Shown here in pieces: positions 1-64,000 of a DNA stretch of 64,000 bases; the stretch's first letter is position 1, and every line of letters starts with the position of its first letter. The notes beneath the pieces are model-generated. The model was not told where the DNA came from. It worked only from the letters and a program-made list of their open reading frames with translations, and ran no database searches. This stretch comes from a virus (taxonomy: Duplodnaviria > Caudoviricetes). The stretch spans positions 12,741 through 76,740 of IMG/VR virus record IMGVR_UViG_3300027991_000080. The stretch is one strand, 5' to 3'. Position numbers and translations under genes: made by a program.

Positions 1-1
1 A

Positions 2-349
2 TCGACAACCACGCTCGCCGAGCTCCAGGAACCACTGACCGAAGCGCTGCGTCGCCTCATCGAGAAAGAAGAGGATCGCAATCCGTGGGTGCGTGTGGAA
101 AATGTCCCTCAGTGGCCGCTTTGCTTCGTTCAGTTCGCCGGCTCCCGCACCTCTCCGCTCGTCTACGACTGTCCGCCGCTTGGCGTCTACAACGACCGAC
201 GCATGCTGAGCGATGCAGTCTGGATGGGGATTGAAGGACTCACGAGGCAAGGCGTGAAGCCGGAGGATGAGCTACAGATCATCGAATCTGAGGACCGACC
301 ACGTGGAGGGATCCGGGATCTGTTTCGGCGGTTGCTGGGAGCTACATGA
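2..349 (+). CDS. Hypothetical protein, 5'-truncated
   Basis: Frame of the 89..349 ORF is open back to base 2 (STTTLAELQGPLTEALRRLIEKEEDRNPWVRVEN...); stop overlaps helicase ATG (ATGA). Confidence 0.7.
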   Translation, partial: STTTLAELQEPLTEALRRLIEKEEDRNPWVRVENVPQWPLCFVQFAGSRTSPLVYDCPPLGVYNDRRMLSDAVWMGIEGLTRQGVKPEDELQIIESEDRPRGGIRDLFRRLLGAT

Positions 350-1998
350 GCACCCTCCCACTCTTCACCCGCTCCCAGCTTATAGCGCTCGATCCGCCGA
401 AGCTCCGTCCGTACCAGTCCCGCGCGATCCAGGCGCTCCGGAATCACATCTGGGCTGGCAAGAAACGCATCCTGCTCGTCGCTCCAACCGGCTCCGGAAA
501 GACGACGATCATCGCGAGCATCATCCGTACGTCGTCAGTGCGCGTGCTCTTTGTTGCCGACGCAATGGAGCTAATCGACCAGTGCGTCGAAGACTTGTCT
601 CGCGTCGGAATCACCAACGTCGGTGTGATGCGTGGAGACGACGAGCGAACTAACCCGAACGCAACGGTGCAGGTCGCATCGATTCAGACGCTACTCCGGC
701 GCGACAAACCCGAGGCTGGAATCATCCTCATCGACGAGGCCCACCTGTCGGCCAGCGACTCCTACGTCACGCATATCTTCGATCACTACAAGGACGCCAT
801 CATCATCGGTTTCACCGCGACGCCGGCGCGCACGGACGGAAAACCGCTCGGCAACCTGTACGAAGTGCTCGAGGTGGTGTGCACGTACGAGGAGCTGCTC
901 AAGATCCCCAAGGGAGCGGCTACCGGATTCCTGGCGGAGCCGCTTTGCTACAGCGGACCCGCGATGTTGGACTTGTCAACCGTTCGCATGGTCGGTGGCG
1001 ACTACGACGAGGACAGCCTCAGCGAAGTCATGCGCGATCAGGGACTCATCGGAAACCTTCTCGAGCAATGGCAAAAACTCGCGAACCTGTATCCGCGCGA
1101 CAACGGGCACCCTGGCCTCATCGAAGGTGAGTACCGCCGTACTTTCATTTTTGCCGTCAATGTGCCGCACTCCCAGACCATCCAGGCGCGCTTTTGGTCT
1201 GCCGGCGTCCGCATCGCGCACCTCGACGGAAAGACGCCTGAGAAGGAGCGCCGACGCATCCTACGGGCGCTCGAGGACGGGAGCCTCCAAGCCGTGACGA
1301 GCGTCGGCGTGCTCCTCAAGGGGATCGACATTCCGGCCGTGAAATGCGTCCTCCACGCCCGGCCTACGCAGTCGCTCGTCCTGTGGCGTCAGAGCTGCGG
1401 CCGGATCCTTCGCCCGTGGCACCCGAACTGTCGTCGCGGATGTGTCCTGCACCCGAGCGTCCAACCGATGCTCATCGACCACGGCAACAACATCAACCGT
1501 CTCGGGTTCCCCCACGAAGATCTTCACTGGGAGCTCCGCGAGACGACGCGCGCTTACGTACGGCATGAGGCCGTGCGGATCTGCAAGGGTTGCTTTGCGT
1601 ATTTGAAGGCGTGGCAACGTCTGTGTCCGCACTGCGGAGCGGACGCTCCCCCGCCGGCGGCGACAGATCTGCCGCGCGAGAGCGAAGAGCAGTTGTCTCG
1701 ACTCGCCACGACCCCAGAAGCGATGCGACGCATGTACTTCGACATGATCGTGAAGGTCGCGCGCCTGAAGGGGTACAAGCCCGGATTCGCATCGGCGAGG
1801 TACAAGGATCGGTACGGCGCGTGGCCGCCGTGGGAGTGGAGCGAGCAGGTAAAGTCGAGCTTCGCGAGCGATCCGGAGTGGCAGGCCAGCTACGAGGCTC
1901 GCGCGGTCAGACGAAAGCAACGCGAAGTAGAGAAGCTCGCGAAGGAGCAGGCGAAGACGGAAGGAGCCACGGGAGACGATGACGACGTCGCCTTCTAA
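346..1998 (+). CDS. Superfamily 2 (DEAD/DEAH-like) helicase with C-terminal Zn finger
   Basis: LRPYQ Q-motif, APTGSGKT Walker A, IDEAH, TATP, GIDIP, HARPT motifs; CKGC...CPHC. Confidence 0.95.
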   Translation: MSTLPLFTRSQLIALDPPKLRPYQSRAIQALRNHIWAGKKRILLVAPTGSGKTTIIASIIRTSSVRVLFVADAMELIDQCVEDLSRVGITNVGVMRGDDERTNPNATVQVASIQTLLRRDKPEAGIILIDEAHLSASDSYVTHIFDHYKDAIIIGFTATPARTDGKPLGNLYEVLEVVCTYEELLKIPKGAATGFLAEPLCYSGPAMLDLSTVRMVGGDYDEDSLSEVMRDQGLIGNLLEQWQKLANLYPRDNGHPGLIEGEYRRTFIFAVNVPHSQTIQARFWSAGVRIAHLDGKTPEKERRRILRALEDGSLQAVTSVGVLLKGIDIPAVKCVLHARPTQSLVLWRQSCGRILRPWHPNCRRGCVLHPSVQPMLIDHGNNINRLGFPHEDLHWELRETTRAYVRHEAVRICKGCFAYLKAWQRLCPHCGADAPPPAATDLPRESEEQLSRLATTPEAMRRMYFDMIVKVARLKGYKPGFASARYKDRYGAWPPWEWSEQVKSSFASDPEWQASYEARAVRRKQREVEKLAKEQAKTEGATGDDDDVAF

Positions 1999-2203
1999 AA
2001 AACCGCGACGAGCTAAGCGCCCGCGCGGAGATCTGACCGAGCTCTGGACCTACGAATTCGAAGGCTCCTTGTATGAGCTGGAGCTCGAGATCGATCGAAA
2101 ATGGATCGTTGTTCAGCTCGCGCGTCGCGCGATCAGAAATACCGGTCAGAAGGCGTCTCAAGTAGCGGGAGCCGTGATCGTGCGCGTGAAAGGGAAGAAA
2201 TGA
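1979..2203 (+). CDS. Hypothetical protein
   Basis: 74 aa ORF filling the gap; stop overlaps next ATG. Confidence 0.6.
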   Translation: MTTSPSKKPRRAKRPRGDLTELWTYEFEGSLYELELEIDRKWIVVQLARRAIRNTGQKASQVAGAVIVRVKGKK

Positions 2204-2400
2204 ACCCTCTTGCCGCAATCGAAGCACTCCGTGACCGTCAGATCTTTTTCGCTCTTCCTATCGAGGTACGCATCCGCAACACCTGCCCGGCCTGCGGATG
2301 CCGTCTCATCGACAACGACTACAAGCGAGCGATCGAATTCGTCACCGGACCTCCTAAGCGAGGCAAGTGCGGCAAGTGCTCGTGGGTTGGGACCAAATGA
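2200..2400 (+). CDS. Small Cys-rich (Zn-ribbon) protein
   Basis: ATG at 2200 (MNPLAAIE...); CPAC...CGKC; ATGA coupling on both sides. Confidence 0.65.
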   Translation: MNPLAAIEALRDRQIFFALPIEVRIRNTCPACGCRLIDNDYKRAIEFVTGPPKRGKCGKCSWVGTK

Positions 2401-3110
2401 AAGTCTCGGGACCGCTGTTCAAGTGGTTCGGATCGAAATGGCTCTCGTCGAAGCTCTACCCAGCTCCGGAGCGCGACGTCATTTTCGAGCCGTTCGCCGG
2501 ATCTGCGGGATACTCGCTCAGGCATTGCGAGAAGAGAGTCGTGATCTGGGAAGAGAACGAGCAGGTCAGGCATCTCTGGGAATGGCTGATCTCCAGCGCA
2601 ACGACCGCCTCGGTGCTCGAGATCCCGATCGGACTTCCGGAGGGTGCGGACATCCGAGCCATCGGACTCATGAAGGGGCAACAGCTTCTTCTGAAGCACT
2701 GGCAGCGCACCAACAACGTCGGCGACTGCTGGACGACATCACCCTGGGGAAACAAGCCTGGACAGTGGACGGCGAACACCAGAGCTCGAGTCGCGGAAGA
2801 GATTCACGCGGTGAAGCACTGGAAGGTGGAACAGATCCGTCCGAACCTGCCCGGCACGTACTTCTTAGATCCTCCGTACATCTACAACTACCGGTACCGT
2901 TTCAAGGTGTTCGACTACGGAGATCTGGTCAACAAGATCGCGATGATTCCGAATGGAAGTCAAATCATCGTGTGCGAGGCAGCGTGCCAGAAGACAGGTC
3001 GCGTGCCTGAGTACCTCCCGTTCAAACCGTTCGCGTCGCGCATCACGTCCAGGCGCAAGAAGAACAACAACCATCATTCGAACGAGTATCTGTACTACGA
3101 GGTTCGATGA
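2397..3110 (+). CDS. DNA adenine methyltransferase (Dam/D12-like), copy 1
   Basis: FKWFGSKW, EPFAGSAG (motif I), FLDPPY (motif IV); start ATG 2397. Confidence 0.85.
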   Translation: MKVSGPLFKWFGSKWLSSKLYPAPERDVIFEPFAGSAGYSLRHCEKRVVIWEENEQVRHLWEWLISSATTASVLEIPIGLPEGADIRAIGLMKGQQLLLKHWQRTNNVGDCWTTSPWGNKPGQWTANTRARVAEEIHAVKHWKVEQIRPNLPGTYFLDPPYIYNYRYRFKVFDYGDLVNKIAMIPNGSQIIVCEAACQKTGRVPEYLPFKPFASRITSRRKKNNNHHSNEYLYYEVR

Positions 3111-3826
3111 GCCATCGCCTTCGACCATTTTGGAGATACTTCGGCGGCAAGTGGCGCGCTGCTCGCCGGTATCCCCAGCCAGAGCATGACATCATCGTCG
3201 AACCGTTCGCTGGCGCTGCCGGGTACGCTCTCAGATATCCTGACCGTCGAGTTGTTCTGATTGAGAAGAACGAGATCGTTGCTGGGGTTTGGGCCTACCT
3301 GATCCGCGTGAGTGTTAACGAGCTACTCCGAATTCCAAATGTCGACACGATCGATGAGCTCCCGGCCTGGGTTCCTCAAGAAGCCAAGTGGCTCGTAGGG
3401 CTTCGCTTCGGCGCGGGAGACACTCGTCCACGAACAAGAGTCTCACCAATGGTAAAGCGAGACGGAGGCTACGGCGTGGCATTCATCGCTCACCAGATCG
3501 AAGCCATTCGTCATTGGCGCGTGATTCATGGCGAGTACACCATGGCGCCGCAAGTTTCGGCTACCTGGTTCATAGACCCACCGTATCAGATTTCAGGCTC
3601 AAGAAATCGCACAGCAGGTGCTCGCGGAAGAGTTCGTTACCCGAATGGTGGAGATTTCCTGAACTACTCTCTTCTTGGCGAATGGTGCCGCAAACGCCGT
3701 GGTCTCGTAATCGCCTGCGAAAACGTAGGTTCTAATTGGCTTCCATTTGAACCTATATTTACGCACGCTTCTTGCCTTCCGGGCGGAGTATCAAAAGAAG
3801 CTGTCTGGGTTGGGAGGCGCGCTTAA
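3107..3826 (+). CDS. DNA adenine methyltransferase (Dam/D12-like), copy 2
   Basis: WRYFGGKW, EPFAGAAG, FIDPPY; paralogous to 2397..3110. Confidence 0.85.
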   Translation: MSHRLRPFWRYFGGKWRAARRYPQPEHDIIVEPFAGAAGYALRYPDRRVVLIEKNEIVAGVWAYLIRVSVNELLRIPNVDTIDELPAWVPQEAKWLVGLRFGAGDTRPRTRVSPMVKRDGGYGVAFIAHQIEAIRHWRVIHGEYTMAPQVSATWFIDPPYQISGSRNRTAGARGRVRYPNGGDFLNYSLLGEWCRKRRGLVIACENVGSNWLPFEPIFTHASCLPGGVSKEAVWVGRRA

Positions 3827-3829
3827 AAA

Positions 3830-4237
3830 ATGGCCCGCCGCCAGATCCCACTCTTTGAAGAAGAACCGGAGCCCCGCGTGACCGAATCTCAGCTGCAGCA
3901 AGCACTACTACTCACCGCTCCGACCGGCCTACCATCATGGCGACTCTTCCGGCGCAACATCGGATCGGCGACGATGCGTGGCGGATTCGAAGTGAAGTTC
4001 GGGATCAAAGGCCAGTGCGATCTATACGGACTCATCCGCGGCGGACAGCACGTCGAGATCGAGCTCAAGGCAGCCGGGAAGCGCATCAAGCCCGGATCGG
4101 ATCAGGACACGTGGCGAGCGTGGTGTCTCTCGTGGAATGTTCCCCACGTCGTTTTGACTGGCCTGAAGAACGAGACTGTCGATGAAACCGTTTCCAGGTG
4201 GATCGAGGAGCTACGCGCGCTACAGCGGAGCGCATAG
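3830..4237 (+). CDS. VRR-NUC-like PD-(D/E)XK nuclease
   Basis: ESQLQ...FRRN.G...GQCDLYG...EIELK pattern. Confidence 0.8.
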   Translation: MARRQIPLFEEEPEPRVTESQLQQALLLTAPTGLPSWRLFRRNIGSATMRGGFEVKFGIKGQCDLYGLIRGGQHVEIELKAAGKRIKPGSDQDTWRAWCLSWNVPHVVLTGLKNETVDETVSRWIEELRALQRSA

Positions 4238-4654
4238 TTTCTGAATCACCCACCAAGAGACTCGGGTCCTCGTCTCCTCGGTGGGCCACAGTGTCTCGAT
4301 CCACTCCGCTGCCGTCCTGTTCCCGCGTCGCGAATTGCATCGACCGCAGCAGGTCAGCAGATTCGTCGGCGCGTGAGTGCCGCCGTGTGACCGCGGGATG
4401 AAATGGTCTAGACCGGCGCCGGCGTCGCCGCACCAGACGCACCGGTGGCCGTCTCGGGCGTAGATAGCCTGGCGGACCGCCTTCTTCACCCATCGGCTCC
4501 CCTTGCCCGCATTACCGGCCTTCGGCGCCCGCCTGGCGCTGCCACGAGGGTCACAGGTCCGGCCGTGGTGGCAGTAGCAACCGGGAGCGCAGGGGCAGGT
4601 GCCAGGCTTCTCGTTAGGGTGTTCGCATGCAGTGGGATCAAATCTTCGAGCCAT
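4220..4654 (-). CDS. HNH endonuclease
   Basis: ARDGHRCVWCG...LDHFIPRSHGG...NLLTCCGRCN. Confidence 0.92.
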   Translation of the reverse strand: MARRFDPTACEHPNEKPGTCPCAPGCYCHHGRTCDPRGSARRAPKAGNAGKGSRWVKKAVRQAIYARDGHRCVWCGDAGAGLDHFIPRSHGGTHAPTNLLTCCGRCNSRRGNRTAAEWIETLWPTEETRTRVSWWVIQKLCAPL

Positions 4655-4670
4655 AGACCGAGGGGCCTAA

Positions 4671-4866
4671 CTTAGGGAGATGGAGTACATCAGGGCGATC
4701 TCCCCTGTCGCCAGGTTCTCTTTTTGAACATTTTTTCTCGATTTTTTTCCGAGCAAAATTTGTTGTCTACAACCCCCATTTTCTAGAGATATTTTTTCAG
4801 GAAAAATGTTCAAAAACTCCAAACGACGACTAAGGGCATCCCCCGTATGTACTCCATCTCCCTAAG
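4671..4866. repeat. Long imperfect inverted repeat around an AT-rich core (candidate origin or recombination site)
   Basis: Perfect 20-bp arms 4671-4690/4847-4866 and 15-bp arms 4721-4735/4802-4816, separated by equal 30-bp partly matching spacers; 66-bp centre. Confidence 0.9.
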
Positions 4867-4880
4867 CCGATCATGGGATT

Positions 4881-7655
4881 TCAAGTAGTTGCAGAAACGT
4901 GCCAAAGCGTGATGTGGTTGTTCCCGTTGCGAGCGACCAGCTTGCGCCCCCCTACCACCCGAGACCGCATCGCCCTCAGCTTGTACCCGAGCGTGGTGGC
5001 ATCGGGCTTGCTAGGAGACGGACGCCCCTTCGGTTTGCAGAGCACCTCGATCGCGTCGCGGAGCGCTTCGAATTCCGACCATTCTGGAACTTGCTCGTAT
5101 AGCGCCGAGATGATGTGTCGGGCCGCCACGCCCTCTGTGGGGCTCCCGGGAGCCAGGCTCACGAGCTTTGCGTGCAGCATCGGAAGCTGGTCCAGGAGGC
5201 ACGAGAGCGCCTGCGTTTCGACGTCTACGTCTTCGTCCCTCTCCGGCCTGGCAAGCATAGGGTCGGCGCCGCCGGCGAAGACGATCGCGTGAGGGATGAG
5301 CCGGCTCCACTCCTCGAAGGAGCCCCATCGAGCGCATCCCATGTCCGGGCGTCCAGCGCGCCAGTACGCGCGAAGAATCAGCAGAGCGGCTCCCACGAGT
5401 CGCGGGCGCTGCACTCGAATGAACTCGAGTAGGTCTTGATGCTTGAACGTGGTGCGCCGCTCGGGGCTTTCTTCCTGAGGCTCGAGACGGGCCATGAGAA
5501 CTCGGCGCGACGTGTCGCCGAAGAGCGCCATGTTGTTGCCGGTGGCCATGATCAGCGCGCGCCAGGGGAGAGTGGGAACGTGTGACTTCCCGAGCACGCG
5601 GAGATCCACCTCGTCACGCGCCGTGATGCATCGATCGATCGGACCTCCACCGAATGGTCGCATTGCGGGAACGTTGTCGAGACAGATGAACGATGAACCC
5701 TTGAGCGCGTATCCGGCGAGGATCTTCTCGAGCTCTACCTCGTCGATCGTGTAGTTCATACGCGGAGCTCCGCGCCCGGTCGCGATCATCGCGATTGCGT
5801 CTGTCTGAAGCGTCTTTCCGCTTCCTCTGGTTGAAGCGTCGAAGAGCACCGCTGGGATGCTTCCGTTGATGGCAGGGCGAGCTATCAGGGTCATGATCGC
5901 AGCGACGGGAACCGACCGATGCGAGGCGTTGACGTAGGGGAAGTCGGAAAAAATTCCGTTCAGCATTCCGAACGCCCACCGAGCATCTTCCTGAGAAGTG
6001 CGCTCGTCCTTCACTTCGGGAAAGTGACCGCTCGGTATGTACAGGTATCCTGTGTCCGGATCGTAGCCAGGTCTCTGCGCAATGGTTCCGTTGGCTCCGA
6101 AGGTGGGTGTCTCCGTGATTCCGGTGAGCGTTCTGATGCCTGGCCAGTGCCCCTCATCGTGAATGTGTCCAACGATGTCGTCGGTCGGAAGAACGTTCTT
6201 GTATCCGCCCGACGATTCGACCCACTTCTGAAATATGGCGAACTTGCTCAAGCGCCCCTTGATCACCGCTCGAGTGAGGATCTGGATCTGTGGACTTCCT
6301 TCCACCAGCTGTCGATGAGTGACGGAGTCATCCGTGTCGATGGTGGGAGACTGTTCGCTGTCCGTCTTTGAAACCTTCGTGACGCTCACGAGTCTTCCGC
6401 TGCGCTGATACATGTTGTCGTCGGTGCGGAGCGCCTTCACAGATTCCAGTACATTCGTGTGAAGCTCAGTGCTTATTCGGATCGTGGGCCTTCTCTCGCG
6501 TACTTGCTGAGATGGTGGGATAGAGGACGGAGATGACTCCGGAGAACTTCCGTCCGCAGTAGCGGGAGCCGGATCCGCGAGCCATACCGGTTGTCGTACC
6601 TTCCCGCTCTCGCGCGTCTTCCGATCGGCGCTGTCGAGCGTCTTGCGCGACTCGCCTTCTCCGAGTCCGCACGCCTTTGCGGCCGACAGCATCTCGTCGT
6701 AGATCCATTGCCACTTGTGCCCCAGGTACACGCCGGCGCACTTCTCGAAGAGCATGCAGGCTTTCGCGTAGAGCGTGTTGTTGCGCATGCCCTCGGTGCA
6801 GGCAGCGAGCGCGCGGGCCTCGTTGTGGACCGCTGCCTCGAGCCATCGCTCGACTCGTGTTCGCGCGCGCCGATCTTCGCTGAGTGTCTTCGGTGTGTAC
6901 TGGGAGATGATCTTGGGGAGCTCTGGCTCCGTCACCAAAACAGTTCCCCAGTGCACAGGCAGCTGCGCAATCGCACCTACTCGCGTCCACACGTAGCGCT
7001 TCCCGTTGGCGTGTAGTGACGGAGCGACGACGACTTGACCACCTTCCACCTTCACGTCGACGCCGGGCTCTCCGCCGACTCCGGCGACGTTTACGAGGCG
7101 CTTAACGTCGATCTCCGGAGGCACCGTGAAAAAAAGTCGATAGCCACGCCCAGAGTCGCAGCGAGCCGTTTCCGGGAGCGGTCCGAGCTCCGTCTCAAGC
7201 TTCGCTCCACGATCTAGATCGTCGATGTCGACGGCGAGGATGTACTCGTCGACGCCGAGCTGCCGCCCGAGCACCATGCCGACATTCGGTTCGAAGGATA
7301 GTCGAGCGAGGTGATCGCGGATCCCCTCGATCGAGAAATCCCCTTTCGCCCAGTTCTTTGCGATGGGGTGCTTTCCCACGGACGAGGAGCCGTTTTTGGA
7401 CTTACCGTGCGCCTTGCCGCAGGTGCATCCCCCGGAGTCGGTAGGGGCGTGAATCAGGATCGGCTTGAGGCCGGCCGCGCAGTATTCGGCGACGGCTTCC
7501 TCAGCGGTCTCGACGGTCAGCAGAGAAGCCGGGAGTACTAGGCTGGGGCGATTTCGAACAGGAGGGAGATCAGGGAGATCGGGAGGGTTGCTATCAGTGT
7601 CACCAGTGCCATCCGTGATTTCTTCCACCACGCCGATCGTCCTTTCCTGACACAC
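4881..7655 (-). CDS. Bifunctional primase-polymerase (Prim-Pol) fused to a P-loop helicase/ATPase
   Basis: CTCG...GKHP, NVGMVLG, AVDIDD, GQVVVAPSLHANGKRYVW N-terminal motifs; ASTRGSGKT Walker A, CLDN Walker B, ATGNN; true start uncertain. Confidence 0.88.
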   Translation of the reverse strand: MCQERTIGVVEEITDGTGDTDSNPPDLPDLPPVRNRPSLVLPASLLTVETAEEAVAEYCAAGLKPILIHAPTDSGGCTCGKAHGKSKNGSSSVGKHPIAKNWAKGDFSIEGIRDHLARLSFEPNVGMVLGRQLGVDEYILAVDIDDLDRGAKLETELGPLPETARCDSGRGYRLFFTVPPEIDVKRLVNVAGVGGEPGVDVKVEGGQVVVAPSLHANGKRYVWTRVGAIAQLPVHWGTVLVTEPELPKIISQYTPKTLSEDRRARTRVERWLEAAVHNEARALAACTEGMRNNTLYAKACMLFEKCAGVYLGHKWQWIYDEMLSAAKACGLGEGESRKTLDSADRKTRESGKVRQPVWLADPAPATADGSSPESSPSSIPPSQQVRERRPTIRISTELHTNVLESVKALRTDDNMYQRSGRLVSVTKVSKTDSEQSPTIDTDDSVTHRQLVEGSPQIQILTRAVIKGRLSKFAIFQKWVESSGGYKNVLPTDDIVGHIHDEGHWPGIRTLTGITETPTFGANGTIAQRPGYDPDTGYLYIPSGHFPEVKDERTSQEDARWAFGMLNGIFSDFPYVNASHRSVPVAAIMTLIARPAINGSIPAVLFDASTRGSGKTLQTDAIAMIATGRGAPRMNYTIDEVELEKILAGYALKGSSFICLDNVPAMRPFGGGPIDRCITARDEVDLRVLGKSHVPTLPWRALIMATGNNMALFGDTSRRVLMARLEPQEESPERRTTFKHQDLLEFIRVQRPRLVGAALLILRAYWRAGRPDMGCARWGSFEEWSRLIPHAIVFAGGADPMLARPERDEDVDVETQALSCLLDQLPMLHAKLVSLAPGSPTEGVAARHIISALYEQVPEWSEFEALRDAIEVLCKPKGRPSPSKPDATTLGYKLRAMRSRVVGGRKLVARNGNNHITLWHVSATT

Positions 7656-7725
7656 CAGACAGAAGGACGAGACTAAGCGCCTCAGGGAACGGGCGTCAAG
7701 TTTCTGTTGCTAAACAGCGGCAACA

Positions 7726-7914
7726 ATGTTTACAGTGAGTTCCGTGAAGCACGACGAATTTGTTGGCGTTCGCCTACCGCGTCAACTACGGGGGGCCATC
7801 GAACGAGAACGTCTGCGTATGAGCCGAGCGGCTGGCGCAGAGGTAAAACTGAGCGCGGTCATTCGCGCAGCACTCGAGAAACAGTTTCAGCAGCGTCGCC
7901 GGAGGGCGGCTTGA
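7726..7914 (+). CDS. Ribbon-helix-helix DNA-binding protein
   Basis: FVGVRLPRQLRGAIE...LSAVIRAALE; divergent from primase; start may be GTG 7744. Confidence 0.7.
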   Translation: MFTVSSVKHDEFVGVRLPRQLRGAIERERLRMSRAAGAEVKLSAVIRAALEKQFQQRRRRAA

Positions 7915-8126
7915 TAATCCTGTCAGTGCTGGCGATCGTGGTCGGTGTTTCGTACGCGCTACACTGCGCGGTTCGCTTCGGGTACTCGCAAGCGATGATA
8001 CACGTGCTGGAGGATATGCGCGCGGAACTCGACTCTGTTAAAGGCGAGGAAGGGTTCGCTTTGGTGATTCGAATTGTCCAGCGAATCGAGGCGCGCAAAG
8101 TCGGGTGGACGGCTAGAAGTCGGTAA
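7911..8126 (+). CDS. Small membrane protein
   Basis: TTG overlapping the upstream TGA; N-terminal hydrophobic LIILSVLAIVVGVSYAL. Confidence 0.5.
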   Translation: MIILSVLAIVVGVSYALHCAVRFGYSQAMIHVLEDMRAELDSVKGEEGFALVIRIVQRIEARKVGWTARSR

Positions 8127-8625
8127 CCAGGTTCATTGTACGAACCATCTCCGCCGCCTGCTCTCCCGTCATCACGTCTCGCGGATTGAGCGCGAACATC
8201 TCCGCAGTCTTGTGTCTTTGTAGCGATGCCGCTAACTGAAGACGGTTTGTCTTGGCGTCCGTCTTGAACAGTTCCTTCTTCTCCACCTGCCGCCTCCGCA
8301 CCCGCTCGATGACCTCCGGGGCTTGTACCCGTTCGAGTTCCCTGCGGAGCTCCAGTTGCGCCGACAGCTCCAGTGACGATGCCGCCGCCAGGAGTGTCAG
8401 CATGACGCCTCCGAGCTCTTGGTGGGTCTCGCCGACGGGTCTCGAGTAGACGAACCCGAGCAGGTCACGAAGTATCTCCTCGGGGATCCGAATCGACTGG
8501 GCGAGCTCGAACGCCTCCTCGAGAAAACGAAGCGCTCGCTCCTTCGGGTTTCTGAGCGACTCTTCCCCGAGCGCCAGCTTGACCCACTCGTCGACTTGGG
8601 ATTGCAAATTTTCTAGCGGATTCAT
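8113..8625 (-). CDS. MazG-like all-alpha NTP pyrophosphohydrolase
   Basis: ERALRFLEEAFELAQ...QELGGV acidic helical pattern; start MNPLEN at 8625. Confidence 0.65.
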   Translation of the reverse strand: MNPLENLQSQVDEWVKLALGEESLRNPKERALRFLEEAFELAQSIRIPEEILRDLLGFVYSRPVGETHQELGGVMLTLLAAASSLELSAQLELRRELERVQAPEVIERVRRRQVEKKELFKTDAKTNRLQLAASLQRHKTAEMFALNPRDVMTGEQAAEMVRTMNLVTDF

Positions 8626-9137
8626 CGCGGCCGTCCGCTCTGCGCGTACTTCTCTTGCGCGTCGATCGCCAGGTCGAGACATTCGAGCGGATCGAGACCG
8701 AGATCATCGATCCATCGAATCGTAGAGAAGATGATGTTGCCGAGCTCTTTCTTGAACTCGCGCTGCTGCTCGTCACTGAAAGCCGCGTAACCGGCGTCGC
8801 GACAAACGCGCGCCATGTCTCCGATCCCGACCATCATCCGGAGAACAATGTCCCCGGTGCCGCCACGCAGAGGCGTGTATCCCCAGATCTGCCGCCCCTG
8901 CACGCGCAGCGCCGCAATGCCTGCGTGTACCTGTTCTCGAACCTTTTCGTGCTTCCTGATGTCCACTTCCACTGTCTCGCTCCTCTTGCAATTCGGATAT
9001 TGCTCGCAAACACAATCGCTGTCGGCGCCGTCGATACTGAAGAACTGCGCCGGTGCGTTGCAGCGTTTGCAGAAGAATCCGTATCGAGCGGCTTCTTCTG
9101 ACGAAATTTCTCGGTCAACACGAGTCGAGGTCGTCAT
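8622..9137 (-). CDS. Cys-rich N-terminus plus degenerate MazG-like domain
   Basis: CKRC...CVC...C; KKELGNIIFSTIRWIDDLGLD resembles MazG helices 3-4. Confidence 0.5.
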   Translation of the reverse strand: MTTSTRVDREISSEEAARYGFFCKRCNAPAQFFSIDGADSDCVCEQYPNCKRSETVEVDIRKHEKVREQVHAGIAALRVQGRQIWGYTPLRGGTGDIVLRMMVGIGDMARVCRDAGYAAFSDEQQREFKKELGNIIFSTIRWIDDLGLDPLECLDLAIDAQEKYAQSGRPR

Positions 9138-9331
9138 GGCGATGGCGTCCCGCTGTACTGCCGATCGATCCACTGGAGCATTTTTGTCATCTCATCTGGA
9201 TCGGAAGATCTGCGCCACGCATACCTGGTGCCATCGATAGCGACCAGCGAAGCGTCCACGAACCCGCCTCCGTCTCCAGAGTCAAACAGTACACTCATCT
9301 CAGAGACGGAGGAGATGCTAGTGAGACCCAT
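9134..9331 (-). CDS. Hypothetical protein
   Basis: ATG 9331 directly after upstream TAA; ATGA overlap downstream. Confidence 0.55.
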   Translation of the reverse strand: MGLTSISSVSEMSVLFDSGDGGGFVDASLVAIDGTRYAWRRSSDPDEMTKMLQWIDRQYSGTPSP

Positions 9332-9332
9332 T

Positions 9333-9986
9333 TTACCAGTCCGTCGACTCGCCGCCGTATTCAACCCATCCGTATCCGTGGATCGTAGTGAACATCGGCA
9401 TCGTACAGACGATGGCGGAATACCCGTTCGCGTAGGTGGCTCCGTGCGACCACGGCTCTTGCGGTACGTTCGGGTACGGGATCGTCAGATTGATCCGCTG
9501 GTAGTTCTGCGTCGCTGGCGTCGGCGTCGAGGTGAACGGACCGAGCTCCGCCCAGGTCTTCACGAGTCCGTTCAGCGTGTACGCGCCAGTTGTGTTCTCG
9601 AGGCGACACGAGATTTTGCGGTCAGGAGGAGGACTCACGATGGCACCGATCTCTACGTCGACCCAGGCACCGCGAGGTCCCACGCCGTCTTGGTATCGGT
9701 CACGACTGATCGGGCAGGTCACGTCGCAGGTGTCGGTCGGTGATCCGCCGTGAACGATGAGCTGGTGAGTGCCTGTGGTTACCGTCAGGTTTTGCAGTCC
9801 AGCAACGGTTGTCGGTATGAAGGTGCACGCCGAGATCTTGCAGGCCGATCCGGCCATCTGCTTCGAGTCGTAGACGGCAGGCACCGCGGGCGATGCGTCC
9901 GCAGGAGGCACAAGTGGTGTGCCGATGCCGACAGAAATCAGAACGGCTCCGAAGAGAACGAGGAAAATAGCCAGGATGTTTCTCAT
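9333..9986 (-). CDS. Secreted Cys-containing protein, paralog A
   Basis: Signal peptide MRNILAIFLVLFGAVL...; colinear with 9999..10655. Confidence 0.85.
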   Translation of the reverse strand: MRNILAIFLVLFGAVLISVGIGTPLVPPADASPAVPAVYDSKQMAGSACKISACTFIPTTVAGLQNLTVTTGTHQLIVHGGSPTDTCDVTCPISRDRYQDGVGPRGAWVDVEIGAIVSPPPDRKISCRLENTTGAYTLNGLVKTWAELGPFTSTPTPATQNYQRINLTIPYPNVPQEPWSHGATYANGYSAIVCTMPMFTTIHGYGWVEYGGESTDW

Positions 9987-9998
9987 TTGTGTTTCCTT

Positions 9999-10655
9999 TC
10001 ACCAGTCAGTTGACTCACCCGCGTACTCGGTCCAGCTATACCCCTCTATCCGTGTACCCCACGGAATAGTGCAGTCGATCGAAGAGTAACCGTTGGCGTA
10101 AGTCGCTCCGTGTGCCCACGCTGTCTGCGGGACGTTAGGGTACGGGATCGGGAGATCGATGCGCTGCGTGCCGTGCGATGTCGGTGTGAGCGTTAGCACA
10201 GTCGGACTGTTCGGACTGATCTCTCGCGTGAGCGAGCCGTTGAGCATGAACGTACCGGTGGTTTCGCTGAGGGTGCAGTAAATATTTCTGCCTCCTGGTG
10301 ACGACGAGACGGAGTTCACTTGAATCTCGATCCATGCTCCGCGAACCCCTACGCCGTCTTGGATCCTATCGCGGATGATCGGGCAGATGTATCCGCACGT
10401 GTCAGTCGGTCCCGCCTGAGGTCCCCAGGCGATGCCTAGAGAGTCCACTCCGGTAGCCTCGACATTGTACAGCCGATCCAATGTCATTGTCGCCGAGCAT
10501 CCGTGCGGTACGCACGCCGAGCCGGGCATGTTCTTCGTGTCATACACCGCTGGGACTGCAGGTGTCGCGCGAGCGACAGCTGAATAGCGGAGCGCGACAG
10601 ACATCACTACGAATCCGAGGATGATCAGACAGAGTGAGCTGACTTTCTTTTTCAT
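9999..10655 (-). CDS. Secreted Cys-containing protein, paralog B
   Basis: Signal peptide MKKKVSSLCLIILG...; shares PAVPAVYD, GSAC, DTC..CPI, PIPYPNVPQ, HGATYANGYS, GESTDW with paralog A. Confidence 0.85.
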   Translation of the reverse strand: MKKKVSSLCLIILGFVVMSVALRYSAVARATPAVPAVYDTKNMPGSACVPHGCSATMTLDRLYNVEATGVDSLGIAWGPQAGPTDTCGYICPIIRDRIQDGVGVRGAWIEIQVNSVSSSPGGRNIYCTLSETTGTFMLNGSLTREISPNSPTVLTLTPTSHGTQRIDLPIPYPNVPQTAWAHGATYANGYSSIDCTIPWGTRIEGYSWTEYAGESTDW

Positions 10656-10664
10656 GACTTCCTT

Positions 10665-10958
10665 TCAGGCCAGGCCTACGCCTGACTTCTTTCCGAAGAT
10701 GCGATCGTACCCCTTGCGGTACGCCGGCGTCGACACCTGTGCGGGCCCGTTGCGGTAGATCACTTCGACGTTGCGCCATCCGTCGGCGTCTTCCTTGCCG
10801 ACATTGACGAGTTCTTCACCGGGTGACATCGGAGTGCCTTCTTGGATCTCGTGGAAAGTGCCCACCTCGTACTCCCCCTCAACTCCGCGGTTTCGAACTA
10901 CTTGGCGCACGCCGTCTACCTGCGGCCCCAGGCGCACTCTGTCGATCGTGCGTTTCAT
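10665..10958 (-). CDS. Hypothetical protein
   Basis: 97 aa ORF in operon, ATGA overlap. Confidence 0.65.
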   Translation of the reverse strand: MKRTIDRVRLGPQVDGVRQVVRNRGVEGEYEVGTFHEIQEGTPMSPGEELVNVGKEDADGWRNVEVIYRNGPAQVSTPAYRKGYDRIFGKKSGVGLA

Positions 10959-11335
10959 GGAATTCCAGGGATAGCTCTCGACAGTTCATAGAGGTGCAAG
11001 TGCCTCACGATTTCGTCGACAGACATTCCTGTCATGTCGATGGTGGGCTTTCTGTCCTGGGTCGCCCACCCGCCTTCGAGTTGCATTCCGGATGACATTT
11101 CAGGTCCAGTGTACCAGAGCTCATCAACGCGAGAGATCTGCGCGCGATCGATGTCCAGGCCTAGGTAGCGCTTACCCTCATCCCAATATCGAGCAAGGAT
11201 GATCCATGAGCAGTGCGGGACAATCGGCAGTCGCTCGGACAGGTCGGCGACAAGTTTTCCGGCCGCTTCGATGTTCGCCGCTCGGTCAGGGCTCGAGAGA
11301 CGATGGGCAATGTAGACGTGTAGCCGTTCGGTCAT
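10955..11335 (-). CDS. Nucleoside deoxyribosyltransferase-like / DUF4406-like protein
   Basis: VYIAH, D...I..VDELW, SSGMQLE motif pattern; start MTERL at 11335. Confidence 0.7.
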   Translation of the reverse strand: MTERLHVYIAHRLSSPDRAANIEAAGKLVADLSERLPIVPHCSWIILARYWDEGKRYLGLDIDRAQISRVDELWYTGPEMSSGMQLEGGWATQDRKPTIDMTGMSVDEIVRHLHLYELSRAIPGIP

Positions 11336-11811
11336 TTTGACTGTTCCGCAGGGTGTCGGGGCCACGCTCCAAAGAGTCCAATGATCATGTTCTGCACCAT
11401 CGCATCAGGATCGAAGTCTTTCAGTTTTCCGTTCATCGTTGAGCACCGGATGGCGTAGCGTGCAGCGGTGCGTATTTGATCGAACAGAGGTTTTGATTCA
11501 AGCCCGGAGAAGGCGACACCGCGAAAAGGCGCCGGCGGCTCTTCGCGCCCCTCGGTGTAGAGCCAGTGGTCTTTCGGAAGCGGCATCGACGCGATGAAGC
11601 ATCCGCTCCCGTCTGGAAGACGAACAGGCTCGGTCGCCGTTGGGATTTCGTGCGACGTCCACACGGTGCGCCCCTCGAGCATCACCTCGATTCCGTCGTC
11701 GCGCATCGCGACACCGAAGAGGCCCATCGGAGCACGAAACCCGACGCCGTTGAAAACTTCGTAAAACACGATTGTTGGCTCCCCGCCAACGAGTTCTGCT
11801 TCGACCTTCAT
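11332..11811 (-). CDS. Hypothetical protein
   Basis: Start MKVEAE at 11811 overlapping upstream stop. Confidence 0.6.
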   Translation of the reverse strand: MKVEAELVGGEPTIVFYEVFNGVGFRAPMGLFGVAMRDDGIEVMLEGRTVWTSHEIPTATEPVRLPDGSGCFIASMPLPKDHWLYTEGREEPPAPFRGVAFSGLESKPLFDQIRTAARYAIRCSTMNGKLKDFDPDAMVQNMIIGLFGAWPRHPAEQSK

Positions 11812-12293
11812 GGCTTGGCTCCCAGTCCGCCGGTGCTCGCTTCGAATTCCTGGATACCTTGATAGATCGCAGCGCGCATGTTGATAAATCCGACAACTCC
11901 TCCGTGCATCATTGCGCGCAAGTACATTGCAAGCGGAGTGGCGTGGCCGTCTCCCGGGATACCTTGCGAATCCTCGTGTTCGATAACTCGCCACGCCAGA
12001 GCACGCCAGACGACATCCGTTTTGCTTGAGAGATCTTCCTCCGACAACTCGAAGACCCGTCGCCGCTCCTCCTCGCGAAACGTGTACCAAAGCGCCGACT
12101 TCAGATCGCGCATCGGCGTCTCGCTCTGCTTGAGCCCACACCGCCAGATGTACTTGACGGCGTTGCCGAGGTTGAGAGGCAAGTGTTCAATGAGCTCGAT
12201 GCACTCGATGTTCGAGCCGTGCTGGTTGTAATGACGGGGGTGGTTCACCCGCTCGTTTGGATCTTCACTCTGCGTTGTCGGCATGCTTCGCAT
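11808..12293 (-). CDS. DUF3310 (SaV-like) phage protein
   Basis: VNHPRHY...IECIELI...GNAVKYIWRCGLK...DLKSALWY. Confidence 0.85.
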   Translation of the reverse strand: MRSMPTTQSEDPNERVNHPRHYNQHGSNIECIELIEHLPLNLGNAVKYIWRCGLKQSETPMRDLKSALWYTFREEERRRVFELSEEDLSSKTDVVWRALAWRVIEHEDSQGIPGDGHATPLAMYLRAMMHGGVVGFINMRAAIYQGIQEFEASTGGLGAKP

Positions 12294-12909
12294 CTTCCTT
12301 CATCCGCTCCAATGCGGCGTTCGTAAAAATGGCCACCTCGTTCGCAGTCGCCGGTCTCGGTTCTGCCGACACCCACTCCTCCCCGATCGGCCAGCAAACG
12401 GTTGCGTGATCCGGATCGGGTAGCGGGCGTCGGGTGACAATGGTGACGGTACCGTCTTCTGGGAACGACTCGTGAAGCAGCAACGCCTCTTCGGTATACT
12501 TGTCGCCGGCGACGTAGGAGTGCTCGCGCGAGCGCAGACGTACCGGGCGCGGAGCAAAATCGGGAACGAGACCTCCGCCTTCGCCGCAACGGATGCGGCC
12601 GAGCGTGTGGGTAGGGGGGTCTACCGCGTAGGCGTCACGGATGTGGTTCGGTTTCCAGGACGTACCGAATCCGTCGAACGCTACGTCCCAGATCCGATTG
12701 ACGACCCACCCACAGACGATCTCCGATTCGAAATCCCACGGGTGACTGTGGATCGTAGAAACGTTTTTGACAGCGAACCGCGGACACCAGATGTGCATCC
12801 GCACGTCCGACGACAGGTAGAGACGCAGCATCCCGAGCCCTTGGTAGGACCATCGGTATCGGTTGCCTTGCTCGAGGATGCGGGTGACGAGGAGCTGAGT
12901 CGTGTTCAT
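12265..12909 (-). CDS. Cupin-fold protein (possible dioxygenase-like)
   Basis: RMHIW...IHSHPWDFESEIVCG HxH motif and downstream LHES. Confidence 0.55.
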   Translation of the reverse strand: MNTTQLLVTRILEQGNRYRWSYQGLGMLRLYLSSDVRMHIWCPRFAVKNVSTIHSHPWDFESEIVCGWVVNRIWDVAFDGFGTSWKPNHIRDAYAVDPPTHTLGRIRCGEGGGLVPDFAPRPVRLRSREHSYVAGDKYTEEALLLHESFPEDGTVTIVTRRPLPDPDHATVCWPIGEEWVSAEPRPATANEVAIFTNAALERMKEDAKHADNAE

Positions 12910-12918
12910 CTCCGAGCC

Positions 12919-12981
12919 ACTCTACCGCCCATCCCGCCTCCGGTCAATTCTATTGTTTTCAACGTCCACAACTGCTAGCAT
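12919..12981. promoter_or_regulatory. Divergent sigma70-like promoters
   Basis: Minus strand TTGACC-17-TAGAGT (12947..12919); plus strand TTGTTT-17-TAGCAT (12953..12981). Confidence 0.5.
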
Positions 12982-12989
12982 TCGTCGCC

Positions 12990-13976
12990 ATGGGATATGC
13001 CTGCAAAATTCTCGCTGATTCAATCTCACTCGCCGGCCATCGAATCACGACATTCGAGGTGACGTTTCCTCGCATCGTGCTCGCGGAGGTCAACACTCAC
13101 TGCATGCTCGCGCGCTGTAGCGCTAGCTCACGAGCTCAACCGGTACCGAAGAAGATCAACGCCGTTCAACTCGATCCGTTCATTCCGGAAGCGTTTGGGC
13201 GCAACCAGAAGGGCATGCAGCCAGGAGAAGCGCTCGATGGACAGGAAGATCGGAAGGCGCGAGAGCTCTGGGTAACCGCTGCCTCTGACGCCGTCTATAA
13301 CGCCGGCAGGCTCGCAGCACTCGGCGTGCATAAGCAGTACGCGAACCGCCTTCTCGAGCCGTTCAGCTGGCACACGGCCGTCATCACGGCGACGGAGTGG
13401 GACAACTTCGAACACTTGCGCGTGAACCCGATGGCGCAGGGCGAGTTCCAGACGATCGCACGGATGATGAAGGAAGCGCGCGAGCATAGCGAGCCGCGCA
13501 AGCTGCTCGAGGATGAGTGGCACATGCCGTACGTCGGATTCCACGAGGGGATCGAGCTACAGAAGGACGCGATCAATCCGGTGAAGGTGTCGGTTGCTCG
13601 CTGCGCTCGCGTCTCGACTCTCACCCAAGATGGCGTCAGGGACTCTCGCGCAGACGTCGCGCTGTACGAGCGCCTTCTCGAGTCGGGGCACATGTCTCCG
13701 CTGGAGCATGTTGCGCGACCGATGACGAAGTGGGAACTTCTTATTACCGAATCTTTCGATATCGCGCTCGATGACGGACCGATCTTGCGCGTGGCCTCTT
13801 CATCCTTAGACAAGGCCCCAACGATCGGTGATACCTGGAGGACGGAAGACAGTCTGAAAACGATCACCTATGCCAGGGGTCCGGTTCACTTTTCTGCAAA
13901 ATTCAACGGCTGGGTCTCGCGACGCCAGTTCGTACACGGGGAGCATGATATCCTCGGACACCGAGCCGCAAAATGA
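12990..13976 (+). CDS. thyX: FAD-dependent thymidylate synthase-like protein (phage ThyX type)
   Basis: RITTFEVTFPR..LAEVNTH...SASSRA, HKQYANRLLEPF, GHMSPLEH. Confidence 0.8.
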   Translation: MGYACKILADSISLAGHRITTFEVTFPRIVLAEVNTHCMLARCSASSRAQPVPKKINAVQLDPFIPEAFGRNQKGMQPGEALDGQEDRKARELWVTAASDAVYNAGRLAALGVHKQYANRLLEPFSWHTAVITATEWDNFEHLRVNPMAQGEFQTIARMMKEAREHSEPRKLLEDEWHMPYVGFHEGIELQKDAINPVKVSVARCARVSTLTQDGVRDSRADVALYERLLESGHMSPLEHVARPMTKWELLITESFDIALDDGPILRVASSSLDKAPTIGDTWRTEDSLKTITYARGPVHFSAKFNGWVSRRQFVHGEHDILGHRAAK

Positions 13977-14242
13977 ACCATCGAGAAAAAACCAAGAAAC
14001 TGATCGAGCTCGCCTCCGACGAGCGCACGCCGAAGGAAGAGCGAGCGGTCGCTGCGGTGCAGGCGGTCGCGCTCATCCACAAGTACGACTTGCTCTCGAG
14101 TCCGCTCGACGGAATCGCTGACATCGACAACGACACCGTACAGGCCGCTCGGGCCATCTATGAGACGTTCACCAATCCGAGCGTTGCTAGCGCTTTCAAG
14201 AAGGTGGGCGCCAAGCTCAAGAAGAGACGGTCTGGTCGGTAG
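13973..14242 (+). CDS. DUF2786-like small helical protein
   Basis: KKLIELA...EE...A...A..LIHKY pattern. Confidence 0.5.
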   Translation: MNHREKTKKLIELASDERTPKEERAVAAVQAVALIHKYDLLSSPLDGIADIDNDTVQAARAIYETFTNPSVASAFKKVGAKLKKRRSGR

Positions 14243-14475
14243 ACCCTGGCGGGGGTACCATCTGGATCATGGCCACACGTCATCAAGTGATCTCGAAGCC
14301 GAAGAAAAAGAAGAAGCAGGACTCCGCCACGACGAAGCATCGTATGCAGCAGTTGTGGAAGAAGGCTACCGGAGGCGTGCGCAGCAGCAACTCTCGCTGA
14401 GTTTCAGGTAGAGAGCGAAGACCGGCCACGCGACTAGGCAGACGCCAAGGAAGGCGGCGTCTGCGGCGGTGAGTT

Positions 14476-14646
14476 TCATCGTTTTCCTTCCTTCTCGAGT
14501 CGCTCTACGCCCATCGTCGCCGCCAAGCGCAGCACCTCGGCACGGGTGACGTCGATCCCGGGGCGTGACATGCGCTTCGCGATCTTGTCGATCCGTTCGA
14601 TGAGGTTCTCTGGAAGTCGGATGCCGGTGTGGACTTGCTTACTCAT
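14476..14646 (-). CDS. Ribbon-helix-helix (CopG-like) regulator
   Basis: GIRLPENLIERIDKIA...TRAEVLRLAA; start MSKQ at 14646. Confidence 0.75.
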   Translation of the reverse strand: MSKQVHTGIRLPENLIERIDKIAKRMSRPGIDVTRAEVLRLAATMGVERLEKEGKR

Positions 14647-14858
14647 GTGGATTTTTTCTGGGCGTGTTCCGGACACCATACATCACCGTCCCTACAAGCC
14701 CACTCGGATCCTCCGCCGTCAGGCTTGAGCGGGAAATCGATATCACGATATAGAACCGGATCCATGTGATCTGGTCCAGTGTAGGCGATTGCTGTTGCAG
14801 TGGTGTATCGCTTGCAATCCTGGTTTCCGCAATGAGCCACGATAGGAGCGCGGATCAT
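14643..14858 (-). CDS. Small Cys-containing hypothetical protein
   Basis: CGNQDC...WCPEH; ATGA coupling. Confidence 0.55.
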   Translation of the reverse strand: MIRAPIVAHCGNQDCKRYTTATAIAYTGPDHMDPVLYRDIDFPLKPDGGGSEWACRDGDVWCPEHAQKKST

Positions 14859-15109
14859 TTTTTCTCCGGGTGGAACTTCCCGTCTCGGAAGATCCCGTTC
14901 GACTTCGCCCAGACGTCCTCGCGATGCTCGCGTCGCTTGCGCATCTCGTCGGTCGTAGCGGCGAGTTTGGCGGTGTGCTCGGTCAGATCCTCTCGCGCCT
15001 TCCTGAGAGCGCGTAGCGCCGGGTAGGATGGGCGGTTCACAGGGGCGCCTCGAACTCCGTCGTGGACGGGACCTCGGTGTCCGGAGAAACCGTGAGTGCG
15101 AGCAGGCAC
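14855..15109 (-). CDS. Hypothetical coiled-coil protein (start uncertain)
   Basis: ORF in operon; helical LRKAREDL... segment. Confidence 0.4.
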   Translation of the reverse strand: MPARTHGFSGHRGPVHDGVRGAPVNRPSYPALRALRKAREDLTEHTAKLAATTDEMRKRREHREDVWAKSNGIFRDGKFHPEKK

Positions 15110-15270
15110 AGCTCCGGAGTGATGCCTTCGCGAAAGCCGACGTCTTCGATGTACGCCTTCCAGATCACATGGGTCTTTCCGTCGGTGCCGTTGACCACGT
15201 CGACCTCGGAGCTGGAGTATCGTCCAGCGGCTACCTTCTTCACTTCTTCGTTGAACTGGAACAGTGTCAT
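15037..15270 (-). CDS. Hypothetical protein
   Basis: ATG at 15270 (MTLFQF) overlapping upstream TGA with GGAGG upstream. Confidence 0.6.
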   Translation of the reverse strand: MTLFQFNEEVKKVAAGRYSSSEVDVVNGTDGKTHVIWKAYIEDVGFREGITPELCLLALTVSPDTEVPSTTEFEAPL

Positions 15271-15602
15271 TCTTCCTCCGGCCATTCGATCAAAACGTGA
15301 AACCCTTTGACCTCGATGGTCACTCCGTCGTGTTGACGTACGAGGCGCACGCGAGCCGTGGGAGGGATACGTTCTTCCGGCGGCTTGCAACCAGACATCT
15401 CTGCCGCGAGATCGCGAATCTCTTCGAGGGAAAGTTTCACTCGATTGGTTTTCACGATCGTTCTCGCTTGAGATAGGCGGCAGGATATCCGCCGTTCGCT
15501 TCTGAAACGCAGACAAGTTCCCATCCGTCTCTTCCGAACGAATTGAGTACTTGCTGACGGTTTTCCTTGGAGCCAGCTAGGGTCACCTCGATGTACTCCC
15601 AC
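15267..15602 (-). CDS. Hypothetical protein (start uncertain)
   Basis: ORF track; fits operon. Confidence 0.45.
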   Translation of the reverse strand: MGVHRGDPSWLQGKPSASTQFVRKRRMGTCLRFRSERRISCRLSQARTIVKTNRVKLSLEEIRDLAAEMSGCKPPEERIPPTARVRLVRQHDGVTIEVKGFHVLIEWPEEE

Positions 15603-15606
15603 TTTT

Positions 15607-15978
15607 TCATCCGTCCTCCGAATTCAGCGCCAGTACGAGCGTGAGCTGACCGAGGGCGTCAGCTACGTCAGCGCCTAGACATCTGTTCGATGTTGGCGCG
15701 TCTTCGCCGAAGTTGTCACTCGACGCCTCCCATTTGAATCCGTCCAGGTTGTGCTTGAGGGATCGCAGCGTGAAATTTCCACCCGTCTTCTCGATGACTT
15801 CGAGGATCTTGAGCGCCTGAGCGGCTCGGATTAAGGCCACCTCGAGCCGAGAAACGTTTTCTCCTTCCTCTGCTTTCGGAATGAGGGTCAGATCCAGGTT
15901 CTCCTTCCTCGCCTTCTCGAGCAGGATCGCCACCCCTTCCAGGATCTCGACGTCGGTCACAGTGTTCACGGTGATCAC
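15607..15978 (-). CDS. Hypothetical protein
   Basis: 123 aa; GTGA overlap with upstream gene. Confidence 0.65.
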   Translation of the reverse strand: MITVNTVTDVEILEGVAILLEKARKENLDLTLIPKAEEGENVSRLEVALIRAAQALKILEVIEKTGGNFTLRSLKHNLDGFKWEASSDNFGEDAPTSNRCLGADVADALGQLTLVLALNSEDG

Positions 15979-16175
15979 GGTTTCACCTTGCGGAGCGGAC
16001 TGTCGCGAGTGGTGACCTCGAGAGCATCCATGGCAGCGCGATGCGGATCAGAAAAATGGCGTCCAGCGATGTCTCGCTCGTGAACCCATGCGTCCGCGGC
16101 TGCGCAGGCGATGGGCGACGACTCGAGCCATTCCTGCTCCTCTTTTTTGGAGAGACGCCAGATGGATTTGTTCAT
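15975..16175 (-). CDS. Hypothetical protein
   Basis: ATG 16175 (MNKSIW) just after upstream TAA. Confidence 0.55.
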   Translation of the reverse strand: MNKSIWRLSKKEEQEWLESSPIACAAADAWVHERDIAGRHFSDPHRAAMDALEVTTRDSPLRKVKP

Positions 16176-16177
16176 TT

Positions 16178-16522
16178 TTACCCCTGCTCTTTCTTGAGCC
16201 GCTTCATCCACCGAGCGGCATGAACAGCTCGCTCCCGATTGTTGCCGCCTTCGTTGTTGATCATGTCTCGCATCAGGCCTTCAAGGTCGCCGCGACGACG
16301 CCGGCAAGAACGAATCAGAGATACGCCGTTGGTTGCTCCGAGTTCACCGCGCGTGAGGCGAATTCCGGCGTGGGAGTTGACTACTAGATCGATCAGGTTG
16401 ACCTCTGCAGTGAGCCACTTGTGGCCGTACGCTTTGGCCTGAAGGATCCCGGTCGCCCAGGACGGAAGCGTTTGCTTCGAGCGGTAGAACTCGACGTCGG
16501 TCAGGTTGGGGAAACGACCCAT
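16178..16522 (-). CDS. Hypothetical protein
   Basis: ATG 16522 (MGRFPN); divergent from rhomboid. Confidence 0.5.
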   Translation of the reverse strand: MGRFPNLTDVEFYRSKQTLPSWATGILQAKAYGHKWLTAEVNLIDLVVNSHAGIRLTRGELGATNGVSLIRSCRRRRGDLEGLMRDMINNEGGNNRERAVHAARWMKRLKKEQG

Positions 16523-16550
16523 GCTAGGCCCTACGCCCACCCTCCCAAAA

Positions 16551-17171
16551 ATGTTCCCTCCCGTCAATCACTGTTTGACAGGGGAGAACGGGAGGACACA
16601 ATGCGTAGGACGGATCATGGTGCGCGAAACTGTTCCGATGACCGCCCTTCTTACAGTGGGACTGATCGGGGCCTACGAGCTCGAGAAGCAGGCCGGCGGG
16701 TACGAGGTGTGTCTGAAGTACGGGTTCAAGCCGGATCAGGCGACACTGGAAACCGCGGCAACATCAGTATTTCTTCATGATCCGAGCTCGGTTTTCCACC
16801 TGGTTGGAAATGTTGCCTGTCTCCTTGTTTTCGGGATCATCGTCGAGCGGGCCATCGGGAGTCTTCGTTTTCTGATGCTCTTCCTGGCCGCTGGCGTAGG
16901 CGGAGCGCTGCTCCACGGGGTCATCTACGCCGGGTCGTCAACGCCTCTGGTCGGCTGCTCCGGGGCGGTATTCGGTCTTCTGGCGCTCGCCTGCGTTATC
17001 CGTCCGAGTCTCCTCTGGGCCGGAGCCGCGATGGTTGGATTCGAGATCTGGAAAGCGTTCTCGTGTTCCTGCGACGGGCCTTCGTTTGCGTGTCACCTGG
17101 GCGGTTTCTCTGTGGGTGCCTTCGTTGTCGTCGTGATGTGGCTGGTCGGCAGTGAGGTCCTGGAGTCATGA
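16551..17171 (+). CDS. Rhomboid-family intramembrane serine protease
   Basis: FLH...FHLVGN, ERAIG, catalytic GCSG and HLGG motifs, several TM segments. Confidence 0.9.
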   Translation: MFPPVNHCLTGENGRTQCVGRIMVRETVPMTALLTVGLIGAYELEKQAGGYEVCLKYGFKPDQATLETAATSVFLHDPSSVFHLVGNVACLLVFGIIVERAIGSLRFLMLFLAAGVGGALLHGVIYAGSSTPLVGCSGAVFGLLALACVIRPSLLWAGAAMVGFEIWKAFSCSCDGPSFACHLGGFSVGAFVVVVMWLVGSEVLES

Positions 17172-17407
17172 AAACGCTCCCTCCCGCCTCAGGTGGTCCC
17201 TCGATGAGCCGCTACCAAAAACTCGAGAACGAGCGCCTGTACTGGGTCTCTCGGTACATCGAGTGGCAGTCCCAAGGGTGGCTGCCAGAGGCGAAGATCG
17301 CGCTCGAAAACATTCGCGTAATCCGTGACGAGATGGCTCGCATGAACAACCCGCGGGTATTGCCCCCACCGACGGTGAGGCTTCCGCGGCCGAAGGGGGT
17401 ACGATGA
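17168..17407 (+). CDS. Hypothetical protein
   Basis: ATGA coupled on both sides. Confidence 0.55.
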   Translation: MKTLPPASGGPSMSRYQKLENERLYWVSRYIEWQSQGWLPEAKIALENIRVIRDEMARMNNPRVLPPPTVRLPRPKGVR

Positions 17408-17742
17408 ACGCAAAATTGGATCCGGCCGTTCTCCGCGCCACGAGCGCCGAGCACGCTATCGAAGTTCGCCGGCTGGAGCTCGTAGACATCTTACACGAGG
17501 TGGACAAGGTCCCGCACCCGGGAGGCGTCGTATCTCACGACGCAGCGCTGTGGGTTACGCTCGCTCGAGGCGACTCCGCGATCGTGGTCGTGTTCGTTCC
17601 AGGGGTCGATCGAGTCGGGGTTACGGCGTATTATCAACGTCGGTACATCTCGTACCGTGAGAGTTCGAGGGAAGAGGCCGAAACCATGGTGACGGAGCTT
17701 CGATCAAGAGGGTTCGTCCCGAACGAATGGAACACGAAATGA
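17404..17742 (+). CDS. Hypothetical protein
   Basis: ATGA coupled. Confidence 0.6.
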   Translation: MNAKLDPAVLRATSAEHAIEVRRLELVDILHEVDKVPHPGGVVSHDAALWVTLARGDSAIVVVFVPGVDRVGVTAYYQRRYISYRESSREEAETMVTELRSRGFVPNEWNTK

Positions 17743-18116
17743 ATCACGTCGTACAAGTGGCAGAGATCCCGATTGGCAGCATTCTCCGTGTTGTTTCAGG
17801 TGGCTCGACGATGTTCGTGCAGCTCATCCAAACGAATGGAGCTCGGCTCTTCGTGGATGTTCACAGCGAGCCGGTCGATTTTAGCGACTGGGAGTACGCC
17901 ACCCGGCTCGAGACGGAAACGTTTCGGACCACTCGGCGGGCGGAGCTGTTTGCCGATGAGGTCGATAAAAACGGAGCGCCGGCGTTCGTAGCAAGGATCC
18001 GCTGGTTCCCCGGGATAGATCGAGACGTGCTACTGCGTCGCATCGCTGCAGCACTGACCGCACGCGGCAAGAGCGGGAAGGCCAGCCAGGTACTCTCGTA
18101 CCTGACCCAGGACTAG
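17739..18116 (+). CDS. Hypothetical protein
   Basis: ATG 17739 overlapping upstream TGA. Confidence 0.6.
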   Translation: MNHVVQVAEIPIGSILRVVSGGSTMFVQLIQTNGARLFVDVHSEPVDFSDWEYATRLETETFRTTRRAELFADEVDKNGAPAFVARIRWFPGIDRDVLLRRIAAALTARGKSGKASQVLSYLTQD

Positions 18117-18655
18117 CGTTCCGCTGCCGGTTCCGGTACGCCTGCGCGCTCGAGAGCGGCGTCGATCCTGAACGCTAGGCGAACCCTCTTCTCGGCTCCC
18201 GACCACGAGCAGGGGCGCGCCGCGAGGGCGGCAAAGGCACCGTGGAACGGGGTCGCAGCGTGCTCCCGGCAACGGTGCATCCCGTGCCACATTTGACGCA
18301 TGGCGCAACGCGCTTCCTCTGCCATTGATTCGTCGGATCCGGCCGGAAATGCGTAGGCGGTTCGGCACCAGGGATGAACTTGCCAGACCCCTCTAGCCCT
18401 ACCGTGATCGCAGTCATCGTCCGGCATTCGTTCGCAGTGACCCTCCACGACATGGCTCGCCATATGGGTCTCGGCGTCGGCATCGGCGAGCAGCAACGAG
18501 AGCGCGTAGCGCGTCTGAGCAGCGGCTACAGCGGCGCGCACGACCCGTTCGACTCGTGCTTGTCGTACGGAAGGCTCTTCGCCCTTGTCGACCTTTGACG
18601 CAGGTAAAATTTGAAGGACTACAGCGACAACAACGGCAACGATTGTCTCGGGCAT
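18113..18655 (-). CDS. Lysozyme-fold / lytic transglycosylase-like protein with N-terminal anchor
   Basis: Hydrophobic N-terminus; DAET (candidate catalytic Glu) and GRARGVWQV (GxxQ) motifs. Confidence 0.65.
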   Translation of the reverse strand: MPETIVAVVVAVVLQILPASKVDKGEEPSVRQARVERVVRAAVAAAQTRYALSLLLADADAETHMASHVVEGHCERMPDDDCDHGRARGVWQVHPWCRTAYAFPAGSDESMAEEARCAMRQMWHGMHRCREHAATPFHGAFAALAARPCSWSGAEKRVRLAFRIDAALERAGVPEPAAER

Positions 18656-18672
18656 GCTACGTGAGTAGCACG

Positions 18673-18897
18673 ATGTCTCCGTCGCCTCTCAGTGAAACTT
18701 GCCTGTGCGGAGGTTCGTCGTGGCACTCGATGCTGAACGGCATAATCTGGTGCCGCAGGTGCGGGTGCGCGAAACTCGGATTCGAGAAATACTGGAAAGT
18801 ACCACTCGATCGAGCGAGGGACATGTCCTCTGCGGTAGTCGCGCCGGATGACGGGGAACCGGCAACGATCCCGGACACAGGGAAGCCTGAGCCTTAG
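18673..18897 (+). CDS. Small Zn-ribbon protein
   Basis: CLCG...WCRRCG. Confidence 0.5.
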   Translation: MSPSPLSETCLCGGSSWHSMLNGIIWCRRCGCAKLGFEKYWKVPLDRARDMSSAVVAPDDGEPATIPDTGKPEP

Positions 18898-19709
18898 GAA
18901 GCTGGCGGTATCTCCGGTTTTCCGCGCGCAACGACGTGTCGGAAGTGCCGGTACGTCCCCTTTTCGTCATACTCCCCGAGCCCTAGCTCAACGAGCATTG
19001 CGGAGAGCGCTTTCGCCTCCGGACCGTGATCCTTGTACCCGTACCAGACGATGCCGTACGGATAGACGCGAACCATCTGCGCATTTAGGCGCTTGGCTTG
19101 CAGAGCTCGATCGGGGCTCTTCGGCATCTGTGCAAGCACGGCTATCTGTCGCTCGAACTCTTTGAATTGTGCATAGGCTGCGGCAGAGCGCGCGTCAGCC
19201 TTGGCTTGTTTCGCAGCGCGCTTCGCGTCTCGCTCGAGTTTCGCCGCTGCACGCTCCTCTCGACGAGTAGCTTGCTCGCGACGCATCTCGGGAGTACGCC
19301 CCTCCTCGTCGATCTCGATCAACTCCCCCGGTGCCCATTGCTCGATGAGTTTCGTCATTCTCCGGTCGGAGAAGTCGATCTGAGCGATCTGGCTCTTCGC
19401 GGCGTTGATTGCGACCTGCAGCGCTTTTTCGTACTTGTCTTGCTCGATCGGGTCGCTCGAGTCGCGCCGGTAGGTTGTGTATGTCCTGTTGATCCTTGAG
19501 TACCCGTCGATCTGCTCCGGACGCTCTTCGTATTTTCGAATCGATTCTTCGTATCCGGAACGCCACAGAGCGAGCTGATCTCGATACGCGGAGCACCCGG
19601 AGCTGGATTGCTCGTACGGCGGATATCCAACTCCGAAGCAATCACCGACGACGTTTCCCGTGCCGGGTCTCTTGTAGCCGTGGAGCACCATCCGCCCGTT
19701 GGGGTTCAC
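18894..19709 (-). CDS. Cys-motif/coiled-coil protein; probably the -1 frame extension of 19757..22609
   Basis: Frame stays open ~140 nt upstream of the GTG (FVGTCPVCEGHFKVNPNG...HGYKRPG...GDCFG) with no start codon there. Confidence 0.7.
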   Translation of the reverse strand: MNPNGRMVLHGYKRPGTGNVVGDCFGVGYPPYEQSSSGCSAYRDQLALWRSGYEESIRKYEERPEQIDGYSRINRTYTTYRRDSSDPIEQDKYEKALQVAINAAKSQIAQIDFSDRRMTKLIEQWAPGELIEIDEEGRTPEMRREQATRREERAAAKLERDAKRAAKQAKADARSAAAYAQFKEFERQIAVLAQMPKSPDRALQAKRLNAQMVRVYPYGIVWYGYKDHGPEAKALSAMLVELGLGEYDEKGTYRHFRHVVARGKPEIPPAS

Positions 19710-19756
19710 CTTGAAGTGACCCTCGCAGACCGGACACGTTCCGACGAAGCGGGTCG

Positions 19757-22609
19757 TTACTTCTTGGACTTCTTCTTCGAGCGCGTACGGCGCTGAGTCG
19801 GGCGCCGCACCGCCTTCTTCGTGCGACGCCGGGGGGCTTTTGGGGATGATCTAACGCGACCTCGCGACGGTTTCCGTGACGCCATCTCCGCGTCAACTTT
19901 CTCTTGAGCCTCGTGAACTATCTCACCGATCTGGTGAGCGTACCTTATGAAGTGCCCAAACTGAGATCGGGTGCCGTACGCAGCGCGCTGAAGCTCTGTC
20001 CACGTCTTTTGGTACGCTTTCTTAGGCGGTGTACCGTTTTCTCTGTGACGTCTGTAGTGAGCGATAGCGAACTCGAGCGCTTGCGCTCGCGCTTCGGGCG
20101 GAACAGGCTCAACTCCGTATTGGTCTCCTTCTTCCCGGACGGAGCCGCCGCTCAGTTTTCTGATGGCAACTCGGTACCGATTGAGCGCTCCGGCTCCCTT
20201 GTCGGTGAGCACGAAATAGTCACCGAACGATGAGAGCCCCTCTGTCTTCCGCTTGAGGACGATGTAACCGTTTTCTCTGAGTGCCGAGTACGCCCTGTCG
20301 TAGACGACGGAGTCTCCCTGCATCGGCACTTTTGCTCCGCCGGCGTGCTCTCCCATTCCGTACAGGAGTACGTTGAGCATGGTCGGCGTGATGCCATCTC
20401 GAGCCAGTTCTGGTGGCACCCAGGTGTCGCTGCCGCTGCGAGACCCCTCACGGAAGAGCGGGTACGACGACGGCGCCGGTGGAGCTCCTCTTCGATGCTT
20501 CGGCACGAACTTCACATGGCCACCTGGAGGCACGTGCGAATCGGCTTGGTGTCGGTGAGGGAAGGGGCCCGCGGCGCGACGGTCGTTGCGGTCGACGGCG
20601 ATGTAGTCCTCGCGGGCCTCGCTGGTGCTCTGCGAATCCCACACGAGCTCCCCGTCGCGCGTGATGACTTGAACGTAGTCGCCCTCGAACGTGGGATCTC
20701 GGAGCAGTTTTTTTGCCTCTCTCACCGCCACATCTTCGTCGTCGAATCCGAATGACTCGCCGCCTCCGCCACCGAGACCGCCGACGATCGTGCCGTCGCT
20801 CCAGAGTGGTTGGATGATGTAGAACGGGTCCTCTACAGGTTCGTGTCGCGCCTCGCTCATTCCTTCTTCGTTTCTGCACTGCGACTGCGCTTCGTACAGA
20901 CCGTCGAATTGCGTCACGAGCTCTCTTGGGGCTTTCAACACAGCGCGACAGTATGCGCGCATCTCACGATCGTCACCGATCACATCTCCGAGGCCACCCG
21001 AGAGCGCGGTGCCTGGAGTCGTACCGGATCCGGTGGCTCGTTCGCGGTAGAACGCATGCCAAATCCGCGGCGCCTGACGGAGAAAGCATATCTGCTCTCC
21101 GGGAGTTTCCCCTTGAACGGCACTCATCTTGTAGGCCACGAGCCATCCGTCGCCAACGTCTTGAGAGATAGTCCAGCCCGACATCCAGCGCAGGAAGTCG
21201 TAAGCTGCGGCGCTCTTCCTTCCTCGTCTGCCGGTGCGTGCCTCCGCCGCATGTCTCCGTCCTTCGATCGGTTTTGCTCCGTTCGGGATCCGTTTTACGC
21301 CTTCGCGTGATCCAGGCCCCTCGGCATGCCAGTACCCGCCCTTGCGCCAGGTGCGCGCTTCTTCGTACGGATACTCGCCGCCGCGGGGAAAGTAGATCCA
21401 CGCCTGAGTCTTGTCGCCGTTGAAAACAACGTGCGTCGCTCCCAGCTCGCGGCCCGCGTGCGCCACGAGATCTTCGAGCGTGTTGAAGTCGGCGACCACC
21501 CTAGACTCGCTGGCGAAGTTCGGCTCGTTCGACGCTCTCAGCCCAGCCTCGATCCCGGCGCTGGTCGGCTCCCATCCTTTTCGACCGTAGGCCACGAAAC
21601 CGTTGTCGGCGAGATTTTGAAGCGCTCCGTCTCGGTAGGCGTCTCCGTTGTTCCAGGATGCGATCATCCAGTCTTCGATGCCGCCGCCCTCTCGAACACC
21701 CTTCGCCTGACGCCCTCCCAGCGTCACCGTGTGGCCAGAGGCGTCGATCGGGTACTGCTCTCCGCGACGAGCTTGGATCGTGGCTGCGTGTTGCTCGATC
21801 TCTTTTCGGAGCGACGCGGGGCAGTCAGGATAGAACTTGAGCGTGAGCGTGTCGAAGTCCAGGAAAGCGCACTTCGCGTAGTCTCCGTGCTTTTCGCGCT
21901 TCCTGTCGGCGTACGAGATGCCGGTCGAGTACACGCCGATAAACAGACGGTCGTTCGTGTGGTTTTGCGATTCGCTCAGATTCCCGCCTGCGTACCTACC
22001 CGTTCCAGCGAACGTCCACGTCGATCCGTCGCTCGACTTCCACAGCTCGTGCCAGGTGGTGTCGCCGCTTCTCTTCGTGTCGCTGATTCGAACTTGCGCA
22101 TCCTTTGACTGCGGTCGGTGACGCTGCATGAAGCCGTTCGCGAACGCCTGCGCTTCGCCGTGCGTCCAGAAGACGGCTTTTTCTTTTCCCCCGACATGAC
22201 CCGGCATCATGTCTTTTGTTTTCCAGTAGCCATCCCAACCGAAGACTTCAAACAGATCGTTCTTGTAGCGAACGGGAGTGCCGGCGCGCTTCTTTCGCGC
22301 CTCGCTAAGATCCGTCTCGTCTCCGTGAATCCCCGCATCGTCGAGCGACATCTGAAGCGCATCGCGGATCGTGTAGAGCTCGTCGATCTCCTTCTTGGAA
22401 AAGGTTCCCTTGCCGAGTTGGAACTTGTTTCGACCCACCTTCTTCACGCGCGAGATCTCGGAGTTCAGATTGCTGATGGCATCCTGAAACACTTCCGCCT
22501 CGTGCTGTCCACCCATCGAGTAGATAGCGTAGAGCGGGTCTCCTTGGCTGCTCCACCATCCCTGCATAAGGTTGAGCGCATCGTCGTCGTACAGTGTGAC
22601 CTGGGTCAT
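19757..22609 (-). CDS. Large modular (polyvalent/polyprotein-like) protein with basic C-terminal tail, 950 aa
   Basis: Start MTQVTLY at 22609 (TAATG overlap); short domains joined by recurring x-[SRA]-E-[AGSE] linkers; Arg/Lys-rich end. Confidence 0.85.
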   Translation of the reverse strand: MTQVTLYDDDALNLMQGWWSSQGDPLYAIYSMGGQHEAEVFQDAISNLNSEISRVKKVGRNKFQLGKGTFSKKEIDELYTIRDALQMSLDDAGIHGDETDLSEARKKRAGTPVRYKNDLFEVFGWDGYWKTKDMMPGHVGGKEKAVFWTHGEAQAFANGFMQRHRPQSKDAQVRISDTKRSGDTTWHELWKSSDGSTWTFAGTGRYAGGNLSESQNHTNDRLFIGVYSTGISYADRKREKHGDYAKCAFLDFDTLTLKFYPDCPASLRKEIEQHAATIQARRGEQYPIDASGHTVTLGGRQAKGVREGGGIEDWMIASWNNGDAYRDGALQNLADNGFVAYGRKGWEPTSAGIEAGLRASNEPNFASESRVVADFNTLEDLVAHAGRELGATHVVFNGDKTQAWIYFPRGGEYPYEEARTWRKGGYWHAEGPGSREGVKRIPNGAKPIEGRRHAAEARTGRRGRKSAAAYDFLRWMSGWTISQDVGDGWLVAYKMSAVQGETPGEQICFLRQAPRIWHAFYRERATGSGTTPGTALSGGLGDVIGDDREMRAYCRAVLKAPRELVTQFDGLYEAQSQCRNEEGMSEARHEPVEDPFYIIQPLWSDGTIVGGLGGGGGESFGFDDEDVAVREAKKLLRDPTFEGDYVQVITRDGELVWDSQSTSEAREDYIAVDRNDRRAAGPFPHRHQADSHVPPGGHVKFVPKHRRGAPPAPSSYPLFREGSRSGSDTWVPPELARDGITPTMLNVLLYGMGEHAGGAKVPMQGDSVVYDRAYSALRENGYIVLKRKTEGLSSFGDYFVLTDKGAGALNRYRVAIRKLSGGSVREEGDQYGVEPVPPEARAQALEFAIAHYRRHRENGTPPKKAYQKTWTELQRAAYGTRSQFGHFIRYAHQIGEIVHEAQEKVDAEMASRKPSRGRVRSSPKAPRRRTKKAVRRPTQRRTRSKKKSKK
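19801..19844 (-). promoter_or_regulatory. Candidate -1 programmed ribosomal frameshift signal
   Basis: C CCA AAA in frame (19844-19838), 7-nt spacer, 10-bp stem GGCGUCGCAC/GUGCGGCGCC with 10-nt loop. Confidence 0.65.
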
Positions 22610-23214
22610 TATCTTCGGTTCCTTCGCGAGTGCCCCATGTGCTGCTCGTAGATGCTCTCCGGCGTGTCTCCGGATCGATTCAACAGATTCACGACGAGAT
22701 GCGTGAATCCGTCCGCTTCGACTGGGCTCGTGTTCCCCTCTTTGGCGATGTGAGCGAACGGTTGTCCGTTGAAGCAGATTTGTCTTCCAGCTTCTACGGT
22801 CCACCCGTGCGCTGAGCTCTCTGACATTTCGCGCGCTCCGATTCGGGTGTCGACGTGATCGTACTCCCCGTTCTTCACGGAGTTGCGAAAGCTAGCCTCG
22901 AGCTGCCCCGCGGCCTCGCGCCTGGTCGCAGGAGTGAACATCGTGCTCCACTCGCGAGGAGACGAGCTAAACTCTTTCGCGTAACGCTTTGCGCCTGACT
23001 CGACCAGGTACCCGAACAGGGTAACCGCGCGAGCCGGATCGTACGTGCCCTTGCGCCACTTGCGCAAAGCGTTCAGGAGGACGCTCCGGCCTTGCCCGCT
23101 CGGTCCGTCTGGGGATAGGTCGGAAGTGTTTTCGATGAACATCACGAGCTCTTGTGCTGCGTGTTCATCCGCGGGGGCGCCGCGACCTGCGTGCATGCTG
23201 CGTCTGATTGCCAT
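22609..23214 (-). CDS. Hypothetical helical protein
   Basis: 201 aa; abuts both neighbours. Confidence 0.8.
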   Translation of the reverse strand: MAIRRSMHAGRGAPADEHAAQELVMFIENTSDLSPDGPSGQGRSVLLNALRKWRKGTYDPARAVTLFGYLVESGAKRYAKEFSSSPREWSTMFTPATRREAAGQLEASFRNSVKNGEYDHVDTRIGAREMSESSAHGWTVEAGRQICFNGQPFAHIAKEGNTSPVEADGFTHLVVNLLNRSGDTPESIYEQHMGHSRRNRR

Positions 23215-24117
23215 TTACTCGTCCTCCTCTTCGTCTTCGTCTTCATCATCTTCTTCGTCTTCCTCCTCGTCGTCCTCGCCGAGTATCTCTCGACGGAACT
23301 CATCGTCCTCGTCTTCGAGATATTCGGATCCGGCGATTTTGCCCGAGGCCCACTTCACCTCGTCGTGGATGATGTCTTTGGACCAGCCGGCGGGGCCTTC
23401 ATCTACGGCGTATCCGTAGTCGAGCAACCCGCACGCGATCGCAAGCGCTCGCTGCTTCGGTTTCAGATCTTCAAGGTCGCTCGTGCTCATACCGATAAAG
23501 CTCAAGGCTTTCCGGACTTCGTCCTTGCTTGGCTGGAGATCTTCCGCGTCGTAGCTCGCCTCGCGAGTCCAAAATGGGAACCCAACATCAGCCGCCTCGT
23601 CGTCGCCAACGTACTCACGCACCGGTTGAATCTTGAGCAGCTCGAGTGTGTCTCCGTCGCTCCGGGCGATGGTGCCGCCGTACTTATCTGGGCTCATGTC
23701 GCCGTCTACCTGCTCCCACATCGGCATGTTCGGGATCGAGATCTCGATTTTTTCCGGAATGTCCTCGTGTCCTGGAAGGCTTGGTTGTCGACGGCTCGCC
23801 ACTCGTCGTGGGGCACTTTCTTCGAACCCATCGTCTTCGTCTCCCCCCGTCGCCTTCTGCTCTCGCGCCTGCTCAATCAGATCTCGAGCGATGTCCTTCG
23901 AGTCGAATCGCCTGTTATCGCCTGGTACGCTCGAGGAACCCCAGTACCCTCTGTGATCTTGGTCGTAGTCCGACGAGCCCCAGTTCACTGTCCAGTTTCC
24001 GTCTGTGTGAACTTGCAACCGGACGTCGATTCCGCCGTCGTCGCCATCATCACTCGATTGTTGCTTGTTGATACTGCGGAGCTCGGCCGCAACGTCAGCG
24101 ATGCTTGGGAAGCGCAT
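23215..24117 (-). CDS. Highly acidic protein with poly-D/E tail
   Basis: Start MRFPSI at 24117; ends GEDDEEEDEEDDEDEDEEEDE. Confidence 0.8.
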   Translation of the reverse strand: MRFPSIADVAAELRSINKQQSSDDGDDGGIDVRLQVHTDGNWTVNWGSSDYDQDHRGYWGSSSVPGDNRRFDSKDIARDLIEQAREQKATGGDEDDGFEESAPRRVASRRQPSLPGHEDIPEKIEISIPNMPMWEQVDGDMSPDKYGGTIARSDGDTLELLKIQPVREYVGDDEAADVGFPFWTREASYDAEDLQPSKDEVRKALSFIGMSTSDLEDLKPKQRALAIACGLLDYGYAVDEGPAGWSKDIIHDEVKWASGKIAGSEYLEDEDDEFRREILGEDDEEEDEEDDEDEDEEEDE

Positions 24118-24286
24118 TGTGTCCTCTGTTTGCAGGGGTTCGAATTCTTGAAGACTATCGCAGAACACGCGCGTGAGGCAGAGCGCCTCGCGTCCAGGCT
24201 GCGACGGTTATTCTAGTATGGCTGAAAAATGGATTTTGGGGAAGGGGGTGGGCGAGGGGCGCGTAGATGGTGTATACAAGGTAAAC

Positions 24287-24577
24287 ATGAACAAGCTTCC
24301 CAAAAAGTGTCCAAAATGCGAACGGGAGCTTCGTCTCGCGCACGGCATGAACGGAACGCTGATCTGCGTGTCGTGCTCCACTTTTTGGGCGGAGCGATGG
24401 GGTAGACCGTACGGCGGCGAGCGCAACATGCTCACCGGCGATGGGCGCCGACTCACGCTGCGCCGTCGCGGACAACGCTGCCGGTGGTACGACGGCGCGC
24501 GACAGGTCGGACCGGAGCTCGCAAACGTTGCGCCGGCGCTCGCCTACGCCGAGGCGCAGGGGTGGCGGAGCTCATGA
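24287..24577 (+). CDS. Zn-ribbon protein
   Basis: MNKLPKKCPKC...CVSC; start chosen at 24287. Confidence 0.55.
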   Translation: MNKLPKKCPKCERELRLAHGMNGTLICVSCSTFWAERWGRPYGGERNMLTGDGRRLTLRRRGQRCRWYDGARQVGPELANVAPALAYAEAQGWRSS

Positions 24578-24834
24578 ACCTCCAAGACCTGAAGCTGCTT
24601 GTCGACGTCGCCTATCACGAGCGCGACGGACAGCAGGGATTCACCGTCGGACAGGGGTTCAAGGCTGCACGTGAGCGGCTGATCGCTGGCAGTCTTCTCA
24701 TTCGTAACCCTTCGCAGCCGAAAGAGACGGCTCAGGTCACCATGACGAATTCCGGGTTCGCATTGCTGAATCGTCTAGTCGATCGCCTGGAGTCGGGAGC
24801 GATCGTCGCGGCGATCGGAGATTTTATGCGATGA
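24574..24834 (+). CDS. Hypothetical (possibly winged-helix-like) protein
   Basis: ATGA coupling; start 24574. Confidence 0.55.
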   Translation: MNLQDLKLLVDVAYHERDGQQGFTVGQGFKAARERLIAGSLLIRNPSQPKETAQVTMTNSGFALLNRLVDRLESGAIVAAIGDFMR

Positions 24835-25034
24835 CGGACGCTCTATTGGCAGAGCTCGCTCATCTCTTCTCGATCGAAGCGTTTGAAGCAGATAGGCGCC
24901 CTGATCCGGAAGAGGCGGATCGATTGTGGGATATCGCGGACGAGCTGCACGAGATGTGTCTCGATGCAGATAAGGAATGGATCGATGAAAACTTTGGGCC
25001 AGATCGCCTACGAGGCGTTCACATCAGGACGTGA
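24831..25034 (+). CDS. Hypothetical acidic protein
   Basis: ATGA coupling. Confidence 0.45.
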   Translation: MTDALLAELAHLFSIEAFEADRRPDPEEADRLWDIADELHEMCLDADKEWIDENFGPDRLRGVHIRT

Positions 25035-25125
25035 TCTTCATTCTCCGCTTGTGCCATGGGAAAAACTCCCAGAGACAGCCAAAAGGCGCTGGGAGCGCGT
25101 AGCGCAGGCAGTCAAGAAGGCCTGA
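24985..25125 (+). CDS. Small hypothetical protein
   Basis: MKTLGQIAYEAF...W..L...W..VAQAV, a pattern I recall from small phage proteins. Confidence 0.5.
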   Translation: MKTLGQIAYEAFTSGRDLHSPLVPWEKLPETAKRRWERVAQAVKKA

Positions 25126-25126
25126 G

Positions 25127-25333
25127 ATGCCTCGCGGCAATAGAGCCAAAACGCCCGGTGTTCTCGATCTGGTGACTCTGGTCGAAAAAGTTGGAGGAAC
25201 CGTTTCAGAGGGAACGGCTCTCGAGCTCTGTAAACGGTTGCGAGCCGCGGAGCTCACGATCCGGGCGCAGCGGGAAGTAATCGAGGAGCACGCGCGTACG
25301 ATCGCTAGTCTCCAAGAAAGGAAACAGAAATGA
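25127..25333 (+). CDS. Small coiled-coil protein
   Basis: Coupled to neighbours. Confidence 0.55.
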   Translation: MPRGNRAKTPGVLDLVTLVEKVGGTVSEGTALELCKRLRAAELTIRAQREVIEEHARTIASLQERKQK

Positions 25334-25959
25334 TCAATCCGAGATGGTACTGGTTGTTTAGTGCGATTGTAATCATTGTATCCGGTTGCGGTGGGAGCGA
25401 TTTTTCTTTCACCGAGAGCCCTGTGGTCGACTACGACTCAGGTCATCCGTCGACAATGCCGGTCGATGACGCGGGCGCGGTGCCTCCAGACGTCGCTCCA
25501 GAGACGTCAGACGCGGGCGCCGGAGGCGCACCCGGTACCGGAGGCAGGACGGCCACAGGAGGCACTACGGGGCACGCTGGAACCGTTTCTGCCGGCGGGA
25601 AGACTGCGACCGGCGGCTCGAGTGGAGGTGTCACGGCGACCGGAGGAGCGCAGGGCACCGGCGGTCATCCGTCGGAGGATGCCTGTGTTCCTGTGACGCA
25701 CACCAATGGCGTCGGGCAGACATGGCGCGACTGCGTACCGGTGGGCACCTACGACGAAACGCAGGCAATGAAAGCGTGCCTTGCGCGCACCGGCGACCGG
25801 CGGAGGTGTAGCCTCGCGCCTGGGTGCGGGAGCGCCGCACAAGTCGTTCAAGGTACGGGCGAGGGATACAATCTGCTCTGGGGGTTCGACGGAAACACGG
25901 CCGGTTTCGTCGGGATCGACGGCGCCTGTCCGAGCGGACACAGCGGGGCGTGGCAATGA
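25330..25959 (+). CDS. Lipoprotein with Gly/Thr-rich linker and Cys-rich C-domain
   Basis: Signal ending VSG-C (lipobox-like); TGGRTATGGTTG... linker; disulfide-like Cys spacing. Confidence 0.8.
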   Translation: MINPRWYWLFSAIVIIVSGCGGSDFSFTESPVVDYDSGHPSTMPVDDAGAVPPDVAPETSDAGAGGAPGTGGRTATGGTTGHAGTVSAGGKTATGGSSGGVTATGGAQGTGGHPSEDACVPVTHTNGVGQTWRDCVPVGTYDETQAMKACLARTGDRRRCSLAPGCGSAAQVVQGTGEGYNLLWGFDGNTAGFVGIDGACPSGHSGAWQ

Positions 25960-26210
25960 AGTACACAATCGTGAATTACCTGCTCTGCGCGCTCGGGCTC
26001 ACGCTCGGCTGGCTAGCTCTGCAGCGAAATGCTCGCGCCGACGCTCAGGACGGTCTCTATGCGGAGAAGTCGACCGCGCTCGACGGGGTTGTTGTTCGCC
26101 GCATCCGCGATCCCCACAACGACGTTGTTTGCTACGTCGCTATCGGCAACGGTAGGGGATACGCCAACCAACCGATGGTTTTCCCTGCAATTTCCTGCGT
26201 GCGCCAATGA
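25956..26210 (+). CDS. Small exported protein
   Basis: N-terminal hydrophobic helix; DVVCYV...ISCV. Confidence 0.65.
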   Translation: MKYTIVNYLLCALGLTLGWLALQRNARADAQDGLYAEKSTALDGVVVRRIRDPHNDVVCYVAIGNGRGYANQPMVFPAISCVRQ

Positions 26211-26353
26211 CCTGGGAAGACGTAGCCCAGCTTCTTCTCGATGATTTCGATGTCGCCTCGGCGTTCAAGACGGAGGAACTGAAGGCCGCCCTTGCGAAAA
26301 GACTCGAGGAATTGGCGGTGATAGGCGTGATCGATGGGCCTTACGGGTCCTGA
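26207..26353 (+). CDS. Small hypothetical protein (48 aa, not in ORF track)
   Basis: ATGA overlap; MTWEDVAQLLLDDF...GPYGS*. Confidence 0.45.
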   Translation: MTWEDVAQLLLDDFDVASAFKTEELKAALAKRLEELAVIGVIDGPYGS

Positions 26354-26355
26354 AA

Positions 26356-26371
26356 CGTTTCACGTGAAACA
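26356..26371. other. parS: parS-like centromere palindrome
   Basis: CGTTTCACGTGAAACA, one mismatch from chromosomal consensus TGTTTCACGTGAAACA; intergenic. Confidence 0.75.
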
Positions 26372-26388
26372 CGAGTTACAATGATCCC

Positions 26389-27147
26389 ATGCTCCCCTCG
26401 ATTGGCTACGGAGTAGATGTCTCGGCGTACCAAGATCCGGCCACACTGCCTTGGAAAGCCTTCGAGTCCGGGCTCAAGTTCGCGATCTGTCGAGCTGCCT
26501 ACGGAGCCGAACTTCGGGATGCGCGAGTTCAGGAGCACGCCCGGCGTTTTCGAGATCTTGCTGTCAACCTCGGTCTCTATCTCTTCTTCCGAAATATTCA
26601 CAACGTACGGAAGCAGTTTGATCTCCTCTGCTCCGTCGCTGACGCCGTCCGGCTCGGAGAAGGCGACATCTACCCGGCGATCGATATCGAAGCAGACACG
26701 TTCCCGAAAAGGCGCCTGGTGACGCCCGACTGGTCAGGTCCAGCAGAGGAGCTCACGAACATGATCGTCGAGCGCTGGGGAAATTGCCTGGTGTACATCA
26801 CGCGCGCGGAGTGGCGAGCCATGGGGTCGCCGACATGGGTTCTCGAGCGCCCGCTGTGGGTCGCGAACTACACGAACGCGCCGGCGCCGTACGTGCCTGG
26901 TGATTTGGTGCCGACCATCTGGCAACACCGCGTGGCGCCGTTCGAGCTCAACGGTGGAGGCGGATACAACAAGGCGGCGCCGCTCCTCGATCAGAATCGA
27001 CTGATTCAACCGCTGCCGATCATCGGTCTCGATCGCACCGAGGTCGGCAACGCTTACAAGGAGCGCCTACAGGGACTCATCGCGTTGACAGCTGCGCAGG
27101 CGTTGCATCCGGATGAGGCGCCGCAGGATAGGATGAGGGCAGCGTAG
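26389..27147 (+). CDS. GH25 lysozyme (endolysin)
   Basis: GVDVSAYQ, FAICRAAYG, GLYLFF, PAIDIE, LWVANY, IWQH. Confidence 0.92.
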   Translation: MLPSIGYGVDVSAYQDPATLPWKAFESGLKFAICRAAYGAELRDARVQEHARRFRDLAVNLGLYLFFRNIHNVRKQFDLLCSVADAVRLGEGDIYPAIDIEADTFPKRRLVTPDWSGPAEELTNMIVERWGNCLVYITRAEWRAMGSPTWVLERPLWVANYTNAPAPYVPGDLVPTIWQHRVAPFELNGGGGYNKAAPLLDQNRLIQPLPIIGLDRTEVGNAYKERLQGLIALTAAQALHPDEAPQDRMRAA

Positions 27148-27159
27148 CGTCTTGCCCCG

Positions 27160-27357
27160 TTGACCGTGCCGTCCTCGAGCGGCGACGCTTGGAGCCATGA
27201 TAACGATTATCTCATTGCCGTCCTAGGGGCTCTCCTGTACGCGCTTGCGGCGAATCCGAAGCTCGCGGAACTCGGGAGGATCATGTTTTTTTGCGGGCTG
27301 CTCTGGACCGTCTACATGCTAGCCGGTGCGACATTCGCCGTTGGTAGAATCCGATAG
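27160..27357 (+). CDS. Small two-TM membrane protein (holin candidate); start ambiguous
   Basis: LIAVLGALLYALA and IMFFCGLLWTVYMLA helices next to the endolysin. Confidence 0.55.
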   Translation: MTVPSSSGDAWSHDNDYLIAVLGALLYALAANPKLAELGRIMFFCGLLWTVYMLAGATFAVGRIR

Positions 27358-27376
27358 CTGCGGTATTCTGAGGTCC

Positions 27377-27772
27377 ATGTTCAAGGTGGGCCTCGAGTTC
27401 GCGAACGGAACGACCGAAGACTCCAAGAAGCTCGTGTCCCGGCTGTTCACGCCGGCGGACATCCTCACGGCGATGCGCGATGCGCGCATGCAATTCAATA
27501 CGAGCGACGTGGTGCTCGTCGCCTCCGATACCGACGCAGACGGATTCGATGCGATGCCCCGTCGCGGGTACCTCGATCGACTCCGGCGCGTGCTGGGCCA
27601 TCGAGCTCCGCGTGCGCTTGCGAACATGACGATCGCTCACAAGTCAGCGCAGAAGGTTGTTCAGCTTCCAGCCGAAGATTCGGCGGCGTGGCTTGTGATC
27701 ACGCGCGGGAAGGACATGCCGGTGATGTGCGTGATCTACGCCACGCCGTACAAGATTTCGGAGGCGAACTAA
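27377..27772 (+). CDS. Hypothetical protein
   Basis: GAGG upstream of ATG 27377. Confidence 0.7.
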   Translation: MFKVGLEFANGTTEDSKKLVSRLFTPADILTAMRDARMQFNTSDVVLVASDTDADGFDAMPRRGYLDRLRRVLGHRAPRALANMTIAHKSAQKVVQLPAEDSAAWLVITRGKDMPVMCVIYATPYKISEAN

Positions 27773-27773
27773 A

Positions 27774-28046
27774 ATGAGCGCAAAGTCAGGACTGCTGAGC
27801 GCCCTCGGGGCCATCATGGGAGGCGTTGCAGGCGCCGCCGCGGGGCACGCTGCAGCGACGATGCGACCGCGCATCAGGTACTCGGCGGAGAGCACCGGAG
27901 ACACCATCGAGGACGCTATGGTGGTCGGAGGTGCCGCTGGAGCGGTGCTCGGGGCGTTCATCGGGGGAGCTGTCGGAGGAAGCGACGGCGCCACGCATCA
28001 AATTACCTCAACGTCAACCGCGCAGCTTCCGCCGAAGCAACTCTGA
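27774..28046 (+). CDS. Glycine-zipper membrane protein
   Basis: GAIMGGVAGAAAG and GGAAGAVLGAFIGGAVGG. Confidence 0.75.
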   Translation: MSAKSGLLSALGAIMGGVAGAAAGHAAATMRPRIRYSAESTGDTIEDAMVVGGAAGAVLGAFIGGAVGGSDGATHQITSTSTAQLPPKQL

Positions 28047-28123
28047 CGCGCTGCAAGGTACCGCAAACGGTACTTTTGCGGCAAATCGCCACGATTATGC
28101 CGGTCTGAGCTACCTTGTCGGCC

Positions 28124-28438
28124 ATGACGCCCGATGAGCGTATGAAGTGGCGCGAGTTCGAGAGGGAAGCTGACGAGCTCAAGGCTGAAGTACTTGTGAT
28201 GTGGGGGCGGATCCGTCGATTGCAGGACAACATGGCTACGTTCAGCGACGAAACGATCGAACGGGCCAGCCAAACCGCCCTTGAGAAGTATCGCGATGAG
28301 ATGCCAAGCGAGACAAAGCTGTCGATCTCACCTCAGAAGGTGCGTCTACTCTTCACGAACGGGCGACCGTGGGCCTTCGTGGTCTGCACTGCTCTGATCG
28401 CTATCGTGGTGCTCGCCTGGATCCTTCGGCCCAGGTGA
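28124..28438 (+). CDS. Coiled-coil protein with C-terminal TM
   Basis: WAFVVCTALIAIVVLAWILRPR tail. Confidence 0.65.
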   Translation: MTPDERMKWREFEREADELKAEVLVMWGRIRRLQDNMATFSDETIERASQTALEKYRDEMPSETKLSISPQKVRLLFTNGRPWAFVVCTALIAIVVLAWILRPR

Positions 28439-28574
28439 TTTTTTGGGTAGTTCAGTCGGGGGAGGAGGAACGGAAGGACCGTGCGTCAACCGAGCAAGCC
28501 TCTCGAGAAACGCTTTCTCGAGTTTTTCGATGGCTATCTCGAGAGCTAGGACGCGTTCTCGAAGAGTCGGCGAC

Positions 28575-29084
28575 TTAGGCACGACGAGGAACGTAGTAGA
28601 CGACCAGCGCGCCAGCAACGATGGCGAGCACTGCGCCGGTGATCCATGTGGTGGTCTTCGCGGTTTGCTTGATTCCCTCGAGCTCTTGCTCGATCTGCGT
28701 CGGGATCGACGGAACCGGATCTGGACGCTGTCCGGTATCGCTTGAGCTGGTCACGTTCTGTCCGGCGACGGTAGGAAATCCAGGACCGTTCCACGGTGTC
28801 GGCGCGGACACCTCGAACAGGTACCAGTCCCGCGGCGGGTCTGAGTCGTAGTGCTCGGTGGTTCGCACTGCGACCGTGGGCTTGTTCGATGAGAGCCACG
28901 CTCCGAACGCATCCGAGTCCTTGGCGAACACGTCGACCCAGTACTTACCGGCTGGAAGCGGGTTGTGGCGTTCGACTTTGCCGAGACCCATCCCGAGACG
29001 GATCACTCGATGACCGTTGAGATAGATCCCCTCAGGACGAATCACGGGACACGCGCCCAGGAAAGCGGTTTCTTCGCCGATCAT
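28575..29084 (-). CDS. Tail-anchored membrane protein
   Basis: C-terminal WITGAVLAIVAGALVVYYVPRRA. Confidence 0.7.
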   Translation of the reverse strand: MIGEETAFLGACPVIRPEGIYLNGHRVIRLGMGLGKVERHNPLPAGKYWVDVFAKDSDAFGAWLSSNKPTVAVRTTEHYDSDPPRDWYLFEVSAPTPWNGPGFPTVAGQNVTSSSDTGQRPDPVPSIPTQIEQELEGIKQTAKTTTWITGAVLAIVAGALVVYYVPRRA

Positions 29085-29485
29085 GATCTCGCGTGCCAGT
29101 TGGATAGAGTAACAACGATCCCGATGAAGAGGCTTGCCGCAGTCAGAACGGCGATGGTCTTTCCGAGACTGTCAGCGTTGCTCGACGCCGCGAGCGCACT
29201 TTGCGGCAGGTAGACAGCCGCTGCATGGTAGCAGCCTTGATTCCCTGTGGAGGCCTGCCACATGTGGGGCTCGACGCGAATGAGCGCGGTGACCCCCGGG
29301 AGTGGGTAACTCTCCGTTGTGCCGAGCGGCACGGAGATGTCGTTTGATAGCGCGAGCGCGCGCTGGGCTACTGCTTCCGGAATAGGGCCGTCGCCGGCGC
29401 TCCAGGCTCTCCAACCGTTGGGAGGCTCGAGGCGCGGACATTGCGCAGCGAGCTCTGTACCAGCGCCGTATTGCGCCATTTCCAA
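29081..29485 (-). CDS. Tail-anchored membrane protein
   Basis: C-terminal TIAVLTAASLFIGIVVTL. Confidence 0.7.
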   Translation of the reverse strand: MEMAQYGAGTELAAQCPRLEPPNGWRAWSAGDGPIPEAVAQRALALSNDISVPLGTTESYPLPGVTALIRVEPHMWQASTGNQGCYHAAAVYLPQSALAASSNADSLGKTIAVLTAASLFIGIVVTLSNWHARS

Positions 29486-29550
29486 AGGATTCTACGTGGG
29501 GCACCTTGACACGTCCAGTTTGGAGGGAGCAGTATGTCACCAGGCATACA

Positions 29551-29751
29551 ATGGTACGGCCTCCGGCTAAAACGAGAGTTGCAACTTTCAAGGTAACTCC
29601 CGAGCAATGGGAGCAAATTGAGCGCTGCGCCGAGCGATGCAAGGTCAGCGCAAGCGCATGGCTGAGATCGGTCGCGTCGCAAGCCGCCACAAGTCGACCG
29701 ACAGCTGACGGCAGAATTCAAATTCGATACCCCAACGGAGCAATGACATGA
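29551..29751 (+). CDS. Ribbon-helix-helix DNA-binding protein
   Basis: ATFKVTPEQWEQIE...A...SASAWLRS. Confidence 0.7.
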   Translation: MVRPPAKTRVATFKVTPEQWEQIERCAERCKVSASAWLRSVASQAATSRPTADGRIQIRYPNGAMT

Positions 29752-30257
29752 CCGCCGGAGTGAGAGACGCAAAACAGTTGATGGGGTTCGAGGTTCCTGG
29801 AGACCAAAAGGTCGCTCTGCCGGTGCGACATTGGAACGCGCTCAAGCTCGCGCTCTGGAAAAATCGACAGGGCGGCGAGATCATCGAGCGGCAGGCGATA
29901 GAGATTCTGGAGTCGTGTGGTCACGTAGAGGGGTGTCCGGGCATTGATTCTGCTGTCGAGCCATGTCTGAGAGAGTGTCCTGATCGAGAAACGCGCATGA
30001 GTGCGCTAGTGATCATACAGGCGACTCGGATGGTCACGCCGATCGATGCGGCAAAAATCGCCAACGAGCCGTACTACGCACCGAGTCGCGAGTACTTCGC
30101 AGAGATCGTTGCGGAGCTCGCTATCGCTCAAGCCGAGAACGATGCGATGCGTGAGCTCCTTCGGCAGGCAAACATCCCCGCTCCAACTACTACCGAACAA
30201 CTGGCGACGTTTCCGGCGCCGCCTCCTCTTCCGCAGCTCGAGTCTCCAACAGGATAG
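29748..30257 (+). CDS. Hypothetical protein
   Basis: ATGA coupled; 169 aa. Confidence 0.75.
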   Translation: MTAGVRDAKQLMGFEVPGDQKVALPVRHWNALKLALWKNRQGGEIIERQAIEILESCGHVEGCPGIDSAVEPCLRECPDRETRMSALVIIQATRMVTPIDAAKIANEPYYAPSREYFAEIVAELAIAQAENDAMRELLRQANIPAPTTTEQLATFPAPPPLPQLESPTG

Positions 30258-30263
30258 AAAAAA

Positions 30264-30674
30264 ATGAAGTTCGTTCCGCGCTACGGTCAAATCATCGGAC
30301 GCATGGTCACGGTGCGTGCGCCGTCGCAGATCATTCGTGTCAACGAGGGCAAGGTTTCCGTGTTCGTGCTCGTCGATGCGGCGGGACCGGATGCGGTGAG
30401 CGCCGGGATCGTGCCCGGAAGCGTGATCGTGCCGCTCGTGATGGCGCACGTGATTCTCGAGGACGCTCGTAGACCGATGGTCGAAGAGAAAAGTGTGGCC
30501 TTTTTTGCGCGCGATCTCCTGAATTCGGATCTTCTGATTCAGAACGAGAAGGGTGACAGGTTCGTGGCGTTCGATTCTGATGAGGCAGCAAAACCTCTCG
30601 GTGGCGGCGAGGATGGTGTCGCAATCCGCGCCTCTCGGGAAATGGCGCAATCTGCGCCCGTTGCGGAGGCGTGA
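30264..30674 (+). CDS. Hypothetical protein
   Basis: 136 aa in operon. Confidence 0.7.
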   Translation: MKFVPRYGQIIGRMVTVRAPSQIIRVNEGKVSVFVLVDAAGPDAVSAGIVPGSVIVPLVMAHVILEDARRPMVEEKSVAFFARDLLNSDLLIQNEKGDRFVAFDSDEAAKPLGGGEDGVAIRASREMAQSAPVAEA

Positions 30675-31276
30675 TGTCCTGCGCCTGTCCTTCCCGTTCC
30701 CCGCGTGCGCTCGGAGAGCGAATCCAGCGCACGCTGGGGACCAGCAAACGCATCAAGCCTCACGCGCCACGTGAGGAAGAACCTGTCACGCTTGTCGGTC
30801 GACCTGGCGCCAAGTGTCGTCCATACATCCAGGTGATCAAGGACGACGAAAAATTCGCGGCGTGCAACGCGCTCGCGGATGAGCTCGGGCCAATCAACAC
30901 GCCGCAGAAAGCGTTTCGCCTGATCGGGGAAGCAATCGGAGACGAACTCAACGAGGTGTTTGGCGTCGCGATGTTCGATATCCACCTTCGCTTGAAGGGT
31001 CTCTCTGAGACTGGGCGCGGGGAACCAGCGAGCGTTATGGCGCCGCTCATGCCCACGCTGCAGGCGGCACTGATCAACGGTGCGCACGCCGTGATCATTT
31101 TTCATGTGCATCCGTCTGGTATCAAAGCGGAACCGAGCGAGGCCGACAACGCGACTACGAAGGAGTTCGCGAAGGCCTTCGACACCGTAGACGTCAAGTT
31201 CTTAGACCATGTCATCGTTGGCGGCGATTCTCGCCGCCGCAGCTTCTACTCATACGCAAAATCCGGAGCACTATGA
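30671..31276 (+). CDS. RadC-like JAB/MPN domain protein
   Basis: AVIIFHVHPSG..EPSEAD...FLDHVIVG. Confidence 0.9.
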   Translation: MMSCACPSRSPRALGERIQRTLGTSKRIKPHAPREEEPVTLVGRPGAKCRPYIQVIKDDEKFAACNALADELGPINTPQKAFRLIGEAIGDELNEVFGVAMFDIHLRLKGLSETGRGEPASVMAPLMPTLQAALINGAHAVIIFHVHPSGIKAEPSEADNATTKEFAKAFDTVDVKFLDHVIVGGDSRRRSFYSYAKSGAL

Positions 31277-31716
31277 ACGATTCTCTCAGACTTCCTCCGC
31301 CGAACGTTTCGCGTCCCATGGTGACGCGCGTGCTGAGCGATGCATTGGTTCCGGAGGATGGTATCGACGCAAACGGTAAGCCTATTCCTCCTGGGTTTCC
31401 GTTGATTTGGGCATCGGGGCAGAGCCATCCGCTCGTCCCTGGCGCGAGAATCGTGCGCATTTATCGTGATCCGGACGGAGGCGTCGAGCTCTACTCGGTG
31501 TTCGATCGGAATACGAAAGGGATGCGTAACTACATCCCTCCGGAAAAAATTCGACTCGTTGAAGAGGTGATGTCGATCGATCTTCTGGAAGAGGAGATTG
31601 CCATCGCGGAAGAATCCGACGACGAAGACGGCGACAGAACCGAACCCGAAGGAGATCATCCCGAACAGGAAGAAGAGGAGTCTCCCGTCAACGCGCAGGT
31701 GAACGGACAGGCCTGA
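31273..31716 (+). CDS. Hypothetical protein with acidic tail
   Basis: ATGA coupled. Confidence 0.7.
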   Translation: MNDSLRLPPPNVSRPMVTRVLSDALVPEDGIDANGKPIPPGFPLIWASGQSHPLVPGARIVRIYRDPDGGVELYSVFDRNTKGMRNYIPPEKIRLVEEVMSIDLLEEEIAIAEESDDEDGDRTEPEGDHPEQEEEESPVNAQVNGQA

Positions 31717-31720
31717 ACCC

Positions 31721-33310
31721 ATGCCTCGCAAGAAAATTTTTCCACGTCCGCGTTCTGAGGGCTCTCCAAACAACACGCCGACACAGGATGACGAGAACGA
31801 CATTCTGCAAGAGGCCGAAGCGGAGACAGACGAGAACGGACAGACCGTGGTTTCCGAAGAAAAGATTCGGGAGCTGGGCGCTGTCGACGCGGAATCAGTT
31901 CGGGAGAATCGCCGCTCTCAAGACGTGGTGAACAAGAAGAAGGGAAACGTTCCCAAGGTTGCGTTCAACACTAACGATCCGATTGCGATCTACGACATGG
32001 TTTTGCGTACGTGGGGCGCTAATTCAGTCGAAGTGATCGTGAAGAGACTCACCGGAGGCCCTCCGGTGACGCACGTGATTCAAAGTCGTCCGCGTAGCGG
32101 TGTGGAGCTCTATGCAGCGATTCAGCAGCAAGTTCACGGATTCAGCCCCGAAGCGGAGTACGAGGTCAAAGTAATTGACTCGAGTCGCAAGGAGTACAGA
32201 GGCACCGGACGGATCGTGATGCCTGACACGCGCCCGCCTGGGCAACAGCAGCAAGGCCAACCGCCAATGAACACCTACAATCCGTACGCGCCAAACGGGT
32301 ATCCGCCGGGCGGAGCGCCGCAATCGACTCCGTACACGCCGCATCCAACAGGCGGGTTTCCTCCCAATTTCACACCGTCGCAACAGACGCCTGTCGTGGT
32401 GCCTGCACCGGCCCCTGCTCCTGCTACAGGCTTCGATCTTTCCTCGTTTCAGCAGATGTTCGAGATGTTTCAGGCATGGCAACGGCAAATGCAACCTCCC
32501 CCGGCTCCGGGTGCGCCCCCGACGCCTCCGATGGATCCGGCAATGTTCCGAGAGATGCTCGCGATGTGGATGCAGATGCAGCAAATGCAACAGCAGCCGC
32601 AGCAATCAGCACCGGCGCAAGCGCCAGCGCCAGCTCCGGCTCCACCAGTTTCTCAGATCTCGCAGGTTCAACCGCTTCTTACGCTCGTTCGCGAGCTCAA
32701 GCAGCTATCGCAAGCGCTAGGCATCGAAGAGGCGAGACACGCTCCGGCTCCAGCGCCGATGTATCGTCGTGCGTATGAAGACGCTCCTCCTCCGCCACGT
32801 CATGTCCCCCCGCCGCCTCCACCGATGACGCCGGCGCAACAGTTTCGGGATTCGATCTCGTTTCTTCGTTCTGCGTCTGACGCTCTCGAAGAGTTTCGCA
32901 GCATGATTCCTGGAGGAGAGGCTCCCGAGAGAACACACGCGCCAACCTCGGATGACGACGACAGTCCAGTACGAGTGATCGAGACTGGAGCCGCCAAGAT
33001 CCTGGTCAACAAGAAGGACGGATCGCTTCGCCCAATGGAGACGGCGTGGGCGAACATGGACAAGATCCTGAAGTGGAGCGGCGAACAGATTGACAACGTC
33101 AACAGGGCTCGTGAGCGGCGCGAGAACGTTCGTGTGCAGCTTCCGGCCGGGTACGTGGAGATGACTCCTGGATACCAGCCTCCGCCGGGCATGGTGGCCG
33201 TTCCGGTCGATCAGAGCCAGCTTCCGCCACCTCCTACAGAAATGCCTCCACCGATTCGTCAGCATCCACAGCAAGCGTCGTGGGGAGCGCCGCCAGAAAC
33301 ACAGGAGTAG
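31721..33310 (+). CDS. Pro/Gln-rich low-complexity protein (scaffold candidate)
   Basis: Globular N-part, then long P/Q/A tracts with short Met/Phe/Trp helices. Confidence 0.8.
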   Translation: MPRKKIFPRPRSEGSPNNTPTQDDENDILQEAEAETDENGQTVVSEEKIRELGAVDAESVRENRRSQDVVNKKKGNVPKVAFNTNDPIAIYDMVLRTWGANSVEVIVKRLTGGPPVTHVIQSRPRSGVELYAAIQQQVHGFSPEAEYEVKVIDSSRKEYRGTGRIVMPDTRPPGQQQQGQPPMNTYNPYAPNGYPPGGAPQSTPYTPHPTGGFPPNFTPSQQTPVVVPAPAPAPATGFDLSSFQQMFEMFQAWQRQMQPPPAPGAPPTPPMDPAMFREMLAMWMQMQQMQQQPQQSAPAQAPAPAPAPPVSQISQVQPLLTLVRELKQLSQALGIEEARHAPAPAPMYRRAYEDAPPPPRHVPPPPPPMTPAQQFRDSISFLRSASDALEEFRSMIPGGEAPERTHAPTSDDDDSPVRVIETGAAKILVNKKDGSLRPMETAWANMDKILKWSGEQIDNVNRARERRENVRVQLPAGYVEMTPGYQPPPGMVAVPVDQSQLPPPPTEMPPPIRQHPQQASWGAPPETQE

Positions 33311-33313
33311 CCC

Positions 33314-33505
33314 GTGAAGTACCGGATCGCCATGAGCGTCGAAGTGGACGCCCGCGACGACAATCAAGCTCACGATTTTGCGGTCAAGTTGAAGGGTCTG
33401 CTGAGCTCTCCTCTTGTACGTATGGCGGTTGAGGGTGAGGGGGTACGACTCTCACGCGGCGACGGGAAGCCAGTAGTTCACCAGCCGCAACGGCAGATTT
33501 ACTGA
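33314..33505 (+). CDS. Hypothetical protein
   Basis: GGAG upstream; 63 aa. Confidence 0.6.
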   Translation: MKYRIAMSVEVDARDDNQAHDFAVKLKGLLSSPLVRMAVEGEGVRLSRGDGKPVVHQPQRQIY

Positions 33506-33557
33506 AGAATCTCGGGGAAGCTGGACGGATCCCCGACCACGCGCGTAGTCTTTTGGG

Positions 33558-34640
33558 GTGCTTTACCATGTACGACCTGGCGACAGTCCGGCGAGTATCG
33601 CGGCACGGGATGACATGGCCGGGTGTCCGAAGTGCGCGATCGATCTGATTCGAGCGAATCCGCACAAGCCAGTAGTGAGGCACCAGAACGGTTTTGTGAC
33701 GTTCGCGTCGCTTGTTCCGGGGGAGGTGCTCAAGATCCCCGAGAAGTGGCACAACGGCGAGCTCGACACGCGCCCTCGCGCATACTTCGCGGCGCTTCCG
33801 TACACGGATGGCGTGACACCGTCTTCATTGGGCCTCGCCGCCGCTGGTGTGCTGAATGACTACGCCGATCTTGATACGGCAACCATTCTCATCGGCACTC
33901 TGGCAACGATCGACGATCCGTCTTTCGTACAGATGGTCCCGGAGGCGACTGCACTCATTGACGGATCTGTGGCAACTGCTGACTCGAGCTCGAATCCAGT
34001 TGCTGTCGCGCGCGCGAAAGATGTACACGCGGCTACGGCCGCCGCGAGGGCCAGTGCCGCCGTCATGGCCGCAGCCCTCGCCGCGGGCGACCAATCGGCG
34101 GCGATGGGAGCTCGACTCGCTGCGCAGAACTCTCTGTCTGCGGCGATTGGTAGCGTGCGATTGGCTTTGCAGGCGGCGTACTCCGGGGAACCCGCAGCAA
34201 CGATGCCTTCCACTCTTCCCCAGATCCCTCCAGCGGTGCTTGCTGCTGCCCAAGCTGCTGCAGCAGCGATCAAAACAGATCCGAATTACTGCGCAAATAT
34301 CGGCAACGCAGGCAGCGCCGTCAACGCTGCCGTGCATGCCTTCAAAACGGCCTGGAACGCCACTCAGACTCCAAAAATTCCGGTCAACACGGGCAACTAC
34401 GAACAAGAGACAGCGGAAATTCTGGCGGACGTTCTCGGGGGCGCTCCGTTGCCGTGCGATCCGGTCGAGATCACTCCAACTCCGACTGCGCCAAAGCCGC
34501 CTCCTTATTCTCCGCCTCCATTCGTGGCATCGAATGCGCCGAGCGGCGAAAAGATCAGCACAGGCTCCGTCACTTTGATCGCTCTACTGGCCGCAAGCGC
34601 CGCTGGTGGCGCCTACTACCTCGTGAAACAACGCACATGA
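33558..34640 (+). CDS. LysM-like domain protein with C-terminal KISTG-TM anchor
   Basis: YHVRPGDSPASIA...LIRANP...LVPGEVLKIP; ends GEKISTGSVTLIALLAASAAGGAYYLVKQRT. Confidence 0.8.
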   Translation: MLYHVRPGDSPASIAARDDMAGCPKCAIDLIRANPHKPVVRHQNGFVTFASLVPGEVLKIPEKWHNGELDTRPRAYFAALPYTDGVTPSSLGLAAAGVLNDYADLDTATILIGTLATIDDPSFVQMVPEATALIDGSVATADSSSNPVAVARAKDVHAATAAARASAAVMAAALAAGDQSAAMGARLAAQNSLSAAIGSVRLALQAAYSGEPAATMPSTLPQIPPAVLAAAQAAAAAIKTDPNYCANIGNAGSAVNAAVHAFKTAWNATQTPKIPVNTGNYEQETAEILADVLGGAPLPCDPVEITPTPTAPKPPPYSPPPFVASNAPSGEKISTGSVTLIALLAASAAGGAYYLVKQRT

Positions 34641-35287
34641 TCGACAGACCCATCGACGGAGTTCAAACAGACCAACGGGTGCACCCTGCCGGAAAGAAGG
34701 GGGCTACGGTTTCTCTGCGCGAGGTTGCCGAGCGAGCATGGAAAGCCCGCATGAGTCCGCGCCTGCGCGCGTGGGTTACTCAGGAGCTCGACAAGGCCAA
34801 GATGGTAAACGGAACGCATCGACAAAAGGGTCAGGTGATCCTGGATGCGTTTCGAAAAAAGGTTCCGTACGTCGCCGATCCTGTGATGGGCGAGTTCATG
34901 GCAAAGCCGGAACAGGTACTCTGTCTCGACGAGGGTGGTCTTTGTATCGTCGGAGCAGACTGCGACGAAGTGTCAATCACGCTTGCCGCAGCAATGATGT
35001 CGATCGGAATCGACGCGATGATCATTGGTTCGAGTCATCGAGAACCCTACGACACGCCGACCCACGTGTTCATGGCGTTCAAAGACGAGCTCGACAAATG
35101 GGTGAAAATGGACGGCACGACGAAGCTTCCAGCAGGGAAGACTCCTCCTCACATGCGCGAGTTTTGGTACGAGCCTGGTGAGCAGGCGAAGGACAGCGGT
35201 GAGGGGGATTTCGTCGGCATGAGCGGTCCTGGAACTCTCAGCGGACCTCCACAACGATTCGATCTGCGGTATCCGGGAATACGGTAG
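34637..35287 (+). CDS. Transglutaminase-like (papain-fold) Cys protease
   Basis: GADCDEVSITLAAAMMSIG (Cys), THVF (His), MDGT (Asp) triad pattern. Confidence 0.75.
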   Translation: MIDRPIDGVQTDQRVHPAGKKGATVSLREVAERAWKARMSPRLRAWVTQELDKAKMVNGTHRQKGQVILDAFRKKVPYVADPVMGEFMAKPEQVLCLDEGGLCIVGADCDEVSITLAAAMMSIGIDAMIIGSSHREPYDTPTHVFMAFKDELDKWVKMDGTTKLPAGKTPPHMREFWYEPGEQAKDSGEGDFVGMSGPGTLSGPPQRFDLRYPGIR

Positions 35288-35674
35288 TAAGGCGATCGTT
35301 GTACGATCGTATGTCGCGTGTGTCACACGGTACGTGAATCTTTTGGCCTAATTTTGGCCTCAATTCACGGTGTAGGTGTATCGCGCCAGATTCTCGTAAC
35401 TATTTGTTGTTACTTGAGTTTAGTGGCGTATCTGCGCAGTGCTCGAGGCGTATAGCTGTGCACTATTTCGGGATCTGTCAACGGTCATGCGTTGGGCTTG
35501 TATTGACTCGTGAGATCCGAATTTGAAAGGATTGCTAACTGTAACCCCCGTGACATGGGCCTTTACGACGATCGGTTGGCGGATCTCGAAGAGAAGCGAC
35601 GCGGAGTTGCTAGCTCGAGGCCACGGAACCAAATGGGGAGTCGTTACGCCCGGGTAATCCGTCCAGAGGAAAGC

Positions 35675-37000
35675 ATGGCAAAGACCAAAGAAGCTCGCCG
35701 CCGCAAGAAGCGCTCCACCAAGAAGTCGAGCAAGGGTCGCCGTCGTCGGCGAGTTCGTGCTGCAGTCGCAGCTCCTCGGCGTCGCAAGCGGAGGGCGCGC
35801 AAGGTTCGCGCCCGTAGGAAGCGGGCAATGGTCATGGAGGCACCGAAGCGTCGTCGTCGGCGCCGCAAGGTGCGCGCTGTTCAAGCGTGGCACGGAAATC
35901 CGGCCGGCCATCGTCGGGCCGCCAAGAAGGGCCACGCGCGTCGTCGTCGCAAGAGCGGTCGTCGTCGGTCGCGCAGGACGCGCGAGATGCGCGAGACGAT
36001 GGTGATGGCGCCTCGCCGGCGTCGTCGGCGTCGCAAGATGCGAGCGAGCGTCGTGAAGTCGTCGCGTCGTCGCCGGAGTCGTCGGATGCGTTCGAGCATC
36101 ATGCGCGCCGGTCGCGGCGGGTCGATGGGAGCCGCGGAGCTGATGCTGGCGGTGTTCTCCGGTGGCATCGGGTTCGTGGTCGCGGACGGCGTGGATCGCC
36201 TGCTCGCGACGTACAACCCCGCGGGCACCGAAGCGCCGAAGGACAAGTTCACGTCGAGCGGTGCCGGCACTCTTGCCAACACCCTCAACGTGGCGGCGAA
36301 GCCGAACGTCATGCGCATCGGTGCCGGCGTCGGTATGACGGCGGTCCCTGCGTTCGCGTCGATGTACGTGCGGAACCCGTACATGCGTGCCTCGCTCGAG
36401 GGTATCACCGTCGGTGCGGGAGTCTCGCTCTTCAAGACGCTGTGGAACAACCTGCTCATGCCGCTTCTGTTGCCGAAGGACCAGAGCGTTCCCTCGTTGC
36501 AGAAGAACGTGATCGCCCGCCTGTACCCTGCGGAGGTGGCTGCGGCCATCAACCTCAAGCAGGGCGCGATGTCGGGTCCGGGTGCGCTGTCTGGCGCTCC
36601 TCAGCAGCTCGGCATGGGAGCTCCGGACGTTGGTCCGTTCGCGCTCGCTGGCGACTCGCCGTATCCGGACGCTGCTCAGGCGCTTCGGGCACAGGCCGGC
36701 GTGCACGATCAGTTCCCCTCCGTGCAGAACGTTTGGGGAACAGGTGGGCCCGGGAGCGATTACCCGACAGCGGCTCAGGTGATCGCGCGCAACGCCGGCA
36801 TGGCGGGTCCGGCCGGTCACGGCAACCCAGGTCAACCGGGCCTGAGCTGGACGCCTGGCCCTCCGTCGGACATCGGTCCCGGACCGCAAGCGGCCCCTCA
36901 CAAGGATCCGTCGTGCGGGTGCATCGGGGAGAACAACCGGTTCCTCGGATTCATCGGCGACAAGCAAGAAGAGGATCAGCTCTTCGTGATCAAGAGCTGA
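35675..37000 (+). CDS. Protamine-like Arg-rich protein fused to hydrophobic segments (core/DNA-condensing candidate)
   Basis: GAGGA RBS then MAKTKEARRRKKR...; ~145 aa dominated by R/K runs, then Gly/Ala-rich hydrophobic helices. Confidence 0.85.
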   Translation: MAKTKEARRRKKRSTKKSSKGRRRRRVRAAVAAPRRRKRRARKVRARRKRAMVMEAPKRRRRRRKVRAVQAWHGNPAGHRRAAKKGHARRRRKSGRRRSRRTREMRETMVMAPRRRRRRRKMRASVVKSSRRRRSRRMRSSIMRAGRGGSMGAAELMLAVFSGGIGFVVADGVDRLLATYNPAGTEAPKDKFTSSGAGTLANTLNVAAKPNVMRIGAGVGMTAVPAFASMYVRNPYMRASLEGITVGAGVSLFKTLWNNLLMPLLLPKDQSVPSLQKNVIARLYPAEVAAAINLKQGAMSGPGALSGAPQQLGMGAPDVGPFALAGDSPYPDAAQALRAQAGVHDQFPSVQNVWGTGGPGSDYPTAAQVIARNAGMAGPAGHGNPGQPGLSWTPGPPSDIGPGPQAAPHKDPSCGCIGENNRFLGFIGDKQEEDQLFVIKS

Positions 37001-37016
37001 TCGACACACAACAATC

Positions 37017-37039
37017 GCGCCGCGGATAGTCCGCGGCGC
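37017..37039 (+). other. GC-rich hairpin upstream of capsid candidate
   Basis: GCGCCGCGGA-TAG-TCCGCGGCGC. Confidence 0.6.
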
Positions 37040-37105
37040 AAAGTCAACAAAGAATCGGAAAAAGCTCGCGGCGGACCAGGAAACGGCGAGCAACGGAGAC
37101 GGAAC

Positions 37106-38437
37106 ATGGCAGCAATGAGCAAGGTGAAGGAAACGGCGATTCTCGGGAAGCGCAACTCGAGGTTCGGTGACTCGCGCGACGTGAAGCGCGTTCAGTTCGG
37201 TCTCGGTGAGTCGCCGGGAACGGTTGGGGCTGGCGAGAAGTGCTTGCGCTGCTCGTTCGGCAACATCCCCGTGATCGAAGAGGTCGTGTGGACGATTCCT
37301 CTCCCGCTCACGGCGGACGAGGCTCTTTCGACCCTCGGTGACACGGTGAACCTTCTCTCGGGTTCCTCGAGCGTGCCCGGAGTGGCGTCGATCGACTCGA
37401 CGTTCCTCATCAACGGCATTCTCCAGACGGACATCCTTGCTCAGGGTATCGGTGTGCACGTGTTCCATGAGCCGATGAGCTTCTCAACGATCGGCAACTC
37501 GTTCGCGGCTCCCGATGCGAGCGCGACTCCCCCTCCGTCTCCGGACGTGTGGACCGACAACGATCTGTTCAACGGTGCGCTCGGTGGACAGTTCGCTGGA
37601 GCGAGCCCCACCGCGGACACTGCCCCAGCTCCGGCGGTGTTCGAGTTCGGTGTCGACGTCTGGCGTGCAGGCTGGAACTTCATCAACGCCTACCAGTTCC
37701 AGTGGAAGACGTCGCAGCGCGAACTCGTGTTGAACGAGCTCGCTGCAGACGTCTCCTACTTCGGTTCGTTCGCGGACGCAGAAGCGGCAGGAACGAGCGA
37801 GGTAGCGATCGCGGAGTTCGTGGCCGCCGTCAACGCGACGTACCGCTCGAAGGGTTCGAATACGGTGTTCCTCCCGGCGAACTTCCGCCGCGTGGGCAGC
37901 GTGAACAGCACGTCGGCGACGAGCAACGTCGGCGTGTTCCACCCGACGAGGGACTTCGACCTCGCTCCGGTGACCTGGGGTGGTCTCCGGTGGCAGGGGT
38001 ACGGCTGCCGCGGGCAGATGTATCGGCAGGTCGAGAGCCCGTGCTTCCTCGAGCGCGGGATCCCTATCGGCATGCAGTTCATCGTCCAGGACGCCGTGCA
38101 CCAGGCGCTCATGCTCCAGGCCGTCACGATCAACAACGGCGCGCTCGGTTCGAACGTTTCTCCGGACGAGAACTTCACCTGCTTCACCCAGGTAGGCGGA
38201 GCGGCCGGGCAAGGCGTTCCGACCGCTGGAGCGATCGCTTCCGGCGCGAACAACGTCATGCTGGAGCAGACTCTCGACGCGACTCCGGTGCTCATCCAGC
38301 AGTCGGTCAACCAGTGCCGTCAGATCTACAAGGGCGGCATCCTCAAGCTCGCGATCAAGATCAAGGGCTGGGAAATGCCGGGCGGTTGGAAGGCGTGGTG
38401 CGAGAGCACCGGCGTCATCGGGCCGTCGAAGGGCTGA
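37106..38437 (+). CDS. Candidate major capsid protein (beta-rich, jelly-roll-like)
   Basis: Position after core protein, own terminator; alternating beta pattern (AQGIGVHV, PCFLERGIPIGMQF, LKLAIKIKGW). Confidence 0.55.
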   Translation: MAAMSKVKETAILGKRNSRFGDSRDVKRVQFGLGESPGTVGAGEKCLRCSFGNIPVIEEVVWTIPLPLTADEALSTLGDTVNLLSGSSSVPGVASIDSTFLINGILQTDILAQGIGVHVFHEPMSFSTIGNSFAAPDASATPPPSPDVWTDNDLFNGALGGQFAGASPTADTAPAPAVFEFGVDVWRAGWNFINAYQFQWKTSQRELVLNELAADVSYFGSFADAEAAGTSEVAIAEFVAAVNATYRSKGSNTVFLPANFRRVGSVNSTSATSNVGVFHPTRDFDLAPVTWGGLRWQGYGCRGQMYRQVESPCFLERGIPIGMQFIVQDAVHQALMLQAVTINNGALGSNVSPDENFTCFTQVGGAAGQGVPTAGAIASGANNVMLEQTLDATPVLIQQSVNQCRQIYKGGILKLAIKIKGWEMPGGWKAWCESTGVIGPSKG

Positions 38438-38458
38438 TTCGTAGTCCCCCGTAAAGAC

Positions 38459-38501
38459 ACGAGCGGCGTGGCGGATAGCGTCGCGCCGCTCGTTTCGTTT
38501 T
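38459..38501 (+). terminator. Rho-independent terminator
   Basis: 15-bp stem ACGAGCGGCGTGGCG/CGTCGCGCCGCTCGT (2 G-U pairs), GATAG loop, TTCGTTTT tail. Confidence 0.75.
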
Positions 38502-38526
38502 CAGGCATCTAGAAGGAGTTCCGCGC

Positions 38527-39132
38527 ATGCAGCCCCGTGACCACGATGTGAAAAACCTCGCCCTGTACGCGCCGCGGGTCGCGTACGCAATGGTCGTCGG
38601 CGTTCCCCGCGTACCAGTCGTGCTCGACATTCCGATCCAGTTCTCCTCGAGCACCGTCAATGCTCCGCCGGTTGTGCAGAGCTTTCAGAACAACCTGACA
38701 CAGGACACGCTGATCGAGCGCGTCTCGTACGCTCTGTCGCAGCCGAACAGTTTTCCCGGATCGCCGTTCCAGAGCCTCTACTTCAACCAGCTCAAGCAGA
38801 GCGGGCGCACCGGAATCGGAATTCGAATGGACGTGTACGGCGGTCCAAAATACGCCATCAACGATTCGTTCACCGATCTCGGTAACCTCGCCGACGTGTT
38901 CGCTGTGACGTGGCCTCAGGGATGGCCGCTCTACAAGCAGAGCAACGTCAAGGTCGCCGCGATTCTCACCGACACCCCGACTAGCGTTCCGTACAGCGCA
39001 ACGATCTCGTTTCTCGGGTGGCAGTTCAACGACAAAACGATCGACGACATGTCCGATCAGGACGCTCGTGCCGCTCTCCGAAAGATCGGGATCGACACGC
39101 CCGATCTGATGAACCTGCTCCCGCAGAGATGA
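38527..39132 (+). CDS. Candidate small capsid protein (single jelly-roll-like)
   Basis: Beta pattern DTLIERVSY, IGIRMDV, WPLYKQSNVKV, ATISFLGWQF. Confidence 0.5.
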   Translation: MQPRDHDVKNLALYAPRVAYAMVVGVPRVPVVLDIPIQFSSSTVNAPPVVQSFQNNLTQDTLIERVSYALSQPNSFPGSPFQSLYFNQLKQSGRTGIGIRMDVYGGPKYAINDSFTDLGNLADVFAVTWPQGWPLYKQSNVKVAAILTDTPTSVPYSATISFLGWQFNDKTIDDMSDQDARAALRKIGIDTPDLMNLLPQR

Positions 39133-39135
39133 TCC

Positions 39136-40023
39136 ATGAGCTCCCGCACCGAAAATGTGATCCGGCTGCAGAAGCACCCTGGTGGGGTGGCAGCCGGATT
39201 GCGCTCGGTGCTCGACAACGGTCGCGTTGAGCTCATCACGAACGGACCCAACTCCGAGTTTCAGTTTATCGGAAGCGATCCCTGGAACACGAACGCCTAC
39301 ACGGGCCTAGTGGTTCCTGCTGCCCCGAGCTCTTCAATCGGCGATGCTCGGTATTTGTTCATGCTCGCTCGCGCGAGCTTCGGAACTGGCGAGCAGAGTT
39401 CTGACAATCTCGGGGTAAGGCTAGTCGGAATCCGCCAGTACGCGGAGCTCGTTGCCCGCATCTCGGCAGATGATGATGACGTGTTCGCCAGCGGCCCTCC
39501 CACCGGATCGACTGTCACGTTGCGTAAGGAGATCACTTCTCCGCTTTGGCATCCGTTCGACGGAGACATCTCGTGGCACGTGATGATCATCAACAAGGTC
39601 CAGCGTGACACGCGAAACCCTGCGAACGCGGACGGGTTCATCTACCAGGACGCGCTTTCTCCGGCGCTGATCTATCAGACTGCCGCTCCGTACGCGCCGC
39701 CCAACGGCGGACGTCCGTGGGGCACCCCGCTCGCGGCGTCTCTCGGCAACATTCACGAGCTCCGGTATCCGTGGCGGACCACCAGGAGTGAGCGCGTTCT
39801 CGATATCCCGCTCCCGGTTCCGTGTGACGTTGCGCTCTTCGCGAGCGTACGGCAAAACGATCCGACCCTGAACCCGGTATTTGCTGGAGGGGTAACATCG
39901 AACCAGCTCGCGTCACTCTCTCCTGAGGATCAGTTCGTAGCGGCATGGCCGGCGTTCGCTCAGTACGGGACGATCGCTGGAGCGCTCGTGTTCGACCAAA
40001 ACATCGGAGAAGATGTGCCATGA
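39136..40023 (+). CDS. Beta-rich structural protein (minor capsid/penton candidate)
   Basis: VRLVGIRQY, ISWHVMII, DIPLPVPCDVALFASV, IAGALVF; in structural operon. Confidence 0.5.
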   Translation: MSSRTENVIRLQKHPGGVAAGLRSVLDNGRVELITNGPNSEFQFIGSDPWNTNAYTGLVVPAAPSSSIGDARYLFMLARASFGTGEQSSDNLGVRLVGIRQYAELVARISADDDDVFASGPPTGSTVTLRKEITSPLWHPFDGDISWHVMIINKVQRDTRNPANADGFIYQDALSPALIYQTAAPYAPPNGGRPWGTPLAASLGNIHELRYPWRTTRSERVLDIPLPVPCDVALFASVRQNDPTLNPVFAGGVTSNQLASLSPEDQFVAAWPAFAQYGTIAGALVFDQNIGEDVP

Positions 40024-40271
40024 GTGGAGTGTCCAACGAGGACGGTCGAGACTGGGGCGCTATGGCGAAAGCCGTAGCCATCCCAACGATCTTCGGCGCT
40101 GGCATGGGCGCAGCGATGTCTCTCGTCGCAAAACCTCAGTACCGTAGTCCGATCATCGGAACCGGCGCTGCGTTTGGCGCCCTGATGGGCGTTGCATTCG
40201 TCGGAAGCACTGGGCTCTTTCAAGAGAGACCGCGCCAGGTTGGCACCAGCGGTTCACTGAGGTTCCCATGA
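40020..40271 (+). CDS. Small two-TM membrane protein
   Basis: Two Gly/Ala-rich hydrophobic helices; ATGA coupling. Confidence 0.7.
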   Translation: MSGVSNEDGRDWGAMAKAVAIPTIFGAGMGAAMSLVAKPQYRSPIIGTGAAFGALMGVAFVGSTGLFQERPRQVGTSGSLRFP

Positions 40272-40981
40272 CCCCCGCGCAAGCGTACGGACACCCGAGA
40301 TTCATCGACGACGTTGCGACTCAGGGACCTACTGATGAAGGTCTCCGTCGCGCTGACTGCATTCAGCAAGAAAAACTTTCCAGGTACTCAGATTGTTCAA
40401 AAGGAGTGATTCCAATGTGGACCCAGCAGGCACTTTCGACCGTTCGTGGGCAGTCAGCCGGATACGTCGCAGGTGTCGGCGACATGGTCTTGTTTGGCGG
40501 AAGAGGCGCACTCGGATTCGCGCTCGAGGCTGCTGGAGATCCGGAAGTCTGGTCGAAGCTAGGCGCTGCGCAGCAGACGTGGGTCGCAAATACTTTGCGC
40601 AAGCTGAACGACAAGATCGTGTCCACGACGGGAAGCAAGTGCCCAACATGGAACCCCGCTGTCATCACGGCGACGGCCGGATGCTTTCAGGTGTGGTTCA
40701 ACGCGAACTACGGCGGAAAGCTCACTGACGCGAGCGGAAAACCAGTCATGCTGCGCACGGACGGAACCTTCGACCAGCAGACGCTAGACGCGCTCCGTAC
40801 CGTCGTTGCGACGTTCGGAACCACGGATTTCCCGGATCCGTTTCCGGGCACGTCTCTTCCGGGAGAGACTGGCACCGGGGAGAAGAAGCTCTCCACCGGC
40901 GCCATGATCGGTATCGGGGCAGGGGTCGCAGCTGCAATAGGCGGCGGTCTCTACCTCGCCACGCACAAGAAGAAGCGCTGA
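40268..40981 (+). CDS. Protein with C-terminal KKLSTG-TM-KKKR anchor
   Basis: DGTFDQQTLDAL (PG-binding-like); ends GEKKLSTGAMIGIGAGVAAAIGGGLYLATHKKKR. Confidence 0.8.
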   Translation: MTPAQAYGHPRFIDDVATQGPTDEGLRRADCIQQEKLSRYSDCSKGVIPMWTQQALSTVRGQSAGYVAGVGDMVLFGGRGALGFALEAAGDPEVWSKLGAAQQTWVANTLRKLNDKIVSTTGSKCPTWNPAVITATAGCFQVWFNANYGGKLTDASGKPVMLRTDGTFDQQTLDALRTVVATFGTTDFPDPFPGTSLPGETGTGEKKLSTGAMIGIGAGVAAAIGGGLYLATHKKKR

Positions 40982-40994
40982 AAGGGAATTTTCG

Positions 40995-42395
40995 ATGACG
41001 TTGTTTCCGTATCGCGTTCGGCAGGGGGAGTCGCCGGCAATCATCGGTCGCCGGTTCGGCGTTTCTTCGGCCGCAATCGTTGCCGCAAATCCGCACAAGC
41101 CGACCACGATGGTTGCCGGACAGCGCACCTTCCGATCTCTCGGGGTCGGAGAACAACTGAGCGTTCCGATCGGTGTCGGCGCAACGGTTCCGATTGCGGA
41201 TCCGGCTGCTGCTCACGCGACAATCCGCGAGGGTAGCCGAGGACCGGATGTGGCTCTCTGGCAGACCATCATCGGATCAGGTGTCGACGGGATCTTCGGA
41301 CCGAACACGACCGCGAAGACGAAGTCCTGGCAGGCAGGACATGGGCTTGCGGCGGACGGCATTGTCGGTCCCAAGTCGTGGGCAGCGGCGCTCGGTGGCG
41401 CTTTCCCTGCGGCTCCGGCGGCCAGCGCACCGCTTCCCGCGCCGACGGTGACTCCGGTATCGTTGCCGTCTCTGCCTTCCGTGAGCGCTCCTGCTGCGGC
41501 GATGGCGATCGCCACGATCGACCCGTGCTACTCCGGCAACGTCGACATGATCTGCGCGGCGCAGCGTGCGCTCGGAATCACGGTCGACGGAAAGTACGGC
41601 GCAGACACCGCCGCAGCTATCCGTAAGCTGGTTCCGAATGCACCGGCTGGATGCAGTCCACGCCCATCGTGGTGGGCTCCTACCGGGAAGAGCAACTGCG
41701 GAGGCGGCGCCGTTCCGTCGTTGCCGGCCCCCACACCGCTCCCCATGCCGTCGCTACCGCCTCCGGTAGCTACTCCTGTGTCGGTTCCGGCGATGCCTCC
41801 AGTGTCGCTCCCGACGTCGCTTCCCGGAGCGGCACCGGTGCCCATCGCTTTGCAAGCGTTGGCGTCTGCCGATCCGTGCGCTCCGTCCAACTCCGAGCTG
41901 GTTTGCGCGGCGCAGCGCGTGCTCGGTGTGACAGTGGACGGGAAATACGGCAACGACACAGCGAACGCGCTGCGTCATTACGTTCCAAACGCTCCCGCAG
42001 GATGCTCCCCACGACCGTCATGGTGGAGTCCCACCGGATCGAGCAACTGTCGAGGAGCGGCGCCGGCGGTGACGCCATCCGCGCCGAGCGCACCGACGTT
42101 CATTCCGACCCCTGCCCCAGCGGCGCCGATGCCGGTTACGTCGCCTGCTGCTGCTCCTGTCATTCCGGCAGGTCCAGTTCAGCCGACAGTGACCCCTCCC
42201 TCTACTTCCGCGTCAATGACAACGACCGGTGACAAGAAGCTGTCTACCGGTGCCATCGTCGCCGGAGCGCTCGGGGCTGCTGCGCTCGTAGGAGTGATAG
42301 CTGTGGCCACTTCCAAGAAGAAGGGCACGCGACACCATTCTGGCGGGACGCATCACGCCAAGAAGCGAAAGTCCAGCAAGAAAAAGCGAAGGTAG
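40995..42395 (+). CDS. LysM-like + peptidoglycan-binding domain protein with two Cys-rich repeats and KKLSTG-TM anchor
   Basis: YRVRQGESPAII; IREGSRGPDV..WQ..DGIFGPNT..DGIVGPKSW; repeat CAAQR.LG.TVDGKYG..PAGCSPRPSWW.PTG.SNC x2. Confidence 0.88.
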   Translation: MTLFPYRVRQGESPAIIGRRFGVSSAAIVAANPHKPTTMVAGQRTFRSLGVGEQLSVPIGVGATVPIADPAAAHATIREGSRGPDVALWQTIIGSGVDGIFGPNTTAKTKSWQAGHGLAADGIVGPKSWAAALGGAFPAAPAASAPLPAPTVTPVSLPSLPSVSAPAAAMAIATIDPCYSGNVDMICAAQRALGITVDGKYGADTAAAIRKLVPNAPAGCSPRPSWWAPTGKSNCGGGAVPSLPAPTPLPMPSLPPPVATPVSVPAMPPVSLPTSLPGAAPVPIALQALASADPCAPSNSELVCAAQRVLGVTVDGKYGNDTANALRHYVPNAPAGCSPRPSWWSPTGSSNCRGAAPAVTPSAPSAPTFIPTPAPAAPMPVTSPAAAPVIPAGPVQPTVTPPSTSASMTTTGDKKLSTGAIVAGALGAAALVGVIAVATSKKKGTRHHSGGTHHAKKRKSSKKKRR

Positions 42396-42405
42396 CGCAA
42401 TCCTC

Positions 42406-42663
42406 ATGCAGGTAGTCATCACGAAAGGGCAGCTCGAGGCGGTCAAGGCGTGCAACGTTTACCTCGACTCCCCAGAATGGGACGCGCTCGAGGAAAGCCT
42501 CGTGTACGCGAACTGGGAGGCTACCGTTGAGCGATTGCTGGCAACGCGAGCTGGATCTTCGTATCTCGCGTTTCTGGTTTCGAGAGAACTCGTTCCGATG
42601 ACGATGACGGAGTTCAAAGCAGCGCGAACCGCGCGGGAGCGAACGACGACCCATGGCATTTAG
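42406..42663 (+). CDS. Hypothetical protein
   Basis: 85 aa in operon. Confidence 0.65.
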   Translation: MQVVITKGQLEAVKACNVYLDSPEWDALEESLVYANWEATVERLLATRAGSSYLAFLVSRELVPMTMTEFKAARTARERTTTHGI

Positions 42664-43159
42664 AATTGGGCGCAAGTACGCGCAGCACACATATCCGGAG
42701 CCTCGCAGAAGTGGCGGCGTTACCCCGGATGAGTTCGCGAGAAATTTTGCGGTCGGTCCGGCCACTGACACCGACATCACGACGACTACCCCGCTACCGT
42801 GGTCTGACGTCGACGTTGGGGCTCCCGGGAACAGTGTGACGATCACTCCGGAGAGTACGGGTGTAGTCCGCGTCTTGGCGGTGATGACGTTCAAGAACCC
42901 TTCTGGAGCCGACACAGTGGATGCGGTCGTCCAGATCCTTCTGGATGGGGTGGCTCAGGCTTTTCCAAACAATGAGACGTTCACCGTGCCCATCAACGGT
43001 GGTCTTGTGGTTCCGATGCTGGTTGAGCTCGATGGGCTCAATGTCGGCCAAGCGTATGCGATCGGAATACAAGTAAGCACGAGCGATTCCGCGACTCTGA
43101 GAATCGTTCAGGAGTCGTCTTCGATCGAGGTGCAAGAAGTCGAAGAATCGACAGGGTGA
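42653..43159 (+). CDS. Beta-sandwich virion decoration protein, YP-leader family 1
   Basis: MAFRIGRKYAQHTYP; paralog of 43164..43682. Confidence 0.8.
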   Translation: MAFRIGRKYAQHTYPEPRRSGGVTPDEFARNFAVGPATDTDITTTTPLPWSDVDVGAPGNSVTITPESTGVVRVLAVMTFKNPSGADTVDAVVQILLDGVAQAFPNNETFTVPINGGLVVPMLVELDGLNVGQAYAIGIQVSTSDSATLRIVQESSSIEVQEVEESTG

Positions 43160-43163
43160 AGCG

Positions 43164-43682
43164 ATGTCCTTTCGAAGCGGCAGGAGACTAGCGCGGCACA
43201 CGTACCCGGAGTTCCCCCGGGGCGGAGGAAGCTCGTCCGGACCGTTTGCCCGAAACTACGCCGAAGGACCCAGTACCGACACAACGATCGATGTCGATCC
43301 TGGTATACAGCTACCATGGTCGAACGTCGCGGTGGGTTCTCCGGGTGTGAATATTCCAATTACACCTCTGTCCACCGGTGTTGTTCGGATATCCGGAACG
43401 ATCGTTACTCGCAACGATACCACTGACCCAGAGACTCAGTCTGGTCTGCAGGTGCTCGTGCAAGTGGACGGAGCGTCTCAAACGTTTCCGTTCTTCGAGG
43501 CCCCATCTACTGAAATCGCGAGCGGTCAAGCGATCCCGTTCCTGGCTGAAGTTTCAGGTCTAGCGATCGGGGTTCAATCGAACATTTCCATTTTGCTCAT
43601 CGCTCAAGATGCGAACGGAGCCGTACTACAAGAGCTGAGTTCATCGATCGAGGTGATCGAAGTAGCTGCATCTACCGGTTGA
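43164..43682 (+). CDS. Beta-sandwich virion decoration protein, YP-leader family 2
   Basis: MSFRSGRRLARHTYP; shares FARN.A.GP.TDT, LPWS.V.VG.PG, ITP.STGVVR, SSIEV with upstream gene. Confidence 0.8.
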   Translation: MSFRSGRRLARHTYPEFPRGGGSSSGPFARNYAEGPSTDTTIDVDPGIQLPWSNVAVGSPGVNIPITPLSTGVVRISGTIVTRNDTTDPETQSGLQVLVQVDGASQTFPFFEAPSTEIASGQAIPFLAEVSGLAIGVQSNISILLIAQDANGAVLQELSSSIEVIEVAASTG

Positions 43683-43695
43683 ACTGGAGAAAACG

Positions 43696-43884
43696 ATGCC
43701 GAAGATGATTCACGAAGAGCTGCTGTGCTGCGGGTCCAAGCGGTGCCCGACGGTGAGGATCTTCGAAGATTGTTCCATGGAGATATCCGACGACGATTCC
43801 GAGATAGGATCGGTCGGAGTCGTGAAGCTGAGCCCGGAAGCCGTGAAACGCATCGTAGAAATAGCTCAGAAAGCACCAAAATGA
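43696..43884 (+). CDS. Small Cys-containing protein
   Basis: GGAG RBS; CCGSKRCP. Confidence 0.6.
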   Translation: MPKMIHEELLCCGSKRCPTVRIFEDCSMEISDDDSEIGSVGVVKLSPEAVKRIVEIAQKAPK

Positions 43885-45119
43885 CCTTCGTGATCGGTAG
43901 GGGTAGATACGCTCGATCGGTGTACCCGGTAGGCGGGTCTGCGGCAGGCGGTGACGCATCGATCGCGCCTCTGGCTCGTCAAAAGTTCATTGACGGAAAC
44001 TCGTCTCAGACCGGAAACAACGGATCCGCTGGAGATCCTTTCACGACAATTGCGGCATTCATCGCATCGCGACCAAGCGGATCTACTGAAGACGTCAACA
44101 CCAACTACGTTGGTTGGTTGATGCCCAGAACCAGTGGGTATTCGGAAGATGTTGCATTCCCTCCGTACGCATCTACGGAGCTGCGAGCGACTTCTGTTGC
44201 CGACGGTGGTTCTTCGGGAGGCATGGAAATCACCGGAGACTTCACCTGGGCGAACGTGGCTGGCCCGGCTGCGGGCCCCACTGCCGCTGTATCCGTGTTC
44301 AACGTGCGCATCATCGGAGACTTTACAGTCACCGATGACGTAAACGCGCCTCCTTCTCAGGTATTGATCTCAGGAGACAACCCAAGCCCTCTCAGCGCTT
44401 CCCTTGGAGGTGTTTTCGATTCGTCCGCATGTACGAAGCTCGGCATCGTTTCATTCGTCAACGCTGTTGCCGGAGACGACGTCGTGTGTGGCACCAATCC
44501 GAACAGCGCAACAGTTGTTTTCTACAACTCCCAATGCACGGGAGAAGTAAGCGCGCTCGGAATTAGGGCTGTACGAACGGTATTCAGCGGAGCGTCTCTG
44601 ACGTGCGCCGACACAGGTCCCGCTATTTTTCAGGATTGCGCGTTTCAGTTTCCTGGGCAGCTGCTTACCTGCTTTGCTGGAGCGACATTCGACGGCACCT
44701 CTTGGGACAGTTTTATGGAGGCCGGAGGAACGCGATCCTCCGGCACTATCGTTTTAGTTGTGGGAGGGTATCGCGCCGGCGACGTGCCTGGGGCACCTCT
44801 CACCGGAATAAGCACAAGCGTTTCGCTGAACGGTACCGGTGCAACGGCTGGTTTTACCGGATCCGACTCTGGAAACCATTACACGTGTTCAAGTCCTACT
44901 CCTGCCAGCGTCACCATGTTGACCGGAGGGGGAGAGTCAACCGGTGACACCATGTGCATTTCAAAAACCAATCTCGGGGCCAATGCGATAGCCGTCATCA
45001 ACGGCGGTCCCGGAGCAGGAACGATCGGAACCATTCCAGCCAACAGTCGCGGATTCGTTGTTGCCAGATTCGACGGAACCAACTGGATATTCTCAGAGGG
45101 AGGCTCGATGGTCGCCTGA
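43881..45119 (+). CDS. Short fibre/spike (YP-leader family 3); head paralogous to C-terminus of 45596..49180
   Basis: MTFVIGRGRYARSVYP; RQKFIDG...GWLMP...FPPYAST shared. Confidence 0.82.
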   Translation: MTFVIGRGRYARSVYPVGGSAAGGDASIAPLARQKFIDGNSSQTGNNGSAGDPFTTIAAFIASRPSGSTEDVNTNYVGWLMPRTSGYSEDVAFPPYASTELRATSVADGGSSGGMEITGDFTWANVAGPAAGPTAAVSVFNVRIIGDFTVTDDVNAPPSQVLISGDNPSPLSASLGGVFDSSACTKLGIVSFVNAVAGDDVVCGTNPNSATVVFYNSQCTGEVSALGIRAVRTVFSGASLTCADTGPAIFQDCAFQFPGQLLTCFAGATFDGTSWDSFMEAGGTRSSGTIVLVVGGYRAGDVPGAPLTGISTSVSLNGTGATAGFTGSDSGNHYTCSSPTPASVTMLTGGGESTGDTMCISKTNLGANAIAVINGGPGAGTIGTIPANSRGFVVARFDGTNWIFSEGGSMVA

Positions 45120-45139
45120 GCGCCCACTGAGAGAAAAAA

Positions 45140-45592
45140 ATGGCACGAGTAATCGGCAGAGGGCGCTACATCGGTGAGACCTATCCGACCAGAAGGGCGG
45201 AGGGAACACCGATCATACAGCCGGCCTTTGCGTTCGATCAGAACGCTACCGAGTACACCGCGATCGAAGGTGATCCTAATCTTCAGATCGCGTCTGCGTC
45301 CATCACGCTGGTCGCTGGGTCTCGTGTCAAAATCGAGGGGCTTGTTTGTTTCACCGGATCTGTCGCCTCAGGAAGAGGAGTCGTCACGTCTCCTTTGTTC
45401 TCGCTGGTCAATGCGTCGCAATCGTTTGATGTTGGAGATTTCAGGACCTGTAATTTCCTGTCCGTTTCCGATCCTCAGCCGGCTGGTCTTGTAACCATCG
45501 GGTTGTTTGTCACGGTGTTGGGTAACGCAGGAGCTCGTATCGATGCTGCCGGATTGACTGCTCTCACGCTCACTGAAATTCTCGCAACCTAA
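45140..45592 (+). CDS. Beta-rich decoration protein (YP-leader family 4)
   Basis: MARVIGRGRYIGETYP. Confidence 0.78.
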   Translation: MARVIGRGRYIGETYPTRRAEGTPIIQPAFAFDQNATEYTAIEGDPNLQIASASITLVAGSRVKIEGLVCFTGSVASGRGVVTSPLFSLVNASQSFDVGDFRTCNFLSVSDPQPAGLVTIGLFVTVLGNAGARIDAAGLTALTLTEILAT

Positions 45593-49446
<3,854 letters not shown>

Positions 49447-49448
49447 AA

Positions 49449-50438
49449 ATGACGCATCTCATCGGAAGACGCGGATACAAGAGCGAGGCGTACCCGACAA
49501 GGGGAGCTTCGACTACATCAGGGGGGACTGCACCGCTCTCAAACGTTTTCTACATCGACCCGCATTCTACAGATGCGGGTCCAGCAGACGGATCCGACGA
49601 GCATCCGTTCACCACGATTCAGCAAGCATTTGACGCGGTGTTCCCGGGAACACTGATCGGTGCCGAACTCACATTCCTCATCACTCCGTGCTTTTTCGGT
49701 GACAATGCCGGCGCGCTTGTCCTTCCTGACAACCTGACCGGTCTCTTTATGTCAATCGTGGGCCTGTCTGGTTCAAACAGACCCATACTGACAAGCGTAG
49801 AGTCCTCCGTAATCGGTTCCTCCCCAACGGTCGACACCATCACAGGGGGCGATAACTCGAGCAATATTTCGATCAGTTTCCAGTCCTGCAGCGTGAACAC
49901 GATTGACCTGGGAGAGGAAGGGGTAAGCGGGGGGCGCCTGTCTTTCGACGGTGCCCAGATCGGACAGATCGACTGCAACGTGTACGAAGTTCTCGCCGTT
50001 GCATCGGCGTTGGGTGAAACGCAATGCGCGACACTCGAGGCATACTCGAGCTCCGGACAGGATTGCACGTGGACAGCTGACGAGATTCGGGTCGACTCAG
50101 CTACTCGGTTCCAGATTGCGCAGAACAACGTAACGCTTTCGCTCAACAATCCGACAGTCATGTCGAGGATGCCACAGGCGACCATTTCCGTCGCTGTGCC
50201 GGTCCTAGCAACCGATGCGCTTGGGTACGTTGACGTGAGCACCGTCGGGACGGAGCTCGAGGGTATCAACATCGGGGACAGTATCGTCGCCAACCCGACC
50301 ACTGACCTTGCTGGCGCCGGAGCCGGAAACGGCGGATTCTTGAACTGCAGGGTCTCTGCCGCGGACACCATTCGATGCGCGTTCGCCGGGGCCTTGCCTG
50401 GAGGGGCGGCAAATTTTACATTTGCAAGAGTGAACTGA
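49449..50438 (+). CDS. Spike/fibre protein (YP-leader family 6)
   Basis: MTHLIGRRGYKSEAYP; FYIDP...DGS..HPFTTIQQA (DUF1565-like opening). Confidence 0.78.
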   Translation: MTHLIGRRGYKSEAYPTRGASTTSGGTAPLSNVFYIDPHSTDAGPADGSDEHPFTTIQQAFDAVFPGTLIGAELTFLITPCFFGDNAGALVLPDNLTGLFMSIVGLSGSNRPILTSVESSVIGSSPTVDTITGGDNSSNISISFQSCSVNTIDLGEEGVSGGRLSFDGAQIGQIDCNVYEVLAVASALGETQCATLEAYSSSGQDCTWTADEIRVDSATRFQIAQNNVTLSLNNPTVMSRMPQATISVAVPVLATDALGYVDVSTVGTELEGINIGDSIVANPTTDLAGAGAGNGGFLNCRVSAADTIRCAFAGALPGGAANFTFARVN

Positions 50439-50450
50439 AAGGATTGACCA

Positions 50451-50666
50451 ATGAGACGCAAGCTGAAGAATCTGAAGAACAAGAACGGACACTCCGCCAA
50501 CGGAGCGCCGCGACAGCTCCTCGATGAGGCCGTGTACCGCGAGGCATCGGCGAAGCATGCCGGGCTGACCAAGGGATACGACAGCGAGTACAGCGGCGGG
50601 AGCAATCCGTCGCGCCCGCGGGACCAGGCGATCAGTCTCCGGTCGCGCAACGTTCCGCCGGATTGA
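50451..50666 (+). CDS. Small basic hypothetical protein
   Basis: 71 aa, AAGGA upstream. Confidence 0.55.
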   Translation: MRRKLKNLKNKNGHSANGAPRQLLDEAVYREASAKHAGLTKGYDSEYSGGSNPSRPRDQAISLRSRNVPPD

Positions 50667-50699
50667 TCCAGCAGATTTTCTGCGGCTCGGTTGATCTGT

Positions 50700-50728
50700 T
50701 TGACATTGTTGACAATGACTTGTAGCGT
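50700..50728 (+). promoter_or_regulatory. Sigma70-like promoter with overlapping palindrome, upstream of the glycosylation genes
   Basis: TTGACA-17-TAGCGT; CATTGT-NN-ACAATG at 50704-50717. Confidence 0.55.
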
Positions 50729-50736
50729 CCAACGCT

Positions 50737-52275
50737 ATGCTCTTGACCAGAGGCCTTCTCGAGAAGGTCGACCTAGAACCGCTCCGCCCGTACGTCGCGA
50801 ACCATGAACAGTTCTTCGGGAAGCGCGAGCACTACCGATTGCTCGCGCTTCTCGGACTGCACGTAGGGCCCGGAAAAACGATCATCGATATCGGAACGCA
50901 CCAGGGGGACTCTGCGCTCGCGCTGTCGCTTGGCGGAGCGGAGGTGGAGTCGTTCGACATCACCGACAAAATCGGTGGTCGATTTTCACGCGACAACATC
51001 TACCCCCAGGCAGCGGATCTGTGGGATCCGGCAACGCGCGCTAGGTGGCGTGCCACGTTGCTCGAGAGTTCTCTGATTCTGATCGATATCGATCCTCACG
51101 AGGGAACGCGCGAGCTCGAGATGGTCAGGTGGCTTCAAACCAACGACTACCGAGGCATCATCGTGCTCGATGACATCTGGTACTTCAAACAGATGCGGGA
51201 CAACCTCTGGTACCGCATCGAACCGCAGCACCGAACCGATGTGACGATGCTCGGACACTGGTCCGGTACCGGCATCGTGTCGTTCAGCCAGCGCATTGAG
51301 CTTGAGAAAATGCATAACACGTCCAACTGGACGCTCGTCACCGGGTACTTCGACCTCACGAAGGCATCAGACGCAAACGACGCAATCCGCACTCGTCCAG
51401 CAACTCACTACATCGACGAGCACGGCTCGTCCGTGTTGTCACTCGACAAGAACTTGATCGTGTTCTGCGACCCGGATCTCGAAGAGAAGATCTGGAAGAT
51501 GCGTCCGAAGTGGTTGCACAAACGCATGCTCGTCATACCGATGTCGTTCGAAAGCTTTCCGCTCACCAAGTATCGAGACCAAATCATCCGGAACCGAGGA
51601 GGCCAGTCTGGCTGCTCCGCCGATCCTCGCAACACCGCTTCGTACTACTTGTTCTGCATGGCGCGCTACGCGATGCTCAAGATGGTCATCGCAGACAATC
51701 CGTTCGCCTCTTCGCACTTCGCCTGGATCAACATCTGCATAGAGCGTATGGGGTTCAACAACCTAGTGCACCTCGATGAAGCTCTCAGCTTGAACCGAGA
51801 CAGATTTTCGACGTGCTGGATCGACTACATTCCACGAGCAGTTACAGATGATCTGCCAAGATATTTTGGCGAAGGCGGATGCAAAAATTGCAAGTCCGGC
51901 TGCTCGATGTGTAGCGGGTTTTTCACTGGCAGCGCTGTGCACATGCACTTGGTGTGCGACGAAGTGGAGAGAGTGTTCCAGCGTTGCCTAGCGGAAGGGT
52001 ACGGGCACGCCGACGAGCAGCTATTTCAGATCGTTCACTACGACAATCCGGGTCTGTTCGACTGGTACATCGGCGACTACCAGCAAATGATTACGAACTA
52101 CGCCGGCGTGTACGAGAATCCGGAGGCTCCGATTCGAAACCTGATCGCACGCAGCATCGCCGCCGGCGACGGAGAGGTCCGTCGAAAGGCGTGTCGCATC
52201 CTTCTTGACTCGCACACATCCGGAAAGTGTGAACTCGACCCGATCACGCGCTCGAGACTCGAGGCGGCGCTATGA
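50737..52275 (+). CDS. SAM methyltransferase + HtrL/WlaTC-like glycosyltransferase fusion
   Basis: IDIGTHQG...IVLDD; LVTGYFDL...HFAWIN...CSGFFTG...DEQL. Confidence 0.78.
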   Translation: MLLTRGLLEKVDLEPLRPYVANHEQFFGKREHYRLLALLGLHVGPGKTIIDIGTHQGDSALALSLGGAEVESFDITDKIGGRFSRDNIYPQAADLWDPATRARWRATLLESSLILIDIDPHEGTRELEMVRWLQTNDYRGIIVLDDIWYFKQMRDNLWYRIEPQHRTDVTMLGHWSGTGIVSFSQRIELEKMHNTSNWTLVTGYFDLTKASDANDAIRTRPATHYIDEHGSSVLSLDKNLIVFCDPDLEEKIWKMRPKWLHKRMLVIPMSFESFPLTKYRDQIIRNRGGQSGCSADPRNTASYYLFCMARYAMLKMVIADNPFASSHFAWINICIERMGFNNLVHLDEALSLNRDRFSTCWIDYIPRAVTDDLPRYFGEGGCKNCKSGCSMCSGFFTGSAVHMHLVCDEVERVFQRCLAEGYGHADEQLFQIVHYDNPGLFDWYIGDYQQMITNYAGVYENPEAPIRNLIARSIAAGDGEVRRKACRILLDSHTSGKCELDPITRSRLEAAL

Positions 52276-55200
52276 TCAAACCGCTTCCATTTCGTCCGGA
52301 AAACTCCGACGCCACCGCCTACGTCGCGACTCAGCCAGAGGAAGGTCTCGCGCAGCTCGAGGTGCTCAAAAAACTGGGTTGCCAGCCACACCACAAGGTG
52401 CTCGAGATCGGATGCGGTGCCCTCGTGGCCGGATTTCCGATCATGCAGCACCTCGACGTCGGTAACTACTCAGGCGTCGAGCCAAACATGTGGCTCGCAT
52501 CGGCCTCGATGAGCATTCCGGAGGTAGCCGCAACGGTTGTCGACAAGCGCCCCGAGTTCTACCCAAGATCGGACTTTCGAGTCGACTCGGGGTCAAGGTT
52601 TGACTTCATCATCTCGCACTCGATCCTGAGCCACGCTTCCAGCGTACAGCTTACTGATTTTCTTGTCGCTGCAGCCTCGCAGCTCAACGAGGGAGGGGTT
52701 CTCGCTGCGTCTATACGACTCGCAGAGGGAAACTCGGTTGGTTCTCCTGGCAGCCCTCGACACGGCTCCGATTTCACCGAGTGGCAGTACCCTGGCGTGT
52801 CTTGGTTCAAGAAAGAAGATGTCCTAGAACGCGCACGACGCTTGGGATTGTCCGCAACGGTTTCTGGGGAGCTGACGCGAATCATCATGAGCGGCAACAG
52901 CAAAGCCGTTCATGACTGGATCGTCGTACGAAAGACGAAGGTGGCGCTGGTGACCGGATTTTTCCGTCTGCCGGATCGACCTGTCGACGAAGATCAGCAA
53001 TTCCGGATGTTCGACTGTCTTGCAGAGTGCGGACTTCCCGTCACTCTGTTTTTGGACACTGAACTGCTGCCGTACACGAACAGACGCAAAAATGTATGCG
53101 TGATCCCGACACCATTGCACTCGTTGCCGGCATTCAGATGGGCAAATGATCGCGACCTGAAGCTTCCGGAGCACAGAGATCCAACGAAAGACACTCGCGA
53201 CTTTTTGCTTCTCCAAAATTCGAAGCTCGATCTGCTCAAGAGGGCACAAGACTCAGATACGGAACCGACTCATTTCGCGTGGATCGACTTCGGAGTGATG
53301 AAGGTTGTCCAGGACTCGAAAACGTTTCTCGAGCGTCTGAGGCGACTGGCTCCACCCTCCTCCTGCGCTCTCTTTCCAGGGTGCTGGAGCGCAGAACAAG
53401 CCGCAGAACGTCCGAGCGCCGATATGGTCAGCTGGCGCTTCTGCGGAGGCTTCTTCGTTGTTGACCGGGACACCCTACCGCGTCTCGCGCAACGTCATCG
53501 CGCCACGCTGGAAGCGCACAGAACGCTCACATGGGAAGTGAACGTCTGGGCGGAAATGGAGCGCGCGGGACAGAAGTTCGACTGGTACAAAGCGGATCAT
53601 GACGGCTCGCTCATCGGTGGCGCCGTTCGAATCTGCCTGGTGATGATCGTCAAGAACGAGAGCGCCATCATCGAACGATGCCTTACGTCAGCTCTTCCGT
53701 TCATCGACACCTGGTGCATTCTGGACACCGGATCAACGGACGGCACTCCGGAACGGATTCAGAATTTCTTCATCGCACACCACGTGCCCGGGACGCTTGG
53801 CAGATCGACGTTCAAAAACTTTGCACAAGCCAGAAACGAGGCGCTGGAGGATGCGCGTGTTGCGGGCGGATGGGACTATGCGCTGCTCATCGACGCCGAC
53901 ATGGTGCTCGAGGGAACCCTCAAAAAAGACGAGCTCAACGCCCCTGCCTATACCATCCTGCAGCACAACGGAACGCTCAGCTACTCCAATACTCGACTCG
54001 TTCACAGAAATGCTGAAGCGAAATACTTCGGGGTCACTCACGAGTACCTGTCCGTCGAAGAAGTGCGAGGTTTGGACGGACTGTCCGTCAACGACATCAA
54101 CGATGGGGGGAGCAAGTCTGACAAGGGGGAGAGAGACATTAGGCTTCTCAACGATGGGCTGGCTGAAGATCCCGGCAACGGTCGCTACATGTTCTATCTC
54201 GCGCAAACGTATCGCGAGACGGGGCGTCACCACGAAGCGATCAACTGGTACCGAAAACGAATCGCCGCGGGCGGATGGGACGAAGAGATCTGGGCGTCGC
54301 ACTACGGAATCGCTCAATCGTACAAGGAGCTCGGAGACGAGGGGAATCTCATCAAGTGGTGCCTAGACGCCTACAACTTTCGCCCGTCGCGCGGTGAGTC
54401 GCTCAAGCTGCTCGCCAAGTTCTACAGAGAAACTGGTCGCAACGAGACGGCGCTGCTGTTCGCTGAGGCCCTTCGAACCATCCCGTATCCAGGCGATCAC
54501 CTCTTCGTAGAACACGACGTCTACGACTTCGGCGCTGCTCAAGAGATCTCGATCGCTGGGTACTACAGCAAGCAGCCTGTCATGAGGGCAAGCGGGCGAA
54601 CCGACTGTGCCGATCTGACGCTTCATTCAAACGGTTTGGTTCGTGAGGAGGCCAGGAAGAATTTCACCTTCTACGCCAAATCCGCCCGAGAACTGTTCGG
54701 CGCAAAAATACGTGAGATCGACTGGAGCCCGAGCAACGGGTGGGCACCTATGAATCCGTCTGTATGCGTCGAAGACGGTCGTCGATTCGTTCTCGTTCGA
54801 ACCGTCAATTACAAGGTCTCCGACGGACAATACCCCACGATCGACGGCAGCGGCATCATCCGCACACGTAACTACGTTCTGGAAATGGACGTCGACTGGA
54901 GAGCGACAGACGAACACGAGATCGAAGATTTCACGGGCGCTACACTCAGCAAATTTCCCGTGGAAGGCTTCGAGGACTGTCGTTTGTATCGAGGGAAGGA
55001 TCATTTTTTCGTTTCGACCACTGTTCGAAATCTTGCCGACAACACCGATGGTCGTTGCGAGATGGCTATCGCGCGACTCGACGCCCTATGGCGGGCCATT
55101 GAGATCAGACCAATTCGAGACTGGCACCACGACAAGACTCAAAAAAACTGGATGCCGATCTCAGGACGATCGGGGCAATTCGTTTACCTGTGCGATCCGA

Positions 55201-55568
55201 CCATCACGATCGACGCCACGCCGCCCAGTACCGTCGCGATAGCCAACCACCGCTCCCAGGCATGTCTCGTTGACCTGCGAGGCGGATCGCAGCTCATTCC
55301 GTACGAAGACGGATGGCTATGCATCACGCACGAGGTTGCGTGGCGCCCGGAGCGCGTGTACCTGCATCGCTTCGTTCTTTTCAGTCGAGATTTCAAGATC
55401 GTTGCTACGACCGATCCGTTCTACTTCCAGCACGTCGGTATCGAGTTCTGTGCTGGGCTCGCCTGGAATGACGCCACCCTTGTCGCCAGCTTCGGTGTCA
55501 ACGACGCCTCTGCGCATCTGGCATTCTTCGATCGGGCGGACGTCGATCTTAAGCTAAAAGACCTGTAA
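52272..55568 (+). CDS. Multidomain glycosylation enzyme: methyltransferase + HtrL-like GT + GT2 + TPR + beta-propeller glycosidase-like domain
   Basis: VLEIGCG; LVTGFF..FAWIDFG..RFCGGFF; MIVKNE..DTGSTDGT..IDAD; FYLAQTY; MNPSV, FEDCRL, KNWMP, RGGSQ, FCAGL. Confidence 0.82.
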   Translation: MIKPLPFRPENSDATAYVATQPEEGLAQLEVLKKLGCQPHHKVLEIGCGALVAGFPIMQHLDVGNYSGVEPNMWLASASMSIPEVAATVVDKRPEFYPRSDFRVDSGSRFDFIISHSILSHASSVQLTDFLVAAASQLNEGGVLAASIRLAEGNSVGSPGSPRHGSDFTEWQYPGVSWFKKEDVLERARRLGLSATVSGELTRIIMSGNSKAVHDWIVVRKTKVALVTGFFRLPDRPVDEDQQFRMFDCLAECGLPVTLFLDTELLPYTNRRKNVCVIPTPLHSLPAFRWANDRDLKLPEHRDPTKDTRDFLLLQNSKLDLLKRAQDSDTEPTHFAWIDFGVMKVVQDSKTFLERLRRLAPPSSCALFPGCWSAEQAAERPSADMVSWRFCGGFFVVDRDTLPRLAQRHRATLEAHRTLTWEVNVWAEMERAGQKFDWYKADHDGSLIGGAVRICLVMIVKNESAIIERCLTSALPFIDTWCILDTGSTDGTPERIQNFFIAHHVPGTLGRSTFKNFAQARNEALEDARVAGGWDYALLIDADMVLEGTLKKDELNAPAYTILQHNGTLSYSNTRLVHRNAEAKYFGVTHEYLSVEEVRGLDGLSVNDINDGGSKSDKGERDIRLLNDGLAEDPGNGRYMFYLAQTYRETGRHHEAINWYRKRIAAGGWDEEIWASHYGIAQSYKELGDEGNLIKWCLDAYNFRPSRGESLKLLAKFYRETGRNETALLFAEALRTIPYPGDHLFVEHDVYDFGAAQEISIAGYYSKQPVMRASGRTDCADLTLHSNGLVREEARKNFTFYAKSARELFGAKIREIDWSPSNGWAPMNPSVCVEDGRRFVLVRTVNYKVSDGQYPTIDGSGIIRTRNYVLEMDVDWRATDEHEIEDFTGATLSKFPVEGFEDCRLYRGKDHFFVSTTVRNLADNTDGRCEMAIARLDALWRAIEIRPIRDWHHDKTQKNWMPISGRSGQFVYLCDPTITIDATPPSTVAIANHRSQACLVDLRGGSQLIPYEDGWLCITHEVAWRPERVYLHRFVLFSRDFKIVATTDPFYFQHVGIEFCAGLAWNDATLVASFGVNDASAHLAFFDRADVDLKLKDL

Positions 55569-55635
55569 AACTGCACACGTAGCCACGCCGTCGACCGGTC
55601 CTTGACTATCCTGTAGAGTCGAGTGGCTACTCGTC

Positions 55636-56238
55636 ATGCAGGTCGCCGCCCAACTCACTCCCAGTACAGCGTCCCGCGTGGCCGGGGAAATCATCGCTGC
55701 GTACAGCGAGCTGCGTGGGCACTACCCGCCGGCGAAGAGCTCCTGGCTCTGGCCGCTAGCGCTCTCAGCGAACGAGACCCGAAATTTCGAAGCGTTGTGG
55801 AACAACAATATCGGAAATGTAACGACTAGCGGCTCAGGAAACGTTTCCTACTTCGTAAATCCGCACGTCTCCGAGCCGCTCAAATTTCTGGCGTTCCCCG
55901 ATCTTCGCGCCGGGGCTCGCTCCATGCTGTACTACGTCAACAAGTACGGCGGTCTCGACGCTGCCGACGTCGGCGACCAGACTGGGTGGCAGCGAGCGCT
56001 CGACAAATACCTCGGGAGCCCTTACCCCCCGCTCTGGGGACTTGTGGCGAAGCTGGATAGCTCCGTGCAGCCTGATAGCGAACACATCATCTCGACTCCG
56101 GAGAGGCCATCCGGAGTGCCGTTCGGAACAATTCTAGTCGGAATAGGCCTCGCAACCGCTGCCGGATACGCTGCTGCACGCTGGCTTCGTCAAACGCCAC
56201 CCGAAGAGCATTTTCCTGACGTTATTGTGATGAATTGA
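55636..56238 (+). CDS. Lysozyme-fold muramidase/glucosaminidase-like protein with C-terminal TM
   Basis: ANET (candidate Glu), NNNIGNV, F.AFPD..AG; ILVGIGLATAAGYAAA tail. Confidence 0.6.
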   Translation: MQVAAQLTPSTASRVAGEIIAAYSELRGHYPPAKSSWLWPLALSANETRNFEALWNNNIGNVTTSGSGNVSYFVNPHVSEPLKFLAFPDLRAGARSMLYYVNKYGGLDAADVGDQTGWQRALDKYLGSPYPPLWGLVAKLDSSVQPDSEHIISTPERPSGVPFGTILVGIGLATAAGYAAARWLRQTPPEEHFPDVIVMN

Positions 56239-56246
56239 GGATAGCC

Positions 56247-58055
56247 ATGAACTTCCCACCGTACCCCGGAACACTAGGCAGCGCTGGCACGTTGTCGGCA
56301 GCAGCTCTTCGAGGTCGCGCGATTGGTGACAGTCTCCAGTCGGGACAGTCCCTTCAAAAGGGACAGAGTCTTCTCAGCAAGAACGGCGACTACGAGCTCG
56401 TGATGCAGTCAGACGGAAACTTCGTCCTGTATAGTCGCGATCTAGGTGCTCAGGGGGCCATCTGGAGCACTGGTACGTACAAGGGTTGCGTTGGACAGTA
56501 CGTAGCTATGGGGACCGATGGAAATCTGGTCGTTTACGGGTCACGACCATGCTGGGCAAGCAACACTCAAGGACACTCCGGAGCAAGGCTCATCGTTCAA
56601 GACGACGGCAACACTGTCATCTACGACACTGCCAACAAAGCGATCTGGACATCTGGAACCGAAGGCGGATACCCGCCCGGCGAAATGGAGCTGTTCAAGT
56701 GGCGCGACACATTCTTGGCGCTCAAGTCTGAAATCGACAAGTACACGGCATCGCATCCGAGTTCTACTACGCAGAACGATCAGAAGCTTGCCGACTACAT
56801 GTTGAAGGTTCAAAACCTTCAGAGACACGGTCCGCACGATGCCTTCGGCGAGGCGCTTCGCTCTGGCATCACTGACACCTTCGGAGCAATCACGAAGATC
56901 CCTGTACTCGGACCAGTGATCAGTGCTGCAGTTGCGCCTCTCTCCATGACGGTGAGTCTTTCGCATGGTGAGCGCATCGATCATGCGCTGCTCGACGCTG
57001 CGAAGTCTCAGCTTGGAGCAATCAAAGCCGTTGCTCCTTACGCGGCTGCCATCGTTTCCTTCATTCCTGGCATCGGTACCGGGATTGCGGCAGCCCTAGC
57101 CGCGGGTATAGCCCTTGCGGAGGGAAAGCCGATCGATCAGGCGCTCGAGGAGGCCGTCAAGGCGGCCATACCTGGCGGCGCACTCGCGGTGACCGGGTAC
57201 GAGCTCGCCAAGAAGGTGGCAAGCGGACAGAACGTCGGAAAGGCGGTTCTCGAGGCCGCTCGCTCACAGCTCCCGCCGGCGGCACAGAAAGCGTTCGATG
57301 TCGGTCTCGCGGTGGTATCCGGCAAACAGATACAAGATGCGATCACGACAGCCATCGTGAACCTTGCGCCTGCAGAGGTGAAACAGATCATCGACACCGG
57401 CGCGAAGGCGATTCAAGCTGTCCCGGGACTCGCGAATATTGCGAAGTCGTTGCCGACCGACGTCGCTCGACAGGGTCTGCAGCTAGCGTCCGGAGCATTC
57501 GCTCGCGCCGGTGTGAATGAAGCGCAGATCCGAGCAATGCGTTCGCAGCTGACCGGCGACATGTTGAAGGGATTCGATGCTGCGCTAAAATCACAAGAGG
57601 CCCACTTCCCATGGGCGTCAAACGTCACCTCAGCTCCTCCGGCGCCGGCGCCGGGAGGACCAACGCAAGCACAGCTAGACCTGCAAGCTCTGTCCAAACT
57701 ATCTCCTGAACAGCAGAAACAACTCGTCGACCTGCAGGCTCTCTCGAAGCTCACTCCGGAGCAGCAGAAGCAGCTCGTAGACATGAAAAAGTTGTCGGAG
57801 CTGACGCCAGATCAACAGAAACAACTGGTTGACCTGCAAGCGTTGTCGAAACTCTCTCCGCAGCAGCAAAAAGACCTGGTCGCCTACGCCGAGGCGCAGA
57901 AGAAAGGCACCGCTACTCCTGTTGTCGCGACGAAATCGGTCACTTCGATACCCGCGAAGACGACAGCGATAAAGCCCGTCACCGCTGCGGCAACGGTAAC
58001 GACGGCACCTGTCGCGCCGACGCCTTCGAAGTACCCACCGTACCCACCGATGTGA
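56247..58055 (+). CDS. Bulb-type (GNA/B-) lectin fused to hydrophobic helical domain and 17-aa repeats
   Basis: MQSDGNFVLY, MGTDGNLVVY, VQDDGNTVIY motifs; start MNFPPYP at 56247. Confidence 0.9.
   Translation: MNFPPYPGTLGSAGTLSAAALRGRAIGDSLQSGQSLQKGQSLLSKNGDYELVMQSDGNFVLYSRDLGAQGAIWSTGTYKGCVGQYVAMGTDGNLVVYGSRPCWASNTQGHSGARLIVQDDGNTVIYDTANKAIWTSGTEGGYPPGEMELFKWRDTFLALKSEIDKYTASHPSSTTQNDQKLADYMLKVQNLQRHGPHDAFGEALRSGITDTFGAITKIPVLGPVISAAVAPLSMTVSLSHGERIDHALLDAAKSQLGAIKAVAPYAAAIVSFIPGIGTGIAAALAAGIALAEGKPIDQALEEAVKAAIPGGALAVTGYELAKKVASGQNVGKAVLEAARSQLPPAAQKAFDVGLAVVSGKQIQDAITTAIVNLAPAEVKQIIDTGAKAIQAVPGLANIAKSLPTDVARQGLQLASGAFARAGVNEAQIRAMRSQLTGDMLKGFDAALKSQEAHFPWASNVTSAPPAPAPGGPTQAQLDLQALSKLSPEQQKQLVDLQALSKLTPEQQKQLVDMKKLSELTPDQQKQLVDLQALSKLSPQQQKDLVAYAEAQKKGTATPVVATKSVTSIPAKTTAIKPVTAAATVTTAPVAPTPSKYPPYPPM
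57669..57872 (+). repeat. Four tandem 51-bp coding repeats (QLVDLQALSKLSPEQQK)
   Basis: Units at 57669, 57720, 57771, 57822. Confidence 0.9.
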
Positions 58056-58065
58056 ATAGGCAAAA

Positions 58066-58236
58066 ATGGCAAGCAAAAACGACACTATCCCGGCGTGGCT
58101 CCCATTCGGGATCGTTGCGTCATTCTTGGTGGCGATCGCTGCCGGCGCCAGATCCAGTTGGAAGACGGCTGCGGACCAGTCTGCGACCAAATCCGGCGCG
58201 CTACAGGATTGGGCCGGTCTGAGCCGTCTGACCTGA
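58066..58236 (+). CDS. Small membrane protein (56 aa, not in ORF track)
   Basis: MASKNDTIPAWLPFGIVASFLVAIAAGA... Confidence 0.55.
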   Translation: MASKNDTIPAWLPFGIVASFLVAIAAGARSSWKTAADQSATKSGALQDWAGLSRLT

Positions 58237-58325
58237 AATTCTTTATAAAAAACTGAAACTTACAACCAACGATCGTCGACGCTGGGGCGGGCGCTTGCTC
58301 TCGCAGAAGCGAGACTGCTATCCTA

Positions 58326-59166
<841 letters not shown>

Positions 59167-59169
59167 CGC

Positions 59170-59664
59170 ATGCTGTTGCCCGAGAAGCAAATCGACGTCC
59201 CTTCGTTGTCGTTCGATCGACCGACGATGGGCTCGGCTGCGTGCTCGAAGGGCTGGCAGGACGCCAAACTGCTCACCATCGCGGGGTGGGGAGCCGTCTC
59301 AGCGCCAGCTACGGCATCGGTCCGGTATCTCGACTTCGCGAACAATCGAGACAACCCGGAGCCCACCGAGCAGTACTCTTTCGTTGTGATGCCTATCGGC
59401 GGTACTGCCGTTCGATTGTGGGTGAACATCGTCAATCCACTGACCACAGACAGTGTTGTCTTCACGTTGCGTAAGAACGCAGCAGACACCGCAGCCCAGG
59501 TCACTCTAGCAGCAAACGCCGCTCAGGTTTCACTCCTGAATCAGGCGATCTCATTCGTGGCAGGAGATCGGCTCAGTATTTCTGTGCAGCAGAGCAGCAC
59601 GCAGACACAGGCTAGCTGGGCGTGCATGGTGTCTTTAGCATTTGCCTCTCCGGACGGGAGCTAA
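59170..59664 (+). CDS. Beta-sandwich virion protein, KQ-leader family 1
   Basis: MLLPEKQID; paralog of next two genes. Confidence 0.8.
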   Translation: MLLPEKQIDVPSLSFDRPTMGSAACSKGWQDAKLLTIAGWGAVSAPATASVRYLDFANNRDNPEPTEQYSFVVMPIGGTAVRLWVNIVNPLTTDSVVFTLRKNAADTAAQVTLAANAAQVSLLNQAISFVAGDRLSISVQQSSTQTQASWACMVSLAFASPDGS

Positions 59665-59669
59665 GAGCA

Positions 59670-60170
59670 ATGCCTCGCGCGGCAGGAAAACAGGTATCGA
59701 GCACGGGCATGACGTTCTCGAACCCGACGCAGGCCGACCAGCCTGCGACGCTCGACTACCTGGATCGAAAGCTACTGATGCGCGCAGGGTGGGGCGCAGG
59801 CGCAGCAGCAGCAGCGGCGGCGACGCGCTTTCTCGCGTTCATGAGCAACACGAGCAATCCGCTCACCACGGAGCTCTCGTCGTTTTTTGGGATGCCAATC
59901 GCCGGGACCGTCGTTCGGATGTACGTGAACGTGGTGACGCCTCTGACCACGAACACGGTCACTTTCACACTGAGAAAGAATGGCGTAAATACTGCGGCAA
60001 CAGTTGTGCTCCCCGCCGCTACGAATCAGGTATCGCTGCTAGGTCAAGCCATCTCGTTCGCTGCAGGAGACCGGTTAAGCATCGCCATTCTTCAGTCCTC
60101 GACGGAGGCGCAGGCGAACTGGAGCTGCTCAGTGGCACTCGCCTACGCAGCAACAGAGGTAGCTCCATGA
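59670..60170 (+). CDS. Beta-sandwich virion protein, KQ-leader family 2
   Basis: MPRAAGKQVS; shares GWG, MPI.GT, LTT..V.FTLRKN, SF.AGDRLSI, QA.W.C. Confidence 0.8.
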   Translation: MPRAAGKQVSSTGMTFSNPTQADQPATLDYLDRKLLMRAGWGAGAAAAAAATRFLAFMSNTSNPLTTELSSFFGMPIAGTVVRMYVNVVTPLTTNTVTFTLRKNGVNTAATVVLPAATNQVSLLGQAISFAAGDRLSIAILQSSTEAQANWSCSVALAYAATEVAP

Positions 60171-62152
60171 AACTACCTGGTAAGCAGGTGGACACTTCCA
60201 CGTTGGCGTTCGCAAATCCGTCCTCTAGCTCGCAAGCCGTGACGGAAGACTACCAAGATCGAAAGCTTTTCGTGCTCGGGGGATGGGGATGCCTCGCGGC
60301 TCCGGCCGTTACTAGTTTGCGGTTTCTGGACTTCGCGAACAATCGCGACGTCTCCCAGGCGGAGCTTTCGTCATTCGTGGCGATGCCGGTCTCAGGGACC
60401 ATCACAAAGCTTCAGATTTCTTGCGGCACAGCGCTCACGACCGATACGGTGGGTTTCACGATTCGCATCAACGGGACGACTACGGCTGTTTCCGTGTCCC
60501 TGCCTCCAAGCACGTCGACCGTGCTCACCACTGGGCTCTCGCTCTCGTTCAATGCGGGCGACCGCATCAGCATGGCGGTGCAGCAGACGGGCACGCAGGC
60601 ACAGGCAAACTGGGCCGCTCACGTGGAAATTTCGTACGAGACAACGACTAACGATGCGATGCCCATCGCTGCGGATGCGCGCGATTACTACGTGTCGGCC
60701 TTCACAGGTAGCGATACGAATCCAGGCACTCAGGCGCAGCCGTGGCGCACTGCTCGCAAGTGTTCGAACTACACATTTCAAGCGGGATTCAAGGTGCGGT
60801 TCGAGCGCGGGGGTACGTATGCCGGACCGTTCATCGTGAACGGGAACGGTGTCTTTGCGAAAACCACCTTCGATACGACATACGCCTCAGCGCTCGCGAC
60901 CGCGATCACTACGTTGAATGGTGACGGCACTCGCGCTGCGTACCATGCCGCGCTTATCACGGACGGTTTCACTGATCCGACAGCAAACACTCTGTCCGAC
61001 CAATTCATCGCTGGTCTCGCGGCAAGCATCGCGCGAAAGGCAGCGTTCGCGGCGGCCGATTCTGCGTCAACCTGGCTGACGATTGAAGCGTACGGATCCG
61101 GCGTGAACCCCATCATTCAATCGCCGAGCACCGCTTACGGTGGCATCTGGCTAGGGTACGGAAGCACCTACACTGGAGGGATCAAGGTACTCAATGTGGA
61201 CGTGGACGGTGCTCTCGTCTCCTGCATTCTCTACGACCCCGGCCCGAGACACACGAACGGCACCGCGACGACCAGCAACGCTTTTTCTCCAGTCGGCACG
61301 TGGCTCGAAGGCTGTCGCCTGACGAACGCAACGGGCATGGCCATCAAGACGACGGGCTTTCCCTACCCCGGCCCCATCTCCCCGTACATGCAGTTCTGCG
61401 GTGCGGGGGTCACGATGATGTTTCCTCAGTATTTGATGATGAAGAGTGTGGAGATCGACCACTGCGACGCTTTTGCGTTCCTCTGGTCCGGAACGCAGGT
61501 TCACATTGAATCGAATCACGTTCACCACTCGTACATCGGTACGTTTTACGTGCAGGGGATCTCGAAAGACAATGTCACGGTGCCGCTCACAGACGGGCTC
61601 AGCATCGAAAGCATGGTCATGGACCATGTCTGCTACGCCGCAAACCCGAGCGCGCAGGGTCCAGGATTCTTCAAGGGCGAGAGCGGTCCTTTGCTCGCTA
61701 ACTCTCGGAACATCACTATCACCAATCTGCAAGTCAACGGCGTACCGTTGATCCACGCAGACGGCGTCGCCATCGACTTGGAAGGCATCACCGCGGGCGA
61801 CTGGGGAACGGTTGTCATCAGCGGTGGTACGCTTTCAAACTGCGAGGGAACCGGTTTCCTTCAAAACGATGCAGGCTCGCACGTGGGTTCGACGTTCCTC
61901 TTCGACGGCATCGCCATGACCCTCAACCGCACGACATCGGGGCAGCCTCCGGTGCCAGCCATCTCGCCTCCCGCGATATACGCTTGCCGTACGACAGTGA
62001 CGGATACTCGCGTTTTCACCCGATGCTTCATCACGCGCGGCAGCAATACTCAGAACCTCTTCGGGGGCGATGCAACCGACTCCTATACCCCGACGTACAA
62101 CACTCCGCCGACCGGCATGTCTGTAGGACCGTCGAACACGGTCACACCGTAG
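60167..62152 (+). CDS. KQ-leader family 3 fused to right-handed beta-helix (pectate lyase-like) spike
   Basis: MKLPGKQVD; YYVSAFTGSDTNPGTQAQPWRT; beta-helix-like repeats (VEIDHC, HIESNHVHHS, ITITNL). Confidence 0.82.
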   Translation: MKLPGKQVDTSTLAFANPSSSSQAVTEDYQDRKLFVLGGWGCLAAPAVTSLRFLDFANNRDVSQAELSSFVAMPVSGTITKLQISCGTALTTDTVGFTIRINGTTTAVSVSLPPSTSTVLTTGLSLSFNAGDRISMAVQQTGTQAQANWAAHVEISYETTTNDAMPIAADARDYYVSAFTGSDTNPGTQAQPWRTARKCSNYTFQAGFKVRFERGGTYAGPFIVNGNGVFAKTTFDTTYASALATAITTLNGDGTRAAYHAALITDGFTDPTANTLSDQFIAGLAASIARKAAFAAADSASTWLTIEAYGSGVNPIIQSPSTAYGGIWLGYGSTYTGGIKVLNVDVDGALVSCILYDPGPRHTNGTATTSNAFSPVGTWLEGCRLTNATGMAIKTTGFPYPGPISPYMQFCGAGVTMMFPQYLMMKSVEIDHCDAFAFLWSGTQVHIESNHVHHSYIGTFYVQGISKDNVTVPLTDGLSIESMVMDHVCYAANPSAQGPGFFKGESGPLLANSRNITITNLQVNGVPLIHADGVAIDLEGITAGDWGTVVISGGTLSNCEGTGFLQNDAGSHVGSTFLFDGIAMTLNRTTSGQPPVPAISPPAIYACRTTVTDTRVFTRCFITRGSNTQNLFGGDATDSYTPTYNTPPTGMSVGPSNTVTP

Positions 62153-62156
62153 CTCT

Positions 62157-62369
62157 TTAGTTTGAGAGCCGCGCGGCGAGCAATACAAGCCAGCAGAGCG
62201 CCGCACCGATTGCAAAGCCAACGATAAACGGCAGCACAGACAGGCGCCGGCGTTGGTTCTTGGGAGGAGCAAGACTCTCCACGAGAAACGCTTCCGTCTC
62301 TCGTCGATACTGCGCTCCTCGTCCTTCGCGGTGCGTCGGAGGGCCTTCCTCTTCGTCTGAGGGGGGCAT
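62157..62369 (-). CDS. Small protein with C-terminal TM
   Basis: LSVLPFIVGFAIGAALCWLVLLAA. Confidence 0.55.
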   Translation of the reverse strand: MPPSDEEEGPPTHREGRGAQYRRETEAFLVESLAPPKNQRRRLSVLPFIVGFAIGAALCWLVLLAARLSN

Positions 62370-62391
62370 GACGGGAAGGATAGCAGAGCCT

Positions 62392-62631
62392 TTACCGATC
62401 CGCTTTCCGACGCATTTCCTTCCGGACAGCGGAGACCGCCTTCTTCAGGCGGCGCACGTCGAACTCGTTCTCGTAGCCGCCGTAGATCCATCCTCCATCC
62501 CCAGGCTTCTCGTGTGAGAGCATCGCGTCGATGATACCGTACACGTACCGGCGCGCTTCGGTCTGAGGTCGCATTCCGCTCGTGCCGATAAATTGCTGTT
62601 TCAACTCATGCCGACCTTCAGCGTCGCTCAT
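62392..62631 (-). CDS. Hypothetical protein
   Basis: ATGA coupled. Confidence 0.6.
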   Translation of the reverse strand: MSDAEGRHELKQQFIGTSGMRPQTEARRYVYGIIDAMLSHEKPGDGGWIYGGYENEFDVRRLKKAVSAVRKEMRRKADR

Positions 62632-62924
62632 CTTTGATCACCCCAGATCATTCGAATAGCCTCTTCGCAATCACTGGCCCGATACTCATCGACGTAGAGC
62701 AGTGAAAAATTGCGGCGCGTCTTGTCGCCGCCGACGCATTCCTGACGATAGCGATCGATCGCCTCTCGACGTCCTTGCGCTTTTGAGCCTATACCGAGAG
62801 CTACAGCGAAGACGCCGGAGCTCAATGCGAACACCGTCGACATCACCAATATCCTTCTTCGAGATGGGGTACGGTTTTTGTACGTCCAGCAAATGCACGT
62901 GTCGCAGTGCAATCCGTGTTTCAT
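62628..62924 (-). CDS. Small membrane protein
   Basis: CDTCIC; central TM. Confidence 0.6.
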   Translation of the reverse strand: MKHGLHCDTCICWTYKNRTPSRRRILVMSTVFALSSGVFAVALGIGSKAQGRREAIDRYRQECVGGDKTRRNFSLLYVDEYRASDCEEAIRMIWGDQR

Positions 62925-64000
62925 GGTTTAGACTCCGTGCGTTTTGCTAACGCTTCGTCGATCAGTCCTCTCCCTGCAGACTCTTCGAACAGCCCGGCAC
63001 GTCTGATGTACTCGTTCATCTGCTTGATGCTTCGGTGCCCCGTCTCAGCCATGATCATGTGAGGCTGCCGACCCATCTTGGCGGCGCTGGTGACGAAACC
63101 GCTCCGCAGCGAATGCCCCCCGAACTCGGCGGGATCCAACCCAAGCAGCGAGACGTAGCGCTGCACGCGCCTAGCCACTCCCACCGGGGCTAGAGCCTGC
63201 GTGAGCACAGCGCCAGTGTGCATGTCAACTCCTCTGAAGACGGGACCCCGATCTATTTTCGCCACGGAAAGCCAGCGACGAAAGGATGCGACCGGACAGT
63301 AGCGCTGGTCCGCCACAGGACTCAGCGGAACCGTTAGCGATTTTCCAGTCTGATCGGTCTTGCTTCGAGGGATCGTCCACTCGATTCCCTGCTCGACAGA
63401 GCGAAAATCCTCCACGCGCGCCGCTGCTATCTCACTCCGGCGACGACCGCCACCCTGCCACCCGACGAGTATCATCGCTCGATCCCTAACTCCTCGAACG
63501 TCATCGCTTATCAGATCGATCACCTTGTAGAGGAGCCCCTCTCCGGTGACCCCTATGTCCCTTTTTTTCCGCTTTGCTGCGGTTCCCTTCAGACGCCCTA
63601 GAGCGTCGCGCGTCTCCACGAGCACCGGATCGAGCCACGGACTTACTTTCCCCAGTCGACGGTAGCTGCGGCAAATAGCCGCAAGAGCTCTGATAAGCGA
63701 ACTGTACCCCATTGGTCCTTTGGGTTTTCCGCTCGGAACGTCCTTGGGATCCCTGCCTGTTTCGGCGAGCTCGAAGAGGTACGCGCGAATGGCCCGCGGC
63801 GGCGCGGAATTGGGGTCTAGGGCGTGCCGCACACACCAGGACGCAAAGCAGGTCAACTCGAGCCCATAGGCCCTCCTGGTGTTCGGAGGGAGGGCATCCT
63901 GTACGGCGGCCTCTGCCCGTGAATCTAGGGCGATTAGCGCTTCCTGCGCCTCGGTGAGCGCATCGTTCGATCGATGTAGGTCTATGTGTGATGAAACCAC
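62921..64000 (-). CDS. Tyrosine recombinase/integrase (start may lie outside window)
   Basis: RDRAMIL..RRSEI (R), SKTD (K), GHSLRSG (HxxR), GHRS...EY (H,Y). Confidence 0.95.
   Translation of the reverse strand: MVSSHIDLHRSNDALTEAQEALIALDSRAEAAVQDALPPNTRRAYGLELTCFASWCVRHALDPNSAPPRAIRAYLFELAETGRDPKDVPSGKPKGPMGYSSLIRALAAICRSYRRLGKVSPWLDPVLVETRDALGRLKGTAAKRKKRDIGVTGEGLLYKVIDLISDDVRGVRDRAMILVGWQGGGRRRSEIAAARVEDFRSVEQGIEWTIPRSKTDQTGKSLTVPLSPVADQRYCPVASFRRWLSVAKIDRGPVFRGVDMHTGAVLTQALAPVGVARRVQRYVSLLGLDPAEFGGHSLRSGFVTSAAKMGRQPHMIMAETGHRSIKQMNEYIRRAGLFEESAGRGLIDEALAKRTESKP

Follow-up and report, generated by a model that had tools for sequence, protein, structure and literature searches.

A lost initiation codon and a candidate −1 frameshift site at the junction of two phage genes

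Introduction

How could a complete protein be translated from a reading frame that carries no usable initiation codon at its expected beginning? This question is raised by two adjacent genes on the minus strand of the window, by which we mean the whole 64,000-nt stretch of DNA, from an uncultivated phage, analyzed here. An initial annotation, made from the sequence alone, proposed that ribosomes translating the upstream gene, which encodes a protein of 950 aa, slip into the −1 frame near its end, so that two products are made. The features considered are listed in Table 1.

Table 1. Positions of the features at the gene junction, in window coordinates
Feature	Position	Strand	Remark
Upstream gene, 950 aa	19757..22609	minus	Mosaic of small modules; Arg/Lys-rich C-terminal tail
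GAGG	19860..19863	minus	15 nt 5΄ of the heptamer, 9 nt 5΄ of AUC 19850
Open −1 frame, 318 codons	18894..19850	minus	Follows TAG 19853-19851; stop 18896-18894
Slippery heptamer C_CCA_AAA	19838..19844	minus	In register; frame-0 codons TCC CCA AAA
Spacer GCCCCCC, 7 nt	19831..19837	minus	Between heptamer and hairpin
Candidate stimulator hairpin	19801..19830	minus	Arms 19830-19821 and 19810-19801
Competing hairpin, −23.0 kcal/mol	19780..19814	minus	Takes the 3΄ arm of the −19.1 kcal/mol stem
GTA codon, lost start	19758..19760	minus	Aligns with the initiator Met of relatives; overlaps the upstream stop
GTG, first ATG/GTG/TTG of the −1 frame	19707..19709	minus	Start here would delete residues 1-17, including C9 and C12

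Results

The downstream gene and its family

Read from position 19760, the −1 frame encodes a 288-aa protein of a phage family that comprised 3152 clusters in a profile search, its members being mostly stand-alone phage proteins of about 265–340 aa. The family is unnamed and corresponds to PHROGs 28271, 17208 and 11549 (PHROG E-values of 1.6e-9 and 3.4e-8). Searches with the downstream protein yielded no match in Pfam, no match to a PDB fold (best E-value 0.095, to prefoldin/DksA-like coiled coils) and only unnamed clusters in the Atlas. The protein begins with a Cys/His-rich domain, presumed to bind zinc; an extended coiled coil comes next, and a small domain forms the C-terminus. All of the invariant family residues (G7, C9, C12, H27, G28, R31, P32 and C41, numbered from the GTA codon) are present. 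The domain tolerates N-terminal extensions, as it is also found at internal positions of other proteins, among them P0040 (two copies), RsoM2USA_71 and MAM_093 of phiMAM1.

The −1 frame is open from 19850 to its stop and, as had been claimed, contains no ATG, GTG or TTG before GTG 19709. The suggestion that the start-less part, with FVGTCPVC, belongs to the downstream domain was also borne out: the PHROG matches begin at residues 26–38, and R34, G37, C39, P40 and C42 (numbered along the open frame) are near-invariant. In the structure model, the 17 start-less residues form the first β-hairpin with confidence. Homologues that begin at the position of the GTG and lack GTCPVC were not what we found; the start-less segment is itself conserved domain. 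Gene callers nevertheless begin the downstream gene at the internal GTG 19709 or at ATG 19691, and a start at the GTG loses two of the four invariant Cys/His residues.

Loss of the initiation codon

We compared the junction with those of close relatives (38–48% identity). In each of the close relatives examined the gene stands alone, and an ATG, GTG or TTG of its own occupies the place of the GTA codon. Most of these starts lie in a 4-nt stop/start overlap of the ATGA type, as in L012, L013, L014, L016, L018, L024, L037 and L039. The window has GTAA (19760-19757) where the relatives have ATGA; the 4-nt overlap is thus kept exactly, but the codon available for restart is GTA and not AUG, GUG or UUG. 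This alignment shows, at the level of sequence, that the start of the downstream gene has been lost in this lineage. A sequencing error was ruled out, since ten contigs, which share at least 99.8% identity over kilobases, agree at the junction, including GTA. In E. coli, near-cognate codons initiate at 0.1–3% of the AUG level, and codons that are neither canonical nor near-cognate at 0.01–1% (10.1101/063800). With two positions different from AUG, GUA belongs to the latter E. coli class, and the only tRNA in the window is a tRNA-Arg(TCG), so that no phage initiator-like tRNA reading GUA was found there. With the start turned into GTA, ordinary initiation of the complete protein is therefore essentially lost. 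Because the relatives are stand-alone genes with their own starts, the simplest history is the loss of an initiation codon, which the initial annotation had not seen. Apart from its start, the gene is intact and looks functional, as judged from its sequence, and the phage lineage is present in many samples, among them ERZ27256737, SRR7687003, SRR8438002 and JGI 3300024275.

It is conceivable, but quite improbable, that the free full-length protein is still produced at a low level by independent initiation at a weak codon. Ribosomes terminating at the TAA (19759-19757) might reinitiate on the overlapping GUA, or a 30S subunit might use AUC 19850, with which the open frame begins, via the GAGG located 9 nt upstream. 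The first route agrees with the preserved overlap geometry and with the relatives with ATGA overlaps, which have no good Shine–Dalgarno sequences, implying termination-coupled restart; for the second, AUC belongs to the 0.1–3% class. The low class of GUA weighs against the former, both routes leave the heptamer and the hairpin described below as coincidences, and initiation within a translated ORF is disfavored.

The heptamer and the hairpins

The final codons of the upstream gene read ...TCC CCA AAA GCC... and encode ...SSPKAPRRR...KKKSKK before the stop. The heptamer C_CCA_AAA and the spacer were found exactly where they had been annotated. The V_VV.A_AA.R class of slip sites is reported to be the most efficient in E. 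coli (PMC4066793); C_CCA_AAA belongs to this class, although the ranking is that of E. coli and may not be that of the host. The spacing of 7 nt between heptamer and hairpin is optimal. The annotated stem, whose 10 bp include a single G-U pair and close a loop of 10 nt, was likewise recovered and has a folding energy of −19.1 kcal/mol in isolation, but a more stable alternative that shares its 3΄ arm (−23.0 kcal/mol; Table 1) had been overlooked. Accordingly, the −19.1 kcal/mol stem accounts for 42–57% of the ensemble, and for 89% when the first 5 nt are occluded. The minimum free energy of the whole region is unexceptional (z = −1.6; 13 of 200 shuffles fold equally well). The upstream GAGG could act as a Shine–Dalgarno-like stimulator of slippage or as the Shine–Dalgarno sequence of a near-cognate start.

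The short homopolymer runs flanking the site also raise the possibility that a polymerase slips in the C4-A4-G-C6 tract, so that a fraction of the DNA or RNA population gains one base and the two frames become fused. The runs for which efficient transcriptional slippage is known are longer than 4 or 6, and all ten contigs (10/10) read C6 and A4; we consider this explanation very unlikely.

Chance expectation of the signal

We then estimated how often such a combination would appear by chance. In-register heptamers occur at a frequency of 0.0026 per codon. Of the codon-registered positions in the genes of this window, 0.84% are followed by a hairpin that starts 5–9 nt downstream and reaches −19 kcal/mol or stronger; the product of the two rates over a 30-codon zone is about 6e-4. 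Direct simulation on the tail peptide gave a joint frequency of 5e-5 for hairpins of −19 kcal/mol or stronger and 0.2% for those of −15 kcal/mol or stronger. Across the three null models, the chance that an efficient heptamer coincides with such a hairpin 5–9 nt downstream in the 30-codon zone was about 5e-5 to 2e-3.

Taken separately, the elements are less striking. Given the Lys-rich tail, the heptamer alone is expected in 15% of cases and is not rare. The codon choice speaks for the frameshift: AAG serves for seven of the tail's eight Lys residues, and the sole AAA is that of the heptamer. Hairpins this strong occur in about 10% of 73-nt zones and are not enriched at gene ends (6/62 end zones versus 7/70 internal zones). 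The possibility that the hairpin is a by-product of Arg codons was ruled out by synonymous recoding of the tail, since only 0.63% of the recodings had such a hairpin at this spacing. The slip-site signal is real and statistically unusual.

Comparison with relatives

The features of a −1 programmed frameshift site present here are the in-register heptamer, a structure 5–9 nt downstream and a start-less open −1 ORF; conservation of the signal or of a fused architecture in homologues is not among them. The initial annotation had pointed to homologues as a check, and no relative keeps the heptamer and stem or is fused in frame. None of the 168 family proteins (0/168) shares a module with the 950-aa protein, and no in-frame fused member was found among them or in a search for longer members. 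Modules of the 950-aa protein are also present in the products of the upstream genes of L012 and L014, and the basic tail also ends the upstream protein of L012; in L012, a stop in the downstream frame immediately 5΄ of the ATG blocks fusion. A frameshift common to the family was considered and rejected: G_GGA_AAG in L013 and G_GGA_AAA in L014 appeared promising, but the equivalent zones of 21 loci showed neither enrichment of heptamers (4/715 codons versus 10/3534) nor hairpins at heptamers.

These comparisons bear on the possibility that the lesion is uncompensated, that is, that a point change from GTGA to GTAA arose in one clonal lineage and that the heptamer and the hairpin are coincidental. 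The gene would then be dispensable and starting to decay, or a truncated product would be made from GTG 19709 or ATG 19691, the starts picked by gene callers, which have GAGGG upstream. The relatives uniformly have their own start here, usually in a 4-nt overlap, the frameshift signal is seen in none of them, and open upstream frames of 54–87 codons occur even in relatives with a normal ATG. Moreover, all fetched copies of this phage share 99.8% identity or more, and are hence uninformative on synonymous-site conservation, so that the lesion may be young. Against this stand the low joint chance of the heptamer and the hairpin, the absence of C9 and C12 from a truncated product, and a gene that carries no further lesion in a lineage found in many samples. 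We regard an uncompensated lesion as quite possible, though less likely than not.

A proposed frameshift in place of the lost start

The reading that we prefer, with a probability of roughly 0.5, is that a −1 frameshift yields products of 950 and 1238 aa. The slip site is plausibly the only route to the whole protein for which the sequence still offers support. In the relatives examined the gene has its own start, typically overlapping the upstream stop (ATGA), and this start has become GTA (GTAA) in the present lineage. Some ribosomes translating the 950-aa frame may be halted by the 10-bp hairpin and move back by one base on C_CCA_AAA, 84 nt 5΄ of the old start; they would then translate a 26-residue acidic, Pro/Ala-rich linker followed by the whole downstream protein. 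The major product would be the 950-aa protein with its basic tail, and the minor product a fusion of 924+314 = 1238 aa with the junction ...SSPK-SPPASHEE..., for which the expected transframe peptide is ...SSPKSPPASHEEGG.... Of the two-product reading put forward initially, the signal and the continuity of the domain were thus upheld, but the support from homologues was absent and the loss of the start had been missed. The statistics favor a frameshift as compensation for the lost start, and the comparative data neither confirm nor test it.

In an unlikely extension of this scheme, frameshifting would have replaced the coupled start altogether, and the downstream protein would be made solely as the C-terminal part of a modular polyprotein, possibly processed by a protease. 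Cleavage after ...VQE and before V-T-T-R-F would free a protein with a near-ancestral N-terminus.

Discussion

The arrangement resembles those of E. coli dnaX and of IS911/IS3 orfAB in having an in-register X_XXA_AAR heptamer, a spacer of 5–9 nt and a stable stem; as in these insertion sequences, where the −1 ORF lacks an initiation codon and is expressed solely in fused form, the downstream frame would depend on slippage. The GAGG upstream possibly recalls the Shine–Dalgarno stimulator of dnaX and IS911. In contrast to dnaX and IS911, the signal here is seen in no homologue, an alternative hairpin competes with the stimulator, and the ORF that would be fused is an entire gene, found by itself elsewhere, the present case being known from sequence alone. 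Similarly, in the tail-chaperone frameshifts of lambda (G/GT) and P2 (E/E΄) and in T7 gene 10A/10B, ribosomes slip into the −1 frame late in a gene, which yields a longer, less abundant product in a set proportion. The slip sites of these phages are shared by large groups of phages and lead into an ORF that has never possessed an initiation codon, whereas the frameshift proposed here would be specific to one lineage and would replace a lost initiation codon. The geometry is also that of ATGA termination–reinitiation coupling, except that restart would have to occur at GTA, a codon that is neither canonical nor a recognized near-cognate.

If the preferred frameshift reading is correct, recoding substitutes for a lost start, which would indicate an evolutionary route from coupled neighbors to a fusion protein and would add a case outside tail genes and transposases to the few −1 frameshifts known in bacterial viruses; the polyprotein version, if true, would be a snapshot of fusion by recoding. 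If, on the other hand, no slip takes place, the locus is useful as a warning: beside a start-codon lesion, a heptamer and stem that arose by chance can look very convincing. For annotation, placing the start at the internal GTG or ATG strips two invariant cysteines from the protein. Another member of the family, P0099, is also short at its N-terminus.

Candidate slip site and −1 frame

We re-examined the junction between the 950-aa gene and the overlapping downstream ORF, at which the initial annotation had proposed −1 programmed frameshifting, and located all of its elements (see the table of features): the heptamer C_CCA_AAA lies in register in the 950-aa frame and is followed by the 7-nt spacer and the 10-bp stem, and the −1 frame is open, the first ATG, GTG or TTG codon being GTG 19709. 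The 3΄ end of the 950-aa gene reads ...TCC CCA AAA GCC CCC CGG..., encoding ...SSPKAPRRRTKK...KKKSKK*. Ribosomes slipping at the heptamer would add to the 950-aa protein a predicted product of 1238 aa (924 + 314; junction ...SSPK-SPPASHEE...). The motif C_CC.A_AA.A belongs to the V_VV.A_AA.R class, the most efficient in a systematic study of E. coli, and is listed there with the motifs whose shifting exceeds 0.1% even when no stimulator is present (PMC4066793). A competing hairpin (19814-19780, −23.0 kcal/mol) takes the 3΄ arm of the stem, whose ensemble probability was 0.42–0.57 and reached 0.89 with occlusion of the first five bases downstream.

Features of the candidate frameshift locus
Feature	Position	Strand	Description
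950-aa gene	22609..19757	−	stop TAA 19759-19757
Heptamer	19844-19838	−	C_CCA_AAA
Spacer	7 nt after heptamer	−	
Stem	19830-19821 paired with 19810-19801	−	10 bp, one G-U pair, 10-nt loop
−1 frame	19850 to 18894	−	318 open codons; TAG immediately before

Chance expectation of the signal

We counted in-register X_XXY_YYZ heptamers in the ~62 long ORFs of the window and found 48 in 18,605 codons, corresponding to ~7% per 30-codon zone. Hairpin domains of ≤−19 kcal/mol starting 5–9 nt past a codon-registered site occurred at 0.84% of positions, and in 0.63% of synonymous recodings of the tail peptide, which rules out the hairpin as a by-product of the Arg codons. When the whole 35-codon tail was recoded, 15% of trials produced a heptamer followed by an open −1 frame, a consequence of the Lys-rich composition, and a heptamer combined with a hairpin of ≤−19 kcal/mol arose in 5e-5 of trials (0.2% at ≤−15 kcal/mol). 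Equally strong hairpins are present in ~10% of 73-nt zones, at gene ends and in gene interiors alike; the rarity resides in the placement of the hairpin, not in its strength. All readings other than frameshifting require a coincidence with a chance between about 5e-5 and 2e-3, rising to ~1% at most if the hairpin is otherwise functional.

Of the eight Lys codons of the basic tail (19760-19840, minus strand), seven are AAG and the lone AAA is that of the heptamer (genome-wide, AAA accounts for 27%), and with AAG preferred in the KK and KKK runs, no extra A_AAA_AAG slip site arises. The strongest downstream fold among the 48 heptamers (−25.7 kcal/mol over 45 nt) follows G_GGA_AAT at 38370 (plus strand), inside ORFs 37106-38437 and 37549-38454; the −1 frame there is open for just 24 codons, and the ORF that sets the register may be spurious.

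Downstream protein family

Three PHROG families, all of unknown function, match the downstream ORF. The initial annotation had tentatively assigned the start-less part to the downstream domain, and this is supported: the PHROG matches begin within it, and relatives align there, for example at VGTCPVC. A search of 5.8 billion proteins returned, apart from the window protein itself, 21 relatives, and a profile run against 1.84 billion cluster representatives matched 3152 clusters (295 with E ≤1e-30). Nearly all of the best 150 of these 3152 matches are 260–300 aa long with their first residues aligned to the profile start; among them, the alignment starts well within the profile only for the window's called protein (at position 20) and for P0099 (at position 25). 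The initiator Met of the relatives lies 7–10 residues ahead of the first Cys, as in the aligned M-T-T-R-L-V-G-T-C-P-V-C, and the window equivalent is V-T-T-R-F-V-G-T-C-P-V-C, in which V is the GTA codon 19760-19758. Thus the relatives start ahead of the Cys motif, and not at the GTG without GTCPVC, the pattern named beforehand as counting against frameshifting. Gene callers chose GTG 19709, with GAGGG upstream; a start at this codon removes C9 and C12 (numbered from the GTA codon). The invariant residues are G7, C9, C12, H27, G28, R31, P32 and C41, and the pattern of C, C, H and C suggests a probable zinc site. The AlphaFold model (mean pLDDT 86) has a β-hairpin at residues 4–18 followed by long helices, and a structure search found no solved structure matching it. 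Directly ahead of V-T-T-R-F the −1 frame reads ...VQE; its Glu codons are an automatic result of the frame-0 AAG Lys codons and therefore carry little weight as a hint of cleavage.

The Cys/His-rich domain is also internal in Ralstonia phage RsoM2USA gp71 and Serratia phage phiMAM1 MAM_093, and the metagenomic protein P0040 (709 aa) contains two copies, at residues ~191 and ~555; a region of ~190 aa precedes each of them on its N-terminal side.

Junction in relatives and the lost start codon

Nine or ten of 20 relatives have a 4-nt overlap, with ATG, GTG or TTG; at loci L012, L013 and L014 the two genes meet in an ATGA, the downstream one starting at 5001 and the upstream one ending at 5004, and in L009, L010 and L011 a short gap precedes an ATG or GTG start. 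The window has GTAA at the position of ATGA, and, as judged from these alignments, the change from TGA to TAA keeps the upstream stop and destroys the downstream start. Ten contigs from several studies are ≥99.8% identical over kilobases and show no variation at the junction, so the GTA is real.

Modules of 50–120 aa, bounded by x-x-Glu motifs (LSE/A, ASE/S, TSE/A and FRE/G in the window, TRE in aligned relatives), form the mosaic that makes up the 950-aa protein. Alignments place its modules in the upstream proteins of L012 (696 aa; 2914-5004) and L014 (477 aa; 3571-5004), and in related phages their order and number differ. Since these modules are shared and the upstream protein of L012 likewise has a basic C-terminal tail, the neighbourhood is syntenic and the tail in frame 0 really is coding. 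Positions 1-612 of L007, a 4.3-kb contig of the same phage with 7 mismatches to the window, align colinearly with 20512-19900, and its gene calls upstream of the junction are two short minus-strand genes in place of the 950-aa gene.

The proposed check, whether homologues keep the heptamer and stem or are fused in frame, yielded neither in the relatives. In-register heptamers are present in L013 (G_GGT_TTG and G_GGA_AAG, 4917-4938) and L014 (G_GGA_AAA, 4848-4854), with the downstream frame open in both; across the 21 loci, heptamers were not significantly enriched (4/715 codons versus 10/3534 in controls), and no strong hairpin followed an equivalent-zone heptamer, L013 and L014 included. L012 has a stop codon three codons ahead of its ATG. 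Comparison of 168 family proteins with the 950-aa protein revealed no shared module, and a search for longer members found only P0040 and P0021, neither of them a fusion. With both signal and fusion absent in homologues, frameshifting would be a lineage-specific novelty, superimposed on the loss of a start codon for which a single transition is enough.

Weighing of the readings

We assign −1 frameshifting at C_CCA_AAA a probability of about one half. The prior for a newly evolved frameshift replacing a start is low, and relatives lend it no support; physically, a hairpin behind an efficient heptamer would be expected to bring at least as many ribosomes into the −1 frame as any alternative route. 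A start-codon lesion left uncompensated is a serious possibility but a somewhat doubtful one: a single transition accounts for the loss, and fusion and signal alike are missing from the homologues, but the heptamer and the placed hairpin must then be coincidental. The same coincidence is needed for near-cognate initiation, which we consider improbable; AUC 19850, which has GAGG 9 nt ahead of it, could conceivably serve as such a start. GUA differs from AUG at two positions, and in E. coli, codons other than AUG, GUG, UUG and four near-cognates initiate at 0.01–1% of AUG (10.1101/063800). Slippage at the nucleic-acid level is more improbable still.

The layout of the site is like that of the dnaX and IS911/IS3 cassettes, and its outcome would be like that of phage G/GT and T7 10A/10B. 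Unlike all of these, it is unconserved and would fuse a gene that is independent in relatives. If real, it would be a further case of an already known kind of −1 frameshift.

Genomic surroundings

The candidate locus is housed in a minus-strand operon of a 76.7-kb IMG/VR virus record, which is listed as a provirus with an estimated completeness of 95%; the GC content of the window is ~60%. Few of the genes in the window could be assigned to a known phage family; among the exceptions are a helicase, a PrimPol-type primase, an endolysin domain and a collagen-like fibre protein. Only one tRNA was called in the window, an unusually long (97 nt) tRNA-Arg(TCG) at 39019-39115 (minus strand).

Follow-up and report, generated by a model that had tools for sequence, protein, structure and literature searches.

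To our knowledge, the well-studied dsDNA phages all load a pre-formed shell by an ATP-driven motor. In PRD1 and PM2 (Tectiviridae, Corticoviridae), small hydrophobic proteins accompany an internal membrane lying under an icosahedral shell, and some of them link the two; we know of none, among these membrane proteins, that carries a polycationic arm. The core proteins of adenovirus neutralise and condense a dsDNA genome within an icosahedral, tailless particle; pVII and pre-Mu (pX) are Arg-rich precursors, trimmed by the viral Cys protease (adenain). Disordered, polycationic arms lying inside the particle, conserved in charge but not in sequence, are also featured by capsid proteins such as the hepatitis B core (C-terminal domain) and those of nodaviruses and circoviruses, where assembly around the genome is motor-less. 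Baculovirus P6.9-type protamine-like proteins are under 15 kDa, rich in Arg and Ser, and regulated by phosphorylation; the basic repeat domain of the ascovirus protein P64 condenses DNA in vitro (PMC6163548). In the icosahedral Sulfolobus polyhedral virus 1 (SPV1, Portogloboviridae), a protein shell and an inner lipid layer surround a core of DNA coated by protein, and the space between membrane and shell is bridged by further proteins (PMC8459092). DNA-binding, condensing or nucleoprotein components are not mentioned in a 2019 review of membrane-containing phages (PMC6356626).

The gene described here, from a 77-kb uncultivated bacterial virus found in soil metagenomes, codes for a protein where a polycationic arm is followed by hydrophobic helices, hereafter indicated as the arm protein. 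Its likeness to the adenovirus precursors lies in the highly basic arm (50% R+K, +69) and in the gene for a Cys-His-Asp enzyme, which adjoins here too; yet no sequence relationship to pVII or pre-Mu is found (no Pfam match), and the adenovirus core proteins are soluble and anchor-free, in a virus lacking an internal membrane and provided with a packaging ATPase. With the small, Ser-rich P6.9 class, the arm protein, which is Ser-poor and 441–481 aa long, shares the charge principle only. P64, a virion protein, is similarly large and cationic, and in it tandem basic repeats, able to condense genomic DNA in vitro, are joined to a second, non-basic domain; the ascovirus particle, too, contains lipid internally (PMC6163548), as is proposed for the present virus. 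It contains, however, vs2C-ad motifs (pfam08793) and phosphorylation-regulated Ser/Arg repeats, both absent from the arm protein, which differs further by the N-terminal position of the arm, the fused hydrophobic helices, the V-M-E-A-P-(R)n repeats and the bacterial host. Among prokaryotic viruses, SPV1 is the nearest precedent for DNA condensed by protein within a membrane, a condition here only proposed; but SPV1 is archaeal, of 20 kb, and the nucleocapsid role falls in it to VP1, a separate protein that is no membrane-anchored polycation. The arms of hepatitis B core, nodaviruses and circoviruses, finally, are located within the capsid protein, in viruses whose small genomes consist of RNA or ssDNA, whereas here the arm belongs to a separate hydrophobic protein of a 70–125-kb dsDNA virus.

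The reading proposed for these data is that the arm protein is a virion core/membrane protein, which tethers and neutralises the viral DNA; the chances for and against it appear to us to be balanced. On this reading, the arm protein would be an abundant structural component of a large, tailless bacterial virus.

Gene structure and coding frame

The coordinates of the features, numbered along the window (the whole stretch of DNA analysed, 64,000 nucleotides), are collected in Table 1.

Table 1. Features of the arm-protein locus, in window coordinates.
Feature	Position	Strand	Basis or remarks
216-aa transglutaminase-core-like Cys protease candidate	34637..35287	+	Pfam Transglut_core, E 1.4e-4, 22.5 bits
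Non-coding spacer, 267 bp, 48% GC	35288..35554	.	ORF-free
N-terminal peptide MGLYDDRLADLEEKRR	35555..35602	+	Conserved; probable true start
Linker and remnant GSRYARVIRPEES of a ~65-aa alpha/beta N-domain	35603..35674	+	Alignments
Polycationic arm, aa 41-185 (481-aa form)	35675..36109	+	Composition; V-M-E-A-P-(R)6-7 units
Motif inside arm, QAW-H-G-NPAG-H-RR-AAKKG-H-ARRRRK	35882..35953	+	Family pattern AW-x-G-x4-H-x2-AAKKGW
Gly-rich junction RAGRGGSMG	36104..36130	+	Conserved Met 19 residues ahead of A-D-G-x-D-R
Helix 1, strongest transmembrane candidate	36131..36214	+	Kyte-Doolittle 1.77; 26-residue helix in L001 homologue model
Helix 2, hydrophobic, Gly-rich	36305..36370	+	Kyte-Doolittle 1.26; 20-residue helix in homologue model
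Helix 3, hydrophobic	36392..36472	+	Kyte-Doolittle 1.16; 31-residue helix in homologue model
Amphipathic helices, L-Q-K-x-x-I-A-R-L-Y-P-A-E-V-A-A	36494..36556	+	Conserved; helices 401-436 in homologue model
Pro/Gly-rich, mildly acidic tail	36557..36853	+	D-V-G-P-F-A-L and G-D-S-P-Y-P-D-A-A-Q-A-L-R units; predicted disordered
C-terminal module P-G-P-P-x3-G-P-G-P-Q ... C-G-C-I-G-D-x-N-x-F-L-G-F-I-G-D, then stop	36854..37000	+	Alignments
443-aa major capsid protein candidate	37106..38437	+	Most conserved structural gene

The segment 35675-37000(+) translates to 441 aa, and an earlier note on this DNA had placed the gene start at 35675. The reading frame, however, is open from 35507, and an in-frame ATG at 35555 leads into the peptide MGLYDDRLADLEEKRR, with which full-length relatives, both IMG/VR loci and long database forms, begin alike; among them, its codons differ at third bases, synonymously. 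Since this peptide also begins the full-length relatives, the true protein is probably the 481-aa form (35555-37000), while the ATG at 35675, preceded at -9 by a Shine-Dalgarno-like GAGGA, may act as a second start. A related peptide, x-S-Y-[LV]-x-R-M-R-x-F-R, is found at the N-terminus in a distant clade. In most relatives, the N-terminal peptide is followed by the small alpha/beta domain, which, according to the alignments, has been lost here by an in-frame deletion; in a model of the full-length L001 homologue it spans residues 45-110 (pLDDT 74-92) and weakly resembles RRM, ACT and ferredoxin-like folds. The gene described by the earlier note is real, but the note had overlooked the upstream start, the loss of a domain from this copy, and the conserved Cys protease next to it.

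Codon-position GC favours the frame of the arm protein, with a GC3 of 0.75 overall and 0.87 in the hydrophobic part; a 682-aa antisense ORF (35420-37468) was rejected as a coding frame, its GC3 of 0.65 being lower. Met residues are conserved at domain boundaries, with G-rich or GAGGAG-like sequences upstream. Such sequences are produced anyway by Gly-Gly and Glu-Glu codons, which weakens the case for internal translation starts. About half of the genes of this genome have no Shine-Dalgarno site.

The polycationic arm

The 145 residues of the arm include 56 R and 17 K, 73 in all, for a net charge of +69. Against a mean R+K content of 11.9% in the remaining predicted proteins, at least 73 such residues in 145 aa have a binomial P of ~1e-29, and elsewhere in the genome 145-aa windows reach at most 37. 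The arm protein is the sole strongly cationic member of the virion module (+70, pI 11.9); a basic tag common to the late proteins does not exist in this genome, where short basic tails are carried by three or four proteins only. These counts bear out the earlier description of the first ~145 aa as mostly R/K, and the repeats then quoted are all present: VAAPRRRKRRARKVRA at 35765-35812, MEAPKRRRRRRKVRA at 35834-35878 and VMAPRRRRRRRKMRA at 36002-36046. The arm is poor in Ser, and lacks an S-R or S-P-x-R repeat pattern; at the DNA level, no recent tandem duplication of its units is found in this copy. In the L001 homologue the arm is predicted to be disordered (pLDDT below 50).

Charge is maintained throughout the family: in 50 relatives, the arm has a mean charge of +66 (sd 8) and an R+K fraction of 0.44 (sd 0.03). 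In a more distant tier, made of 214 cluster representatives, R+K content was measured over the 150 aa preceding the hydrophobic domain: it is 21–47% in all 51 tabulated members with an N-terminal extension of at least 60 aa, and 30% or above in 48 of them. Two of them, P0196 (R5/K55) and P0198 (R15/K65), are Lys-rich instead of Arg-rich; given this exchange, charge is the conserved property of the arm, and selection acts on it and not on sequence. A rise of arm charge with genome size (rho 0.66 over 13 genomes) was discarded as evidence, since it vanishes (rho 0.03) on removal of a single clade.

Within the arm, a motif is preserved (AW-x-G-x4-H-x2-AAKKG), in which W, G, H, A, K and G do not vary across 20 sequences. 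It coincides with the only predicted helix of the arm (L001 residues 203-214, pLDDT ~77) and is found also in the distant-clade members P0203 and P0260; its conservation indicates that the basic region is more than pure low complexity.

The hydrophobic domain and the tail

Hydrophobicity was evaluated by the Kyte-Doolittle scale, with a 19-residue window. The Gly-rich hydrophobic segments and the Pro/Gly-rich tail announced by the earlier note are both present, in the order described. As to transmembrane prediction, which the same note had called for, the outcome is strong for helix 1 and only moderate for helices 2 and 3: helix 1, by its score and modelled length, would suffice to cross a bilayer, and is the only one clearly hydrophobic enough for a transmembrane span. 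In the model of the L001 homologue, each of the three has a pLDDT of ~90, and jointly they match three-helix transmembrane units from membrane proteins of known structure, at Z 7-9, a generic range, to be expected of any helical bundle. Structural neighbours in the Atlas are transporter fragments, with TM below 0.4.

Helix 1 ends in the near-invariant A-D-G-x-D-R-L-L-A-T-Y-N-P. The column of the junction Met, upstream of it, holds Met in 103 of 121 aligned sequences, a count inflated by truncated gene calls; gene callers often place the protein start at this junction. R-L-Y-P-x-E is invariant in the amphipathic helices. From the A-D-G-x-D-R motif to the C-terminus, most relatives contain 260-273 aa, and five of six genomes of 116–125 kb contain 455-786 aa; the distance is 273 aa in L018 (111 kb). 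In the C-terminal module both Cys residues (Cys-x-Cys), as well as the G and P residues, are invariant; the module may dock toward the capsid.

Conservation and database searches

The family architecture comprises an N-terminal peptide, a small alpha/beta domain, a disordered basic arm, three hydrophobic helices, a Pro/Gly tail and a Cys-x-Cys end. Arm and hydrophobic domain lie within one ORF in all 22 IMG/VR loci, so that their fusion is no gene-calling accident; the same fusion is found in the distant clade, whose capsid candidate is 42–45% identical. The claimed fusion of the arm to a hydrophobic domain is thus confirmed, and it is ancient. Conservation of the arm protein extends to at least 214 sequence clusters, which derive both from public genomes and from metagenomes.

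None of the searches provided a known relative. No Pfam family at E<=1 was found for the arm protein or five long homologues, and neither PHROGs nor a family-profile search of PDB sequences gave a match to the arm protein. A tblastn search against 50,697 GenBank phage records yielded no homologue. When the homologue model was compared with PDB and BFVD by Foldseek, nothing was found at E<=1e-3, while VIA-align returned only generic helical and small alpha/beta matches. A literature search found no paper on the arm protein. Matches in MAGs are limited to short fragments, labelled Binatia and Polyangiaceae, and no integrated copy was found in a host genome.

Neighbouring genes

Both clades share one gene order: the protease candidate, the arm protein and the capsid candidate, then a 201-aa and a 295-aa gene. 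This is in line with the earlier remark that the arm gene directly precedes the capsid candidate. Several tail-anchored membrane proteins belong to the same module. The spacer upstream of the arm gene includes weak terminator-like hairpins at 35314-35337 and 35478-35495; it is likely to regulate the genes of the arm protein and the capsid candidate, and a promoter would be located there. A strong terminator-like hairpin (38459-38493) is found 3' of the capsid candidate. Farther on, a tRNA-Arg call at 39019-39115(-) was dismissed as a false positive, being reported by ARAGORN only, negative in Rfam, and antisense inside a conserved gene.

The capsid candidate is 66–83% identical in the 22 loci and has the highest GC3 of the genome (0.83). 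It has no Pfam, PHROG or GenBank-phage match, and only one chance-level row (E 1.5) was obtained against PDB, even with a broader profile; the Atlas, likewise, contains no model of it. Its AlphaFold model, from a 19-sequence alignment, is unusable for fold assignment (pLDDT 32).

This fixed context bears on whether the arm protein acts in the particle at all. An anchor joined to a polycation would suit any function exerted on DNA at a membrane, and Arg-rich peptides are generally known to cross membranes; the protein might thus be a tether, anchored in the host membrane, for replicating or incoming viral DNA, or an entry factor whose arm escorts DNA across the host envelope. We consider such non-virion roles very unlikely: the gene holds a fixed place, flanked by a maturation-type enzyme on one side and the capsid candidate on the other, within a co-oriented structural block; its high GC3 is typical of abundant late proteins; and the replication genes sit in the other half of the genome.

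The protease candidate is immediately upstream of the arm gene in 19 of 22 near loci and in 5 of 5 distant ones, and its Cys109, His143 and Asp159 show no variation among 15 sequences taken from the two clades. It might cut the arm protein at unit boundaries, i.e. at V-M-E-A-P before the Arg runs and at the Gly-Gly-x-Met junction, thus freeing protamine-like DNA-condensing peptides; the hydrophobic domain would then only deliver or anchor the precursor. A small motif does recur before Arg runs (of 196 examined, 130 have Ala or Pro at -1), Met is conserved at domain boundaries, and the distant clade features E-N-P before Arg runs and Y-A-[LM]-E-N-P-L-S-G before helix 1. The cleavage sites, on the other hand, are conjectural, and the boundary motifs differ between clades (A-P vs N-P). 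The Pfam score of the enzyme falls just short of the curated Transglut_core cut-off (23 bits), no solved relative was found for it by sequence, and that superfamily includes, besides proteases, transglutaminases with a cross-linking activity. We hold this reading, a variant of the virion core/membrane protein proposed above and not its opposite, to be unlikely; processing of the adenovirus type would be a conjecture by analogy.

Packaging and tailed-phage genes

At the thresholds applied, no Terminase_6N match was found in this genome or in the records of 19 relatives, 13 of which are at least 90% complete. Phage_capsid, Phage_portal and Pox_A32 gave no match in this genome or in four complete relatives, nor did TerL_ATPase or FtsK_SpoIIIE in this genome; a single partial match to DUF87 occurs in one relative only. 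Proteins with a Walker-A motif are confined to the replication half of the genome, and the structural half is devoid of them. The earlier statement that an ATPase is missing thus agrees with the families searched, though a divergent packaging ATPase could have escaped detection. PRD1-like viruses carry a packaging ATPase of the FtsK/HerA or A32 type, and this lineage is set apart from them because none was detected. Near-complete relatives range from 70 to 125 kb. Several complete relatives carry terminal repeats; neither direct nor inverted ones are found in this record.

Divergent structural genes can evade profile searches, internal proteins exist in some tailed phages, and the capsid candidate, given its poor model, might have an HK97 fold. 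The arm protein could then be an internal head or ejection protein of a divergent tailed phage, with the helices acting only in DNA delivery. We hold this to be very unlikely, as the capsid, portal and terminase families searched are not found in this genome and complete relatives, and GenBank phages hold no match to either the arm protein or the capsid candidate. One tail-fibre family (phrog_5073) was matched, but no tail, sheath or tape-measure family is present among the PHROG matches listed (25 of 115 families).

Proposed mechanism

For the virion core/membrane protein that we favour, binding, topology, virion location, processing and assembly are inferred as follows. Helix 1, probably with helices 2 and 3 as a hairpin, would anchor the protein in a lipid bilayer. 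According to the positive-inside rule, strongly basic segments do not leave the cytoplasmic face of the host membrane, and the disordered arm of ~145 aa would be kept on that face. There, it would bind viral DNA non-specifically, by contacts of Arg and Lys with phosphates, and part of the DNA charge would be neutralised. If the chain crosses the membrane once or three times, its Pro/Gly tail and Cys-x-Cys end would emerge on the opposite face, within reach of the shell, so that a single polypeptide would join DNA, membrane and shell. Trimming of the arm protein during maturation may fall to the Cys-His-Asp protease-like enzyme encoded next to it. That the particle is of a membrane-containing type is presumed on indirect evidence.

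For the arm to face DNA inside the particle, the membrane would have to wrap around already bound DNA. Parallels to this route would lie in the way large eukaryotic DNA viruses assemble, and in the SPV1 nucleoprotein core. The tie between DNA and membrane advanced by the earlier note requires such wrap-around assembly, because PRD1-style budding turns the cytoplasmic side toward the capsid; by the PRD1 route, a cytoplasmic arm would face the capsid and not the DNA (PMC6356626). PRD1, moreover, pumps its DNA into a pre-formed vesicle via the ATPase P9, in contrast with the wrapping proposed here.

The positive-inside rule, combined with PRD1 assembly (PMC6356626), is also compatible with a different arrangement, where the arm, turned toward the shell, binds anionic lipid or the acidic faces of capsomers instead of DNA, either gluing shell to membrane or bending the membrane as Arg-rich peptides do. 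Net charges of -9, -1 and -8 indeed make the capsid candidate and the two proteins next to it mildly acidic, and anionic lipids are an alternative polyanionic partner for the arm. A charge of +66 per copy, however, is far beyond what the slightly negative shell proteins could balance, no polyanion of a virion other than DNA matches it in size, and no motor was detected that could fill a closed vesicle; the maintenance of charge density, while sequence and the choice between R and K drift, is in addition typical of nucleic-acid-binding arms. The shell-facing arrangement therefore seems to us quite improbable.

Implications

A protamine-like arm and a membrane anchor, combined in one protein that would most likely hold the viral DNA against a membrane inside the particle, constitute a design not described for phages. 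The arm protein is found in genomes 4–8 times the size of PRD1 or PM2, with no detectable motor, and points to a different solution of encapsidation in bacterial viruses, nearer to that of adenovirus, ascovirus or SPV1. A broader proposal is that a lineage of 70–125-kb bacterial viruses packages dsDNA with no motor: anchored arms would gather and condense the genome at a membrane patch, on its cytoplasmic face, the patch and the shell would together close around the DNA, and a Cys protease would mature the core. Stated in this full form, the proposal is tentative and rather doubtful. If true, it would extend to bacterial viruses an assembly route of which the only examples so far come from large eukaryotic DNA viruses and one archaeal virus. 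The arm protein may serve as a marker gene for this lineage in metagenomes, and provides a concrete handle on the idea of motor-less encapsidation.

Reading frame and start of the arm protein

From the downstream of its two candidate starts, the arm protein is translated into 441 aa; coordinates are collected in the table. Residues 1-145 of this form contain 56 Arg and 17 Lys (50%), with a net charge of +69: the Arg/Lys-rich character attributed by the earlier note to the first ~145 aa is borne out, and the repeats quoted there are found in place. Arg+Lys makes up, on average, 11.9% of the genome's other predicted proteins, and against this background the density of the arm has a binomial P of ~1e-29; elsewhere in the genome, the maximum is 37 Arg+Lys per 145-residue window. 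By codon-position GC, GC3 of the frame is 0.75 overall and 0.87 across the hydrophobic part. Two overlapping ORFs, one antisense (682 aa) and one in an alternative + frame (380 aa), are rejected on codon-position GC and homology: they are by-products of GC-rich, Arg-codon-rich DNA.

The frame is open from 35507, and the upstream ATG encodes MGLYDDRLADLEEKRR at the N-terminus. The full-length ORFs of the IMG/VR loci start with the same peptide, encoded with synonymous differences, and so do long homologues in the databases; being shared and synonymously varied, the peptide indicates that the protein probably starts here and is 481 aa long. A GAGGA is present at -9 of the downstream ATG and no such site at the upstream one, yet both starts are possible, because about half of the genome's genes have no Shine-Dalgarno-like site. 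Public gene calls for the family begin at four different places. Met is conserved at both ATGs and before helix 1, and in the same columns of the near IMG/VR loci (L001-L022); the domain boundaries so marked are possible nested internal starts or cleavage sites.

Features of the arm protein and its surroundings (window positions unless another locus is named)
Feature	Coordinates	Strand	Remark
Arm protein, downstream start	35675-37000	+	441 aa
Arm protein, upstream start	35555-37000	+	481 aa, probable
Conserved Met	35555		before small domain
Conserved Met	35675		before arm
Conserved Met	36125		before helix 1
Small-domain deletion site	35603-35674		
Intact small domain	L001:9545-9745		also in other loci
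Overlapping ORF	35420-37468	-	682 aa, rejected
Overlapping ORF	35887-37029	+	380 aa, rejected
Upstream enzyme	34637-35287	+	216 aa
Capsid candidate	37106-38437	+	443 aa
Terminator-like hairpin	38459-38493	+	15 bp, GC-rich, T-rich tail
tRNA-Arg (TCG) call	39019-39115	-	97 nt, rejected
Tail-anchored protein	28115-28438		
Tail-anchored protein	28575-29084	-	
Tail-anchored protein	29081-29485	-	
Tail-anchored protein	33558-34640		
Tail-anchored protein	40268-40981		
Tail-anchored protein	40995-42395		
DUF87/HerA-like match	G015:C1:15441-15584	-	331-aa ORF

Family and domain architecture

The part following the arm has >277 relatives in a collection of 5.8 billion proteins, none of them informatively named or with a Pfam domain assigned. 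About 70% of the relatives listed are 265-320 aa long and begin immediately ahead of hydrophobic helix 1; the remaining ones (430-680 aa) carry a basic N-terminal extension. In the complete ORFs of the 22 IMG/VR loci, 4 of which are interrupted by a contig end, the frame extends upstream, through an Arg-rich region, to the MGLYDD peptide. The DNA of L001 and L018 also encodes the Arg-rich extension, though their database proteins are short forms. As the frame continues upstream in the DNA, short forms are truncated gene calls, or at most internal-start products.

The architecture comprises an N-terminal peptide; a small domain of ~65 aa; the basic arm; a Gly-rich junction with the conserved Met; three hydrophobic helices, then amphipathic ones; and a Pro/Gly tail with a conserved end (P-G-P-P...C-G-C-I-G-D...F-L-G-F-x-G-D). 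The small domain, which in most relatives features V-Q-S-L-L-F ... G-Y-R-Y-G-K-V-D-V-T-D-Q-Y ... A-V-V-A-R-E-E, is deleted in frame from the window copy, where only its last strand is kept, from L018 and from the database homologue P0037; its loss from these copies indicates that it is dispensable. The tail is enlarged to about 455-790 aa, with Ala/Pro/His-rich inserts, in L008, L012, L014-L017 and L019. Five enlarged-tail homologues sit in genomes of 116-125 kb; L018, from a 111-kb genome (G015), has a short tail. Since the Cys-x-Cys end is retained despite this expansion, the tail behaves as a spacer of adjustable length.

Conservation of arm charge

In 50 arm-bearing relatives the arm is 168 aa long (sd 27), with a net charge of +66 (sd 8) and an Arg+Lys fraction of 0.44 (sd 0.03); a recurring V/M-x-E/A-A-P context precedes the Arg runs. 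When 1.84 billion cluster representatives were screened with a profile built on the hydrophobic domain, 214 clusters reached E<=1e-3, 58 of them E<=1e-30. Distant-tier members with an N-terminal extension of at least 60 aa were tabulated (n=51): just before the hydrophobic domain, Arg+Lys amounts to 21-47% in all 51, and to at least 30% in 48. Two distant-tier members are Lys-rich, not Arg-rich, and two carry the AAKKGW motif of the near loci. In this tier the Arg runs follow E-N-P, helix 1 follows Y-A-[LM]-E-N-P-L-S-G, and the N-terminal peptide is related to that of the near loci. The fusion of arm and hydrophobic domain, as originally noticed, is thus a single ORF in the complete IMG/VR-locus ORFs and recurs in the distant tier. 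The distant basic extensions and the Lys/Arg exchange show that the fusion is old and its charge under selection.

The distant clade (L027-L031, P0179-P0263; contigs of 59-127 kb) uses E-N-P, the window's clade E-A-P and R-G-G-x-M-G. Asn-Pro is a self-cleavage site in some non-enveloped viruses. A correlation of arm charge with genome length (rho 0.66, P 0.014, 13 genomes) was discarded, as rho falls to 0.03 without one clade.

Predicted structure

The structure was predicted for the L001 homologue from a 133-sequence alignment. The small domain is modelled with pLDDT 74-92 and the three helices (26, 20 and 31 residues) with pLDDT ~90; the tail is predicted to be disordered, as is the arm, except for one helix at the conserved AW-x-G-x4-H-x2-AAKKGW motif. 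Foldseek found no match for this model in PDB or BFVD at E<=1e-3. By VIA-align, the three helices superpose on three-helix transmembrane units of transporters, photosystem I PsaL, Fluc and SemiSWEET with Z 7-9, the generic range for helical bundles, and the small domain weakly resembles ACT/ferredoxin/RRM-like folds (Z ~6). Of the membrane domain initially proposed, helix 1 stands by hydropathy as a strong transmembrane candidate by itself, while helices 2 and 3 are weaker.

Gene neighbourhood

In the 22 near loci the arm protein is preceded by genes for 201 aa, 147 aa, a 529-aa Pro-rich protein, 63 aa, 360 aa and the 216-aa enzyme, and followed by genes for 443, 201, 295, 237 and 466 aa. Five distant loci retain the core: enzyme, arm protein, 443 aa (42-45% identical), 201 aa and 295 aa. 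The position directly before the capsid candidate is therefore kept in both sets. Conservation is greatest in the 443-aa protein (66-83%), which also has the highest GC3 (0.83); it is a reasonable capsid candidate. It has no match in PDB, Pfam, PHROG, Atlas or GenBank-phage searches, and its AlphaFold model (pLDDT 32) is unusable for fold. The hairpin 3' of its gene is the sole strong terminator-like site on the + strand within 34400-38700, so that arm-protein and capsid-candidate genes may share a transcript.

The upstream neighbour is, in both clades, always the transglutaminase-core-like enzyme. Its Pfam Transglut_core score is just below the cut-off; Cys109, His143 and Asp159 are invariant across both clades, and an L-C-L-D-E-x-G-L-C motif is conserved. 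Its role may be to cross-link proteins or, as a protease, to mature them. The arm protein (+70, pI 11.9) is the sole strongly charged member of the virion module. In six module proteins the C-terminus is a lone hydrophobic helix (a tail anchor), and two of the six also contain peptidoglycan-binding or LysM-like parts; these proteins may belong to the virion membrane or serve in lysis. ARAGORN calls a tRNA-Arg antisense within the conserved 201-aa structural gene, probably a false positive, as Rfam detects none across the whole window.

Virus type, packaging genes and host

The window belongs to a 76,740-bp IMG/VR virus that is classed as a provirus and estimated by CheckV to be 95% complete. 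Thirteen relatives at least 90% complete measure 70-125 kb, 6 of them with direct terminal repeats; Terminase_6N is absent from all 13. TerL_ATPase and FtsK_SpoIIIE were not found in the window's genome, nor Pox_A32, Phage_capsid and Phage_portal in this genome and four complete relatives. Walker-A proteins are confined to the replication half, which is phage-like (prim-pol, helicases, Sak4-like protein, ThyX, ParB, integrase). Among the families searched, no packaging ATPase was detected in the window's genome, in line with the earlier note. A partial DUF87/HerA-like P-loop match (E 4.7e-8) occurs in one relative only, G015, and none in the window's genome and three complete relatives; the matching ORF is a possible divergent ATPase. 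The presence of peptidoglycan-binding and lysozyme domains suggests that the host is a bacterium. The virus sequence is present in many soil metagenomes; among genomes, only MAG fragments matched.

DNA, membrane and shell

The principle that the arm protein would share with adenovirus pVII/Mu, baculovirus P6.9, ascovirus P64 and small-virus capsid arms is that of a disordered polycation neutralising nucleic acid. The basic repeat domain of P64 condenses DNA in vitro by itself (PMC6163548). Compared with these proteins, the covalent hydrophobic anchor is the new element. By the positive-inside rule for membrane proteins, the +69 arm could not cross the host membrane: it would remain on the cytoplasmic side, where viral DNA lies, with the tail opposite if there are one or three spans.

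In PRD1, the vesicle arises as part of the cytoplasmic membrane pinches off inward; shell proteins assemble on it, and the ATPase P9 then pumps DNA in (PMC6356626). Such a geometry would turn a cytoplasmic arm toward the shell, not the DNA, and in a rival reading the arm is a glue between shell and lipid; the shell proteins, however, are just mildly acidic. For this reason, and because DNA is the only size-matched polyanion, the favoured reading is that the membrane would close around DNA already bound to arms. By rough arithmetic, a 76.7-kb genome carries ~153,000 phosphate charges, of which several hundred to a thousand arms at +69 (assumed copy numbers) would neutralise about a quarter to a half. 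A role as DNA-to-membrane tether is given about an even chance. By analogy with adenovirus, the arm protein may mature by proteolysis, as suggested by its constant Cys-His-Asp neighbour, by the boundary motifs that recur and by the conserved Met or Gly-Gly junctions.

No paper on the arm protein or its virus lineage was found in the literature and no homologue among GenBank phages; in a 2019 review of phages with membranes, nothing is said of any DNA-binding, condensing or nucleoprotein component (PMC6356626). By class, the arm protein would fall among the viral genome-condensing basic proteins and, by analogy with them, condense DNA.
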